From a virus (taxonomy: Duplodnaviria > Caudoviricetes), in IMG/VR virus record IMGVR_UViG_3300016263_001470, positions 1-42,367 of that record: a stretch of 42,367 nucleotides of DNA. The stretch is one strand, 5' to 3'. Positions 1 through 42,367 of this stretch are shown here, in pieces. The notes under the pieces were generated by a model. That model was not told the DNA's origin. It did not search any database and saw nothing but the letters and a program-made list of their open reading frames with translations. A program made the translations under genes and the position numbers. Numbering within the stretch: the first letter of the stretch is position 1; each line of letters starts with the position of its first letter.

Positions 1-52
1 CCCCACCCTTTTCAGGCCAAAACGCTACGTTGTATGACTTAAAAAATTAAAT

Positions 53-454
53 TTATTTTTCAAACCCAAGCGTGACCCCAAGCCGGCATGCAAACTTCCA
101 AAGCTCCTGGTCGATTTCCCCGCGGCACAAAATGTATTTGACCCCGTAGCGAGCGGCCTCCAGGAGGCATCGCTTGCAGGGCGGGTAAGTCACCACAAGA
201 AGGTGCGGTTCCCCAGGCTTTGCATAGGCAAGCGCGTTGGTCTCCGCGTGTACCATAAAGTCCCGGCGGAAGTCACGATCTGTAGCTTCGTTGAATCCGA
301 GATCAAAACCGGGCGGATATCCGTTATATCCAATCCCACAGACCGAGCCGTCCTCTCTAAGAACTGCTGCGCCGACCCGGACGAATTGGTCGGTGCTGGA
401 CTGGCGGGCTGCTTCGGCGAGTCGGAGTCCAAGGTCAAGCCACTTTGTTTTCAT
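53..454 (-). CDS. dCMP/cytidine deaminase family protein
   Basis: Zn-deaminase motifs HAETNAL and PPCKRC, plus VGAAV...GYNG. Confidence 0.9.
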   Translation of the reverse strand: MKTKWLDLGLRLAEAARQSSTDQFVRVGAAVLREDGSVCGIGYNGYPPGFDLGFNEATDRDFRRDFMVHAETNALAYAKPGEPHLLVVTYPPCKRCLLEAARYGVKYILCRGEIDQELWKFACRLGVTLGFEK

Positions 455-1109
455 TGTTCTGTTTCAGCCACCAAAGGAAATGCTGGATCTCGCCTTTGTA
501 TCCGTAGGTGCCGTGGTGGGTCAGGTTGGTTTTCGTGTCCAGCATGATCTTGAATCCCGCGGCCTTGAGCTTCTCGCAAAACCAGTAGTCCTCCGAAAGG
601 AACTGCCCGTCCTTCAGCCCGGCCTCAAAGACGTTTTTGACGATCCGGTTGTTGGTCTCAAGTTCCGGTTCCTTTTCCGAAACCGCGAGCATGGCCTTTC
701 GGGTCATGCGGAAAAATCCACAACCAACCCTGGAGACCTCGATCAAACCACGGCTGTCCGGGTCTTCCTTCCCGCGGATAAGCTCGACGGTGAAGTGTGT
801 GGTGTTTGGGTTCTTCTTTCGGTAAGTGCCGGCGACAACATCCTCCTTGAACAGGCAAAGGCGCAGAAGGTCGGTGGGCTCCCACTCGATGTCGGCATCA
901 ATCCAGACAAGGTCGTCGACCTCATACTTCAAGGCTTCGTGGAGCACAATGTTTCGCGCCATCTGGATCAGCGAGTGGTTGGCCAAAAGAAGCGGGCGAA
1001 GGTCAATTTTGTTTTCCTGGAAAAACAAAACCGAGCCGGCAAGGGAGTTGGCGTACTCAGCCGTGACCACCCCGCCGTAGCAGGGGGTCCCGATCATGAT
1101 CTTCCTCAT
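435..1109 (-). CDS. Glycosyltransferase (GT-A fold, GT2-like)
   Basis: IMIGTPCYGG, ARN, DxD (WIDADI), VGCGF and SEDYWFC motifs. Confidence 0.75.
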   Translation of the reverse strand: MRKIMIGTPCYGGVVTAEYANSLAGSVLFFQENKIDLRPLLLANHSLIQMARNIVLHEALKYEVDDLVWIDADIEWEPTDLLRLCLFKEDVVAGTYRKKNPNTTHFTVELIRGKEDPDSRGLIEVSRVGCGFFRMTRKAMLAVSEKEPELETNNRIVKNVFEAGLKDGQFLSEDYWFCEKLKAAGFKIMLDTKTNLTHHGTYGYKGEIQHFLWWLKQNNENKVA

Positions 1110-1306
1110 TTGCGTTTCTTTCGCTTCACGGTCTTGCGGGGCAGGTAGTTATTGACCGGCGAACCGTGGGGCGCGGTCTTCCATTTGCCAAAGTTCGAGG
1201 TTGACCCGTAGGTAAACTTCTCCTCGCGGGTAACCGTCGGATACATATCAAACGTCAATTCAAATGCCCAGTTAAATAACCTGAAGGCAAAAGTAAATGC
1301 TCTCAT
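1106..1306 (-). CDS. Hypothetical protein
   Basis: 66 aa ORF with ATGA overlaps on both sides. Confidence 0.55.
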   Translation of the reverse strand: MRAFTFAFRLFNWAFELTFDMYPTVTREEKFTYGSTSNFGKWKTAPHGSPVNNYLPRKTVKRKKRK

Positions 1307-1896
1307 GCTGATTCCTCCGTTATGACTTTGTCAAAACCGGGTTCCTCGGCATGCCAGGTTTCTGTCTGCACCCGCAACCAGCTGGGTTTGCCTTCCGCTT
1401 TGACAAAACTCGATTCTTTCCAGAGAACATTGTTGTTGGGAACACAGACATACCGGCCGTTGGTAAGCGCCATAAAGTTATGGGATTTGGTTTGACTTGG
1501 CTCCAGGGAGTAGGAGTCTTCATAGGGCTCCGCCGTAAACACGTAATGACCCGCAACCCAATGTTGCCGCTTGGCAATCCAAACCTCGACATCGAGCTCT
1601 CGGAGGTAATCATACTGGATGGGTTGAAAGTTGTATCCGAAACAATCCCAGCGCTGGGCATCGCCAATCCCCCATTCAATATCAAAACCCATACGGTCGT
1701 GGCAAAGGGCGTGGAGTGGGAGCCCGCGGTAAACGGCTCCCCCCTTGAGCATAACAGTACAACCCCAGGCGCGGTGCGGAACGGAAAGGAGTCCAAACCA
1801 AACGGCTTCTTCCCACCCCCTTACTTCATTCCCGCTAACGATTGATCGGTCAACCCAGCAATATTGATGCTGGGGCAAGTTTGCTGCGTGTGTCAT
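1303..1896 (-). CDS. Hypothetical phage protein (Trp-rich)
   Basis: 197 aa, coupled to the next gene, promoter-like motif upstream. Confidence 0.7.
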   Translation of the reverse strand: MTHAANLPQHQYCWVDRSIVSGNEVRGWEEAVWFGLLSVPHRAWGCTVMLKGGAVYRGLPLHALCHDRMGFDIEWGIGDAQRWDCFGYNFQPIQYDYLRELDVEVWIAKRQHWVAGHYVFTAEPYEDSYSLEPSQTKSHNFMALTNGRYVCVPNNNVLWKESSFVKAEGKPSWLRVQTETWHAEEPGFDKVITEESA

Positions 1897-1906
1897 GCGT
1901 GCAAAG

Positions 1907-1949
1907 AGTGTCCCAATTCAATTGACCGTTGGCAAGGAAAATTTATACT
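1907..1949. promoter_or_regulatory. Divergent sigma70-type promoters
   Basis: + strand TTGACC(1922)-16-TATACT(1944); - strand TTGCCA(1935)-17-GACACT(1912). Confidence 0.6.
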
Positions 1950-1956
1950 CGGTTGC

Positions 1957-2709
1957 TTGAAGATCCTGGTTTACACGGTATCGGATTTCAGCCCCGGGGC
2001 TGACTCCTGCATCAACATGCTTTTCGAGAATATGCGGTTGGATTCGGATACGGATTTCAAAATCCTGGGGACAAGGCATCCGGGCGGGAAATTCAAACAC
2101 GAGGTCATCATTGCCCCGTTACCCAAAGGTTATCCTGGTCACCTCAAGTCAAGCGAGCTGGTGCCGGCGGGATACGACTACTACGTTTACCTGGACTCCG
2201 ATGTTCTTTGTTTCGGCAACCCGGGGGACCTGATTGATCCGGCCAAGGACTTTTCAATCGTCCATGATGAGCGACCAATGCTTGACCGCTGGTTCGCCTA
2301 TGAGAAAGCCCCGCGTGAGGACAAGGTCAAAATGCAGTCCCTTATGGGCATCAATGCCGGAACCTTCTGTTTCAGGGACCTTGGGTTCCTGGAAACCATA
2401 AGAAACCTGTTATACCCCCTTGGGGCTAATGTTTCGTCGCTTCAAGGGTGGATGATGTTGGAGCAGTCGTCATTCAACTATGCCCTGGCCAAGGCCGTCG
2501 ACTTTGACCTGGCTAGGTGTCACGACCTAACCCCCGTCACCCAGCTTCAAGCCCAAGTGCGTCCGTATGTACAAAGTAAATACCTTTACCACTTTACCGG
2601 GGCCCCCAATACCATGGCTGGGAAGGCTTATGTCATGGGCGAATTCCTCAAAAGGACTCCAGGGTGGGGGTATACCCCCACCCCACAAGTGGCTACCCCC
2701 ACCCCCTAA
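1957..2709 (+). CDS. Glycosyltransferase, GT8-like
   Basis: YVYLDSDVL (DxD), GINAGTF, EQSSFN and YHFTG motifs. Start moved to TTG 1957, 7 nt after the -10 box; the track start at 1864 overlaps the divergent gene. Confidence 0.7.
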   Translation: MKILVYTVSDFSPGADSCINMLFENMRLDSDTDFKILGTRHPGGKFKHEVIIAPLPKGYPGHLKSSELVPAGYDYYVYLDSDVLCFGNPGDLIDPAKDFSIVHDERPMLDRWFAYEKAPREDKVKMQSLMGINAGTFCFRDLGFLETIRNLLYPLGANVSSLQGWMMLEQSSFNYALAKAVDFDLARCHDLTPVTQLQAQVRPYVQSKYLYHFTGAPNTMAGKAYVMGEFLKRTPGWGYTPTPQVATPTP

Positions 2710-2966
2710 GTCAAGGGGTCCTACTTCTGTATCTCTTTTATTTTTAAATATATATAATATATAATAAAGAAGGGGGGTGGGAGGGGTGGGGGTGGGTGGG
2801 GGTAGTTTGACTTCCTCCGCCACAAACGAATGTAAAAATACGCAAAAACGCAACGGCCGCACGGCAACGAAGTTTAAAAACTACCCCCCACCCCCCACCC
2901 CCCAACCCTCGAATCTTTAACCCTCGAATCTATAACTACTTATAAAAGTACAGGTGGGTGGGGGTA
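2662..2966. repeat. Iteron/G-run region with AT-rich core; putative replication origin
   Basis: Five exact GGGTGGGGGTA copies in both orientations, AT tract ~2736-2769, direct repeat AACCCTCGAATCT at 2904 and 2919. Confidence 0.65.
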
Positions 2967-3953
2967 TCAACGACTGGTAATCTCGACAGTTTCGCGTTTA
3001 AAGTGGCCGTTACGGATAAGGTAGGCCGTCACCTTGGTTCCAGGGGAAAGACGTCGTACAGCCCTTATTAGGTCCCTTTGCGTGGCTATCTGGGTGTCTT
3101 CCAGGCTGACAATGATGTCCCCGACCATAAGGCCACAGCTTGTGACCACCTTGGTCACTTCCAATGCTTCGTCGGTAAGGGCCATCCCATGGCTCATCTT
3201 GACGGTCTTGCCAACCACCCCAAGGTAGCCCTTCTGGGCTACGGATCTGGAATCAATGAATTCTCGAATGTCGGCTGCTGGAATCGTATACGTAAACTCA
3301 GGAGCGTTATCCTTGACTGGTAGCTGGCCTACAGGAGCCGTATCCATGTTTCCAAGGACCAGCGCGATGACTTCACCCTTGCCATTGACCAGCGGGCCTC
3401 CGGAGTTGCCCTTGCGGGTCAAGGCATCGGTAAGGAGGTATCGCTCGCCCCGCTTGGTTCCGCTGGCCGACACGATGCCCTTGGAGATCGTCCTGGTAAA
3501 TCCCAAGGGATTGCCGATGGCGTATACTTCGGTGCCCGGCTGGACTGGAAACTCAAGGTTTAGGACCGCGGGGGTAAGTTTGATTTCCGCGTCCAGTTCG
3601 TTTTTGACCTTGAGTAAAGCAATGTCGGCGACCTTGTCGGCAAACAAAACCTCGGCTTCATAAACCACCGTGTCGTCGCCGTCCCCGGTGTGGATGTTGA
3701 TCTGGTCGGCTCCCTCGATGACGTGGGCCGCGGTGATGACACCTTCCTCGATGACCACGCCCGTTCCGCGCAGGCTTTGTTGTTTGTCGACGAAGTAGGC
3801 GTTGATCCGGACGACCGACTGTAGAATCTGGTTACCGGCTAAAAGAGGCGATACCAGACCTTGCGTAACCAGCAGTACGCCGAGAAAAAGGCCGCGGTAA
3901 GGAAGACGCAGATGGCGGCGCCCAAAAGCGCGGCTAGCGAGAAGACCAGGCAT
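2967..3953 (-). CDS. HtrA/DegP-like trypsin serine protease with C-terminal PDZ
   Basis: Triad motifs ITAAHVI, DIALLKV, GNSGGPL; AIGNPLG; PDZ-like GYLGV...GDII; hydrophobic N-terminus (start uncertain). Confidence 0.9.
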   Translation of the reverse strand: MPGLLASRAFGRRHLRLPYRGLFLGVLLVTQGLVSPLLAGNQILQSVVRINAYFVDKQQSLRGTGVVIEEGVITAAHVIEGADQINIHTGDGDDTVVYEAEVLFADKVADIALLKVKNELDAEIKLTPAVLNLEFPVQPGTEVYAIGNPLGFTRTISKGIVSASGTKRGERYLLTDALTRKGNSGGPLVNGKGEVIALVLGNMDTAPVGQLPVKDNAPEFTYTIPAADIREFIDSRSVAQKGYLGVVGKTVKMSHGMALTDEALEVTKVVTSCGLMVGDIIVSLEDTQIATQRDLIRAVRRLSPGTKVTAYLIRNGHFKRETVEITSR

Positions 3954-4178
3954 TCAGCGAGCCCCGTGGGCATCAACAAACTCCTTCAACGCCTTTGTGA
4001 AGGCGTATGCGATCAAAGCCTCCCGGTCGTGCTGGATTTCCATCCAGCCGGCCTGGGCCAGCTTGTGAGCAACGTCGTCGTCCATCTCGACTCGTAGTTC
4101 GACATGGGGGACGTTCTTTTCGGACAGAATGCGTATCTGCCCAAGGGTTTGTTCCTTGTTTACGTTTCTTTTCCCCAT
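3954..4178 (-). CDS. Hypothetical protein
   Basis: Fills the gap in the operon; start uncertain (4178 chosen, track gives 4235). Confidence 0.55.
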   Translation of the reverse strand: MGKRNVNKEQTLGQIRILSEKNVPHVELRVEMDDDVAHKLAQAGWMEIQHDREALIAYAFTKALKEFVDAHGAR

Positions 4179-4387
4179 TTTCCGATGGGGCATTGTTCGT
4201 GTGGTAGCCATTGTTTTCCTTTGCCGCACCCACATTTAAGGCACTTGCCGTAACCGAGTCTAGCATTTTCTTCCCAAAATTCACAACCCCGGCAAATCTC
4301 CATCCGCCTGAGATAAGTCTCGCCCGATACCTTCGGGAACCCGGAGCGGGCCCACTGATGCATGGAGTAGGAGAATTTTCGGATCAT
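4160..4387 (-). CDS. Small Cys-rich protein (CxxC...CxxCGC...CPxxKW)
   Basis: 75 aa from ATG 4387 (ATGA overlap with the oxidase stop); 6 Cys. Confidence 0.75.
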   Translation of the reverse strand: MIRKFSYSMHQWARSGFPKVSGETYLRRMEICRGCEFWEENARLGYGKCLKCGCGKGKQWLPHEQCPIGKWGKET

Positions 4388-4830
4388 GGCTTGAAGATTG
4401 GTTTTCCCAGGTCCTTGTTGACCATGTTGTGGGCGTCGATCGCCCACTTTTCATAGGCTTGCCGGGAGGATAAATCAGGCGGTAATTTTTTGACCACTTC
4501 ACGCCAATGAGAGGAACATTTACCACACGGGATCCAACGGTGGAAAATCTTAAGCCAACGAAGTTCTGTTTTTGCATCCTTGATTTTGTTATGCGTTCTG
4601 TCATGCAATATTTTCCACAGTCTTGGACCCCATTGTGCCGGGTCTTTTCTAAATTTTGCCACTGGATTTGGATCCGAGTATTTTTCAACAAGTTTTCTGG
4701 CCACGTCCTCCCCCATCACAATGTATTTTCCCTGTATTCTTCCGCTGGACATAACCTCTTCAACGTATCCTTCCGGGCGGAAAAACGAGTTTTCCTTTAC
4801 GGCCCGTATTAAAAAACGCACCTCGTTCAC
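4384..4830 (-). CDS. Erv1/Alr family FAD-linked sulfhydryl oxidase
   Basis: WGPRLWKILH...IPCGKCSSHW...WAIDAHNMVNKDLGKP gives the full Erv signature; GTG 4830 overlaps the upstream stop. Confidence 0.88.
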   Translation of the reverse strand: MNEVRFLIRAVKENSFFRPEGYVEEVMSSGRIQGKYIVMGEDVARKLVEKYSDPNPVAKFRKDPAQWGPRLWKILHDRTHNKIKDAKTELRWLKIFHRWIPCGKCSSHWREVVKKLPPDLSSRQAYEKWAIDAHNMVNKDLGKPIFKP

Positions 4831-5225
4831 GGAGCTTCTATCAGGCAACAAGTAAAAGCACAGCTAACGCCGCCTCCCCATGATCCGGCTTCACATTTCA
4901 TTGTGGTTCCTTCGCCCACGTAAGCGGTGAAGGAAAAATTATGGGCCCCGTAGCACGGGCCGGTTCCAGGCTGGTTTGCCGGGGAGAAAAAACTTCCTCC
5001 CTGCCAGGTGATGGTGGCCTGGTCATCCACCGCGCCATTACATTCATAAAGCCCTGTTTTCGGGGCTTCTTCGGATACAGCAGTCAAAAAATCAACACAT
5101 GGTCCACCTTGATCGTCTCCGGGACCGCTTCCAAAAATATCTCCGGAGAAACAATTGCAATCTTCACAGGCTGCGGTGACTGCATCACAATCACATTCAC
5201 AATCTGATTTGATAAAAGCCATCAT
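4827..5225 (-). CDS. Cys-rich protein (13 Cys in 132 aa)
   Basis: DCECDC...CEDCNC...TCC; overlaps both neighbouring genes by 4 nt. Confidence 0.75.
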   Translation of the reverse strand: MMAFIKSDCECDCDAVTAACEDCNCFSGDIFGSGPGDDQGGPCVDFLTAVSEEAPKTGLYECNGAVDDQATITWQGGSFFSPANQPGTGPCYGAHNFSFTAYVGEGTTMKCEAGSWGGGVSCAFTCCLIEAP

Positions 5226-7342
5226 GGATTTACTTCCTCAATAGGAATTTTCCAAGTCACTTTACCATGCAGGGTCACCCGTTCAATACTCTTGGTCGTC
5301 ATTATTTTCGCCAGCCGCTGCCCCATCTTTTCAGGCGTGGCCGCGTAGTGGCGCGTCAGTTTCTCAAGACCAGGATCGTTGAGCATCTGGGTCAGAAGCT
5401 GGGTGGCCGAACCCTTCCAGACAATTTCCTTGGGATTGGACATCTTGAAGCTGATGAGGAACTCATCGAGCAGTTCGGAAAATGCATGGTTGGGGTGCGT
5501 TGTCCTGGTGTCCTCCAGGATATCGGGGTGGTGGTAGCACCTGACTTCAAACCGGCTGGAGCTTTTGAGCTCGTCGGAAATCTCCATGTCGACAAGCCAT
5601 CTGGCAAAAGCCGGAAGCTCGCCGTCCAGGATGCGCTGAAGCTCCTTGGCTGCGGGGAACTTCATCCCGCGGGCCGATGCCTTGAAAAGCATCAGCTTGT
5701 CCAGAATGCTCGCGTCGGTGTAGGGAACCGCCCGCATCGAATCCGGGTCATCGTTGAGTGTGACAAACACCCGGCCGCTCCACTCGATGGTGGACGGATT
5801 TTTCCACATGGCCCGGTAGCGGTGCCGCCGGTTGGCGACAAACTTCTTGACCGTGTTGGAGAAAAGCAGGTGCTTCTCGTGGCTGGTGGACGCAATCGTG
5901 TCGTCGACGTTAAGCACACCGACCTCGAACATCTCGGAGTTAAACTCACTTTCACCGGAGATGTGTCCAGAGGCATCGCAACCTCCGCCTAGCAGGCGGG
6001 AGACAACCTGGGTGCCGAGCAAAGTCTTGCCCACGCCCACCGGACCGGCGATGAAGATCGCCTGGCCCTGCGATTGCTTGCCTGCCCTGGCCGATGTGTA
6101 GAAGTGGTGAAGCCACGCCAGGAAATACTGGAGCGAGTCGGAAGGGTCAAAGAATCCCTCCAAAAACTGCGCCATCCACGGGAAGCCGTCGCCCCACTTG
6201 GAGCATGGTTCCGAGCGTGGCTCTAGCACCCTGACCCGCGAGACGTTAAGGATGTTCTTTCCACCAAGGTGGACGATCTCTTCCTTGTTGAAAAGAATCG
6301 GCCCGGCCTCGTCGACCCGGCGTGTTTCGCGGATGCGGAACATTGTCTGGTCGACCTCGCACTGGCCACCACGTTGCATCGGGGCAAGTGAAAGCCCATA
6401 GATGCTGGCGATGTCTTTCTTGGCAGTGTCAGATTCCGCATCCCGCCACACGCCTGTGCCATCACGACGCCAGTATTTCTTTCCGTCGTAGTAATAGTTG
6501 GACAGCGGTGCGCCCAACCGGTCCTCCTCAAATTCCTTTACCCAACCGGCTCCCAGAATCTCCGACCAAGTGTAAAAACTTTTTTCCTGCGAAAAACTTA
6601 CAATACCGGTGGGCGTAACCACGCAGGAGGTTGGGTTGTCTGATGTGGGAGACCAAAACGCATTGGTTCTGGAGTTGATTTCAAGGCGACCGAGGAGACG
6701 GCCGGGAAACAATTCCTCGACCCTGGCCCTGACCCGATCCATCGGAATTTCCACCGGACCCTCGCCACGATACTTGGAGGCCGAGTCAATCGTTGTGGCA
6801 AGCCAGCTGAAGATCGTTTCCGACCGGATGGGCTTGTCACTGACTTTTGTGACCGGCTCGTACCAGGCATAATACTGCTCCGGACGCAAATAGTTTTCGT
6901 CCAGGCCGGGGAAGATTTTCTTGATGCCGAGTTCCTTGGCCATGCGCTTGATAAACGGCTCAAGTAGTCCGACCGGAATCTGGGCGGGCTCCTCGAACAT
7001 CCAGATCACCCTTGCTCCTCCGCTGGGTGTGCGGTGAGCGTAGTTGGGCTTGTATCCTTTTACCTTGTTGGCCAAGCTCTCGATAAATTCGCTGTCGGTG
7101 ATCTCCGCATCATAGTCGACCACAAACGCATGCATCTTGGCCGGCGGATTGTCCTTGGTTACCCGCATAGATGGCGCACGGCCCTCAAATCCGCTGACGA
7201 ACATCCCGTCAGTCTGCGAGCTTGTTGACCACTTCTTGGCATCCTCAGGCTTGAGGCTTGGTGGTTGGTTGACCTTGCCGCTCCAGGGTGTGCAGGGACT
7301 GGCAACCGACGACGATAAATTTGGGATACGGTAGAGCGTCAT
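5222..7342 (-). CDS. Primase-helicase (AEP-like N-terminus, SF3/DUF5906-like NTPase)
   Basis: VVDYD and RTPSGGAR primase-like motifs; Walker A GPVGVGKT, FNSE, LNVDD. Confidence 0.8.
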   Translation of the reverse strand: MTLYRIPNLSSSVASPCTPWSGKVNQPPSLKPEDAKKWSTSSQTDGMFVSGFEGRAPSMRVTKDNPPAKMHAFVVDYDAEITDSEFIESLANKVKGYKPNYAHRTPSGGARVIWMFEEPAQIPVGLLEPFIKRMAKELGIKKIFPGLDENYLRPEQYYAWYEPVTKVSDKPIRSETIFSWLATTIDSASKYRGEGPVEIPMDRVRARVEELFPGRLLGRLEINSRTNAFWSPTSDNPTSCVVTPTGIVSFSQEKSFYTWSEILGAGWVKEFEEDRLGAPLSNYYYDGKKYWRRDGTGVWRDAESDTAKKDIASIYGLSLAPMQRGGQCEVDQTMFRIRETRRVDEAGPILFNKEEIVHLGGKNILNVSRVRVLEPRSEPCSKWGDGFPWMAQFLEGFFDPSDSLQYFLAWLHHFYTSARAGKQSQGQAIFIAGPVGVGKTLLGTQVVSRLLGGGCDASGHISGESEFNSEMFEVGVLNVDDTIASTSHEKHLLFSNTVKKFVANRRHRYRAMWKNPSTIEWSGRVFVTLNDDPDSMRAVPYTDASILDKLMLFKASARGMKFPAAKELQRILDGELPAFARWLVDMEISDELKSSSRFEVRCYHHPDILEDTRTTHPNHAFSELLDEFLISFKMSNPKEIVWKGSATQLLTQMLNDPGLEKLTRHYAATPEKMGQRLAKIMTTKSIERVTLHGKVTWKIPIEEVNP

Positions 7343-9129
7343 TTCTTGTACCTCTCCGCGTCGACCGCTTCAGCCCCGATTGGACAGCCTTGCAACCATT
7401 CGGGGGATTCACTCATGAGCCTTTCAATTTCACCAGCCGGAACGTTCTTGTCAACTTCACAAACCGCCTCGTCGTGAATATGCATGACGACCGGAATCCC
7501 GGCTTTTTCAAGACGCAATATCGACGCGCCCATAACGTCCCGCGCTACAGCCTGCACCAGGTTTTCGCAGAGTTTCCCGCCATAGAACGGTATCTGCGGA
7601 CCTCCTCGCTCGACGCACGCCGTCCAGGACGGCTTACGCATTTTGCCATCCTTGTCGTATTTCTGCTTCTCCGGCCACTGCGACATGATGTTGCGGTAGG
7701 TGAGGACACGACTACTGGGAAGACCAACCTCAAGCTGTTTGTCAGCCTTGGCGTTGTGAAAGTCGTTTTCCAGTTGCCTCCATAGCTGGAGAATCCCCGG
7801 ATTGCGTCCGCGAAAATCGTTGACGATCTCCTGGGCTTTTACGTCGGTCATATCAATTCCGTATTGCATCTTGGCGATCAGGGCAAACTTCTTGGCTCCC
7901 GCACCGTAACCAAGACCGAGCACCATGGCTTTGACCAGTTGGTACAGCGGAGCGTCTGTTTTCTTTAATGTCCCTTTAGGGCCATTCCATAAATTCATGT
8001 TTTTTGCCGCCGCTTCGTAGATGCCATACCCGTTCCTGATCGCCTCAAGGAGTCCTTCGTTGTCACACAGCCATGCAAGGACTCGTGGCTCAATCTGGGC
8101 AAGGTCGCAGATAATAAACTTCTTACCTGGCCGGGGTACGATGCAACCCCGTAAATCAACGCCGAACATTTCGTTTCGGGGAAGGTTCTGTACATTGAAC
8201 TTGGAGTCACCCGACCACCGTCCGGTGTGGGCGCCCATATATTTAAGCCCGTAACCCATTGAACCGTCAGGTCTTACGCGGGAGCGCATGACCTTCATTT
8301 TGGCAAGCAAAGAATTGGCCTTGCGCCAGTCCCGCATGATCGCAACAAACGGAACCTTGTCCCCGTACTGGGCCTCCCACAACGCGCACTCCTCCGAATT
8401 CTCCGCCATCGAGGTCGGCCACGGGATTCCAGCCTTCGCGCATTCACGGCGAAACGCCTTGGTCGAAAGCACAACGCCGTCGGTTTCGTCGATCCAGGGT
8501 AACGCGTTTTCGCATTCCCAGGTTTTGCGTTCCAGGGCTTTGATGCCTTTTTCCACCGCGTCTGTGTCCACATGCACTCCGCGCCAGCCCATGCTGATCG
8601 TGTGCCTGGAGAGCTCCTGCTCCATCGGCAAAAGATGCAAACCAAACTGCTCGTCGATCTTGTAGCAAGCCTCGGCGTCGTTCTTTGCGTACTCCAAAAC
8701 CTCCCTGCCAAACTCGGTGTTCTCAACATCGATCCACCGCTTGGAGTGCATCTTGTCCCGCGGGTCCTTGTCGATCTGCCTGTTTAGAAGTTCACGGGAG
8801 GCCCCTGCAAGATTGCGGGGCGCTCCCACGGCGACCGAAAGATTGGCGGTGCAGTCCCAAGCAACAGGCTTGGCTAAGAACTCACCTGCCTCGCGCAATC
8901 TCTCGATCACCGCGCCGTCAAAACTGTAGTTGTGGGCAATCCACCGGTGCCCGTTAATCTTGTCCCACGGAGCCTTTTTGGGGTCGCCGACGTAACTTAC
9001 ATCCGGCCCGTGGATTGCCACCATGTAAATGTCCGCCTTGTCGTGGCGCAGATAATGCCACTGGCCGAGCGTCGTGATGGAGATTTCCTTGTCGTAGTAA
9101 GTTTCAAAATCAATCGCGTAGGTATTCAT
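7339..9129 (-). CDS. polA: DNA polymerase family A with 3'-5' exonuclease
   Basis: AIDFET, AHNYSFD, HTGRWS, DLAQIEPR, KAMVLGLGYG, HIHDE. Confidence 0.95.
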   Translation of the reverse strand: MNTYAIDFETYYDKEISITTLGQWHYLRHDKADIYMVAIHGPDVSYVGDPKKAPWDKINGHRWIAHNYSFDGAVIERLREAGEFLAKPVAWDCTANLSVAVGAPRNLAGASRELLNRQIDKDPRDKMHSKRWIDVENTEFGREVLEYAKNDAEACYKIDEQFGLHLLPMEQELSRHTISMGWRGVHVDTDAVEKGIKALERKTWECENALPWIDETDGVVLSTKAFRRECAKAGIPWPTSMAENSEECALWEAQYGDKVPFVAIMRDWRKANSLLAKMKVMRSRVRPDGSMGYGLKYMGAHTGRWSGDSKFNVQNLPRNEMFGVDLRGCIVPRPGKKFIICDLAQIEPRVLAWLCDNEGLLEAIRNGYGIYEAAAKNMNLWNGPKGTLKKTDAPLYQLVKAMVLGLGYGAGAKKFALIAKMQYGIDMTDVKAQEIVNDFRGRNPGILQLWRQLENDFHNAKADKQLEVGLPSSRVLTYRNIMSQWPEKQKYDKDGKMRKPSWTACVERGGPQIPFYGGKLCENLVQAVARDVMGASILRLEKAGIPVVMHIHDEAVCEVDKNVPAGEIERLMSESPEWLQGCPIGAEAVDAERYKK

Positions 9130-9437
9130 TATTGTTTCTTTTTAATTCTGTAAGGGTTGGTTATGAATGTTTCTTCGAATACAGCCAGTCTTCCAAGCAT
9201 GTCGGAAACCTGTGCGGTGATCTTGTCGAACGTCTGGCTATCCTTGGCTTTTTTCCGCTTGTTAAGCAGGATTTCCAGGGCGCATAAGATCATATCGCTG
9301 ATTTCCTTGGGCGTGGCACCTGCGCTGAGTAACAGCGCATATTCGGCCTCAAGAGCTTCCCTGTCTTTCCCGCTAAACGGGAAAGGGATCACGGTGAACT
9401 CCTCGGCCAGTGCGTGACTGGCTGGGGAGTTGGTCAT
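9129..9437 (-). CDS. Hypothetical protein
   Basis: 102 aa, overlaps both neighbours. Confidence 0.65.
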   Translation of the reverse strand: MTNSPASHALAEEFTVIPFPFSGKDREALEAEYALLLSAGATPKEISDMILCALEILLNKRKKAKDSQTFDKITAQVSDMLGRLAVFEETFITNPYRIKKKQ

Positions 9438-9736
9438 TTTTTATCGCCGGTTTTAGCGTCTACAATCTCAGGGCCGCTTTCAGGCTCAATCATCCCGTTT
9501 GCCACCATATAATCCTCGCTGAGCTTATTTCCCTGTTTGTCGACAAGATCGCTTTCCTCCGGTTTTTTGAAACCTTCCTGGCCGAGAATCTGAGCGAGAA
9601 GACTGTGAACCAGCGGCATCAGCCCCAGAAAAACATCCTTTTCAACCAATGTGGGATCAGTGTCTCGCGGGGAAACACTGATGCTTAATTTTTCAGTATC
9701 TTTGTTATGTTCTATTTTAATTACGATTTCTACCAT
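9434..9736 (-). CDS. Hypothetical protein
   Basis: 100 aa, in operon. Confidence 0.65.
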   Translation of the reverse strand: MVEIVIKIEHNKDTEKLSISVSPRDTDPTLVEKDVFLGLMPLVHSLLAQILGQEGFKKPEESDLVDKQGNKLSEDYMVANGMIEPESGPEIVDAKTGDKK

Positions 9737-9737
9737 T

Positions 9738-10040
9738 TTATTCTTCTTTCTTTTGTGGTGTTAATTCGAGGACGGCTGCGCGGACCTTTTTGCGAAATGT
9801 GGAGCATTCGCGCTCAAGGTCTGCCATATCTGAAAGAAGCTCTGCCACAAGTTCTCTCAGACTTTCGTTCTCGTTTTCAAGACGACCGTTCTCCTCCACA
9901 AGGCGAGCGGCAGTCACGTGGTTGGCTTCTGCTAGGTCAACGACCCGGCAGTAAAATTGTTGGAGGCGGTGAAGATTTCTTTGACTGGTGTGATCGACTT
10001 TGTCGTAATCTTCTTTCCCTACGATGCTTTCTAGCGTCAT
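9738..10040 (-). CDS. Hypothetical coiled-coil protein
   Basis: Heptad pattern; ATG 10040 overlaps the upstream TGA. Confidence 0.6.
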   Translation of the reverse strand: MTLESIVGKEDYDKVDHTSQRNLHRLQQFYCRVVDLAEANHVTAARLVEENGRLENENESLRELVAELLSDMADLERECSTFRKKVRAAVLELTPQKKEE

Positions 10041-10267
10041 ATGTTTGCCTCCTGGCTTAAAACAATCGTGGGTTCCTTCGGGTCTGTCAAACATATAAAT
10101 CCTTCCTGTAGCAAATAATCCAAAGCCGCAACCACCTCGATCGCCAGCCTATCTTTTGCGTTTTTTGGCTTTTGCATTTTTCTTGACAATCTTGATTTTT
10201 GCTTGGGTGCTCTTGGTTTCCGTTGTAGTAGGAAATTTAAATCCACGCCGGTTCCACAGCCATTCAA
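10037..10267 (-). CDS. Hypothetical protein
   Basis: In operon; start uncertain. Confidence 0.5.
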   Translation of the reverse strand: MNGCGTGVDLNFLLQRKPRAPKQKSRLSRKMQKPKNAKDRLAIEVVAALDYLLQEGFICLTDPKEPTIVLSQEANI

Positions 10268-10476
10268 TGATCATTCGTATGCTCCTTTTGCGTTTTTAGT
10301 TTGTGGTCGAGTTTTTCTTTCTCAATAACCTGCATAAATCTATGGGCGTGCGTGTTGTCGTCAAAGAAAAAGATTGAGGTTGTTCGCTCCGTATCCGGGT
10401 CGGTGGCAAAAATCACCGCGCCAAACCAACGTCTGCTGATCCAAACAAACAACCATAATAAAATGGAGTCGATCAT
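10264..10476 (-). CDS. Hypothetical protein, hydrophobic N-terminus
   Basis: 70 aa, ATGA coupled. Confidence 0.55.
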   Translation of the reverse strand: MIDSILLWLFVWISRRWFGAVIFATDPDTERTTSIFFFDDNTHAHRFMQVIEKEKLDHKLKTQKEHTNDH

Positions 10477-10772
10477 TCGGTTTTACCACGCTTGGTTTTA
10501 TAAAGAAGAAAAGCCGCACGGACCAGAGCTCGTTCAAGATGGGCGATATGGTCCTCCCCGTTTGTATCCGGGGAAGGTCGATTGCCGTCAATCTGCATCA
10601 TGGCCTGGGTTATGTGGGAAATTGCCCTGTCCGAGTTGTACCTGCGGCTGTCGGTATGAAACCACTGACCGAACACGCTTTTGTCGGAGCCCTTAGACAT
10701 GATTTTGCGGATAACGTCGGACGTTTCCGTGACGATGTCTTCGATCGCCGGGGCTATTTTGTCTTGATCCAT
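10473..10772 (-). CDS. Possible dATP/dGTP diphosphohydrolase-like (DUF5664-like) protein
   Basis: IMSKGSDK..GQW..RY..RAISHI...D..GEDHIAHL pattern. Confidence 0.45.
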   Translation of the reverse strand: MDQDKIAPAIEDIVTETSDVIRKIMSKGSDKSVFGQWFHTDSRRYNSDRAISHITQAMMQIDGNRPSPDTNGEDHIAHLERALVRAAFLLYKTKRGKTE

Positions 10773-10924
10773 ATACCCTTTACTTCCGTTTTTACGTTGA
10801 AGTTTAAGTACCTGAGCATGTCCGTAAATTGGCGGAGAACGTCCGGTGTTTCACGCGGCAAGGAACACTTGACCTGTCGACGCTTCTCGCGCCGCACCAT
10901 GCCGGAACGTCTCCCCTTCTTCAT
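10754..10924 (-). CDS. Small basic hypothetical protein (56 aa, not in track)
   Basis: Manual translation MKKGRRSGMVRREKRR...GIWIKTK fills the gap. Confidence 0.5.
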   Translation of the reverse strand: MKKGRRSGMVRREKRRQVKCSLPRETPDVLRQFTDMLRYLNFNVKTEVKGIWIKTK

Positions 10925-10928
10925 TAAC

Positions 10929-11645
10929 TTAGATCAAGCTGGAAGCCCAAGCCTGGAACTCATCGTTGTTGGTTCCAGCCAACTTGAAAGTCGGCGTAAA
11001 CCAGCTGCCCATCGAGTTGGTGTTGAGCTTGCTGCTAACGTGATAACGACCCTTGGTCAACCCGCCGCGAAGGACAGTCTGGCTGTCAGTGAGCAGCTGG
11101 CGACCAGCACCACGGTACGCGCTCTTGGTGAGGTTGTACTGAGCTAGGGCGTAGTTTTTCTTATCCGGACCTTCGAGCGAGAACACGGGGTTCTTGTCCT
11201 TGGGTTCGGCAACCAGGAGGGTCAACACAAGAAACGGAATATACCGGTCCGTGTCGTCATTCTCGGTGATGTCCAAGGTTCCTCCGGCGGCTTCCACCTC
11301 GGCTTGCGAGGCGAAAATCTTCGGGATCACGTCGGTTCCGTACGGGATTTCCTGGATGTACTTCTTCTGGATATGGGTGATGATCGTTTCCATCGGCGCG
11401 TCCTTCGAGCCGACCACGATCTCCTTGTTGAAGACGAAGGCACCAGGTTGGAAGTTATTGCTCAGGTTGCCCGTCTTGCCAACGAGGTTGATCCGCGGGA
11501 TCAGGAAGTCGGAGGCTTTGAATTCGCCATCGACCGCCGAATTGCGGTTGGAGATCGTGGGAGCTTTGCTCTCAACGGTCGCCAATGCCTGGTTTTCCTT
11601 CTGCTCGGTTGCTTCTTTGTCTTTTTTGCTGAATGAGGTTTTCAC
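10929..11645 (-). CDS. Putative ssDNA-binding/recombination protein
   Basis: DFLIPRINLV..GAFVF..WFTPTF; lies between the nuclease and polA; biased codon use. Confidence 0.5.
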   Translation of the reverse strand: MKTSFSKKDKEATEQKENQALATVESKAPTISNRNSAVDGEFKASDFLIPRINLVGKTGNLSNNFQPGAFVFNKEIVVGSKDAPMETIITHIQKKYIQEIPYGTDVIPKIFASQAEVEAAGGTLDITENDDTDRYIPFLVLTLLVAEPKDKNPVFSLEGPDKKNYALAQYNLTKSAYRGAGRQLLTDSQTVLRGGLTKGRYHVSSKLNTNSMGSWFTPTFKLAGTNNDEFQAWASSLI

Positions 11646-12505
11646 TGTATTTGTTTGATCTCTTTATTTTTTCTTAGTTGATAAGACGGCTCACCGCGCG
11701 TCATTGCTTCGGCAGCGATAAGGTCGTCCTCCAGTTGTTCTTTCGCCACGGTCTTCTGACCGCGAGGCGCCTTGGCCGCAACTAGATCGGCCAAATCCGT
11801 AAATTTAACTTCGCAAGCAGAACTGAACTCCTCGGCGGTCAATTTATCTTTGACAAGTTCCCAGGCTTTCTGGGGATCTTTGATTTCCCTGCGCCCCTGA
11901 ATCTCCTTGAGCCCATAACCCGGAATCTCACCGCCTTCCTTAGCAAATTCCAGATTATGCTTCCGTACGCTGGAACACCAAGCCTCCATGACCATGGCAA
12001 TCCGCTGGGCTTGGGCACGGCGTTCCGGTGTGCCCAGCTGGCTAGGATGAAATAGTTCCGGCAACTGCGCGTCGTGTGCCATGTCATAAGCTTTAACGAT
12101 CTGCATGGTGGCTCCGTGGACTGCTGGGCAGTCGGCCAGCTTGGCGCAGAATACACATTGATCTCCGGGGGTATAATCGGCTTCTGTATGATTTTTGCAT
12201 TTGTCTATGATTCCTTTTATTCGTTTTTCCATCCGCCCATAATCGGACTCCCGATTGAATGTGTGGGTGAAAATGAGGTCGAGCCTGGGTTGCAGGACGT
12301 GGACGGTGACATCGGTGATGTAATCGTATTTGTCAAAAACTCCGAGCGTATAAGCCCACATTTGAGCGTTGTGCTCTGCGTCATCGACAGGATTGAATCC
12401 GAATTTGTAGTCGATGAGATGGGCTTTATTCCCGCGAATAAGGAGCCGGTCAACGAATCCCCATTGGTCGAAAACTTCAAGTTTAATTTCCTTTAGGTCA
12501 AGCAT
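11642..12505 (-). CDS. Cas4/DUF2800-like PD-(D/E)XK exonuclease, C-terminal part
   Basis: E..GFVD..LIDYKFG..AQMWAY nuclease motifs and CVFCAKLADCP. Confidence 0.8.
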   Translation of the reverse strand: MLDLKEIKLEVFDQWGFVDRLLIRGNKAHLIDYKFGFNPVDDAEHNAQMWAYTLGVFDKYDYITDVTVHVLQPRLDLIFTHTFNRESDYGRMEKRIKGIIDKCKNHTEADYTPGDQCVFCAKLADCPAVHGATMQIVKAYDMAHDAQLPELFHPSQLGTPERRAQAQRIAMVMEAWCSSVRKHNLEFAKEGGEIPGYGLKEIQGRREIKDPQKAWELVKDKLTAEEFSSACEVKFTDLADLVAAKAPRGQKTVAKEQLEDDLIAAEAMTRGEPSYQLRKNKEIKQIQ

Positions 12506-12734
12506 CGGTCATCAACTCCGCCCGGACACGCTCAACGTAATCCAGGCACTTCATGACGAGTTTTGTTTCTTCAGCGTTAAGATTGTCGAAGTCCCCAATC
12601 TCACAAGCCTGATGCATAGCCGTTCCCCGCTGGGTAACGATGTGAACTTCCCCGTCCCTTTTCGGTTCGTACCCCGGGCATAACTCCCTGCTTTTGAGAG
12701 TGCTCGGGCTATATCTTGCGTGTCCTGAGTCCAT
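12498..12734 (-). CDS. Cas4/DUF2800-like exonuclease, N-terminal part
   Basis: HARYSPSTL..CPG and RGTAMH, the typical N-terminus of this family. Confidence 0.75.
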   Translation of the reverse strand: MDSGHARYSPSTLKSRELCPGYEPKRDGEVHIVTQRGTAMHQACEIGDFDNLNAEETKLVMKCLDYVERVRAELMTDA

Positions 12735-12747
12735 TAGCGTGGGGCGT

Positions 12748-12775
12748 ATTGTGGGTTCAAAAACGTAAACGTCAA
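12748..12775 (-). promoter_or_regulatory. Promoter-like motif
   Basis: TTGACG-16-CACAAT, 13 nt before ATG 12734. Confidence 0.5.
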
Positions 12776-12776
12776 G

Positions 12777-14066
12777 TCAATTATGAGTGAGCAGATCCCC
12801 GTCGTTGAGGAGCTCGATGTTTTTAAGTTTTCTGCGGACCGCGTGACTGACCTCTTCCTCGACCGAATTGGCGGCAAAAAGAATATATTGCAGGGCCGGA
12901 GATTTTGCCCCGGATCTGTGGATCCGACCAAGAGCTTGCTTAAGGTCGATCGCCGAATATGTCGGGCTGATTAACGACACTCTCGGTCTTCCGTGTAGAT
13001 CATGGAGGCTCACCCCGACGCCGCCGGCGGCAATCTGGCAAACCAGAAAATGATGGGCGTTGGCCTGAAAAGCGTTGATCGTATCTTCCCGGTCGCTGGC
13101 TGATTGATCCCCTGCGATGTAAAGCGGGTTATGCTTCTCCATCTTTTCCATGAGGGCATCCAGAGTTTGTCTAAAATTAACGAAGCAAACCACGCTTTTC
13201 CCGTCCGATAAAAACTCCTCGGCCATTTCAACCATGACCGGCACACGGAGAAGCTCAATTTCCTGGCGCATACGAAGGCGCTTGGTAAGCGGGCTTTCAG
13301 GATCGCGGTCGGACAAAGCCTTGGTTTTTAACTCGGCTATTTCCTTTTCCACCTGTTCGTACAGTTCCCCAATCCTTGGGGAAATGTCGAAAGTTTGGGC
13401 ATTGACCTGGTTTGAAGGGAAAGCATCGCCGAGCTCGCTTATCTTTACCCGAACGCCTTTTTGAGGGAAGATTTTGGAATGGATGTCCACGAGCACTTTC
13501 TTGCCCCCTCGGAATTGCATCCCGCCCCAGGGTGCTTTGACAACACCGTTTTTGTGGAGCCAGCTAAAGAAGTTGACCCCGTTGTGGAGCCCTAAAAGTC
13601 TTCCGGTAAAACGCATGTCCAACGGGCTTCCCGCCGCGGTGGCCGACAGCATCAGGATCTTTGAAGGTCTGGCGGCTTCCAGCATGGCTCCGTTTTGTGA
13701 CTTGTAGCTTTTACAACGGTGGACTTCGTCAAATATAAACAGAAAATCCTGTGAAGCGTTGGCCCATTCCCATTGCTTGTTGCCCAGCTTTTTGAGGAAT
13801 TGAGTATTGCCAGTTCTTAGCTTTTCGTAGTTCAGTACAAATTCGGGTTGTAGCCCAAATGTGCTACACCATTCTTTCCAAGCTGGCAGGACGATCTTTG
13901 GAGCTACGATCGCAAAAGGGAGCCCGAGGTCTTTTGCCACGGAACACGCCGTGACCGTTTTACCCGTCCCTGTATCAGAACAATCGAGAGCGATCGAGTG
14001 GTTCTGAAGCGCCTGAAGTAAAGTGCTCTTCGCCTTCTCCTGCCACGGGTGAAGAACTACAGGCAT
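12777..14066 (-). CDS. SF2 (SNF2-like) helicase
   Basis: DTGTGKT, DEVH, LSAT, GGVGVSL, QALGRIHR. Confidence 0.92.
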   Translation of the reverse strand: MPVVLHPWQEKAKSTLLQALQNHSIALDCSDTGTGKTVTACSVAKDLGLPFAIVAPKIVLPAWKEWCSTFGLQPEFVLNYEKLRTGNTQFLKKLGNKQWEWANASQDFLFIFDEVHRCKSYKSQNGAMLEAARPSKILMLSATAAGSPLDMRFTGRLLGLHNGVNFFSWLHKNGVVKAPWGGMQFRGGKKVLVDIHSKIFPQKGVRVKISELGDAFPSNQVNAQTFDISPRIGELYEQVEKEIAELKTKALSDRDPESPLTKRLRMRQEIELLRVPVMVEMAEEFLSDGKSVVCFVNFRQTLDALMEKMEKHNPLYIAGDQSASDREDTINAFQANAHHFLVCQIAAGGVGVSLHDLHGRPRVSLISPTYSAIDLKQALGRIHRSGAKSPALQYILFAANSVEEEVSHAVRRKLKNIELLNDGDLLTHN

Positions 14067-14376
14067 CGGAATGTTTCTCCCGCACTAGCGAGAGCCAATC
14101 CTCCGCAAGCATCGTAACAAGCCACGGACGTTTGTTTTTTCTATGGGCCACGACAGGAACTTTCTTTCCGCAATCTCGCTGGGCCTGTTCCATAGCTTTA
14201 TCAATGTTGAGGGCCTCAACCCTTTTGACCTCAAAGTGAAAAGGGAGGTTCGAGACAACGTCGGGACTGTCCTCGCTGCCTGAAAATTGCCGGCCGCGCC
14301 TCGCTTCGAAACCTTTTTCCCGGAGGACATCACGCCACTCCCTTTCCCCAACCTTGCCTTTTTGACAACTGTTCAC
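13975..14376 (-). CDS. Holliday junction resolvase (Hjc-like PD-(D/E)XK)
   Basis: KGKVGERE..L..GF...SPDV..HFEVKR. Confidence 0.8.
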   Translation of the reverse strand: MNSCQKGKVGEREWRDVLREKGFEARRGRQFSGSEDSPDVVSNLPFHFEVKRVEALNIDKAMEQAQRDCGKKVPVVAHRKNKRPWLVTMLAEDWLSLVREKHSDACSSSPVAGEGEEHFTSGASEPLDRSRLF

Positions 14377-14405
14377 GGTTCATATGTGTTCCCAAGCGTC
14401 CGGCC

Positions 14406-14448
14406 AGACTGAACTTAAATTGACAACTGTCAAGCCATTATGCAGATT
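14406..14448. promoter_or_regulatory. Divergent promoter pair sharing the palindrome TTGACA-ac-TGTCAA
   Basis: Palindrome 14420-14433; candidate -10 boxes CAGATT (+, 14443) and CAGTCT (-, 14411). Confidence 0.5.
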
Positions 14449-16173
14449 AGCCCCTTGCCTATCGAAAAATATGGAAAGTCCTGGCCCGATGGAGCCAACG
14501 ACCTCGACATAGAATTACTTGCCTTTAAAGCCGGTTTGCGACCTGAAGACGGCGGTTTAGGCAAGGCACAACATTTTAAGAATGCCGTTAATCTGCTTTG
14601 GCCTTACCATAAAACAAAACACAAGAACGGTTTTTACTGGCATCCGTGGGCAGACTGGATGATCGAGCGGGCTTGCGAGCAAAATTACCTGGCTATTTCC
14701 GGCCCAAAGTCATCAGCCAAAACCTCGACCATGGCTATGTGGGGCTTGGTCAACTGGCTCTGCGCCCCGCATGAAACCCTGGTTTTGGTGACCACGACCT
14801 CAGTTCGAGAAGCAAGGAAGCGTTTATGGGGATCCATTCGTGAACGATACATGCAGGTTCCTGGCCTGCCGGGAAAGCTGATCGACTCAATGGGCAAGAT
14901 TGTTTTAAACCCGGAAGAGGCCGGCGAGGCAAGCGACCGTTCCTCGATTACTCTGGTTCCTTCCAGTCCGGATAAGGAAAAGGAAGCAACCGCAAAGTTG
15001 ATCGGTCTTAAAAACAAACGGGTGTTTCTGATTATCGACGAGGCCACTGACGTGACAAACTCCGTTTTTGAAGCGATTAACAATCTTAACGCCAACCCGC
15101 ATTTTCAATGCGTAGCCCTCGGCAACTTCAATTCCCAATACGATCCGTTTGGGGTTTTCTCCACGCCCAAGGACGGGTGGAACTCCGTCACGGTCGACTC
15201 CGAGGAGTGGGACACCAAGCTTGGCAAGTGCATCCATCTGGACGGATTAAAAACTCCAAATATCGAGCACAACGACAAATGGCCATTTTTGTTGACTTCC
15301 AAGCAGGTCAAATACGCAATTGACAATGAGGGAGAAAACTCCCTGTCGTTTTGGCGGTTCATCCGGTCATTCCCTGCACCGGTGGGTGCGGAGGAAGGTA
15401 TTTATTCGGAAGCAGACTTTCGAAAGTATGACGTGGCTAAGGAGCCCAGATGGTCTGGGCAACCCATGTTCCTTGCCGGATTTGACCCCGCCTTCACCAA
15501 CGGAGGCGACAGGTCGGTATTGGCCATCCTTAAATATGGTCAGAGTGAGGAAGCAGGGCCCGCTGTTTGCCTGCACAAGTTCCATTATTTGCGTGAGGAC
15601 GTGACCAAGCCGGAGCCCAGGAACTTCCAAATCGCCAGGGAAGTTATGCGGATTTGTCAAGAAAACGGGATACCACCCGAAAGGTTGTCGATCGACGCCA
15701 CCGGCGCAGGCGATCCGTTTTGCGACATTTTGGCGGAGCTTTGGTCGCAACGAATCCTCCGTATCAAGTTTGGTGAAAAAGCCTCCAGTTTGCCGGTCAG
15801 CATAACAAACCCGATCAAGGGAACCGAGAAGTATACCAACCGTGTCACGGAACTTTGGTTTTCTGGGGTGGAGTATATGCGCTCCAACCAGCTAAAAGGC
15901 ATCCTGCCGGACCTGGCCAAGGAAATGACCGGACGAAAATATACAACGACGGCTGGCGGCAAGGTCACCGTTGAGCCCAAGCGGGATTACAAACTACGGT
16001 TGGGTAGATCGCCCGACTTGGCGGACGCTTTCTTTTTGGGTCTGGATCTTGCTCGTCAACGACTGGGTATCCAGGCCGGGTCGTTGGTTGGGGGTAAAAT
16101 GCGGTCGTCCTGGCTCGATCAAGCTCGCAAGCTGGACTCCGTTCATGCCCCCAACGCCTTCCTGTCCCATTAA
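14440..16173 (+). CDS. terL: Terminase large subunit
   Basis: Walker A GPKSSAKT, Walker B LIIDEA, LGN, nuclease GFDPA..GDRS, IDATG, SPDLADA; alternative start TTG 14455. Confidence 0.93.
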   Translation: MQISPLPIEKYGKSWPDGANDLDIELLAFKAGLRPEDGGLGKAQHFKNAVNLLWPYHKTKHKNGFYWHPWADWMIERACEQNYLAISGPKSSAKTSTMAMWGLVNWLCAPHETLVLVTTTSVREARKRLWGSIRERYMQVPGLPGKLIDSMGKIVLNPEEAGEASDRSSITLVPSSPDKEKEATAKLIGLKNKRVFLIIDEATDVTNSVFEAINNLNANPHFQCVALGNFNSQYDPFGVFSTPKDGWNSVTVDSEEWDTKLGKCIHLDGLKTPNIEHNDKWPFLLTSKQVKYAIDNEGENSLSFWRFIRSFPAPVGAEEGIYSEADFRKYDVAKEPRWSGQPMFLAGFDPAFTNGGDRSVLAILKYGQSEEAGPAVCLHKFHYLREDVTKPEPRNFQIAREVMRICQENGIPPERLSIDATGAGDPFCDILAELWSQRILRIKFGEKASSLPVSITNPIKGTEKYTNRVTELWFSGVEYMRSNQLKGILPDLAKEMTGRKYTTTAGGKVTVEPKRDYKLRLGRSPDLADAFFLGLDLARQRLGIQAGSLVGGKMRSSWLDQARKLDSVHAPNAFLSH

Positions 16174-16180
16174 ATCTTGA

Positions 16181-16209
16181 TTGACAGGCCAGAGTGACTT
16201 ATCCATACT
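16181..16209 (+). promoter_or_regulatory. Promoter for portal
   Basis: TTGACA-17-CATACT, 10 nt before in-frame GTG 16220. Confidence 0.65.
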
Positions 16210-16219
16210 AGGTGGACTT

Positions 16220-18496
16220 GTGGACGAAAAACTCTACCTAAACCCCGCCACTGGAGATGCTGACGGGCTTTTGACTTTGGACAAAAGCGGAAAGGCTCCA
16301 AAAACCCGGATTACCAACCACGCCGGACTTTACGGACTTTACCAAAATCTTTACCTGGCCGACGAACAGTCGTCCAAAGACCGTACCCGCATAATGGATA
16401 TGTTCGACGGTGCGGCTCCGTATGATCCAGTTGTTCTTCGCCGCATGGGTCAGGGTTACCGCGCCAATTTAAACTTTGGGGAAGCGGGAGCCGACCTTGA
16501 AAAAGCTCTTTCCGCATACAACGACCTTGTCACTTCCGTTGACCGCCTTGTAAATGTTAAAACCAAATTTGGTGATGAAAGCCAGCGCGAAGAATATGGT
16601 GCGATCATCTCCGAAGAGTTTCATCGTTTGCTAACCAAAGACTGGCCCAGCTTTTATTTCCGTCAGCAACTCCTTTCTTACTACTTCATTGCCCAGGGCC
16701 TTGGCGTTGCTTTTTTTGAGGACGAGCGTAACTGGCAGTGGAATATTTGTCCTATTGGGGATTTTCTTATTCCCCGCGGAACGCCCGCCACGGAGGACAA
16801 AGTTGAAATTGCCTGCGTCCGCAGAATTTACCTAACACACGAACTTTACCGTTACATTGAAAATGAGAAAGCAGCCAAAGAAGCCGGTTGGAATGTGGAC
16901 GCCGTCAAACAGGCTATTCGTGATGCAACTACGACTATGCCAGCGGACACGTTTAATTGGGAAGAGTTGCAGAGGGAAATCAAAAGCAACGATCTTTATT
17001 TTGCTCACGTCCGCAGCCGTGAGGTGCATGTAATTCATTATTACGTGCGGGAGTTTGACGGTTCTTATTCCCACGCCATCGGGCGTCGTGACGGTGTTGG
17101 CGATTTTCTTTTTAAGAAAATCAAGAGGTTTAAGAGTGCTTCTGAGGCGTTTCACATTTTTACCTACGGTATAGGCAACGGCCTGTATCACTCGATCCGC
17201 GGGCTCGGGTACAAGATTTTCCCGCATATTCAGATGACCAATCGTTTGCGTTGTGCAATGGCAGACGGAGCAATGCTTCAGACTTCCGTTTTGTTGCAGC
17301 CTCAATCCGCAGAGGATATCTCCAGGATGACCATGGCTTATTCCGGGCCTCTGTCGTTTTTGCCACCAGGTTTGCAGGTAGTTCAGACTCAGTACCCAAA
17401 TTTAGCTTTGAATGTGATGCCGATCGTCAACGAAATGGCGATGGTTCGCCAAAGCAATACCGGGTCTTACCGTACGCAAATGAATGCCCCGACGGGCAAT
17501 CCTAGGACAGCCACCGAGATCGAGGCGCAGATTGCTAATGAAGGTGTTTTAAGCGCTAACTCTCTCAATCTCTTTTATGTTCCATGGGGCCGTTTGCTCC
17601 GTGAGCAGTTCCGCCGCTTACAACGAGACAGTTGGGTTGCGGGAGAACAAGGGTCAGAGGAAGCCAAAAAATTCCGCAAACGGCTTGAGGAGCGCGGAGT
17701 TCCGTGGCAGGCGGTGAAGGAAGTTTACGATGTTGATCCCGTCAGGGCTATCGGTCTTGGATCTCCCGCCGCACGTCTAACAGCCTTCAATGAGTTTATG
17801 CAATTGTTGCCCAGGTTTGATGAGCTTGGCCAGGTTAACGCCATTCGTGATCGCGTGGCCGCTCGTGTAGGCTACGACCAGGTAGATCGATATATCCCCA
17901 ATCCGAACGTCAAGAATCGCGTTCCCACGGACGCCAAGATTGCCGAGCTTGAAAACGGAGCCATGCAAGCTGGCCGGGCTGTTTCGGTCATGCCAAATGA
18001 AAATCATTCGATCCATCTTCAGGTTCATCTTGGCGAGTCCACCCCAATGATCCAGGCTGTTCAGAATGGTGAAGTTCAGGACAAGCAGCAAACAATGATG
18101 TTCCTGACCATGATGTATGAACATTGTAACGAGCACTTGGTGAGGATTGCTCAGGACAAAACCAAGCAGCAGGAGATCGGACAATTTAACCAGACAATGA
18201 ACCTACTCCGAGAAGCCGTTGTTAACCTGCAACGTGACGTTCAGGAAGATATTCGCGCCGCTGCTGAAGCCCAACAGCAAGCTGCTCTGGCTTCCGGCCA
18301 AGTTCCTACTTTGACCCCGCAAATGCAGATGAAGATGCAGGAGCATCAGTTGGATATGCGGCTGAAAGAAGAAAAAGCCGCACTTGATGCCAGATTCAAA
18401 GAACTTGAAATGAAGCAAAAATTAGCTTTACAGGATGCGGAAACGGCAGCTAATCTTCGTTCCGCGTTTGAGAAATCTGGCGCAACACCTGCATGA
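16220..18496 (+). CDS. Portal protein
   Basis: Large ORF after terL; RTATEI motif; Gln-rich coiled C-terminus. The track start (TTG 16181) is the -35 box. Confidence 0.8.
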   Translation: MDEKLYLNPATGDADGLLTLDKSGKAPKTRITNHAGLYGLYQNLYLADEQSSKDRTRIMDMFDGAAPYDPVVLRRMGQGYRANLNFGEAGADLEKALSAYNDLVTSVDRLVNVKTKFGDESQREEYGAIISEEFHRLLTKDWPSFYFRQQLLSYYFIAQGLGVAFFEDERNWQWNICPIGDFLIPRGTPATEDKVEIACVRRIYLTHELYRYIENEKAAKEAGWNVDAVKQAIRDATTTMPADTFNWEELQREIKSNDLYFAHVRSREVHVIHYYVREFDGSYSHAIGRRDGVGDFLFKKIKRFKSASEAFHIFTYGIGNGLYHSIRGLGYKIFPHIQMTNRLRCAMADGAMLQTSVLLQPQSAEDISRMTMAYSGPLSFLPPGLQVVQTQYPNLALNVMPIVNEMAMVRQSNTGSYRTQMNAPTGNPRTATEIEAQIANEGVLSANSLNLFYVPWGRLLREQFRRLQRDSWVAGEQGSEEAKKFRKRLEERGVPWQAVKEVYDVDPVRAIGLGSPAARLTAFNEFMQLLPRFDELGQVNAIRDRVAARVGYDQVDRYIPNPNVKNRVPTDAKIAELENGAMQAGRAVSVMPNENHSIHLQVHLGESTPMIQAVQNGEVQDKQQTMMFLTMMYEHCNEHLVRIAQDKTKQQEIGQFNQTMNLLREAVVNLQRDVQEDIRAAAEAQQQAALASGQVPTLTPQMQMKMQEHQLDMRLKEEKAALDARFKELEMKQKLALQDAETAANLRSAFEKSGATPA

Positions 18497-18783
18497 CATT
18501 AAAAGATTGGAACAACAGACAAGACCTTAAAAAAGCCTGGAAGGTTTTTTATAATTCCGAAGCCGGGCAGGCCGTAAAGGATTTGTTGGTAACCATTGGG
18601 GTTCCTTCCGCTGTAATGCCTCCGCAGGGAGTAGATTTTGTTGATTGGAACGCGAGTTTAAACGCCCGTCGCGAAGGTTATTATGATGCCATTCGTTTAC
18701 TTGGCGCACTTTCAGAAGATCAAACCGCACCGGAACAGTTTCCGGATCCGTGGGAAACAAAAGAGGAACCAAACAACCAATAA
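18493..18783 (+). CDS. Small conserved head-module protein
   Basis: Between portal and scaffold; ARREGY motif; ATGA coupled. Confidence 0.6.
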   Translation: MTLKDWNNRQDLKKAWKVFYNSEAGQAVKDLLVTIGVPSAVMPPQGVDFVDWNASLNARREGYYDAIRLLGALSEDQTAPEQFPDPWETKEEPNNQ

Positions 18784-18795
18784 GGAATAAAAACC

Positions 18796-19989
18796 ATGAG
18801 TGAAGCAGCTACCGCAACCCCCACCGCAGAATTAGGTCTTGCCGATGCCTTAGACGCGGGTCTTGATGCAATTGACCGTAGTCCGGCAGAAGTTCCCGTC
18901 CAGGCAACTCCCGAGCCGGTAAAAGCCCCGGAAGCAACCAAACCAGTAGCGGCTGAAAAAACTAATGCGGTTTCCAACAACAATCCGCTGGACGTTTTGA
19001 CCAAACGACTTACTGGACAGGATGAAGTCAAAGCCGAATCGACTTCTTCCGAAGATTTAGACATCAAAACCCCCGAGAATCTCAAACCGGAAGCCCAAAC
19101 TGCCTGGGCTAGGTTAACCAAGGATTTGCGGGAAGCCAGAGCCAAGCTCAAAGAATTAGAGACCAAAACCGCCGAATCCGTTCCCAATTCTGTTGAGCAA
19201 ATCGATCTGAAAGCTCAATTGGAAGCACTTAAAACTGAGCGCGACAACTACGAGCAGGAGTTGCGTTTTTCCCGTCTGGAAGCTACTAAAGAGTATAAAA
19301 TGGCTGTAACCGAGCCATTGCAGACCATCCAGAATGAGGTCGCCTCGATTGCGAAGACTTATGAAATGGACCCAACAAAGATTTACGCCGCCATGGTTGA
19401 GCCAGATGCCATGAAGCGACGAGCCCTCCTGAAGGAAGCCACGGCCAGCTTTGATCCTGTTGATGCCCTGGCTGTCCGCCAAAAAGGAGAGGATTTGCAG
19501 AAAATCTTTGAGCGTCGGGAATTGCTGACCAAGGATGTACAGACTGTTCTTCAGATGATTGAGACAGAGGAAAAACAGGAGATGGAGCAGTTTCAGAAGC
19601 AAGCCGAACAGGAGTTGGCCGAGGCTTATAAATCCGAATGGGAAAACATGCAGAAGGAAAACCCCCTTCTACGTCCCATCGAGGACAATGAAGCTTGGAA
19701 CAATACCTTAAAGGGCATTGAGCAACAGGCTCTTAGCATTGAGAATACCGAGCTTGATCCTCGTTCCAAAGCCAGGCTAACATTTAATGCCGCCGCTCTT
19801 CCTGTGGTAATGCAGGTATTTCAAGATTATGTTTCCAAGACCCAGTCCAGAATCAGCGAGCTTGAAAAGACAGCCAAGGAACTTCGGTCTACGCTACCTT
19901 CCGCCGGGGCGGACAGCAGCGGGGCTCCCGAGATTGCTTCTGATCTTGGCTTTTTGGAAGCCCTTGAACGCGGTATGGGCAAAAAATAA
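18796..19989 (+). CDS. Capsid scaffolding protein
   Basis: Acidic, coiled-coil, directly upstream of the capsid gene; AAGGA RBS. Confidence 0.7.
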   Translation: MSEAATATPTAELGLADALDAGLDAIDRSPAEVPVQATPEPVKAPEATKPVAAEKTNAVSNNNPLDVLTKRLTGQDEVKAESTSSEDLDIKTPENLKPEAQTAWARLTKDLREARAKLKELETKTAESVPNSVEQIDLKAQLEALKTERDNYEQELRFSRLEATKEYKMAVTEPLQTIQNEVASIAKTYEMDPTKIYAAMVEPDAMKRRALLKEATASFDPVDALAVRQKGEDLQKIFERRELLTKDVQTVLQMIETEEKQEMEQFQKQAEQELAEAYKSEWENMQKENPLLRPIEDNEAWNNTLKGIEQQALSIENTELDPRSKARLTFNAAALPVVMQVFQDYVSKTQSRISELEKTAKELRSTLPSAGADSSGAPEIASDLGFLEALERGMGKK

Positions 19990-20002
19990 TTGTTAAAAGG
20001 TA

Positions 20003-20030
20003 TTGACACGTTCCACCCGGTTGATACTTT
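20003..20030 (+). promoter_or_regulatory. Capsid promoter
   Basis: TTGACA-16-TACTTT with TG extension. Confidence 0.6.
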
Positions 20031-20036
20031 TAACTC

Positions 20037-20230
20037 GTTCGGTGTAGGTATAAAGACTGAGACCCTTGCTGAACACTGACCTATAAAGATTGAGATGGTC
20101 AAAAATTCGGGCATTAAAAGCTCTGGGATGCCGCCAGGGAATAGTTTTGAATGTGGTAAGGGCGAATAGCTCCGTGCGGAGTTAACGCTACTTCCGCAAA
20201 TCATAACATCCCTTGCGAGAGCGGGGGATG
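20037..20230 (+). ncRNA. Structured 5' leader RNA of the capsid gene
   Basis: Five hairpins with G-U pairs, three with related loops, the last with a GAGA tetraloop. Confidence 0.6.
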
Positions 20231-20253
20231 GATGAAAGGATAAGTTAAACAAA

Positions 20254-21636
20254 ATGGCTACTACGTACTCCATCGAGCAGTTGCTCGTGAAGGAAGCTGG
20301 CCGTATCGGACCGGAGATCTATCGCCGGACGATCGACACTTCCGCTTGGCTCAAACTGACCAAGCAAGAACAGTTCCCCGAGGAAATGGGCGATGTGATC
20401 AGCTCGATGACTTTCGAGCGGTTCTATCCGTCCCGCGTTCTCGCCGGTGCTGGCAATACTAACGGTTACGCCGAAAATGAAATCACTGCTGACGCTGGCT
20501 CGGGCTGGCGCAAGCTGGGTTCCAACCCGGTTGACCAAACCTACGAAGACTTTAACGCCTACACCCAGACGATCTCTGGCGGTTCCACCCCTCCGGTGGC
20601 CTCCACGTCGACTGCCGGTAACGTTCTGCCCGCCACCCTCAACGGGGTGACTTTCGGCCAGAAACTTCGTCAGTACAGCCTGGAATGGGCCTCCATCGAG
20701 TCCCCTGACGTTGCCCTCGAAGACTTGCGCTTCGCGGTCAAGCGTCGTGAGCAGCTGTCCAACATCATGGACGTGCTGACTGAGTCGACATCGCTCGTGT
20801 GGCAGGATCGTTATCGCAATCAGTACACCTCCTCCGTCGCCGCCGAGGGCAACCTGGTTTACCCCAGCACCTCCTCGATCGTGGCTTCCACGAGCGCGAG
20901 CTCTGGTGACGCGAAGGTGATCTATGACGCGGTTACCACCGGAGTCGGCACTGCCGCTTCCGGCGCAATCACCGCGGCTAACCTGCCCAACAGCCAGCTG
21001 ACCCAGGGCATCCTCAAGCGGCTCTACATGAAGTTGATCCGTGATGGTGCCGGCACTAACGCCATGGGCCGTGAAAACGGCGCCCCGGTGTTCATGCTGA
21101 TCTGCGGTGCTGAAACCAGCGAGTCCCTCATCCGGCTCAATGCGGACATCCGTCAGGATTTCCGTTATGCGAAGCCCAATGAGTTGCTCACTCCGCTCGG
21201 CATCGAGCGCAGCTACGGCGGGTTCTACCACGCCATCGATCCGTATCCTCCGCGGTTCCGCGTGTACGATACCACGAATGACAAGCTCATCCGTACGTAT
21301 CCGTTCAAAAAGGAAACCACGACCAAGGGTACTGCGTACAACATCAACAGCGAGTACGAGACCGCAGCCTACGAACTGAGCTACATCTACCATCAGGATG
21401 TGTTCCGTTCCGTGGTTCCGGGTCCGGTCAACACCGCCAACAAAATGAGCTTCAACCCCCAGAATTACCGGGGTGAGTTCAAATGGGTCAACATCCTTGA
21501 CCGTCAGACCAATCCGGATGGTAACGTGGGTTACTTCCGTGGCGTTCTGGCCAACGGTGCCCGTGCGATCTTCCCGCAGTATGGCTATGCCATCCTGCAC
21601 AAGCGCGCGGCGATCAGCCTCGACTACGTTAGCTAA
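20254..21636 (+). CDS. Major capsid protein
   Basis: 460 aa after scaffold; strong RBS (AAAGGA); strongly biased codons. Confidence 0.85.
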   Translation: MATTYSIEQLLVKEAGRIGPEIYRRTIDTSAWLKLTKQEQFPEEMGDVISSMTFERFYPSRVLAGAGNTNGYAENEITADAGSGWRKLGSNPVDQTYEDFNAYTQTISGGSTPPVASTSTAGNVLPATLNGVTFGQKLRQYSLEWASIESPDVALEDLRFAVKRREQLSNIMDVLTESTSLVWQDRYRNQYTSSVAAEGNLVYPSTSSIVASTSASSGDAKVIYDAVTTGVGTAASGAITAANLPNSQLTQGILKRLYMKLIRDGAGTNAMGRENGAPVFMLICGAETSESLIRLNADIRQDFRYAKPNELLTPLGIERSYGGFYHAIDPYPPRFRVYDTTNDKLIRTYPFKKETTTKGTAYNINSEYETAAYELSYIYHQDVFRSVVPGPVNTANKMSFNPQNYRGEFKWVNILDRQTNPDGNVGYFRGVLANGARAIFPQYGYAILHKRAAISLDYVS

Positions 21637-21658
21637 TTGAAGAAAGGAGACCATTAAC

Positions 21659-21904
21659 ATGGCTTTCCCTCTTCAAGTTGCGACGCAGGATCACGTTCTC
21701 GCAGCCCAGGTTCGTAACGTCCTCGCCAATGGCGGGACGTGGACGGATGTGGTTGTCCTGACCGCTGCCACTGGCACGGCCAGCAACACCATCGCTGACG
21801 TGGGTGCAGCCTTCAACCAGACGACCTTGAACAACAACTTCAAGTCGCTCGCGGCGAAGGTCAACGAATTGATCGTGCTGGTCAATAACGTTAACGCTGC
21901 CTAA
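21659..21904 (+). CDS. Head fibre/decoration protein
   Basis: TIADV..NQTTLNNNFKSLAAKVNELI; AAAGGAG RBS; follows the capsid gene. Confidence 0.6.
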   Translation: MAFPLQVATQDHVLAAQVRNVLANGGTWTDVVVLTAATGTASNTIADVGAAFNQTTLNNNFKSLAAKVNELIVLVNNVNAA

Positions 21905-21911
21905 TTGAATC

Positions 21912-21942
21912 GATCCCCCGGGGGCAATTCCCCCGGGGGATC
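21912..21942 (+). terminator. GC-rich hairpin, probable terminator or mRNA stabiliser
   Basis: GATCCCCCGGGGG-CAATT-CCCCCGGGGGATC, 13 perfect bp; weak U tract. Confidence 0.65.
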
Positions 21943-21959
21943 ATACTTACTGAGGTTTT

Positions 21960-22202
21960 ATGGCTAATATTTCTTTCCCTGTTCCCGAAGGTTTTACGCC
22001 CCCGGAGGGTGTTGCCGAAGGTAAACCGTTTGATTTTATGGCTAGCGGCTATTTCAAAGGCCCCACCATGTATCTCACCGCCGTGGAAGGCGTTTCCGTT
22101 GGCTCCGCTCCAGAAATGGAAGAGCCCGAGGAAGCCGAAGAATCCGGCGAGGAAATGGGTATGGTTGAGGCAGTTGAAAAAGGGGTAGCTGGAAACGTCT
22201 AA
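21960..22202 (+). CDS. Acidic hypothetical protein
   Basis: 80 aa, GAGG RBS. Confidence 0.65.
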   Translation: MANISFPVPEGFTPPEGVAEGKPFDFMASGYFKGPTMYLTAVEGVSVGSAPEMEEPEEAEESGEEMGMVEAVEKGVAGNV

Positions 22203-22208
22203 TTAGCC

Positions 22209-22430
22209 GTGGACCGTTTACTCCTGGCCGTGGTTCGTCAGGCCTGGAATGATCTCCAGGATGTCAGGGCCGGGAAGAAGCTGGGCAGGCCAAAAGCCTG
22301 CTTTGAGCGGGAATCGTTCGAACTTTGTTTCGAACTTTTCTTGCCTTTGCTGGGGGTAAAGGGTTATACTGCAAGTAAGATGAGAAAGCACCTTATCCCA
22401 ATGCTGGAGGAAGTTTATGGATCAAAATAA
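22209..22430 (+). CDS. Hypothetical protein
   Basis: 73 aa, in operon. Confidence 0.55.
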   Translation: MDRLLLAVVRQAWNDLQDVRAGKKLGRPKACFERESFELCFELFLPLLGVKGYTASKMRKHLIPMLEEVYGSK

Positions 22431-22635
22431 CATGATCTATGAGCTTCTGGACCGCACGGCCAGAATGGAGTCCAAACTGGACATTCTTGTCGATTCCATT
22501 TCCAGCCAGGAAGACCGAATTCAGAGGGTAGAAGGCCACATAAACCGGGGATATGGGATCGTGGCCGTGATTACCCTCGCCATTACGACCGTTGGCCAGA
22601 CCATCTGGCATAAGCTTTTCGGACAAAGTTCTTGA
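22417..22635 (+). CDS. Coiled-coil protein with C-terminal TM helix (XhlA/holin-like)
   Basis: GGAGG RBS; heptads followed by GIVAVITLAITTV. Confidence 0.55.
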   Translation: MDQNNMIYELLDRTARMESKLDILVDSISSQEDRIQRVEGHINRGYGIVAVITLAITTVGQTIWHKLFGQSS

Positions 22636-22659
22636 TTTTTGCCCTCGTTTCGGCATCCT
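22632..22659 (+). promoter_or_regulatory. Promoter-like motif
   Basis: TTGATT-16-CATCCT, 11 nt before ATG 22671. Confidence 0.4.
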
Positions 22660-22670
22660 AGGAAAGTCCT

Positions 22671-22961
22671 ATGGGTTTTCGGAACACAAGCTTTACCAAT
22701 TATTCCGGAACGATTGTTTCGGCCGGGGTTAGCCAGGAGATTATCGCGGCAAGCCCGGATCGTAATTTTTTGCTTGTCCAGAATCTTTCCACCACCGATC
22801 CCATGTATGTCGGCATCGGTTATTCTCCTTCCGACACCACCGGGATTTCCATAAGCGCAAACGGGGGCGGAATTGTGTTTGAGGACGGAGCTGTTCCGGT
22901 CGAGGCAATCCATATATTCTGCAATACGGCCGGAGAACCTTTCGTGGCTTTGCAAGGATAG
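22671..22961 (+). CDS. Small beta-rich virion protein (putative)
   Basis: RNFLLVQNLS..MYVG pattern; structural module context. Confidence 0.6.
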   Translation: MGFRNTSFTNYSGTIVSAGVSQEIIAASPDRNFLLVQNLSTTDPMYVGIGYSPSDTTGISISANGGGIVFEDGAVPVEAIHIFCNTAGEPFVALQG

Positions 22962-22962
22962 T

Positions 22963-23223
22963 ATGCCAGTCTTTCAAAGCGGTGGCGGCGGTTCTGGCGG
23001 TGGAGGTCTTACCGATGCTGAACTGCGTGCGTCACCAGTCGAGGCCACCGTTCCCGTCCCTGGATGGGAGATTGCCGCACACGACTACCGCTCCTTCGGC
23101 TACACCAGCGGTAATTTGACCTCTATCGTCTACAAAACTGGAGGTTCTGGCGGAACGACGGTGGCCACCCTGACGCTGGCTTATGACGGATCTGGCAACT
23201 TAACCAGCATCACCAAGAGCTAA
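22963..23223 (+). CDS. Hypothetical virion-associated protein
   Basis: ATG 22963 one nt after the upstream stop; YTSGNLTSI / YDGSGNLTSI repeat. Confidence 0.6.
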   Translation: MPVFQSGGGGSGGGGLTDAELRASPVEATVPVPGWEIAAHDYRSFGYTSGNLTSIVYKTGGSGGTTVATLTLAYDGSGNLTSITKS

Positions 23224-23224
23224 T

Positions 23225-25051
23225 ATGGCAAATCGATGGGCAGTAGCAAACGGTAACTGGTCGGCCACCGCAACGTGGAATGGAGGAACTTTGCCGACCG
23301 CCGCCGATGATGTCTTTGCCAACAACTTTACCGTCACCATAGACCAGAATGTTACGGCCTTAAGCATAAGGACAGAAGCCGCGGCTGGCATCAACGCAGG
23401 TGGAGGATTTACACTGGCCGCGGCTTACGATATCACCGCAGATCTTTACGCTGGTGGAAGCAGTTGTCTTACTTACTCCGCAAACTCACCCACTGCTGTT
23501 ACCATAACTGGAAATCTTTTTGGGTCTTCGACGACCAATAGCACTAGTGCGCTTTCAATTTCTGGGACGGGAACTTGTACTATAAATGGAAATCTTACTG
23601 GCGGTACCGGAGCATCATCGTCCGCTAGGAGAACAGTCAGCATTAATAATTCCGCAACCGTGATTATCAATGGAAATCTTTCGACAAGTGCCACTGGTAG
23701 TACTTCTAACCTTGCTGTCTCTATAAATGCTAATGCCGTAACTTTAACAATTACCGGGAATCTTACCGCTGGTCTTTCCTCTGTTTGTTTTGGGAATAGC
23801 TACCCAAGTGGTTCTGTAACCGTAACAGGGTCTTTAATTGCATCAACGGTTTCAGGTGGAGGAATTCCTCTTGCGGTAAACGGTCAAAGTGTCACCGTCA
23901 ACGGGAATCAAAATATGCCTTCCACAGCAACAAACTATATTTTTGATTCAAACGCATCATCAGGCTCCGCTCAAATTGTATTTAACGGAGATATTATAAT
24001 TTCACACAATTCACTTAGCTTTATCGGTATAAGGGTATCTGGAGTTGCTTCTAGCGTAACTATAAACGGAAATGTCACATACAACGGCAACGGTCTTGCT
24101 TTGCAAATATCTTCCTCAAATTGCACAACCACTATTACCGGAAATCTTATTAGGAATGGAACAAGTAATGGAGGTTTTAGTTTTTCAGGAACAAATTCAG
24201 TTTTTATAATAAACGGAAATATTAGTGCAACGCTTTTGGCTGACTCTACCGTACTTTCTATAAGTGGGACTAACCAAACTTTAACTATTAATGGAGATAT
24301 TTTACATTGTCTTGGCGGGGCTGGGGGCACGGGCGGAAGAGGTACTTTAGCTATTTCTTCAACAAACATAACAGCCACGATTAACGGAAATGTGATTGGT
24401 GCGCCAACTCCCGTAACCACTGCCTCCTATTGTATTTTTTTAACTGGGTCTTTTAGTGGAACACTTACCATAAATGGGACTGTGACAGCGGGAGATCTTG
24501 CAGGAACACACGCTATTTATATAAACAATTCATCCACTCCCGCTACTCTCACGATTAGAAGAGTGGTTGGTAACGGATTTGGCGTGGGGGTTTCAAACCG
24601 AGGAGAAGCTTACGCTGTTTTTAGTGCTCCCAGTGCTCTTAACAATACCCAAGTCCTAGTCAAAGAATTTGAATTTGGGCCATTGGGCGCAGTACCCGTC
24701 CGCGGATTTTGCCAGATTGTTGGGACCACTGACCGCATCGCTTTGTTTAGAAATTCCTCTGGAACCCAGATTACCCTTGTTGATCCTGCCACCGTAGTTA
24801 CCCCACCGGCCGTAACTGACGTTCGCTCTGGAGTGGTCTATAATAATGGAAATCTTACCGGCACTCTTGCCGTCCCACCCGTCAATCAGGTTGCGGCTGG
24901 GGTAGCCGTAGACAATACGGTAGGCACCGCCGCCCTGACCCAGGCTTCCGTTTGGGACTATGCCCTTTCCTCGGCCTCCAGCGTTGCAGGTTCTGTGGGC
25001 GAGAAACTTAAGAAAGCCGCCTCGACCGCGGATGTGGTCGCTTTCAGCTAG
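23225..25051 (+). CDS. Tail spike/adhesin, beta-helix-like
   Basis: Many TI(N/T)GN(L/V/I) repeats; G/S/T/N-rich; DVRSGVVY C-terminal module. Confidence 0.7.
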   Translation: MANRWAVANGNWSATATWNGGTLPTAADDVFANNFTVTIDQNVTALSIRTEAAAGINAGGGFTLAAAYDITADLYAGGSSCLTYSANSPTAVTITGNLFGSSTTNSTSALSISGTGTCTINGNLTGGTGASSSARRTVSINNSATVIINGNLSTSATGSTSNLAVSINANAVTLTITGNLTAGLSSVCFGNSYPSGSVTVTGSLIASTVSGGGIPLAVNGQSVTVNGNQNMPSTATNYIFDSNASSGSAQIVFNGDIIISHNSLSFIGIRVSGVASSVTINGNVTYNGNGLALQISSSNCTTTITGNLIRNGTSNGGFSFSGTNSVFIINGNISATLLADSTVLSISGTNQTLTINGDILHCLGGAGGTGGRGTLAISSTNITATINGNVIGAPTPVTTASYCIFLTGSFSGTLTINGTVTAGDLAGTHAIYINNSSTPATLTIRRVVGNGFGVGVSNRGEAYAVFSAPSALNNTQVLVKEFEFGPLGAVPVRGFCQIVGTTDRIALFRNSSGTQITLVDPATVVTPPAVTDVRSGVVYNNGNLTGTLAVPPVNQVAAGVAVDNTVGTAALTQASVWDYALSSASSVAGSVGEKLKKAASTADVVAFS

Positions 25052-25053
25052 GC

Positions 25054-25081
25054 TTGACAACTAAATTCAATCCTGCACACT
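25054..25081 (+). promoter_or_regulatory. Promoter
   Basis: TTGACA-16-CACACT, 8 nt before ATG 25090. Confidence 0.6.
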
Positions 25082-25089
25082 AAAGCTCT

Positions 25090-25386
25090 ATGGCATGGAA
25101 TGACGAAAATCTTTCACCGTCTGTAACGCAGGAAACTGATGCCGCGCTAGTTGCTCTTGGCCAGCGTGGGTTTGTGTTTACTGACGACACCAATGCGGTT
25201 ACCGGAAATTTTGCAGCTATCCAGGTTATTGCTGATGCTGTATTTAATACTTTGACCGCTCTTGATTCTACCGTCGGTAATTTGGCTGGAGGCTCTGCCA
25301 TAACTCTTAGCGCTGGAACCGTTATTTACGGACCTTTTACTGGTTACGATCTTACTAGCGGAAAAGTAATCGCTTACAAGGCTTAA
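25090..25386 (+). CDS. Small virion protein (putative)
   Basis: 98 aa beta-rich; GTVIYGPFT..LTSGKVIAY. Confidence 0.6.
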   Translation: MAWNDENLSPSVTQETDAALVALGQRGFVFTDDTNAVTGNFAAIQVIADAVFNTLTALDSTVGNLAGGSAITLSAGTVIYGPFTGYDLTSGKVIAYKA

Positions 25387-25392
25387 CCCGCC

Positions 25393-26100
25393 ATGCCGAA
25401 ACTCGGCCTAGGTCTTGGGTTACCTAATAATAAACCCTCAGAACCCGCTGACCCATTTGGGGCCAATGTTTCCCTGCTCCTTCACATGAACGGGAGCAAC
25501 GGTTCAACCACATTCACGGATTCTTCGTTAAACAATTTTTCAATAACAAATTCTTCAGCAGAAATAAGCACTGCAATTTTTAAATTTGGTGGAGCTAGTG
25601 GATATTTTCAATCGGGACAATATATCTATAAACAAACATTAGCAAACGAGCTTCAATTTCCATCTGATTTTTGTGTTGAAATGTGGTATTATCCACTTGC
25701 ACTAGATACAGATCAATGTCTTTATGATTGCAGTCTATTAAACCAAGGCTCAACAAGAGAAGATGCTTGGGCATTAGCAATAGATTCTTCGGGTGATATG
25801 TTTTGGTATCATGATGGCACAGCCAATTATACTTCTTCAAGCCCAATAGCAAACCAATGGAATTTTATTTCAATAACTAGAAATGGCACAAATTTAAGAG
25901 TTTTTCTTGATGGACAAGAAGTTTTACTTGTTACAAATTCCGTAGATTTCAGTAGAGGAGGAGCAATTATTGGAACAATTACAGAAACCGTGGGTGCATA
26001 TTCCTTAAATGGATATGTTGATGATGTTAGAGTTACAAAAGGCGTAGCCCGGTACACTTCAAATTTCACTCCGCCAACTTCGCAATTTCCAAACCCATGA
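25393..26100 (+). CDS. LamG/concanavalin A-like lectin-fold protein
   Basis: VSLLLHMNG..FTDSS, DFCVEMW, QWNFISITR..FLDG, GYVDDVRVTKGVARY. Confidence 0.8.
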   Translation: MPKLGLGLGLPNNKPSEPADPFGANVSLLLHMNGSNGSTTFTDSSLNNFSITNSSAEISTAIFKFGGASGYFQSGQYIYKQTLANELQFPSDFCVEMWYYPLALDTDQCLYDCSLLNQGSTREDAWALAIDSSGDMFWYHDGTANYTSSSPIANQWNFISITRNGTNLRVFLDGQEVLLVTNSVDFSRGGAIIGTITETVGAYSLNGYVDDVRVTKGVARYTSNFTPPTSQFPNP

Positions 26101-26474
26101 AATGGCTTTTCTTGGCGTTAATTCTTTCTGGGTGCGCCTCCACAAAACATACATCTTCCGGATCCCTTACTCTCGAAGCAACGACGCAATCCGTCTTGAA
26201 GGCTCAATCCATAGCCCGCTCCATCCCTGAATGTCGTCCCGTGGCCGACGAGCTTGATAAGACCAAGGATCATATCCTCAAGCTTCAGGCTCAAGTTGAC
26301 AAGAACTTCAAGGAACGCCAGGAGATGGCGGAACGACTCGAATATCTTGAGGGCAAATACAGTAAGGCGATCGGTCTTCTTTGGAAATGGCGGTTTATTG
26401 CGATCGGCGGAATTCTTTTGTTACCCGCATTTTTAGCCTTGCGTCAGTTCTTTCCTTTTCTTAAACTATTCTAA
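26097..26474 (+). CDS. Lipoprotein with C-terminal TM; putative unimolecular spanin
   Basis: Lipobox LSGC, coiled-coil, TM FIAIGGILLLPAFLAL; next to holin and endolysin. Confidence 0.6.
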   Translation: MKWLFLALILSGCASTKHTSSGSLTLEATTQSVLKAQSIARSIPECRPVADELDKTKDHILKLQAQVDKNFKERQEMAERLEYLEGKYSKAIGLLWKWRFIAIGGILLLPAFLALRQFFPFLKLF

Positions 26475-26816
26475 GTGAAAAGGTGGCTTTGGGATAACGC
26501 CCAGGGACTTACAGCCCTCCTCTGCGGGGTGGGGCTTTTTCTTGCCTTGGGCCCTTTGCTCCACAAGTTTGACCCCGGAGCCGGGGTCGTCGATCTGGGA
26601 GCCCTCCATGTGGTCATTTTTGCCGCCGTCAAACTGCTCGCTGCCGTGTCCCTGGCCTGGGGAATCATCGCCATTGAATTCAAGTTCTTAAACGATTATG
26701 TCGACTCCAAAACGCTTTTGGAGGACTGGGTTGGGTTGGATGGTGAAGCCAGGGCCAAGATTTTAGTCGGTGTATTCCTGGGCCTTGTCCTGGCCTTCGC
26801 TCTTTTATGCGGGTGA
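26475..26816 (+). CDS. Holin (about 3 TM helices)
   Basis: Hydrophobic segments; overlaps the endolysin start. Confidence 0.65.
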   Translation: MKRWLWDNAQGLTALLCGVGLFLALGPLLHKFDPGAGVVDLGALHVVIFAAVKLLAAVSLAWGIIAIEFKFLNDYVDSKTLLEDWVGLDGEARAKILVGVFLGLVLAFALLCG

Positions 26817-27349
26817 TTTATGCGCTGGTTTTGGCGTCTTTATTTGGCCTGGGTCCCGGAACCGGAGCTTTGGCGGGAGACCCAGCGGCGGGACGTCCGG
26901 GAAATGAAAAAGTTATTCGAGTGGCTAGAGGAACCATTGGATGGCGAGAGGAGTCTGGAAACTCCGGGCCCCTGGTGGACAAAATCCTCGCATCGGTCGG
27001 ATTAAAGGGATCAAAGGCTCCGTGGTGCGCGGCCTGGGTGGTATATGTCGGAGATGAAGCATTCGGAAGGGAACAGAACCCCTACCCGCGTTCTGCTTGG
27101 AGCCCCGATTTCGTTAAACGTCCGGACTGGAACCGGGGGCGAGGAACGAGGCCGGGCCCGGCCGACGCCTTTGGGATATATTTTCCAAGCCTTGGCCGCG
27201 TGGCTCACACGGGGTTGGTGGAAAAGCTAGAAGGCAAAATGGTGGTTACCATCGAGGGAAACACCAACGACGATGGTAGCCGGGAGGGGGATGGGGTCTA
27301 TCGCAAGCGACGGCCTCTTGATACAATGTTGGCCAAGAGGTGGTTATGA
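26807..27349 (+). CDS. CHAP-domain endolysin with signal peptide
   Basis: PWCAAWV, HTGLV, TIEGNT; N-terminal hydrophobic stretch ending in ALA. Confidence 0.85.
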   Translation: MRVIYALVLASLFGLGPGTGALAGDPAAGRPGNEKVIRVARGTIGWREESGNSGPLVDKILASVGLKGSKAPWCAAWVVYVGDEAFGREQNPYPRSAWSPDFVKRPDWNRGRGTRPGPADAFGIYFPSLGRVAHTGLVEKLEGKMVVTIEGNTNDDGSREGDGVYRKRRPLDTMLAKRWL

Positions 27350-27759
27350 GTATTCGACTAGGCGCCATAGGTGTTCAGAGGGTTTCGGCCAAGCTCCTTT
27401 CCCAAGGGTTTTTGGTCAGCCTTCCCGTTTACGACGATGGATACGATCTTGTGGTCGATTGGAAAGGTAAACTTAGCCGTGTCCAGGTTAAATGCACTTG
27501 CGGTAGCGAAGACAGTCGCCGCAACAAGTTTAAGTTTCTGGCAGTCAAAGGCCCTGGTTTTGGCGTGTCACGATTTCGCGGACCAGATGGAGGCATTAAA
27601 CGGATATACAATAAAAGCGATTGCGACGCCTTTGTTTTTTACCACACGGCACAGGATATCTTTTTTGTCATGCCGACCGGAAAACTCCCAAAAACCAAAT
27701 CTGTTTACTTTGACCCTAATTCCAAATGGAGGGACAACTGGTCGGTCCTGAAAGCTTGA
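27346..27759 (+). CDS. PD-(D/E)XK endonuclease (homing-endonuclease-like)
   Basis: GAIG...YDLVVD...RVQVKC...CDAFVF; ATGA coupled. Confidence 0.75.
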   Translation: MSIRLGAIGVQRVSAKLLSQGFLVSLPVYDDGYDLVVDWKGKLSRVQVKCTCGSEDSRRNKFKFLAVKGPGFGVSRFRGPDGGIKRIYNKSDCDAFVFYHTAQDIFFVMPTGKLPKTKSVYFDPNSKWRDNWSVLKA

Positions 27760-27783
27760 CTCGTAAATTCAGACCGGCATACT
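27756..27783 (+). promoter_or_regulatory. Promoter
   Basis: TTGACT-16-CATACT, 7 nt before ATG 27791. Confidence 0.6.
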
Positions 27784-27790
27784 ACTTGCG

Positions 27791-29233
27791 ATGAGTTTTC
27801 CCAATCCCGACAACTACGGAAATAGCTGCGATTGCGGCCCAACAAATTCGACGCCGGCTCCCTCTCAGATTCAAAGTGAAATAGACGCCATCGAAACTAA
27901 CTTGGCGGCTCACGAAGCCGCGTATACAAATGTTCACGGGATAGGCGATACGTCTGTTTTGGCTACTATAAATTCCGCATCAAACCTTATTCCAAGATAC
28001 GCATTTGGGTGGCCAGCAAACAGGCTGACTTCTCTTCCCGCAGATCCGTCCTTTATTGGGGCAGCGACCGCATATTCGGGAACAGAACTTTCCGGTTTTC
28101 ATGTTATGTATGTTCCTATTTTTATCGGTAATAATGTGAGTGGATTTCCCAGACTTTTTCTTCCAAAAACAAATACTTCATCTTTAATTGTAAAAGCTTC
28201 TATTTTGGGCGGAGACCCGACAACCGGCGGATTTCTGACACCCGTCTATACGTGGCCTTCCGGCGGGGGAACAAGTCTTGCGTATCCCGAGGACGGATTT
28301 GTTTCCTGGACTGCCGGATCAACCGCTTCATTTAATCGCGGGTTGTATTTTATAGCTTTTAGATTTGAGTCCGGGGCTCAAAACGGAATTTATGTGATGG
28401 ATACTTCTACCACAGTAAATCAACGCCCAACTCTTTCTGAAATTACTTTTAGAACTCCGGCATTTTCTTATTATAGTTTCGATAGCGCCAAAATAATCCG
28501 TGTCGGGTCTATTCTGCGTAGGTATCTTGCTGCTCCTCCATGGCCTCCGGTTGACAATATAACCAATTTAAATCCATGCGCCGAATTTACTGGGAAAAGA
28601 ATCGTTGAAGTTGACGGGCCAGCAGCAACCCCACAAAACGCAAATTCGACAAGTGTAAGTTTTGTGACCCAAGGTTGGTCCGGAAGTATTACAAGAGCAA
28701 ATGACGCGGTTTATCCAGGCCCGACACTGGTCTCGACATCACCAAGCCCAGCAGGTGGGTGGAATTATTTGACTTCCGCCAACCCAGGTGTTTATAATGC
28801 TTCTACTAGCTCTTATTTTGAAGTTTTAGTAACCCCCTCGTCAGGAACTTCTGGAACCGTCACGCTGACAGGTTTTGAATTTTATTCAAGATCAACAGGA
28901 TCCGGGCCTACAAACGTGACCGTTGCGTTTTTGGACTCTGCAAATAATGTGTTAACTGTTTCCGCTTTTACTGTTCCCACTACTTCCGTTTGGACTTTGC
29001 TTACCGGGACCGTATCCGTTCCGATAACTGTTAGCACTTCTGCCCCGTCATTTAAAGTAAGAATTTACGGATCTGGTGGATCTGCTCCGTCCGCTTCCGG
29101 GAATTGGAGGATCGACGGTTTTAAACTCACAGGATCTTATGCAAGCTCGATTGCTCAATATTCTTTTTCAGAGATATTGCCTCTTTTCTACTTTGGGTTT
29201 AGTAATGTAGTAAGTGGAGGCTCCGGTCCATGA
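27791..29233 (+). CDS. Putative tail fibre/receptor-binding protein
   Basis: N-terminal AHEAAYTNVHGI fibre-type motif; S/T/G-rich beta domains. Confidence 0.6.
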   Translation: MSFPNPDNYGNSCDCGPTNSTPAPSQIQSEIDAIETNLAAHEAAYTNVHGIGDTSVLATINSASNLIPRYAFGWPANRLTSLPADPSFIGAATAYSGTELSGFHVMYVPIFIGNNVSGFPRLFLPKTNTSSLIVKASILGGDPTTGGFLTPVYTWPSGGGTSLAYPEDGFVSWTAGSTASFNRGLYFIAFRFESGAQNGIYVMDTSTTVNQRPTLSEITFRTPAFSYYSFDSAKIIRVGSILRRYLAAPPWPPVDNITNLNPCAEFTGKRIVEVDGPAATPQNANSTSVSFVTQGWSGSITRANDAVYPGPTLVSTSPSPAGGWNYLTSANPGVYNASTSSYFEVLVTPSSGTSGTVTLTGFEFYSRSTGSGPTNVTVAFLDSANNVLTVSAFTVPTTSVWTLLTGTVSVPITVSTSAPSFKVRIYGSGGSAPSASGNWRIDGFKLTGSYASSIAQYSFSEILPLFYFGFSNVVSGGSGP

Positions 29234-29389
29234 GCCTTAACAGCAGGTGGTCGGCTCGGGGGTATGCGGTCAACCGCAGGTTTTTGCCAACCTCGGCGAA
29301 AATGCTCCCGGAGGTAGTCGTAGCCCGCGGATCAGCTAGGCCGAAAGGTTTAGTCCCGACGGGCAACCATCTGCTGTTAGGGCTTATGG
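29228..29389 (+). ncRNA. Unassigned highly structured RNA
   Basis: 24-bp closing helix (3 G-U) enclosing a multibranch fold with a GAAA tetraloop. Confidence 0.7.
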
Positions 29390-29423
29390 TAAAGCCTAGT
29401 TAGTCTAACAAGAGGAGAACAAA

Positions 29424-31259
29424 ATGAGCTGCGATTGCAACACACTTATTGTTGGTGAAGCCGGGCCCCAGGGACCGCAGGGGCTTGCAGGTACAAACGG
29501 AACTAACGGCACTAATGGAATCAATGCGTTTACCACGCTGACCACCCAGTTTACCCAGCCCGCGGTTAGCGGAAGTGTGACAATTGTGGTTGGAAACAAC
29601 CAGTGGATTGCCACCGGTCAGGCGATTTATATCTCTGGAGCTGGTTTTTATACTGCCACGTCTTTTTCGGGCACCACAGATGTTGTTTGTACTTTGGTCC
29701 AGACCGACGGAATAGCCCCGGGTAATCCCGTTTCTTCGGGTAGAAAAATATCTCCGTCCGCTATTGCAACATACGCCGCTCCACTCTCTTCCCTAACTGT
29801 TAATGGCGATTCCTCCCTGGACGGAGCCGTTGTCGTCAATGAAACCGGTGCGGATAAAGACGTGCGGGTTGAGGGGGATACCGACACAAATCTACTGCGA
29901 ACCGACGCCAGCACTGACCGAGTTGGAATTGGTATCGCCGCCCCAGAAACCAAGTTTCATGTGGCCGGTGGTTTTAAGGTGGGAACAGCCGCCTCCGGTG
30001 CCGATGCATTGTTTACCCAAGCAGCCACCTTTAACGATAACCAGGCTTCCGCAGGTGATTTTGCCGTTAAAAGTCAAAATTTTTCTGCCGCTCTGTTTGT
30101 AGACGCTAGTACCGACCGTGTTGGGATTGGGACAAATACTCCGGCCAAACTTTTGGACGTGGCCGGCGCTATGGAAACCAATACTATTCTGGTCAATCCA
30201 GCAGGTGTTGCGGGCACCGAAGTCCTAAAAGTGCTTGGAACAAGCAGCGCTGTTCCCCTTGTCGTGGACGCCACCAACAATCGGGTTGGTATTAAGACAG
30301 CCAGCCCGTCCGTTGAACTGGACGTTACCGGTGCTGCAAAAATCAGTGGCAATCTCGCCGTGGATACAAATGTTTTATTTGTCGACACGTCGACAAATCG
30401 AGTCGGGATAAACGACGCCACCCCGAGTTACAGTCTCGATGTGACTGGTGATGCCAACATTACTAGCACTCTTGACGTTGGCGGAAATACAAATATCGTA
30501 GGAGATCTCGGGGTGACAAGCGGCACTCTAAGCGTGTCTGGGACCTCCACATTAGCCGGGGTAAACGCTTCGGGAGCCGTAACTGTTGGCGGAAATTTAA
30601 CGGTCGATACAAGTACTTTGTTTGTTGGCGCAACAGACAATTTTGTGGGAATTAGAACTACCACCCCGATAACCGACGCTTCTTTAATAATCGGATCCGG
30701 GGATTTAAGAATAGGAACTAATGTTCTTTTTGTGGATGAATCAATCGCTTCCATTGGTATTAACAATGGAACCCCAACTGCTGAATTAGATCTTATTGGA
30801 GACGCTAAAATCAGCGGCGATCTGGCGGTCGACAACAATGTTTTGTTTGTTAACTCATCTTCAAATAAAGTTGGAATTAAAAACTCAACCCCATCCACCG
30901 AATTGGATGTGACCGGGGCAGTACAGGCTACTTCTTATCAAATTGAAGCTTCAGCCGGTAAACTTACAAAAATTTATTTTTTTACCGGAAGTGCAAATAC
31001 ACTGAATATAGCTCCGAATGCTTCTCAGAGTTTTACTGATATTGTTACTGGAGCTGCGATAGGTGATTTTGTTATTTCATCTTTATCCTCAGTTCCGGCT
31101 ACGGCTAATTTTACTGATGATGTTGTTTTTGTCAGTAAAATAACAGCAGCAGGTACAGTAACTTTTACCTATACAAACACAGACGCAAGCGGGTCAACCA
31201 CAACCTACACAGATTCTGTTACTCTTAATCATATTGTAATCCGCGCCGCCGCGTCATGA
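29424..31259 (+). CDS. Tail fibre protein
   Basis: Short collagen-like GPQ/GTN run; repeated LFVD..NRVGI..P..LDV.G units; AGAGGAG RBS. Confidence 0.8.
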   Translation: MSCDCNTLIVGEAGPQGPQGLAGTNGTNGTNGINAFTTLTTQFTQPAVSGSVTIVVGNNQWIATGQAIYISGAGFYTATSFSGTTDVVCTLVQTDGIAPGNPVSSGRKISPSAIATYAAPLSSLTVNGDSSLDGAVVVNETGADKDVRVEGDTDTNLLRTDASTDRVGIGIAAPETKFHVAGGFKVGTAASGADALFTQAATFNDNQASAGDFAVKSQNFSAALFVDASTDRVGIGTNTPAKLLDVAGAMETNTILVNPAGVAGTEVLKVLGTSSAVPLVVDATNNRVGIKTASPSVELDVTGAAKISGNLAVDTNVLFVDTSTNRVGINDATPSYSLDVTGDANITSTLDVGGNTNIVGDLGVTSGTLSVSGTSTLAGVNASGAVTVGGNLTVDTSTLFVGATDNFVGIRTTTPITDASLIIGSGDLRIGTNVLFVDESIASIGINNGTPTAELDLIGDAKISGDLAVDNNVLFVNSSSNKVGIKNSTPSTELDVTGAVQATSYQIEASAGKLTKIYFFTGSANTLNIAPNASQSFTDIVTGAAIGDFVISSLSSVPATANFTDDVVFVSKITAAGTVTFTYTNTDASGSTTTYTDSVTLNHIVIRAAAS

Positions 31260-33190
31260 TCAAAGACCCCAACAGGCTGGTGGAGGGGATAACCTCCTTC
31301 ATCGGAGGGGCGAATTCCAGTGTCGATCCGGCCCTTCTACCGGAGAATCAATACTCCTGGGGTGTGAATGTCCGGGTTCGTGGCGGATACCCCCGCACAC
31401 GACCCGGATTTAAGTTTATCAAGGCGTTGCCAAATGGTGTTGTTCAGGGGGCTTCTTATTTTAAAACAAGATCAGATGAAGAGCTTATTAGTCTGATTGA
31501 TGGAAGACTTTACAATCTTCAACCGACCAATCCCTCGGCTCCCGTTTTTGACGTTACTCCAGCCAACGAAACAAATAATATTGTGACACGGCAAGCTTCT
31601 CTTGTTGCGGCCAACGATTATCTGGTTATTCAGGATGGAATAAGTTCTCCAATTGTTTATACTGGATCAAGTTCTTTTCGATCAGAAAACATCCTAAATG
31701 AAAATGATTCTGTTTTAACATTGCCCTGTACCATAGGGGCAAATAATCCTAGGATGAATGTATCATCGACGGCCGGACTTTTTCCTGGAATGCTCGCCCA
31801 AGCCGCTCGTGGTATTCCAGCTAATTCCGTGATTGTTTCCGTGGATTCCAGCACGGAAATTACTTTGAGCAAACCCTGTACGCTGACTGCATTAGCCGAA
31901 GTCAAATTTTATTCTCCAGGGCCGTTGCAGCTTGATGTATCTATTCCCGTCGGAGACATTATGGCATTTGGAAACGGAAGACTTTGGGTGGCCAGCCGCA
32001 ATGAGCTTTTTGCCGGAGATTTGGCTGGAAGTTATCCCGGGTCAGAAATTCGTTTTTCCGAGACACAATATTTGACCGGCGGTGGAAGTTTTTCGTTTGC
32101 GGATGATATTACCGGATTAGCATTTCTTCCGGGATCTGATACCTCCACCGGACAGGGCGATTTGATTGTATTTACCAGAAATGATATCGGGGCAATTAAA
32201 GCTTATGTGTTTGACCGAAATCAGTGGCAAACTACCCAGGGCATGCAACGTAGGTTGTTTTTGGGGGGTGGGGCAGAAAGTCCGGACGCCATGATTGTTA
32301 CAAATAACGACATTTTTTTCCGTTCATTGGATGGAGTTCGTTCACTCATCCAGACTGTTCAGGAAGCCAAACATGGTACCGTAAGCCTTGCCGACAGCAT
32401 CGAAGCCAACCGTGTCATTAAATTTGACACGGAACGATGGATCAGGTACGCCCCGGCAGTGTATTTCGATAACCGGGCATTACACGGATGCGCCCCGAAA
32501 ATCCAAAAAGTCGCTGGAGATCCTACTTCCTACAATGTGGTTTTTACCAAGATTGTAACCCAGGATTTTAACCCAGGGGTTTATCAGGGTAATTATCCTC
32601 CGATTTATGACGGAGAATGGACCGGACTTCAGGTTTGCAAGTTTGCAGTCGGCGTGTTTGACGGTGAAAAACGTTGCTTTGCCATTGTATGCGGTTCCGA
32701 TGGAAATAACGCCCTCTATGAGGTTACGACTAACGATTATTATGATACAGTCCCCGATGGGGTGGGCGGGACAACGTCACTTGATATTACGTCTTCTGTC
32801 GAGTTTCGGCGCATGGATTTGGGTGTTCCTTTTGAAATCAAGGAGCTTTTCCGGGCGGATATTAGCCTTTCGGATGTGTATGGAACCGTAACCTGGTCTC
32901 TTGATTTTGCTCCCGATTACTACCCAACCTTTTTGCCGGTTCAATCTGGGTCGGTTGATTTTGATACTGAAACCCCGTCAATCACCACCTGCGCTCCTCC
33001 CGAACTTGCCCTTGGATACGCAAACATTCGGACAGTAAAACCATCGGACTCTTGTGTTACCGGAGTAGGACGTAAAGCCCGTTTTGGGTATTTATTCCAG
33101 CCAAAAATGTCCTGGACCGGTCATGCCCGGTTGGCTCTTTTCCGCATGCATGCCTTGAGAAAGGACGCCAGCGACTTGGGCGAATGTTGA
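31256..33190 (+). CDS. Tail nozzle/stabilisation protein (tail tubular B-like)
   Basis: GGANS..P..LPENQ..NV..TRPG N-terminus; beta-propeller-like; podovirus tail context. Confidence 0.65.
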   Translation: MIKDPNRLVEGITSFIGGANSSVDPALLPENQYSWGVNVRVRGGYPRTRPGFKFIKALPNGVVQGASYFKTRSDEELISLIDGRLYNLQPTNPSAPVFDVTPANETNNIVTRQASLVAANDYLVIQDGISSPIVYTGSSSFRSENILNENDSVLTLPCTIGANNPRMNVSSTAGLFPGMLAQAARGIPANSVIVSVDSSTEITLSKPCTLTALAEVKFYSPGPLQLDVSIPVGDIMAFGNGRLWVASRNELFAGDLAGSYPGSEIRFSETQYLTGGGSFSFADDITGLAFLPGSDTSTGQGDLIVFTRNDIGAIKAYVFDRNQWQTTQGMQRRLFLGGGAESPDAMIVTNNDIFFRSLDGVRSLIQTVQEAKHGTVSLADSIEANRVIKFDTERWIRYAPAVYFDNRALHGCAPKIQKVAGDPTSYNVVFTKIVTQDFNPGVYQGNYPPIYDGEWTGLQVCKFAVGVFDGEKRCFAIVCGSDGNNALYEVTTNDYYDTVPDGVGGTTSLDITSSVEFRRMDLGVPFEIKELFRADISLSDVYGTVTWSLDFAPDYYPTFLPVQSGSVDFDTETPSITTCAPPELALGYANIRTVKPSDSCVTGVGRKARFGYLFQPKMSWTGHARLALFRMHALRKDASDLGEC

Positions 33191-33191
33191 T

Positions 33192-33911
33192 ATGGCCGAC
33201 CGAATTGAGTATCAAGGAGTGCCTTTGCCTTCCGGTCTTCCCGGTTTTGGCGGTGGGACGGTCGAAGTTCTTACTTTACCTGGCTTTAACACAGTTGTGG
33301 CTCCTTTAAAATTTGGTCCTGTGGTAGATGCAATAAACGCAGCTACACCGGACCCAACCCCTCCTGCCGGAAGTAATCCGGACGACCCAACAAACGAAGT
33401 TGTTGATCCAGGACCCGCACCGACTAACCCTGGAGGGCCGTTTCAGGATGAAAGATTTTCAAATCTTTGTTCTACTTATGATTGCACCCCTGATCCGGAT
33501 TTAAATCAACCTTTGGTTTTCGCCCAAAAAGTTGCCGACCCCATTTGTGTTGCTTGTAAAAAACAAGGAGACAAGTATTATCCAAATTTTTTTACAGCTT
33601 CCAGTACCTCCGTTGGCGTTTATTATGTTGGTGCAGATCATATACAGGGTAAAGCAAGCGGGTCCGAATGGAATATTCGAGTCGAAGGATTTGAAACAGA
33701 TAAAGACAGTGGTTATTTTAAAATAGGACAAAATGAATTTAGTAGCGGAGCAAAATTAGACAAAGATAAAGTGATTATCTCTGGAACAGAATATAGAAAG
33801 GGAGCAAGAATATATGATATTGATACCGCCAGAACTTATGAGCCAAAAACCTTGGAAGTTTGTGTTGGTGGGGAAACCAAAACCTGGTTTGTACTGGCTT
33901 ACGAGCAATAA
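33192..33911 (+). CDS. Hypothetical tail protein (5 Cys)
   Basis: 239 aa, Pro-rich N-half. Confidence 0.6.
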   Translation: MADRIEYQGVPLPSGLPGFGGGTVEVLTLPGFNTVVAPLKFGPVVDAINAATPDPTPPAGSNPDDPTNEVVDPGPAPTNPGGPFQDERFSNLCSTYDCTPDPDLNQPLVFAQKVADPICVACKKQGDKYYPNFFTASSTSVGVYYVGADHIQGKASGSEWNIRVEGFETDKDSGYFKIGQNEFSSGAKLDKDKVIISGTEYRKGARIYDIDTARTYEPKTLEVCVGGETKTWFVLAYEQ

Positions 33912-33914
33912 TTT

Positions 33915-34364
33915 ATGGCTGAATACCCCATTACCGTAGCCTCCGTTCCATCAACGGCTTGTTATCCGTCGACACCCCAGTCGCTCTTAACCAGCCTTGC
34001 GGAATATATTACTGTTCAGATTGACGAGACAAAACAGATTTACATTGTAAGTCCCACGGCTCCAAATGCTGAAAACCAGAATAAACCCTGGTTTCAAACC
34101 TATACTTCCGGTAGTGGTTATGGGCTACCTAAAGTGGTTCGCCTTTACTCTAACGGCCAATGGAAAGAGTTTGCCCAGTTAAAACAGGGCGATATGATTG
34201 TTACAGAGGCTAATAAAGCCGTAAATTCGCCTTGGGGTGAAAGCGGTTATACCTATTCTTTTGGCGATACTGGAATCTCCAACTACACTCCGGGGACCCT
34301 TCCCACTGCCCCAGATGGATTTAAATATAAGGTTTATGTTGGCTATTGGACAACCAAGTCCTGA
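33915..34364 (+). CDS. Tail protein, paralog 1
   Basis: Aligns end to end with 34404-34829. Confidence 0.65.
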   Translation: MAEYPITVASVPSTACYPSTPQSLLTSLAEYITVQIDETKQIYIVSPTAPNAENQNKPWFQTYTSGSGYGLPKVVRLYSNGQWKEFAQLKQGDMIVTEANKAVNSPWGESGYTYSFGDTGISNYTPGTLPTAPDGFKYKVYVGYWTTKS

Positions 34365-34366
34365 TG

Positions 34367-34394
34367 TTGACACAAAATCCTAAGCCGTTAATCT
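34367..34394 (+). promoter_or_regulatory. Promoter
   Basis: TTGACA-16-TAATCT, 9 nt before ATG 34404. Confidence 0.6.
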
Positions 34395-34403
34395 AAAGAA
34401 GCT

Positions 34404-34829
34404 ATGGCCGTTTATAACCTAAGTGCCGGAACCCTTCCCGCAAACACTGGGTACCCGGCAAATGTTCAGGCTTTGCTGGATCTTTTCCAGTCCTATTTGA
34501 CGGTTATTTCCGACGATTCACTCAATACGATTGTCGTTTCAAGCACCACTCCGAACTCGGATGACAACAATAAAGTGTGGTTCCAAACCACTTCCGATGT
34601 CAACGGAGACCCCCAGTCCATTAAACTTTATGTGGCTGGAAAGTGGGAAGAGTTCACTCCATTCGCCTTTGGGGACATGGTTTTGACCGACGCCAATTCA
34701 ACAATCGTTTCCCCATGGGGAGTTGGCAACACGACTTATGTGGTTGACGGGATCAGCAAACTGACGCCCACGACTCCGACTGCACCTGCCGGTACCCAGT
34801 ACAAAGTTTACGTGGGGTATTACGAATGA
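34404..34829 (+). CDS. Tail protein, paralog 2
   Basis: Shares NK.WFQT, W.EF, GDM, SPWG and YKVYVGY with the upstream gene. Confidence 0.65.
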   Translation: MAVYNLSAGTLPANTGYPANVQALLDLFQSYLTVISDDSLNTIVVSSTTPNSDDNNKVWFQTTSDVNGDPQSIKLYVAGKWEEFTPFAFGDMVLTDANSTIVSPWGVGNTTYVVDGISKLTPTTPTAPAGTQYKVYVGYYE

Positions 34830-36100
34830 TCCGGCGCACTTACGGTTCGGTCAAAGACCAGCTTGCCCGCGTGACCCAGAACGGAATGTGTGCGACTGAC
34901 CCGCAGTTGCTGGCACGCACCAACGAAGCCCAGGAACGTTTGCTCAACAAAGGTCTTTATGCCGGGACTTATGGCCGGTATTCGGTGTGTGTTTACGGCG
35001 GATGTATTACGCTTCCTCGCGAGTTTGAATCCATTGTCGGTTACAATTTCGGCCAGGTCCCAGGACAGGTTTACAATGAATGGTATGAATTCATGGACAA
35101 CGGTCCCGGCATTGCCCCGGCCGGCGATTGGAAACGTCTGATCGACCGCGGGTATGTCTCCATGTTCCGCGACCTTCCGGGCCAGCGTTATTTAAAAGTT
35201 TATACCGATCAGGTTGAAGATACCACGTCCACCATTCTTTTTCGCGGGTCGGATACATACAATGATCGAATCCGCACCCAAGAAGACGGGGAATACATTG
35301 ACGGAGAGCGTTTGAATCTAAGCGCCGGCTCCGGGAACTCCAGCGTGCTTGTCGCCGGAATTAGCGGGACTTACAGCGATGGTAATGGGGTTTATCGTTG
35401 GGTTGGGACTTATAACTCCAAGCCTGTTTATAATAAACAAGGAACATATTACTTTATTTATAGCGATTCCGGAATAGGCGGTTTATGGGTCATTAAGAAA
35501 ACCCAGTCAATCTCGTTCGGAGACCCCAGCTGGCCCGGATCTTTTGCCCTTAGCCCTTTGCCTGTTTCTATCTCGGGCGACAACACATCCGCCTACCCTT
35601 GGCTGGTTACTTCTTTTTCCGGGCTTACTTTAACGCAATTATCTAGAATTACGTCTAACGCCTTTCGTCATGTTGACGCAATCAATAAAACCACAACCAA
35701 GGGATGGGTCCGTGTCTATGCCGTGGATCCCGACACTGGAGATGAAGCATGCGTGGCTATTCTGGCGCCCGACGAAACACTGCCCATGTACCGCCGGTAC
35801 GCGATTCCTGGATACCAAAATGAAAACGGCTCAGTCGCAACCGTGCTTGCCAAGCGTAAATTTATTCCGGTGACCTCGGATGATGACGATTTGATCGTCA
35901 CCAACCTTGGTGCCTTGAAAATGATGGCGATTGCCATCGAAAAAGAAGAAAACAACAACCTGGACGAAGCCGCCAAGTATGAGGCCAAAGCCCTGGATCT
36001 TCTCCGCGAAGAGTTGCGGGAAGTGCAAGGCTCGGCCCTTGGCCGGCCCCAGGTTCAAGTGGAAATGTTTGCGATGGGTGAAATTCCCAACATGGCATAA
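34826..36100 (+). CDS. Head-tail adaptor (tail tubular A-like)
   Basis: Helical ends (NEAQERLL; ALKMMA..AAKYE) around ITLPREFESI beta region. Confidence 0.6.
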   Translation: MIRRTYGSVKDQLARVTQNGMCATDPQLLARTNEAQERLLNKGLYAGTYGRYSVCVYGGCITLPREFESIVGYNFGQVPGQVYNEWYEFMDNGPGIAPAGDWKRLIDRGYVSMFRDLPGQRYLKVYTDQVEDTTSTILFRGSDTYNDRIRTQEDGEYIDGERLNLSAGSGNSSVLVAGISGTYSDGNGVYRWVGTYNSKPVYNKQGTYYFIYSDSGIGGLWVIKKTQSISFGDPSWPGSFALSPLPVSISGDNTSAYPWLVTSFSGLTLTQLSRITSNAFRHVDAINKTTTKGWVRVYAVDPDTGDEACVAILAPDETLPMYRRYAIPGYQNENGSVATVLAKRKFIPVTSDDDDLIVTNLGALKMMAIAIEKEENNNLDEAAKYEAKALDLLREELREVQGSALGRPQVQVEMFAMGEIPNMA

Positions 36101-36103
36101 TTT

Positions 36104-37096
36104 ATGGCGACCATATCTTCAGGTTCTAGAGTTTTTGGCGGTTACACTCCCGGCGGTGGTAGTGATTTTATAAGCGCGGCGAGCCAAGGGATTGGCAGTT
36201 TGTTTTCAGGCGTCCCTTCCAGACCGGATTTAATGGGCGGCATGAAGCCCGCTCAAGAAGCTTTTGGCCCGATTATTCAGGGAAGCACAGGTTCTTATAG
36301 AAAATTAGCCGGAGGTGGATATGTCAACGAAGCCGGCCAAAAAGTTTCAGGATTTTCCCGACCTAGCACATCGCGCATTAGCGGAGGTGGCGGAGGCGGG
36401 GGAGGAGGAGTTATGATGACATCACCATCACAAATAGAATTTTATCTTGGAAAACCCCCCGAACTTCAAAAACTTGAGCTAGATTACGCTCAGATGGGAA
36501 AGCGGATACAAGAAGCTAATTTACCAACAATTGAAGAGTATAAGCGAGCCACTCCCGGCGAAGAAGCAACCCTTCGGGCGTTGTCTCAGTCGGCGGCTGA
36601 TTATGCGGCTGGTAAAATACCCCAAAGTGTTTTGGAGCAAACCCAGCGTTCGATCGCCCAGGCTGGTTATGGAACCGGTCTTGGTGTGGGTGGAGGACGT
36701 AGGGCTGGCGGATTACAACGTGCTTTCGGAGCTCGGGATATTCTTACGACTTCGCTTGGCCTCCAACAACAGGCCCAGCAAATGGCCGCGGCAATCCCAC
36801 AAATCATGCAACAGCGTTATGCCGCCCAGTATCAAATTTCACCGACGCAGGTGTTTGACACGGCAGTTTCGCAAGCGTCGATCAATCAACAGTTGGCCAA
36901 TCAACAACTAATGATGAACTGGATGGCGCAGCCTTTGCCCGGTCAATTTGACGTAACCACCGGTTCCTTTGTTGGATTTGCCCCGGGAACTCGTAGCTCT
37001 ACCCGCCCAAATTATCCCGGAATGTCGACAACAGGATTTGGCTCTGCGGCAATGGCAAGAAATTGGACGGGTTCAGCCTATAATCCTTTTGGATAA
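36104..37096 (+). CDS. Internal virion/DNA ejection protein (putative)
   Basis: G/Q/A-rich, position after the adaptor. Confidence 0.55.
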   Translation: MATISSGSRVFGGYTPGGGSDFISAASQGIGSLFSGVPSRPDLMGGMKPAQEAFGPIIQGSTGSYRKLAGGGYVNEAGQKVSGFSRPSTSRISGGGGGGGGGVMMTSPSQIEFYLGKPPELQKLELDYAQMGKRIQEANLPTIEEYKRATPGEEATLRALSQSAADYAAGKIPQSVLEQTQRSIAQAGYGTGLGVGGGRRAGGLQRAFGARDILTTSLGLQQQAQQMAAAIPQIMQQRYAAQYQISPTQVFDTAVSQASINQQLANQQLMMNWMAQPLPGQFDVTTGSFVGFAPGTRSSTRPNYPGMSTTGFGSAAMARNWTGSAYNPFG

Positions 37097-37099
37097 TTT

Positions 37100-38608
37100 A
37101 TGCCCCTCAGCCCCAACGCCCCTGATTACGTAAGCCAAGTCCGAGGATTCCTCAGTGACTTGAGACAAGACGCTCGTCAACGGGACCAACTGGCTTTGGA
37201 AGCGTACCGCGCCGCTTCGGCCAATGCTCTAGGGTACGCACAGTTGGCCGCACAGCGCGAAAATAACGCCGCTCAAAGGGATTTGCAGGCCCGTCAGCTG
37301 GAAAACCAGCAGCTGCAGTATGCCACCGACCTTGAGAAATATCGTTTGTCGCAGGGTCAGAAATCTTTCTCCGATGATCTGGCCGAGCGTCGGCTTCAGT
37401 TCGATATGCAGAAAGAATCGATCAAGGCGCAGGAAGAAGCCCGCAAACGCCAGATGGAAGAGAACTCAGCCGTCATGCAGGCTGAACTTGAGATTGCTTA
37501 TGATTCAGGTGATCCCGAGAAGATCATGGCTGCGAATCAAAAAGCTGCCATGATTTTGCAATCTTCCGAAGCCACTCTTACCGCTCAGAAAGCTGCCAAG
37601 GATGCAATTACGACCAAGCGAATTATGGAGCAGGAGTCCGTCAATCTTCGCACCAACGATCAGGTTTACAATATCGCGGCCCAGCTTCAGCAAACTCCCG
37701 TCCAGCTTTTGACGGCCAACGAACTTCAGGGCATTTTGTCCGGAGCCCAGCAGGCTTACGCCCAGCTTGGCAACAACGACCCAGAAGCCAGAAAGTTTCT
37801 GATGGATTCAATTTCCAACCTCAATAACCAGTTCAAGACGGCCCGGGCGGACAAAAGCCAGCAGACGTTCAGAAACTTTTATCAGGTTGGTTTGCTTAAC
37901 GGTCTGAAAGACGCCGATCCTGAAGTGCAGGAGAAGTTTAATGCGATTTTGACGGCTTACCCTGCGGATGTACGCCCGACTTCCGCCGCGTTTCAGGATG
38001 AGATCACCCAGCTTGGAATGCAGTTTAATAAAAGAAATTCGGATAAGTTTATTGATATGGCCAACCAGCAGAACCAGAACATGCTGGCTAATTTGCAAAA
38101 AAGATTTCCGGATATTGCGATTGAAGAGCCGCCAGTTTTGCTAAAGGATTTTATTGGCGAAGACGGACACATTGACCCATTGGACGGAACAATTACGACA
38201 ACGGCCCGCAAAGAAATTGAAGCCTGGAGGAGCCGAACCAAAGCAAGATACGCTCCTAATGACCCGCTTGAAGCCTTGTTGGCTGGAGCCGCTGTTACAA
38301 CTGCCGCGACAAGGGCGGCTCCGTCGGCTCCCGCAACTGTGGCCACCGCACCCGCTCCGACACGGACAACCAGCCCGTTCGCCAATCTTAGCCCCAGCGA
38401 ACGGAACGTTGCTGAAACTCTTATTCTGGCTGATCCAAATTCGACGATCACTGTCAAGAGAAAAGATGGATCTACGGCAAGGCTCACCATGCGGCAGTAT
38501 GCGGATGAAAGGTTCAGCAAACTGGGCGGATATGCCGGATTGATGAACTACAGAAATTTGAAGACAAGCCAAACGGTTCCTGGTAATGTGGCTGGCGCCA
38601 AGGAATAA
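37100..38608 (+). CDS. Internal virion protein (putative)
   Basis: 502 aa, Q/A-rich helical. Confidence 0.55.
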   Translation: MPLSPNAPDYVSQVRGFLSDLRQDARQRDQLALEAYRAASANALGYAQLAAQRENNAAQRDLQARQLENQQLQYATDLEKYRLSQGQKSFSDDLAERRLQFDMQKESIKAQEEARKRQMEENSAVMQAELEIAYDSGDPEKIMAANQKAAMILQSSEATLTAQKAAKDAITTKRIMEQESVNLRTNDQVYNIAAQLQQTPVQLLTANELQGILSGAQQAYAQLGNNDPEARKFLMDSISNLNNQFKTARADKSQQTFRNFYQVGLLNGLKDADPEVQEKFNAILTAYPADVRPTSAAFQDEITQLGMQFNKRNSDKFIDMANQQNQNMLANLQKRFPDIAIEEPPVLLKDFIGEDGHIDPLDGTITTTARKEIEAWRSRTKARYAPNDPLEALLAGAAVTTAATRAAPSAPATVATAPAPTRTTSPFANLSPSERNVAETLILADPNSTITVKRKDGSTARLTMRQYADERFSKLGGYAGLMNYRNLKTSQTVPGNVAGAKE

Positions 38609-38621
38609 ATGAATCTTTGCC

Positions 38622-41600
38622 ATGCCACCCGAAGACAATCTTAACGAGCTGATTCAACAGGCCGACCCCCAGGATATCGTCATCGACGAATCCTCGGACG
38701 AGGTCATTGCGATACCCGGAGACCTTGTTGTCGATGAGACAACGGATTCCTTCGGTGGGGATCTGACCCAGTTGCCCAACATCGGAGACCTTCCCGAGGT
38801 CATGAGGCAGGCTCGGGATAACCCGACCCGCAAAGGCGGGCTTCTCAATTTCCGTATTCTTACCGACCGCTCTCCCGAGGCCGCGGCCACGTTCGATAAA
38901 GCCAGCCAGGGCGTTATCACCGATTTCTACAAGGAGATGTCCCAGATTAAAAAGGACACCGGCAATGAGCCTTCCGCACTGCAACAACTCTGGGGAACAG
39001 CCAAGGCCATGGGCCGTCAGTTTGCCGTTGGAGCGCGTTACGCGCAGGGGCTGGATGAAAAGGACATTGAAGCCCTTAATCAAGCCCAGATTTCCCGCCA
39101 GTATATCGGTGATCTTACGAATGACTTTGATATCCGTTTTGCCCTGACCAAGGGAGCCCAATACAAAAAGAAACTGGATGACGGCGAGGAAATCGCCAAG
39201 CCTGATGGCGATATGGTCGAGGTCGGCATGCGGTTTGGCGAACTGCCAGCGGTTGGAATGACACTTGGCCGCGCCCAGGAGTACCTCAAGGATCTTAAGG
39301 ACGACCGAACCAAGGCGATGGGCACCGCCGGCCTGCGGAACTTCGCCATCAAAACCGGTGATGCCTTTGTTCCGTTCGTCAATATCGGCGACATCATCGT
39401 TGATGAGAAAGACCCCGACCAGATTGCCAAACGTGCGGCATTGACGGAGGCGATCAACGAGGTGGTCACCAAGGATTACCTCAAGTCCACGCTGGCCGGA
39501 TCTGTCCTTGGTTCGCTTGGTCAATTCGCCCTCGGCACCGGACTTGCCCGCAAACTGATCTCACCTCCCGGAGCGGCATCCGCCACGGCTTACGGAATCC
39601 TCGGGGCGAGCCAGTCGCTCAAAAGCGACAAGCGTGACCTGACCTGGTACGACCGTCTCGTCGACGTTGGTACTGAGGCCATCACGCTTTACGGTGCCGA
39701 ACGGGTCGGCGAATCTTTGGAGCAAATCACCGAGAAATATCTGGCCAGGGAGATCGCCAAAAAGTCAATTTCCAAGAATGCGCCTTTGGCCGGTGCGGTA
39801 GCCCAGACGGCGATTGGCGCCGGGGCCATGACCCTTGGAGAGTTTACTTCCGAGGAAGTCGAGGCAATTTTGCGCGGGCAGGATCCGGTGGCGACAGCCG
39901 CGGAATCGTTTGCCGGTGCGGCTGGTGCCGGTCTTGGAATGCGCGGGCTTGGATTTAAAGGCAACTACGCCCGCCTGCAAAAACAGGTCAATCTTTTTAA
40001 AGGTATCGCTTTCCGCGAACAGATCGGTGCCGTGTTGGCCGATCCGGGGCTTTCGGAGGAACAGAAGACCGAGAGACTCCAGGCGATCCGCGCAAACTCA
40101 GGGGCTGCGTTCCAGCCTCTGTTTGATGTCGTTTTTGATGGGGTGACCAAAAAAGCGGCTTTGGACAAAGTCGATAAAACCGTCTCCCCCAGGACCCACG
40201 AGGAGCTCACCCGCCAGGTTGAGGATGCCGGCGCAAGGGTCGATGAGGAAGCTTCGAAGCTTGCAGACACACTGGCTGAGGAGGCCGCAGCCTCACGAGA
40301 ACAACCGCCTGCACCGACAGAACCTACCGCGGAAACAAAAGCACCCGCAAAGGTTGAAGGCAGTTCGGTCGTCATCGACAAACCCACGTTTGAGTACGAT
40401 CCTGAGGATCCTGCAAATGCAGAAATGCTCAAGGACGATCTCCTTGGCATCCTTGTCTCCAACCCGGGGAAAACAATCCGATTCGGACCGAGCCCCGAGA
40501 CGGAAGCTCTCGCCCGTTGGGCCGATGGCCGGGCGGATATGTATGTTGATTTTGACAAAAAGACCGGTGTACTGGTTATTCGTGGAATCAGAACCGGAGA
40601 TATTGATTCCCCGTATTGGGAAGGAGAAGCCGACCCAGAAGAACTTTTCCAGGAAGATAAAGACGCTGCTTATGCGGAAATTGAGGCGACTAAAAAATAC
40701 AGCACAGCCGAACTTGAAAGTATTTACGGCGAACTTGCCAAGGCAAGATCCGCGGCGGAAGTTGCATCGATTTATGCCAAGTATGTAAAGACCCCCGAGA
40801 GGGAAGCGGCCGAACAGAAAAAGATCGACGAGTTTTATAATTTGGATTTTGAAGCCCAGAACAACCCAAAGATTCGTTTTGATTTAAAAGAAGCTGATCG
40901 GTTGGAGCGTGAGGCAGAAGAGGCTGTACCGGAACAAGCACAGGCTTTACGCCAACAGGCCGCGGCTTTGCGGCAAAGGGCCAATGATCTTAAGGCTGAA
41001 GTGTTCCGCCAGGCGCAGGAAAAGAAAGCTTCCTCCCTGGAAGAAAAAGAAAATCAGATCAATCAAAAGATCGATCAAGGAAGACTGGCCCTCACCGACA
41101 CACTGACTATTCCGGCATTGGATCCCGAAGGCTCTACCATGAAATATTTGGCAGAGACTCCGGTAAGCGAGCGGGAAACCAAAAAAGAACTTCTCGGGGA
41201 AGTATTCGATCTAAACAATGAAGCAACCGTAAAACTTTTAAAGTCGCTTGGGGCGATTGACGAAAATACCGGCAAGCCTCTCATGAGTGCGGCTGAAACT
41301 ATCGAGGCCTTTGCCAACGAGAAAAAAGGTATTTTTGAATCCGGCAGATATCAAATTTATGCTCCGTTTGATTTTGCCGAGACCTTAATGGCCGCATTTA
41401 AAAATACTGTTTTGGAGCGCATCAGAAAAGGACAATCTCCGATTTATTTATCCAAGTCCCTTGATTTTGTAGAAGACAAACTTTTGGAAAAAGTAATTCC
41501 ACGGTTGAGGCAGCGTGGCGGAGTTATGGTTCCGTTACAGGAAGAACTGGTCGGAGAAGAAGGTGCTGTTGAAGGTGAAGAGGGTGCCGCCACGACGGAA

Positions 41601-42367
41601 CCGAGGGAAGTTGCCGGAAGGGAAAAGCCAATCGATGAACAGGTCGACGCCAACCTTCGCCGGCAACGGGAAGAGACTTCTTCCCTTGAGGCCAAAAGAT
41701 TGTTGCTTCCAGAGCTCCGCACACGGTTCCGCGAAAGCCTTCCGAATGATGAAGACAAGGCAATCTTTGATTCGACCTATGAGGGTGGAAATGTAAAGAC
41801 ATCCAAGCAGGTTGCCGCCGAAATCAATAAGTCTTTACAGACCGTGACCCGTAGACAGCTTCAACTTCGTAAACAGTTTCAAACATTCGCCCAGCAGGAG
41901 GTTCAGAAACGTCAGAGGGCCGGAACGATGCCGACTGCTCCGGTTGTCCAGACCCAGACACCCCAAGGAACCGTGGTGCAGACAGCCGTCCAGCCGAAAC
42001 GCCAAGTGACGGACCGAGTGTTGGATGCCCAGGATCTTTCTGACAGCGATGTAAAGCTTGTCATGCAACAGATCAGGCAGGCGTTGGATTTGGATTACAT
42101 CAGCGCAACTGATTACAACATGTTGATGAATGCTCCGGCTGGAAGCCCGATCGTGGGTATTTCAGTTTCCCGAGATGCCGACAACGCAATTAAAATCAAA
42201 GACTATTTGCAGGGAATGATTTTAGCCAGCGTTTCGGAGGAGACTGATCCGCAAACTCTTCTGGCTGACGCCAACGTTAATCTCGATAATTTTGCTGATT
42301 CACTAAGCCAAAAGTCTCTTGTCAACTACAAACAAGAAATTGAAGCTGCCGTTGCAAAATTCAATCA
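38622..42367 (+). CDS. Giant internal virion/polyvalent protein, truncated by window end (>1240 aa)
   Basis: Absent from the track because no stop falls in the window. ATG 38622 (MPPEDNLNE); frame checked open at start, ~40800, 41160-41900 and the end; Gly/Ala-rich hydrophobic segments ~39480-39960. Confidence 0.8.
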   Translation, partial: MPPEDNLNELIQQADPQDIVIDESSDEVIAIPGDLVVDETTDSFGGDLTQLPNIGDLPEVMRQARDNPTRKGGLLNFRILTDRSPEAAATFDKASQGVITDFYKEMSQIKKDTGNEPSALQQLWGTAKAMGRQFAVGARYAQGLDEKDIEALNQAQISRQYIGDLTNDFDIRFALTKGAQYKKKLDDGEEIAKPDGDMVEVGMRFGELPAVGMTLGRAQEYLKDLKDDRTKAMGTAGLRNFAIKTGDAFVPFVNIGDIIVDEKDPDQIAKRAALTEAINEVVTKDYLKSTLAGSVLGSLGQFALGTGLARKLISPPGAASATAYGILGASQSLKSDKRDLTWYDRLVDVGTEAITLYGAERVGESLEQITEKYLAREIAKKSISKNAPLAGAVAQTAIGAGAMTLGEFTSEEVEAILRGQDPVATAAESFAGAAGAGLGMRGLGFKGNYARLQKQVNLFKGIAFREQIGAVLADPGLSEEQKTERLQAIRANSGAAFQPLFDVVFDGVTKKAALDKVDKTVSPRTHEELTRQVEDAGARVDEEASKLADTLAEEAAASREQPPAPTEPTAETKAPAKVEGSSVVIDKPTFEYDPEDPANAEMLKDDLLGILVSNPGKTIRFGPSPETEALARWADGRADMYVDFDKKTGVLVIRGIRTGDIDSPYWEGEADPEELFQEDKDAAYAEIEATKKYSTAELESIYGELAKARSAAEVASIYAKYVKTPEREAAEQKKIDEFYNLDFEAQNNPKIRFDLKEADRLEREAEEAVPEQAQALRQQAAALRQRANDLKAEVFRQAQEKKASSLEEKENQINQKIDQGRLALTDTLTIPALDPEGSTMKYLAETPVSERETKKELLGEVFDLNNEATVKLLKSLGAIDENTGKPLMSAAETIEAFANEKKGIFESGRYQIYAPFDFAETLMAAFKNTVLERIRKGQSPIYLSKSLDFVEDKLLEKVIPRLRQRGGVMVPLQEELVGEEGAVEGEEGAATTEPREVAGREKPIDEQVDANLRRQREETSSLEAKRLLLPELRTRFRESLPNDEDKAIFDSTYEGGNVKTSKQVAAEINKSLQTVTRRQLQLRKQFQTFAQQEVQKRQRAGTMPTAPVVQTQTPQGTVVQTAVQPKRQVTDRVLDAQDLSDSDVKLVMQQIRQALDLDYISATDYNMLMNAPAGSPIVGISVSRDADNAIKIKDYLQGMILASVSEETDPQTLLADANVNLDNFADSLSQKSLVNYKQEIEAAVAKFN

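What the first reader, a model, noticed from the sequence alone, without database searches (positions are those of the whole stretch)
4160..5225. Phage-encoded disulfide-formation module: Erv1/Alr oxidase between two Cys-rich genes
Seen: 4384-4830 has the whole Erv signature (WG...W..LH, PCxxC..H, W...HN.VN..LGK). It is joined by 4-nt start/stop overlaps to a 13-Cys protein upstream and a 6-Cys protein downstream, and the block is coupled to the primase. Established: Erv/Alr oxidases are typical of eukaryotes and large DNA viruses (vaccinia E10R, ASFV pB119L), where they make disulfides in virion proteins in a reducing cytoplasm with small Cys partners; they are not a standard tailed-phage gene. 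Inference: this phage has its own cytoplasmic oxidative-folding relay, with the neighbours as shuttles or substrates.
Basis: partly seen in the sequence, partly recalled or inferred. Interest (0 to 1): 0.9.

Follow-up and report, generated by a model that had tools for sequence, protein, structure and literature searches.

The report
Phage Erv oxidase in swappable tip cassette
An uncultured tailed phage carries a relative of the disulfide-making flavin enzymes of eukaryotes and giant viruses, inserted into a swappable gene pair (a variable cysteine-rich protein plus a small six-cysteine helper) that its close relatives keep without the enzyme, so the enzyme is likely an optional aid for cross-linking a predicted host-binding tail tip.

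Summary
4384-4830 (-) encodes a two-cysteine Erv/ALR protein (Pfam E 2e-15; the ten significant fold matches are all Erv/ALR), joined by 4-nt overlaps to a 13-Cys and a 6-Cys gene in a tailed phage. An independent study's contig carries the same trio.

Relatives change the reading. The constant unit is a variable cysteine-rich protein plus the DUF6171-like six-cysteine gene; Erv is an optional insert. It is absent from all 18 near-complete genomes among 50 tested, including one with 96% primase identity. The 13-Cys protein is a predicted beta-sandwich that looks like a tail-tip substrate, not a shuttle. The primase coupling is incidental: in two close relatives the cassette lies among tail genes.

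Erv and the helper are still linked. They occur as fusions, share two accessory domains, and replace each other at one syntenic slot. Best model (0.55): Erv oxidises the tip's cysteines, with the helper as relay or thiol chaperone. No activity was measured and no complex was modelled.

The scan already noted phage Ervs (28 notes, at least 27 genomes) and DUF6171 tip cassettes; a word search for their link found no note. A 2026 paper says no such machinery is described in phages.

The parts
4384..4830 (-). Erv/ALR-family sulfhydryl oxidase, 148 aa: N-terminal 55-aa RPxGY domain plus Erv core with a single C102-x-x-C105 pair, no shuttle cysteines
   Evidence: Pfam PF04777 E 2e-15; PDB sequence hits; model and Foldseek; RPxGY domain profile
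4827..5225 (-). 13-Cys protein: N-terminal cluster of six Cys (9, 11, 13, 20, 23, 25) plus a predicted all-beta domain with seven Cys; likely tail-tip protein and substrate
   Evidence: C-terminal 95 aa are 47% identical to the end of an 835-aa, 63-Cys protein that precedes Erv in L001; also before Erv in L003; model pLDDT 78.5, all beta; best VIA Z 6.6, a common jelly-roll arrangement only; slot is variable in relatives
4160..4387 (-). Six-cysteine DUF6171-like helper (CxxC, CxxCGC, CP...W); the constant gene of the cassette
   Evidence: phrog_13558 E 3e-7; 368 viral stretches; all six Cys invariant in 44 sequences; follows Cys-rich genes; fused to Erv in P0008, P0009, P0034
33192..33911 (+). 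239-aa tail-region protein; candidate stalk or anchor for the 13-Cys tip (inferred)
   Evidence: Occupies the position that directly precedes the tip cassette in L017 and L018; shares a short C-terminal C-x-x-G motif with genes directly before the Cys-rich gene in L017, L018, L027-L029 and L032; pairwise similarity to the L017 gene is weak (E 0.005 over 15 aa)
5222..7342 (-). Primase-helicase-like gene marking the upstream border of the cassette; context, not part of the redox module
   Evidence: DUF5906 E 3e-5; DNA similarity to L008, L015 and L009 stops at about 5236 and, in L008 and L015, resumes at 4307-4379

Best explanation
The phage encodes an Erv/ALR-fold protein with an intact CxxC site that likely acts as an FAD-dependent thiol oxidase on the neighbouring 13-cysteine protein, a predicted tail-tip protein, as an optional insert in a widespread cassette whose constant member is a six-cysteine DUF6171-like helper. 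Shown: family, fold, gene order, variable slot, fusions, shared accessory domains, slot exchange, and absence of Erv from close relatives. Inferred chain: newly made tip protein (and perhaps the C-terminal Cys of the stalk candidate at 33192-33911) gives electrons to the helper or directly to Erv C102-C105, then to FAD, then to O2. The helper would supply in trans the second cysteine pair that this two-Cys Erv lacks (its conserved C-G-C is the candidate), or would hold and sort thiols. The RPxGY domain, found on both Erv and helper proteins, would dock either module on the tip. Phages without Erv would rely on the helper plus air oxidation or a host oxidant.
For: Erv identity; C102 and C105 invariant in 22 aligned homologs. 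The 13-Cys domain lies directly before Erv in 3 of 3 loci found, in phages of 51% and 35% GC. In five of six phage-type Erv loci picked by eye from 80, the upstream gene has 3.9-6.0% Cys. The gene before the helper has at least 4% Cys in 25 of 46 non-redundant loci, against 14 of 557 other ORFs. The helper domain is fused C-terminally to Erv in 6 of 154 proteins at E<1e-4. Two accessory domains are shared: RPxGY in 20 of 155 Erv-search proteins and 8 of 90 helper ORFs; a second four-Cys module in 8 of 155 and 19 of 90. Slot exchange: L088 has tape measure, Cys-rich gene, Erv, 245-aa gene, lysin-like gene, whereas L064 has homologs of the tape measure, 245-aa and lysin-like genes (39-51%) with the helper in Erv's place. 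The cassette lies among tail genes in G011 (primase and putative capsid protein 95% identical to the window) and G012. The slot holds a lectin-like domain in L010 (E 8e-10, under cut-off). Precedent: disulfide-attached fibres in Pam3 (PMC9942802).
Against: Erv is absent from the nearest relatives: PF04777 in 1 of 50 records and 0 of 18 at least 90% complete, and no hit with a sensitive own profile in six records read whole. Tips with 41 and 71 Cys exist in records without Erv, so Erv is not needed for Cys-rich tips. Only 1 of 80 helper loci has Erv within 8 kb, and none of the six phage-type Erv loci has a separate helper within 6 kb. The helper's CxxC...CxxC spacing also fits a zinc ribbon (Rpb12, E 0.41) or a HiPIP-like cluster (E 0.011), in which case C52 of the CGC may be a metal ligand. 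The 13-Cys protein has no family hit, and its virion location is inferred from synteny only. No activity, expression or redox state was measured.
Confidence: 0.55

Rival explanations
1. Metal-loading cassette: the cysteines of the tip bind Zn or an Fe-S cluster, the six-cysteine protein is a metal or cluster chaperone, and Erv oxidises only a few remaining thiols or merely travels with this tip.
For: The helper has six invariant Cys with zinc-ribbon or HiPIP-like spacing (HIPIP in 4 of 44 members, best E 8e-4). The tip's N-terminal CxCxC...CxxCxC cluster suits metal binding. Most cassettes lack Erv.
Against: It does not explain why Erv repeatedly follows Cys-rich tail genes, fuses to the helper, shares two accessory domains with it and takes its slot.
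Confidence: 0.2
2. Oxidation at or after lysis: tip disulfides normally form in air or through host periplasmic enzymes once the cell opens, the helper shields thiols until then, and Erv only speeds the last step rather than working against a reducing cytoplasm.
For: Erv is dispensable across the clade. PMC13576161 names host enzymes and spontaneous oxidation as the likely routes in phages.
Against: The cassette here is coupled to a replication gene, which suggests expression well before lysis (inference). Related viral Ervs work inside the cytoplasm (PMC1318495 passages).
Confidence: 0.15
3. Host-directed redox enzyme: Erv oxidises host thiols or makes H2O2 during replication, and its neighbours are incidental.
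For: The gene lies in the replication arm beside accessory genes and is lacking in relatives.
Against: The same Erv and 13-Cys pair occurs in an unrelated phage. Phage-type Erv loci lie behind tail genes. Fusions with the helper exist.
Confidence: 0.07

Closest known systems
Compact viral Erv oxidases: ASFV pB119L (PDB 3gwl) and vaccinia E10R
   Same: Erv fold and a single FAD-proximal CxxC without a shuttle pair (3gwl: phmmer E 2e-7; Foldseek E 1.1e-3). PMC3509050 describes many viral Ervs as compact and shuttle-less.
   Different: Encoded by a tailed phage. Has an extra 55-aa RPxGY domain with no PDB sequence hit. Optional in its lineage, whereas Erv is described as highly conserved in giant viruses.
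Cellular Erv1/ALR/Erv2 (PDB 2hj3, 1oqc, 1jr8)
   Same: Best sequence and fold scores (E 1.2e-9; ranks 1-10).
   Different: No flanking shuttle disulfide (CxC, CxxC or Cx4C in cellular enzymes); this protein has only two Cys.
Vaccinia E10R-A2.5L-G4L cytoplasmic disulfide pathway
   Same: Erv plus a small Cys partner acting on virion proteins is the logic inferred here (PMC1318495 passages).
   Different: No thioredoxin-fold carrier was found among the ORFs scanned. The small partner is DUF6171-like and showed no hit to pox families. The partner, not Erv, is the conserved element.
Cyanophage Pam3 disulfide-attached tail fibres (PMC9942802)
   Same: Phage fibres fixed by disulfides to cysteine-rich regions; TNF-like beta domain in the fibre.
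   Different: No oxidase appears in the passages I saw. Homology to Pam3 fibre proteins was not tested directly; the 13-Cys protein has no Pfam or PHROG hit.
Pfam DUF6171 / phrog_13558
   Same: The 6-Cys protein matches phrog_13558 (E 3e-7); 32 of 44 family members match DUF6171 at E<=0.05.
   Different: The window protein is under the Pfam cut-off (15.1 against 27 bits). No paper in the library names DUF6171.

Membership tests
Erv/ALR sulfhydryl oxidases | Family profile above curated cut-off | tested here: met
   PF04777 57.4 bits against 27.6
Erv/ALR sulfhydryl oxidases | Helical FAD-binding Erv fold | tested here: met
   Model pLDDT 83.9; 10 of 10 Foldseek hits at E<=0.001 are Erv/ALR, rmsd 2.2-2.7 A for most
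Erv/ALR sulfhydryl oxidases | Active-site CxxC | tested here: met
   C102 and C105 align with PCxxC of ALR, Erv1 and Erv2; invariant in 22 homologs
Erv/ALR sulfhydryl oxidases | Conserved W..LH and W....HN.VN residues around the flavin | tested here: met
   Aligned residue for residue with ALR and Erv1; that they contact FAD is recalled, not computed
Erv/ALR sulfhydryl oxidases | FAD binding and O2-dependent thiol oxidation | not testable with these tools
   Needs purified protein
Cellular-type Erv (shuttle-bearing) | Second cysteine pair on a flanking arm | tested here: not met
   Only 2 Cys in 148 aa; fits the compact viral type instead
Vaccinia-type three-protein relay | Thioredoxin-fold carrier like G4L | tested here: inconclusive
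   None among the 30 window ORFs (only glutaredoxin E 0.041 on 3957-4163) or the 4; the record is about 61% complete
Vaccinia-type three-protein relay | Physical or covalent complex of Erv with its small partner | not tested
DUF6171 (6-Cys protein) | Pfam gathering score | tested here: inconclusive
   15.1 against 27 bits for the window protein; 32 of 44 relatives match, best E 1.5e-7
HiPIP (6-Cys protein) | Four-Cys 4Fe-4S motif over the whole domain | tested here: inconclusive
   Only profile positions 29-50 match 2hip, E 0.011; Pfam HIPIP in 4 of 44 members
HiPIP (6-Cys protein) | Bound 4Fe-4S cluster | not testable with these tools
   Needs spectroscopy and metal analysis
Phage receptor-binding tip (13-Cys protein) | Beta-sandwich fold and a variable slot among tail genes | tested here: inconclusive
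   All-beta model, best Z 6.6; slot variable, and in the tail arm in G011 and G012; presence in virions untested

The most novel reading that the evidence does not exclude
Many freshwater phages run their own oxidative folding of tail tips with two interchangeable catalysts on shared docking domains. One is the Erv flavoenzyme. The other is the far commoner DUF6171-like six-cysteine protein, a new flavin-free thiol oxidoreductase (HiPIP-like Fe-S or Zn core plus a C-G-C dithiol) that works alone in most phages and relays to Erv where both occur, as here.
Probability: 0.3. Interest if true: 0.88.

Novelty: new variant of a known kind. Interest (0 to 1): 0.7.

Why it matters
[quoted passage not shown] This locus gives a small testable set: enzyme, candidate substrate and candidate relay in 1.1 kb, plus natural controls (relatives with 93-96% identical primase-like genes that keep the helper and lack Erv). 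It also gives the abundant unstudied DUF6171-like family a concrete job to test. A compact bacterial-context Erv could be useful for cytoplasmic disulfide formation in E. coli. The Erv observation itself is recurrent in this scan, so the added value is the Erv-helper link and Erv's dispensability.

Tried and rejected
Searches that found little. Single-sequence scans for Erv and for the 13-Cys protein in viral contigs found nothing. A search for longer forms of the 13-Cys domain scored none of 30 candidates. No Erv relative was found in prokaryote genomes with the narrow patterns used. In GenBank phages the only Erv match was a weak Mollivirus-type record, 1 of 50,697; there was no match for the 6-Cys protein, putative capsid protein or primase-like protein. 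NCBIfam gave nothing for the trio. L002 and L004 were weak partial matches; L002 showed no Erv ORF and L004 was not examined.

Structure. The fold of the 13-Cys domain has no clear match: no Foldseek hit at E<=0.001, best VIA Z 6.6, Atlas rows under the naming bar. Complex prediction of Erv with the helper was not available, so binding is open.

Origin. A tree of 230 Erv cores nests the window protein with L001, L088 and environmental proteins (24 sequences, support 0.87, no giant-virus MAG). The wider clade includes megabase-size contigs and a eukaryote-like sequence, so the origin is unresolved.

Expression. Promoter-like sites were at chance level (7 found, 7.0 expected). No RNA holder was listed.

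Rejected readings: assembly chimera; giant-virus origin of the window; obligatory three-gene relay; functional coupling to the primase.

Caveats. The motif count of helper-like domains beside Erv cores (23 of 154; shuffles mean 3.1, max 7) used a motif I wrote after seeing the sequences, so that count and the 91% profile match are partly circular. The loci are related, so its p value overstates independence, and the ORF calling was crude.

Full report
Observation. The middle ORF starts at GTG 4830 and gives 148 aa with two cysteines. It scores 57.4 bits against Pfam Evr1_Alr (cut-off 27.6). All 15 PDB sequence hits are Erv/ALR proteins. The AlphaFold model (pLDDT 83.9) has 10 Foldseek hits at E<=0.001, all Erv/ALR. 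Residues 1-55 form an extra domain (RPxGY) with no PDB sequence hit. The window is a tailed phage record, about 61% complete. A contig of a second study spans 4117-5900 with 121 differences. The host is unknown. Relatives of the 6-Cys gene occur in 10 loci of prokaryote genome assemblies, 9 of them Verrucomicrobiota by their titles (that Opitutales belong there is recalled), which is a hint only.

The 13-Cys gene. Its last 95 residues are 47% identical to the C-terminus of an 835-aa, 63-Cys protein directly before an Erv in L001, a phage of 35% GC. The same domain precedes an Erv in L003. So the domain lies before Erv in 3 of 3 loci found, but my searches for it were shallow. Its model is all beta (pLDDT 78.5). 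The best structural matches are C1q/TNF-like and carbohydrate-binding jelly rolls at Z up to 6.6, which shows only a common arrangement. In seven close relatives (L008-L013, L015; primase-like gene 78-96% identical) the same slot holds other proteins of 149-247 aa with 3-13 Cys and no tblastn match to the 13-Cys protein. One has a lectin-like domain. In G011 (primase-like gene and putative capsid protein 95% identical) and G012 the cassette lies among tail genes, with 71-Cys and 41-Cys proteins. There it follows the gene in the position of window 33192-33911, which shares a short C-terminal C-x-x-G motif with such upstream genes (pairwise E only 0.005). I infer that the 13-Cys protein is a swappable tail tip and hence a substrate, and that its place behind the primase-like gene is one of two positions used in this clade.

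The 6-Cys gene. A viral scan found 368 stretches. All six cysteines, R28, G47, P67 and W71 are invariant in 44 aligned sequences. The gene before it has at least 4% Cys in 25 of 46 non-redundant loci (median 4.4%) against 14 of 557 other ORFs (median 0.9%) (related loci, crude ORF calls). Its profile's best PDB hits are HiPIP (E 0.011, 22 positions only) and a zinc ribbon (E 0.41). Pfam gives DUF6171 for 32 of 44 members and HIPIP for 4. The chemistry is therefore open. It carries a C-G-C, and CxC is one of the shuttle spacings of cellular Ervs (PMC3509050 passages).

Results against an obligatory relay. Only 1 of the 80 helper loci has an Erv within 8 kb, and that is the L001 contig. I searched 50 of those 80 records whole: PF04777 rings in 1 of 50 and in 0 of 18 at least 90% complete. 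A sensitive profile of my own found no Erv and no 13-Cys domain in six records read in full (four 100% complete), each with one helper. L001's relatives L030, L033 and L038 also go from the Cys-rich gene to the helper without Erv. Erv is an optional insert. DNA similarity to the nearest relatives breaks at about 5236 and resumes at 4307-4379, so tip and Erv likely arrived together.

Results that tie Erv to the helper. Among 154 proteins with an Erv core from the full-library search, the helper domain is fused C-terminally in 6 at E<1e-4, strongly in P0008, P0009 and P0034. A shorter helper-like cysteine motif flanks 23 of 154 (partly circular). Profiles built only from Erv-search proteins find the RPxGY domain on 8 of 90 helper ORFs and a second four-Cys module on 19 of 90; these occur on 20 and 8 of the 155 Erv-search proteins. 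P0028 has five RPxGY copies and a helper domain but no Erv core. Of 80 viral Erv loci, most looked like giant-virus DNA (23 labelled as such). I picked six phage-type loci by eye (L088, L089, L112, L122, L135, L164; L122 and L135 nearly identical). In five the upstream gene has 3.9-6.0% Cys; the sixth has an unclear start. A tape measure gene is confirmed by PHROGs for L088 only. L088 and L064 share tape measure, a small upstream gene, the 245-aa downstream gene and a lysin-like gene (39-51%), and differ in that L088 has Erv where L064 has the helper.

Mechanism. I commit at 0.55 to this: Erv oxidises the tip's cysteines, passing electrons through C102-C105 and FAD to O2 (family chemistry, PMC3509050 and PMC12561257 passages). 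The helper acts as relay or thiol chaperone and the RPxGY domain as a docking module. Everything after family, fold and genetics is inferred. Rivals are metal loading (0.2), oxidation at lysis (0.15) and a host-directed role (0.07).

Known systems and literature. The closest kinds are the compact viral Ervs (pB119L, E10R) and the vaccinia relay (PMC1318495 passages). Pam3 shows disulfide-attached fibres (PMC9942802 passages). PMC10598087 (passages) reports no bacterial Erv homologs. [quoted passage not shown] PMC6842933 (passages) added nothing on phages, and only a stub of PMC13419713 was held. My searches (listings only, apart from the papers named) found no paper on a phage Erv or on DUF6171. 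The library lacks most subscription journals, and I read no supplements, where annotation tables could list such genes. This scan has 28 earlier notes on phage Ervs in at least 27 genomes and notes on DUF6171-like tip cassettes. A word search for the two together found none. These notes are leads, not support.

Verdict. A real Erv/ALR member in a tailed phage: new variant of a known kind, interest 0.70. The boldest reading not excluded is that the DUF6171-like protein is itself a flavin-free thiol oxidoreductase interchangeable with Erv (0.3; interest 0.88).

Noticed in passing
P0021, P0077, P0078, P0083, P0088, P0091, P0098, P0101, P0103, P0104, P0111, P0132, P0138: Thirteen of 84 Erv-search proteins scanned are fusions of Erv with glycosyltransferase-like or pyruvyl-transferase domains (GT9, GT1, GT25, mannosyltransferase), suggesting joint oxidation and glycosylation of virion proteins.
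   Followed up: no
P0028 (350 aa): Five tandem copies of the RPxGY domain followed by the six-cysteine domain, with no Erv core.
   Followed up: partly
P0011, P0013: Tandem Erv domains in which the second copy lacks the CxxC pair.
   Followed up: no
window 2967-3953 (-): HtrA/DegP-like trypsin plus PDZ protease with a hydrophobic N-terminal stretch, two genes downstream of the cassette and kept in six of the seven close relatives' loci; possibly quality control or host-envelope processing.
   Followed up: no
L017:6348-7841 and L018:6876-7547: Tip-slot proteins with 71 of 497 and 41 of 223 residues cysteine, in records without any detectable Erv.
   Followed up: partly
L009-L013, about 6800-7400: A 134-141 aa protein sits between the primase-like gene and the tip slot in five relatives but not in the window; the L009 copy matches the 3D domain (E 6e-7).
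   Followed up: no
L200:4776-5216 and L201:4830-5216: Helper proteins with ten cysteines: an N-terminal four-Cys module that is also found on Erv proteins, then the six-Cys domain.
   Followed up: partly
window 1864-2709 (+): Lone plus-strand ORF in the minus-strand arm, with a DxD-like stretch suggestive of a glycosyltransferase (recalled motif; no Pfam, PHROG or NCBIfam hit), near a GT2-like gene at 435-1109.
   Followed up: no
L001:10437-11330: DUF6734-like gene (E 8e-11) lies between Erv and the helper-bearing gene in L001.
   Followed up: no

What the first reader, a model, noticed from the sequence alone, without database searches (positions are those of the whole stretch)
20037..20253. 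Capsid leader with three hairpins displaying a repeated loop motif, and a possible switch
Seen: the only long leader among the promoters found; it starts at the predicted +1 (20037). TATAAAGACTGAGA (20049) and TATAAAGATTGAGA (20082) match 13/14 and sit on unrelated stems (GGT/ACC within 20037-20074; TGACC/GGTCA). A third hairpin is GGCAT-TAAAAGCTCTGGG-ATGCC. Next come a long hairpin (20152-20198) and a 10-bp GAGA hairpin (20207-20230) beside the RBS. Its CATCCC strand could instead pair with GGGAATAGTTTTGA (20137-20150). Inference: conserved loops on variable stems suggest repeated protein-binding or T-loop-like (UGAGA) modules controlling capsid synthesis.
Basis: partly seen in the sequence, partly recalled or inferred. 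Interest (0 to 1): 0.7.

Follow-up and report, generated by a model that had tools for sequence, protein, structure and literature searches.

The report
T-loop and pseudoknot capsid leader RNA
The 217 bases in front of this uncultured aquatic phage's capsid gene are a conserved folded RNA with no Rfam match, carrying two hairpins with matching loops and a predicted pseudoknot; it likely protects the capsid message and likely binds a phage protein at both loops, but it is not predicted to be an on/off switch.

Summary
In 18 close relatives, 17 of 56 pairs change on both sides. The twin 15-nt loops sit on interchangeable stems. 'Hairpin 3' is not a free hairpin. It is the predicted loop-back pairing of a pseudoknot onto a covarying hairpin, CUCUGG/CCAGGG. 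That core sits only before this capsid gene (59 of 70 viral hits, 11 cut off). The proposed CAUCCC/GGGA switch fails: probability at most 0.007 in 18 of 18, and no effect on Shine-Dalgarno access in 39 of 39. Promoter, leader, capsid gene and a strong downstream hairpin bound one message. Function is untested; my best reading is a stabilising leader whose loops dock a clade-specific phage protein (0.4). No Rfam match. This scan reported the same leader family four times before on other DNA. As far as those short notes show, the T-loop evidence and the paralogous pseudoknot are new here.

The parts
18796..19989 (+). Upstream gene, likely head scaffold (397 aa); context only
   Evidence: Position before the capsid gene; no Pfam or PHROG hit; weak Atlas lead to a cluster in which 13% of members carry PF09306. 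Identity inferred.
20003..20030 (+). Predicted sigma70-type promoter: TTGACA, 16 nt, TGn-TACTTT
   Evidence: TTGACA is found in 27 of 27 twin-type leaders. The spacer is unusually conserved in the close clade.
20037..20074 (+). P1, 5'-terminal hairpin at the predicted +1; 15-nt loop 20049-20063 with UGAGA at 20058-20062
   Evidence: 4 of 11 pairs change on both sides; first pair lies 5-7 nt after the -10 box in 24 of 27 leaders.
20077..20101 (+). P2, second hairpin; 15-nt loop 20082-20096 with UGAGA at 20091-20095
   Evidence: 3 of 5 pairs change on both sides; loop statistics.
20108..20139 (+). Core: hairpin S2 (20121-20126 with 20134-20139) whose 7-nt loop is predicted to pair back with 20110-20113 (and C20108 with G20133, G20109 bulged); A-rich linker 20114-20120
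   Evidence: S2: 5 of 6 pairs change on both sides, 100% paired in 17 distinct cores; the four loop-back pairs never vary. The same pattern covaries in a paralogous unit of a sister clade. One copy in the window.
20144..20207 (+). P4 (20144-20150 with 20201-20207) closing the long hairpin P5 (20152-20198)
   Evidence: P4: 6 pairs never vary; P5: 10 of 16 pairs change on both sides.
20207..20235 (+). P6 hairpin with GNRA-type loop (20207-20230) and a possible extension (20201-20204 with 20232-20235) that competes with P4; close clade only
   Evidence: 7 pairs, 5 vary on one side, none on both; ensemble figures.
20234..20240 (+). Extended Shine-Dalgarno GAAAGGA
   Evidence: 7 pairs, -9.4 kcal/mol with the 16S 3' tail read from 8 of 8 loci of the Luteolibacter bin's family; GAAAGG or AAGGAG in 39 of 40 leaders.
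20254..21636 (+). Major capsid protein (460 aa); nearest solved fold is the phage N4 capsid
   Evidence: AlphaFold model, mean pLDDT 62.9; Foldseek top hit 9e99, E 3.8e-9, 52 matches at E <= 0.001, listed rows are capsids. No Pfam or PHROG hit.
21659..21904 (+). Small 81-aa gene, possibly a head decoration protein
   Evidence: Position; weak Atlas lead to a head-fibre cluster (0.90, PF11133 on 40% of members). Inferred.
21912..21942 (+). Strong GC-rich hairpin, likely terminator or 3' protector of the capsid message
   Evidence: -31.2 kcal/mol; a hairpin of -23.6 or stronger follows the capsid gene in 38 of 38 loci with enough DNA (41 examined, 3 cut); control inside the gene, mean -16.4, strongest -19.1, n = 40.

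Best explanation
The region is a conserved folded RNA leader that likely begins at the first base of a dedicated capsid message, likely shields it from decay, and likely displays two predicted T-loop modules as docking sites for a clade-specific phage protein that would tune capsid output. Shown: the helices, their conservation, the tie to the capsid gene, and the joint change of the two loops. Inferred: (1) transcription starts at 20037, so P1 caps the 5' end, and the hairpin at 21912-21942 caps the 3' end; (2) P1 and P2 are 0-2 nt apart and probably stack end to end, so their loops face away from each other and act as two independent copies of one module; (3) each loop folds a T-loop at positions 10-14 (U.A closure here, G.G in the sister clade); (4) both loops change together because one outside partner reads both, most simply a phage protein such as free scaffold or capsid subunit; (5) the pseudoknot is an older, slower-changing module whose partner, if any, is more likely host machinery or the RNA itself; (6) the effect is on message lifetime or ribosome loading, not on opening a hidden Shine-Dalgarno.
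For: Covariation over the whole leader: 98.7% of 1005 cells paired, 17 pairs with double changes against 8.3 +/- 1.8 in shuffles. Loop copies differ by 1.6-1.7 nt within a leader but 4.4-5.2 nt between clades, while the closing pairs of copy 1 are inverted between clades, which a plain copying event does not explain well. Positions 10-14 read YGNRA in 8 and GGAAG in 8 of 16 distinct loops found without specifying that half; both are named as T-loop sequences in bioRxiv 10.1101/2022.12.26.521914. P1 length runs from about 11 to 18 pairs with a 0-2 nt linker, and L209 has a single copy. The core lies only before this capsid gene and stays with it when other genes replace the scaffold upstream. 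RNA contigs from three studies begin at +9, +16 and +54 and run into the capsid gene (weak hint).
Against: No partner is identified and no binding is shown. The clade change of the loops is one evolutionary event. The loops lie 170-200 nt from the Shine-Dalgarno, and no predicted fold links them to it. T-loops mostly contact RNA, not protein. The loop lacks the context of FMN/cobalamin T-loops (closing pair plus two bulged bases). The loop-back pairs do not covary within this core; their support comes from a paralogous unit and from distant clades aligned by eye, which my covariance model did not recover. With 21 coding bases added, S2 falls to probability 0.02 in the window and exceeds 0.5 in only 18 of 39 leaders; the program cannot score the pseudoknot. 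14 of the 41 leaders with this core have no twin-type loop, so the loops are not needed family-wide.
Confidence: 0.4

Rival explanations
1. Self-contained fold with no protein partner: the T-loops dock on receptors inside the RNA (the A-rich core linker or the 5' half of a loop) and the compact domain passively stabilises the message or helps ribosome loading.
For: The core linker fits the YNANA receptor consensus in 15 of 16 distinct cores, and loop positions 3-6 fit YANA in 16 of 16 loops (consensus). T-loops usually make RNA-RNA contacts. L209 has a C at the same place in its loop and its linker (one sequence).
Against: The linker keeps the same sequence in the clade that has no twin loops, so it is just as well an ordinary A-minor strand of the pseudoknot. 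Stem and linker lengths vary too much for rigid docking. It does not explain why both loops changed together.
Confidence: 0.25
2. A put-like nascent RNA: the two hairpins at +1 to +65 bind RNA polymerase and suppress pausing or termination in the structural operon.
For: Two adjacent stem-loops of about 65 nt directly after the promoter, as in the 73-nt V-shaped HK022 putRNA (PMC9378689, passages). About 17 kb of same-strand genes follow.
Against: A strong hairpin is kept just after the capsid gene in every clade. Here the loops are conserved and the stems vary, whereas put needs stem-internal features. Sister clades carry a different 5' domain.
Confidence: 0.12
3. A small local switch: UCAUAAC (20201-20207) pairs either with GUUUUGA (P4) or with the bases just before and inside the Shine-Dalgarno, and a ligand tips the balance. 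This is what survives of the first reader's switch.
For: The P4 state lies within 2.9 kcal/mol of the best fold in 17 of 18 close relatives; the extension index is 0.5 or more in 15 of 18 while P4 never varies. The extension covers the first two bases of GAAAGGA.
Against: Found in the close clade only. Among 14 relatives with AACC, 6 break the AACC/GGUU register without compensation. Shine-Dalgarno access moves by 0.15 or less between the core-formed and core-open states in 39 of 39 leaders.
Confidence: 0.12
4. A tRNA- or metabolite-sensing RNA: each 15-nt loop folds two intermeshed T-loop-like pentamers (positions 3-7 and 10-14) into a flat platform for the tRNA elbow, or the near-invariant core binds a small molecule.
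For: Interdigitated T-loops bind the tRNA elbow in the L1 stalk, RNase P and T-boxes (PMC4810234, passages). A4 and G11, the second residues of the two pentamers, are invariant in 15 of 15 loops. 16 core positions are invariant over 17 cores.
Against: No Rfam match, so no T-box or known riboswitch. No expression platform. A universal ligand gives no reason for clade-specific joint change. I know no example of both T-loops inside one hairpin loop (own knowledge).
Confidence: 0.07
5. The repeats are DNA operator sites, or the RNA works in trans or in the virion like a packaging RNA.
For: The repeats lie 32-36 bp apart, about three turns.
Against: The flanks covary as stems and use G.U pairs that hold only on the + strand. 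There is no terminator before the start codon, and RNA contigs join leader and gene.
Confidence: 0.04

Closest known systems
ANTAR dual-hairpin targets (EutV, NasR, AmiR; PMC3369931: abstract and section 7 read)
   Same: Two neighbouring hairpins with conserved loops on exchangeable stems, read by one dimeric protein.
   Different: ANTAR loops have 6 nt (A1, G4), a 5-12 nt linker and an overlapping terminator. Here the loops have 15 nt, the linker 0-2 nt, and the leader has no terminator.
T-loop and T-loop-receptor modules of FMN and cobalamin riboswitches (bioRxiv 10.1101/2022.12.26.521914: passages, introduction part 1 and section 5 read)
   Same: YGNRA pentamer in a terminal loop; the GGAAG variant; YNANA- and UANA-like strings nearby.
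   Different: There the T-loop opens a 7-nt loop. Here it lies at the 3' side of a 15-nt loop, and no ligand or receptor is known.
HK022 putRNA (PMC9378689: passages read)
   Same: Two stem-loops of about 70 nt at the start of a phage transcript, acting in cis.
   Different: put serves early genes and uses stem-internal features and a triplex. Here a late gene, conserved loops, a following pseudoknot and a retained downstream hairpin.
Phage T4/RB69 gene 32 translational operator (PMC535899: abstract read; PMC10690425 passage)
   Same: Pseudoknot in a phage mRNA leader; the precedent for feedback by the gene's own product.
   Different: The target is an ssDNA-binding protein gene. Here a capsid gene, a hairpin loop that pairs back upstream, and two more hairpins before the ribosome site.
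GP20-a/GP20-b and other candidate leaders of phage head genes (PMC10690425: passages and section 9 read)
   Same: Computationally found structured leaders in front of phage head genes, function untested.
   Different: No Rfam match here. Whether a piece of this leader is among that paper's 8,495 IMG/VR candidates could not be checked: its large files were not readable.

Membership tests
T-loop motif | Pentamer of a known T-loop sequence class | tested here: met
   16 of 16 distinct loops read YGNRA (8) or GGAAG (8) at positions 10-14; classes.
T-loop motif | Non-canonical pair between positions 1 and 5 | tested here: inconclusive
   Positions 10 and 14 change together (U/A 8, G/G 8), but in one event; position 14 can also pair with loop position 1 (15 of 15).
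T-loop motif | FMN/cobalamin context: T-loop at the 5' side of a 7-nt loop, two bulged bases | tested here: not met
   15-nt loop, pentamer at the 3' side, one base after it.
T-loop motif | U-turn and intercalation gap in three dimensions | not testable with these tools
   Needs probing or a structure.
ANTAR target RNA | Two hairpins with conserved loops | tested here: met
ANTAR target RNA | Six-base loops with A1 and G4, linker of 5-12 nt | tested here: not met
   15-nt loops, linker 0-2 nt.
ANTAR target RNA | Second hairpin overlaps a terminator | tested here: not met
   The only terminator-like call in the leader is S2 itself, at chance level (10 found, 7.8 expected); RNA contigs cross the leader.
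HK022 put | Two stem-loops of about 70 nt right after a promoter | tested here: met
   +1 to +65.
HK022 put | Stem I triplex and the conserved base between the stems | not tested
   No alignment to put was made; stems vary freely here.
HK022 put | Binds RNA polymerase and suppresses termination | not testable with these tools
   Needs transcription assays.
T4 gene 32 operator | Pseudoknot upstream of the ribosome site | tested here: inconclusive
   Pairing invariant here, covarying in the paralogous unit; not probed.
T4 gene 32 operator | Downstream gene is the ssDNA-binding repressor | tested here: not met
   The gene is a capsid protein.
T-box or known riboswitch | Match to the Rfam family model | tested here: not met
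   0 hits in the window at gathering score, 0 in 19950-20300 at E <= 10, 0 in 20 distant loci.
T-box or known riboswitch | Expression platform that changes ribosome access or termination | tested here: not met
   Access differs by 0.15 or less in 39 of 39 leaders; a prediction only.
GP20-a / GP20-b | Rfam match and position before a GP20 gene | tested here: not met
   No Rfam hit; the gene is the capsid gene.
CsrA-bound leader | GGA in the hairpin loops and CsrA in the host | tested here: not met
   GGA in the sister clade only; CsrA in 0 of 4 verrucomicrobial bins, present in the planctomycete bin (bins incomplete).

The most novel reading that the evidence does not exclude
Each 15-nt loop is a compact double T-loop folded inside one hairpin loop, a form I do not know from solved RNAs. 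The phage uses two such platforms and a loop-back pseudoknot to grip tRNA or the ribosome and so couples capsid synthesis to the host's translation capacity, without any protein regulator.
Probability: 0.07. Interest if true: 0.85.

Novelty: new variant of a known kind. Interest (0 to 1): 0.55.

Why it matters
How dsDNA phages set the very high output of capsid protein after transcription is poorly mapped outside a few models (own knowledge). This family offers a natural experiment: one conserved pseudoknot core with exchangeable 5' domains (twin loops, one loop, or a second pseudoknot), and loops that switch between two T-loop classes together. That gives precise swap and rescue tests (U10/A14 against G10/G14; partners from either clade). 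A positive result would add a new RNA-protein pair or a new T-loop architecture, and a portable stabiliser for bacterial messages. Interest is held down because the function is untested, no switch is predicted, and the scan has met the same family four times.

Tried and rejected
Loop pairing with the AGUUUU strand after the core: fits the variation in the close clade but fails the swap control there (own -3.1 and -2.6 against swapped -4.2 kcal/mol); the sister clade goes the other way (own -3.4 and -4.3 against -2.7 and -1.7); median p about 0.08 in both. Upstream ORF: the AUG at 20095 is ACG in 8 of 18 relatives. Antisense ORF 19827-20273: only 3 of 14 close leaders have an antisense ORF of 80 aa or more there, with different ends. 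Block to RNase J: none over the cut-off in 61 Verrucomicrobiota genomes or in 5 bins; holds only if the host guess is right. CsrA. Copies elsewhere: one core in the window; 3 further one-mismatch loop hits, of which I looked at 2 and saw no stem; 8 of 39 viral loop hits lie outside the family, none before this capsid gene. No relative among 50,697 GenBank phage records. The covariance model of the core found 1 of 16 test loci, one that it was built from. RNA runs held only 0.06 of the words and belong to relatives; all are contigs, no DNA run was laid, so uncovered parts and depths were not used. The stem count for the distant core type crashed and was not repeated. The -10 boxes of the tandem-pseudoknot clade were mis-registered and are not used. 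Paper searches (listings only unless cited as read) showed no description of this leader; Weinberg 2017 (PMC5737381, passages) has no mention of capsid in its main text. In PMC10690425, 4 of the 6 held supplements were searched without a hit; 2 held and 3 further files, which probably include the alignments, could not be read.

Full report
Setting. The window is a 42,367-base piece of a tailed phage. A terminase, a likely scaffold gene (18796-19989) and a 460-aa gene (20254-21636) lie on the + strand. The 460-aa protein has no Pfam or PHROG hit, but its model (mean pLDDT 62.9) matches solved capsids, best that of phage N4 (E 3.8e-9). No GenBank phage record matches it. Relatives occur in 8 genome bins, 5 of them verrucomicrobial. 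That is a weak pointer to the host, because binning can misplace phage contigs.

The observation. Both 14-mers and the named hairpins are present. Such a repeat arises in 5 of 2000 shuffles of the leader, and the leader folds better than 200 of 200 shuffles. Rfam has no match in the window, in the leader at E up to 10, or in 20 distant loci.

Structure from relatives. Twenty loci with capsids 76-96% identical keep the whole leader. On 18 distinct leaders, a 56-pair model is 98.7% paired (1005 cells) with 17 pairs changed on both sides, against 8.3 +/- 1.8 in shuffles and at most 5 when partners are slid. The model was largely derived from this alignment, so the slide control is generous. P1, P2 and P5 carry the double changes. 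P4, S2 and the loop-back pairs never vary in this clade. P6 varies on one side only.

The twin loops. The unit is a 15-nt loop. Over 38 distinct contexts the first three closing pairs hold in 38, 38 and 37 cases, as C-G or G-C. In the sister clade (capsids 50-56% identical) both loops read UAYAAAAAYGGAAGY instead of UAUAAAGAYUGARAY. Copies differ by 1.6-1.7 nt within a leader and by 4.4-5.2 nt between clades (20 and 10 distinct leaders). I first read the loss of UGAGA as a failure of the T-loop idea. A paper then showed that GGAAG is itself a known rRNA T-loop and that YGNRA is the riboswitch consensus (bioRxiv 10.1101/2022.12.26.521914). Found without specifying their 3' half, 16 of 16 distinct loops have one of the two at positions 10-14. 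Of the 15 other ways to set the ends of that pentamer, 2 give a listed T-loop. This is one event, and the loop context differs from that of FMN and cobalamin T-loops. P1 is about 11 to 18 pairs long, the P1-P2 linker is 0-2 nt, and one distant phage (L209) has a single copy. I infer that each loop is an independent module.

The core. The real hairpin is CUCUGG/CCAGGG: over 17 distinct cores it is fully paired and 5 of 6 pairs change on both sides, while its loop and the upstream GGCA never vary. The fifth pair of 'hairpin 3' holds in 3 of 17. A sister clade replaces the twin hairpins with a second unit of the same plan, and there the loop-back pairing covaries: 250 of 250 cells paired, U-A 15 against C-G 10 at one pair, G-C 18 against U-A 7 at another (25 sequences). 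More distant clades show GAGC with GCUC in a hairpin loop (34 distinct sequences from 53 loci; 33 loci matched neither pattern). That link is by eye and by pattern; my covariance model did not find it. The pseudoknot in the window is therefore well motivated but not directly shown. ViennaRNA cannot score it, and S2 is unstable in the ensemble once coding bases are added (0.02 in the window; above 0.5 in 18 of 39).

A cis element of one message. Of 108 viral matches to the core pattern, 70 form the stem; 59 of these precede this capsid gene, 11 are cut off, and none precedes another gene; none of the 38 without a stem precedes it. In metagenome contigs 71 of 71 form the stem: 64 precede the capsid gene, 6 are cut, and 1 turns into unrelated sequence at the start codon. 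These sets overlap in source samples. Leader types fall into clean clades on a capsid tree of 88 rows (quick tree, SH-aLRT only; twin-loop clade 26 rows, support 99); linkage alone explains that. The scaffold gene abuts the promoter in 14 of 14 close leaders but in 1 of 11 and 3 of 14 in the two sister clades, where other genes lie between, so the capsid gene relies on its own promoter. The first helix starts 5-7 nt after the -10 box in 24 of 27 twin-type leaders. A hairpin of -23.6 to -31.2 kcal/mol follows the capsid gene, or the small gene after it, in 38 of 38 loci with enough DNA, and one of -19.7 or stronger in 45 of 45 more distant ones (47 examined, 2 cut); U tails are often weak. Laid on relative L002, RNA contigs from three studies begin at +9, +16 and +54 with no loose end and run into the capsid gene, and the longest would end near the hairpin if its unaligned tail keeps the same length. 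Contigs cannot fix ends or strand, so this is a weak hint.

The switch. The proposed pairing has probability at most 0.007 in 18 of 18 leaders. The Shine-Dalgarno is GAAAGGA, with 7 pairs to the 16S tail. Its predicted access changes by 0.15 or less between core-formed and core-open states in 39 of 39 leaders (L134 and L209 left out). A smaller competition remains in the close clade: UCAUAAC can close P4 or extend P6 over the first two Shine-Dalgarno bases, at near-equal energy, but it lacks compensation and is absent from the sister clades.

Mechanism. Best reading (0.4): a leader that caps and stabilises a dedicated capsid message and shows two T-loop-type modules to one clade-specific phage protein, acting on lifetime or ribosome loading. 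The joint change of both loops on inverted closing pairs is the main argument; ANTAR targets are the working model (PMC3369931), though membership fails. Rivals: a self-contained fold (0.25), a put-like RNA (0.12), the local P4/P6 switch (0.12), a tRNA or metabolite sensor (0.07), DNA sites or a trans RNA (0.04). No partner has been identified.

Novelty. No Rfam family and no description in the paper searches, with the gap that the alignments of PMC10690425 could not be read. Structured leaders of phage head genes are a known, mostly untested kind, so this is a new variant. The scan reported this same leader four times on other genomes. Those notes are not independent evidence, and I saw only their short summaries.

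Noticed in passing
window 21912-21942; L004-L018, L053-L123 after the capsid gene: The hairpin after the capsid gene keeps the loop UUC(U/A)AU, like a shortened tRNA T-arm, in most loci of three clades; the window's own loop differs.
   Followed up: partly
L053, L056, L105; L072, L090; L059, L068, L094; L067, L093, L096, just upstream of the -35 box: Variable genes are inserted between scaffold and capsid promoter, and the same upstream sequence is shared by phages of different capsid clades, ending at the -35 box: a likely recombination hot spot.
   Followed up: partly
window 20009-20024: The promoter spacer is nearly invariant in the close clade, more than a spacer needs; possibly a site for a late regulator.
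   Followed up: no
L074-L105, L135, L137, about 165-125 nt before the capsid start: A sister clade has two loop-back pseudoknot units in tandem; the 5' one is strongly supported by covariation.
   Followed up: yes
L203-L206, L210, capsid leader: A distant clade from genome bins has a different leader with two copies of a GGUUGCUCUAGCC ... UAGUUCUA unit.
   Followed up: no
L170-L187, capsid leader: Another clade has two candidate loop-back units with a UAAC linker, read by eye only.
   Followed up: no
L021, L022, L025, L027, L031, L032, L036, L037, L048: Many contigs end inside the leader, probably because related phages share it almost unchanged and assemblies break there.
   Followed up: no
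window 14420-14433: TTGACAACTGTCAA is a perfect palindrome over a -35-like box between the divergent replication and terminase genes.
   Followed up: no
window 4384-4851 (-) and 1303-1896 (-): An Erv1/Alr-family sulfhydryl oxidase gene (E 2e-15) and a gene matching a PHROG annotated as ferredoxin.
   Followed up: no

What the first reader, a model, noticed from the sequence alone, without database searches (positions are those of the whole stretch)
29228..29389. Unassigned ~160-nt multibranch RNA between two tail fibre genes
Seen: 29228-29251 pairs with 29366-29389 over 24 contiguous bp. The only non-Watson-Crick pairs are 3 G-U, which points to + strand RNA-level selection. Arm 1: CGGCT/AGTCG and CGGGGGTAT/ATGCTCCCG, carrying hairpins GCGG-TCAA-CCGC and AGGTT-TTTGCC-AACCT; TTTTGCC can also pair with GGCGAAA (pseudoknot or switch). 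Arm 2: GCCCG/CGGGC, CGG/CCG and GCTAGGCC-GAAA-GGTTTAGT. The helix buries the upstream stop codon and ends just before the next RBS. I do not recognise the family. Inference: an RNase III-released small RNA, a ribozyme, or a regulator of fibre stoichiometry. A 57-codon ORF (29230-29403) also spans it.
Basis: seen in the sequence. Interest (0 to 1): 0.8.

Follow-up and report, generated by a model that had tools for sequence, protein, structure and literature searches.

The report
Orphan pseudoknotted RNA in phage operon
A freshwater phage carries, between two virion genes that abut directly in its relatives, a one-of-a-kind 162-base insert predicted to fold into a long stem topped by a pseudoknotted domain, which is likely cut out by a host enzyme as a small RNA of a family nobody has described.

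Summary
The fold is real: 24 contiguous pairs (3 G-U) close a multibranch domain; z = -9.45 on +, -4.48 on -; the inner domain folds only on + (z -3.55 vs -0.46). It is the only helix of 20 bp or more in 819 kb of this phage and 12 relatives. In 41 of 42 scorable relative loci the two genes are -4 to 12 nt apart, so this is cargo, not a needed fibre regulator. No Rfam match, no homologue anywhere searched, so covariation is untested; the 57-codon ORF has no relative among 5.8 billion proteins. Ribozyme, intron, tRNA and retron marks were not found. Best reading (0.38): an RNase III-released, trans-acting structured RNA, likely a protein-binding decoy. Singleton; function untested. A better-supported side find: a covarying, Rfam-negative leader RNA at 20031-20253 in 13 of 13 phages.

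The parts
29228..29251 (+). 5' arm of the 24-bp closing helix; includes the last codon and stop of gene A and the ATG of the 57-codon ORF
29366..29389 (+). 3' arm of the 24-bp closing helix (3 G-U pairs; A/U-rich middle at pairs 10-15); predicted RNase III substrate
   Evidence: substrate length from PMC3867540 section 7; cleavage inferred
29252..29320 (+). Arm 1: 5-bp helix (29252-56/29316-20), 7-bp helix (29257-63/29304-10) closing a three-way junction with hairpin 1 (29265-78, loop TCAA) and hairpin 2 (29280-29303, loop AACCTC)
   Evidence: z -2.62 on +, -0.56 on -
29290..29315 (+). Predicted pseudoknot: loop ACCTC 29290-29294 pairs with the whole bulge GAGGT 29311-29315 (5 Watson-Crick pairs)
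   Evidence: both segments unpaired in the nested ensemble (0.69-1.0); null 0.0008-0.0023 (Watson-Crick), 0.0017-0.019 (G-U allowed)
29323..29364 (+). Arm 2: 42-nt hairpin with a 4x1 internal loop (ATCA 29331-34 / C) and a GAAA tetraloop (29343-46)
   Evidence: z -3.94 on +, -1.74 on -
29218..29397 (+). Weak outer extension AGGCT 29218-22 / AGCCT 29393-97 that would cover part of the GGAGG in front of the small ORF
   Evidence: pair probability only 0.27-0.35 in wider context
29230..29403 (+). 57-codon ORF overlapping the gene A stop (ATGA), GGAGG 9 nt upstream; no homologue; probably not a conserved protein
27791..29233 (+). Gene A, 480 aa: family-wide N-terminal anchor (about 30-60 aa) fused to a rare swapped C-terminal module; likely virion adhesin or fibre
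29413..31259 (+). Ribosome site (AGGAG 29413-17) and gene B, 611 aa, tail-fibre-like; its start region is conserved in relatives

Best explanation
The stretch is a plus-strand, strongly folding insert found only in this phage at a gene junction that is tight in its relatives, and it is likely an RNA gene carried as cargo: host RNase III would cut the 24-bp stem of the late transcript and release a roughly 135-nt RNA, predicted to be pseudoknotted, that likely acts in trans as a protein-binding decoy. Shown: sequence, computed fold, strand bias, lineage-specific presence, no known family. Inferred: it is transcribed as part of the late operon (no promoter above chance nearby); it came in with the swapped C-terminal module of gene A, since the 3' arm is complementary to that module's own last codon and stop; a double cut near the middle of the stem frees the two-arm core, closed by about 10 bp, while gene A keeps its stop and gene B keeps its own ribosome site. 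Speculative: the target. A compact pseudoknot plus a GNRA-capped hairpin with a 4x1 loop looks like a protein-binding surface, and the phage precedent is RNA mimicry that blocks host defence (pseudo-ToxI).
For: Fold far beyond chance and strand-biased: z -9.45 vs -4.48; inner domain -3.55 vs -0.46; 11 of 66 MFE pairs are G-U. Only helix of 20 bp or more (at most 30% G-U, span under 400 nt) in 819,173 bases, both strands, of the window and 12 relatives. 24 uninterrupted bp exceed the 22-bp ideal RNase III substrate, and a regular helix allows cuts in both strands (PMC3867540, section 7 read). The core has more order than a processing stem needs: pseudoknot null 0.001-0.002, GNRA loop. Cargo: gaps of 10, 11, 12 or -4 nt in 41 of 42 scorable loci (36 distinct sequences); the exception (L173, 111 nt) is a short leftover reading frame with a weak fold, -19.7 kcal/mol over 125 nt. 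Gene A's end is native to its module: relatives end in GGSGP, SGGSGV, TSGGHSA. Phage RNA decoys exist (PMC3594212, passages read).
Against: Singleton: no homologue, so no covariation and no conserved nucleotides; the covariance model came from one sequence and is insensitive. No promoter, terminator or expression evidence of its own. The host, its RNase III and its defence systems are unknown; RNase III box rules were not mapped onto the helix. The pseudoknot was found after the fact and its geometry (9-bp hairpin folding back on a 7-bp helix across a tight junction) was not modelled; allowing G-U the null rises to 0.019. A late transcript is late for a counter-defence RNA (inference). No resemblance to any known antitoxin or CRISPR-repeat RNA in Rfam.
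Confidence: 0.38

Rival explanations
1. A cis-acting element of the late mRNA: the stem is cut or stalls decay and so changes the output of gene A against gene B and the genes behind it; the three-way junction with a loop-to-3'-strand pseudoknot could act as a roadblock to 5'-3' decay, in the manner of a viral xrRNA.
For: It sits exactly between the two genes and covers the gene A stop. Closing helix, two hairpins and a loop-to-downstream pairing is the xrRNA plan, and xrRNAs block bacterial RNase J1 (PMC5760640, passages read). A new fibre module may need a new ratio (inference).
Against: 41 of 42 relative loci, with gene A lengths from 125 to 720 aa, do without it. No ribosome-site switch: opening energy 5.4 vs 7.6 kcal/mol, relatives 5.0-11.9. 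In mosquito-borne flavivirus xrRNAs the strand before P1 is single-stranded; here it is paired. Arm 2 is unexplained.
Confidence: 0.22
2. A selfish or neutral leftover that rode in with the swapped module: a miniature inverted-repeat element, an intervening-sequence-like insert, or a retron-type RNA that has lost its reverse transcriptase; RNase III removal would make it harmless.
For: Single lineage; 24-nt imperfect terminal inverted repeats; ATGAGC stands on both sides (29230-35, 29424-29). L173 shows that module swaps leave junk at this junction. End-paired RNA with short hairpins and one long stem-loop is the retron msr-msd outline (PMC7736814, passages read).
Against: One copy in the window; no match of the model in the 12 hits from the species-genome scan; the ATGAGC repeat is explained by two native start contexts (L047 overlap, conserved gene B start). 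The 5' arm is gene A's own coding end. No reverse transcriptase in 0 of 9 records, controls rang in 3 of 14, though the window is only 61% of the genome. Plus-only folding of the core and the pseudoknot argue for selection on RNA.
Confidence: 0.18
3. A self-cleaving ribozyme of an undescribed class, as often found between phage genes; the helix / bulge / helix / two hairpins plan with a loop-bulge pairing recalls the twister topology (recalled, not from a call).
For: Size, pseudoknot and intergenic position fit.
Against: No Rfam family at E up to 10; no hammerhead, hairpin, twister, pistol, group I or group II core motif on +, and 0 hits for an HDV-like descriptor (motifs recalled). Few unpaired junction bases are left for a catalytic core. 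A 24-bp closing helix would hold the products together.
Confidence: 0.12
4. A small gene silenced by its own mRNA: the 57-codon ORF is real, and pairing of its 3' end with its start keeps it off until ribosomes from gene A open the stem, as in type I toxin mRNAs.
For: ATGA overlap with the gene A stop, GGAGG 9 nt upstream, frame open in only 5.3% of shuffles; gene callers list it.
Against: Only itself among 5.8 billion proteins; none by tblastn in viral or metagenome contigs; no Pfam, PHROG or Atlas hit; no membrane-like stretch in the sequence; base use unlike its neighbours (third-position G+C 0.65 vs 0.36-0.43).
Confidence: 0.06
5. A DNA-level feature: an invertible segment between 24-bp repeats, or an assembly fold-back.
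For: 24-nt inverted repeats, 88% complementary, next to fibre genes.
Against: All three departures are G-U on +; the core folds on + only; no promoter inside; no joint or strand change in the contig laid (contigs drop rare variants).
Confidence: 0.03

Closest known systems
RNase III-processed stems in phage and bacterial transcripts (T7 intergenic sites, pre-rRNA stems, 23S intervening sequences; examples recalled, substrate rules from PMC3867540)
   Same: A two-turn regular helix placed right at a stop codon, enclosing a removable segment.
   Different: The enclosed 114 nt form their own two-arm, pseudoknotted domain; present in one lineage only; cleavage not shown.
Retron msr-msd RNA (PMC7736814)
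   Same: Paired ends, two short hairpins in the 5' part, one long stem-loop in the 3' part, about 160 nt.
   Different: No reverse transcriptase beside it or in 9 records; the two hairpins are enclosed by further helices; G-U-rich arm 2 does not keep its 8-bp tip helix in the complementary DNA.
Flavivirus xrRNA (PMC5760640)
   Same: Three-way junction with pairing of the second hairpin loop to the strand just 3' of the closing helix.
   Different: 5' strand is paired, not threaded and single-stranded; no conserved xrRNA nucleotides tested; a DNA phage.
Phage RNA decoys, pseudo-ToxI of phage PhiTE (PMC3594212)
   Same: A lineage-specific, phage-encoded pseudoknotted RNA is the proposed working analogy.
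   Different: ToxI is a 36-nt unit from tandem repeats; this is one 162-nt unit with no repeat and no Rfam match.
Twister and other small self-cleaving ribozymes; bacterial SRP RNA domain IV (both recalled)
   Same: Loop-bulge pseudoknot plan (twister); 4x1 internal loop plus GNRA loop (SRP).
   Different: Core nucleotides absent by motif scan and no Rfam hit.

Membership tests
Any Rfam 15 family | Covariance-model match | tested here: not met
   0 hits at gathering score in the window; 0 at E up to 10 in 29100-29500
RNase III substrate | Regular helix of about 22 bp | tested here: met
   24 contiguous bp, 3 G-U; criterion from PMC3867540 section 7
RNase III substrate | A-U pairs at proximal-box positions 2 and 4 in a cleavable register | not tested
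   Box positions were not mapped; pairs 10-15 are mostly A-U or U-G
RNase III substrate | Cleavage by the enzyme | not testable with these tools
   Needs an in vitro assay or RNA ends
Retron | Paired ends enclosing 1-3 hairpins and a long stem-loop | tested here: inconclusive
   Outline fits but the hairpins are nested in two further helices
Retron | Contiguous reverse transcriptase gene | tested here: not met
   Next gene is tail-fibre-like; PF00078 in 0 of 9 records, controls 3 of 14; window 61% complete
Retron | Stable msDNA hairpin on the complementary strand | tested here: inconclusive
   Both strands of arm 2 give -8.4 kcal/mol as DNA, but the complement loses the 8-bp tip helix
Known self-cleaving ribozymes (hammerhead, HDV-like, twister, pistol, hatchet, hairpin) | Catalytic core nucleotides in the right structure | tested here: not met
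   Rfam; recalled-motif scan and HDV-like descriptor, 0 core hits on + apart from two CGAAA words
Known self-cleaving ribozymes | Self-cleavage | not testable with these tools
   Needs transcription and assay
Group I / group II intron | Core boxes or domain V, and splice-site letters | tested here: not met
   No R/S box, no 5' GUGYG, no domain V word inside the element (motifs recalled); no Rfam hit
xrRNA | Three-way junction with loop-to-downstream pseudoknot | tested here: inconclusive
   Predicted only; no covariation
xrRNA | Single-stranded 5' end passing through a ring | tested here: not met
   Upstream strand is paired in 29252-56/29316-20 and the 24-bp helix
tRNA / tmRNA | ARAGORN call | tested here: not met
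   0 genes in the window
Miniature inverted-repeat element | Several copies with shared ends and a target duplication | tested here: not met
   One copy in the window; 12 pattern hits in species genomes, none matching the model; no duplication directly flanking the arms; host genome unknown
Type III antitoxin mimic | Tandem 35-50-nt pseudoknot repeats | tested here: not met
   No repeat family at this place among those listed; no Rfam hit

The most novel reading that the evidence does not exclude
The founding member of a new class of pseudoknotted phage RNA, a new ribozyme or an anti-defence decoy, that is inherited together with a swapped receptor-binding module, so that changing host range brings the matching RNA with it.
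Probability: 0.25. Interest if true: 0.85.

Novelty: new variant of a known kind. Interest (0 to 1): 0.5.

Why it matters
If released and functional, it is a phage small RNA of no known family, compact enough to synthesize and test in a week for RNase III cleavage, self-cleavage, pseudoknot formation and protein partners. Linkage of an RNA to a host-range module would be a new way for phages to pair entry with counter-defence. It also shows what covariation-based surveys miss: the largest survey of phage RNAs required at least three matching regions (PMC10690425, passages read), so singletons like this fall through. If it is only a processing stem or a leftover, it is a minor curiosity.

Tried and rejected
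Homologue searches, all empty: blastn in 50,697 phage records (one 36-nt piece, E 9) and 72,556 plasmids (two pieces, E 2 and 7); exact patterns in IMG/VR (1 hit inside an unrelated coding region; 67 hits, best model score E 0.06, partial); the small ORF as a proxy (20 and 597 pattern hits, none confirmed); single-sequence covariance model on 12 related records, 48 and 100 loci, 50 and 49 further virus records; nhmmer over 2.09 Mb of held loci. No locus with gene A's C-terminal end was obtained: P0002 (54% identical) and P0006-P0008 are known only as proteins. Sequencing runs: one holder, possibly the source; no RNA holder listed, which is no evidence on expression; two runs of the same study laid nothing. 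Antisense idea: a 17-nt perfect match to the mRNA of a 197-aa gene in two relatives; in the own window the best complementarity score is 14.5, reached by 127 of 300 shuffles; in G001 2 of 150, but that phage lacks the RNA; rejected. Ribosome-site switch: rejected. Recoding into gene B: gene A, the small ORF and gene B are in three different frames (coordinates). Diversity-generating retroelement: no template repeat listed, no reverse transcriptase. Literature: ten searches answered (listings and abstract starts) showed no description of this RNA. In PMC10690425 four short motifs were sought in 3 of 6 held supplement files, no hit; the two zip files, one spreadsheet and three oversized files were not searched and may hold the alignments. 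Gene A model was too poor to name a fold.

Full report
Setting. The window is a whole IMG/VR virus record, 42,367 bases, 61% complete; the one sequencing run that holds the element is a freshwater metagenome and may be its source. It encodes a DNA polymerase, helicase, exonuclease and terminase, then a plus-strand late operon. A 68,656-bp contig with the same proteins exists elsewhere but could not be read. In the late operon most genes lie within 40 nt of each other; the 190-nt gap between gene A (27791-29233) and gene B (29424-31259) is an exception, and the best folded gap (z -8.0).

The observation. The 24-bp helix is as described, with 3 G-U pairs and no mismatch. The 162 nt fold at -95.2 kcal/mol, z -9.45, against -68.5, z -4.48 for the other strand. 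With the closing helix removed the core still folds on + (z -3.55, 1 of 300 shuffles) and not on - (z -0.46), so the signal is not just an inverted repeat. That exposes the loop AACCTC, whose last five bases are fully complementary to the whole five-base bulge GAGGT at 29311-15. Both are unpaired in the nested ensemble. Permuting loop bases gives such a match in 0.08% of 100,000 trials, drawing from the element's composition 0.23%, and 0.17% and 1.9% with G-U allowed. Using the same pairing in a nested fold costs 7.9 kcal/mol. So a loop-bulge pseudoknot is likely but was found after the fact and has no covariation behind it. A Logan contig of the probable source run spans the region unbroken and without variants.

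It is cargo. Twelve of 12 related IMG/VR records have gene A followed by gene B at 10-11 nt or a 4-nt overlap. Of 36 metagenome loci, 30 showed both ends (6 ran off their contig); with the 12 above that is 42 loci, 36 distinct sequences: gaps of 10 nt (18), 11 (14), 12 (7), -4 (2) and 111 (1). The 111-nt case is a weakly folding leftover of another gene's start. Gene A keeps a short N-terminal anchor and swaps everything behind it; our module is rare, with four full-length relatives at 36-56% identity. Their ends match ours (GGSGP, SGGSGV), so the stop is native and the 3' arm of the RNA is complementary to the module's own last codon and stop. I infer that the RNA travelled with the module and has lived beside it for some time; the DNA of those relatives could not be fetched.

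No family, no homologue. Rfam gives nothing; ARAGORN nothing. A model built from this one sequence found only itself in the 12 relatives, in 216 further loci and in 99 further virus records; blastn, nhmmer and pattern scans were also empty. These are weak tests for a diverged RNA. The 57-codon ORF has an overlap start and a GGAGG, and an open frame arises in 5.3% of shuffles, but it has no relative among 5.8 billion proteins or in viral and metagenome contigs.

Mechanism. Bacterial RNase III's ideal substrate is 22 bp, and regular helices are cut on both strands (PMC3867540, section 7). The 24-bp stem with an A/U-rich middle fits. A double cut would free the two-arm core with about 10 closing pairs, leave gene A its stop and gene B its ribosome site. 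That the core has its own order (three-way junction, predicted pseudoknot, 4x1 loop, GNRA loop) and that relatives run the same junction without it point to a job away from the junction. I commit to a released RNA that binds a protein as a decoy, by analogy with pseudo-ToxI (PMC3594212, passages), at 0.38; release is the firmer half, the decoy role the weaker. Rivals: a cis element for mRNA processing or stability (0.22; xrRNA-like plan, PMC5760640 passages, but no ribosome-site switch and the 5' strand is paired); a mobile or retron-like leftover (0.18; outline fits PMC7736814, but no reverse transcriptase in 9 records, and one copy); a new ribozyme (0.12; no known core); a self-silenced small gene (0.06); a DNA inversion or artefact (0.03). 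An antisense target was tested and rejected.

Comparison and novelty. It works most like an RNase III-excised RNA in a phage transcript; it fails or cannot complete the membership tests for retrons, known ribozymes, introns, xrRNA, tRNA, miniature repeats and type III antitoxin mimics. Ten literature searches showed no description; part of the supplements of PMC10690425 could not be searched. I rate it a new variant of a known kind, with a 0.25 chance of being a new functional class. Interest 0.5: real and testable, but a singleton with no function shown.

Side finding. The gap in front of the 460-aa gene at 20254 holds a sigma-70-like promoter and a structured leader conserved in 13 of 13 phages of the family, with 16 of 50 named pairs changing on both sides, 98.5% of cells paired, 0 of 500 shuffles as high, and an invariant candidate pseudoknot; no Rfam hit. 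It has the comparative support that the assigned element lacks and deserves its own follow-up.

Noticed in passing
window 20003-20253 (+); relatives L127, L130, L134, L138, L141, L144, L149, L151, L155, L159, L163, L165: Promoter-like TTGACA (20003) and TACTTT (20025), 16 nt apart, then an approximately 220-nt structured leader before the 460-aa gene (likely the major capsid gene by position; untested). Conserved in 13 of 13 phages; 16 of 50 pairs change on both sides, 0 of 500 shuffles as high, slid controls 37-48% paired. Two hairpins share nearly the same 13-nt loop (20050, 20083); an invariant block at 20108-20141 can form an H-type pseudoknot (GGCAT with ATGCC; invariant, so untested by covariation). 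No Rfam hit at E up to 5. Candidate new cis-regulatory or antiterminator RNA.
   Followed up: partly
window 8827-8914 (-), inside the DNA polymerase gene: 88-nt hairpin with a 19-bp stem on the coding strand, alignable in 13 phages; 9 of 40 predicted pairs change on both sides, weaker in the two most distant; no Rfam hit. Coding constraint not separated from structure. A 38-nt imperfect direct repeat flanks it (8732, 8939).
   Followed up: partly
window 2775-2908: G-run / C-run inverted repeat in a gene-free stretch; relatives L145, L150, L155, L160 have a similar 17-bp repeat about 300 nt apart. Possible origin or G-quadruplex region.
   Followed up: no
window 27340-27759 (+): Free-standing PD-(D/E)XK endonuclease (PF11645, E 2.8e-15) between the endolysin and gene A, also present in L042 and L043.
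   Followed up: no
window 21911-21943: Near-perfect G/C-rich hairpin between two short genes, with similar sequence in several relatives; terminator- or processing-like.
   Followed up: no
L173:3971-4087: At the same junction a relative carries a 111-nt leftover that starts with the same ATGA overlap and encodes a truncated 33-aa frame: module swaps at gene A bring along the start of the donor's next gene.
   Followed up: yes
L185:4804-4940 (-) and L199:4380-4516 (-): 19-bp inverted repeat 137 nt apart inside the gene B homologue.
   Followed up: no
window 2967-3953 (-): Phage-encoded trypsin-like protease with a PDZ domain (HtrA-like).
   Followed up: no
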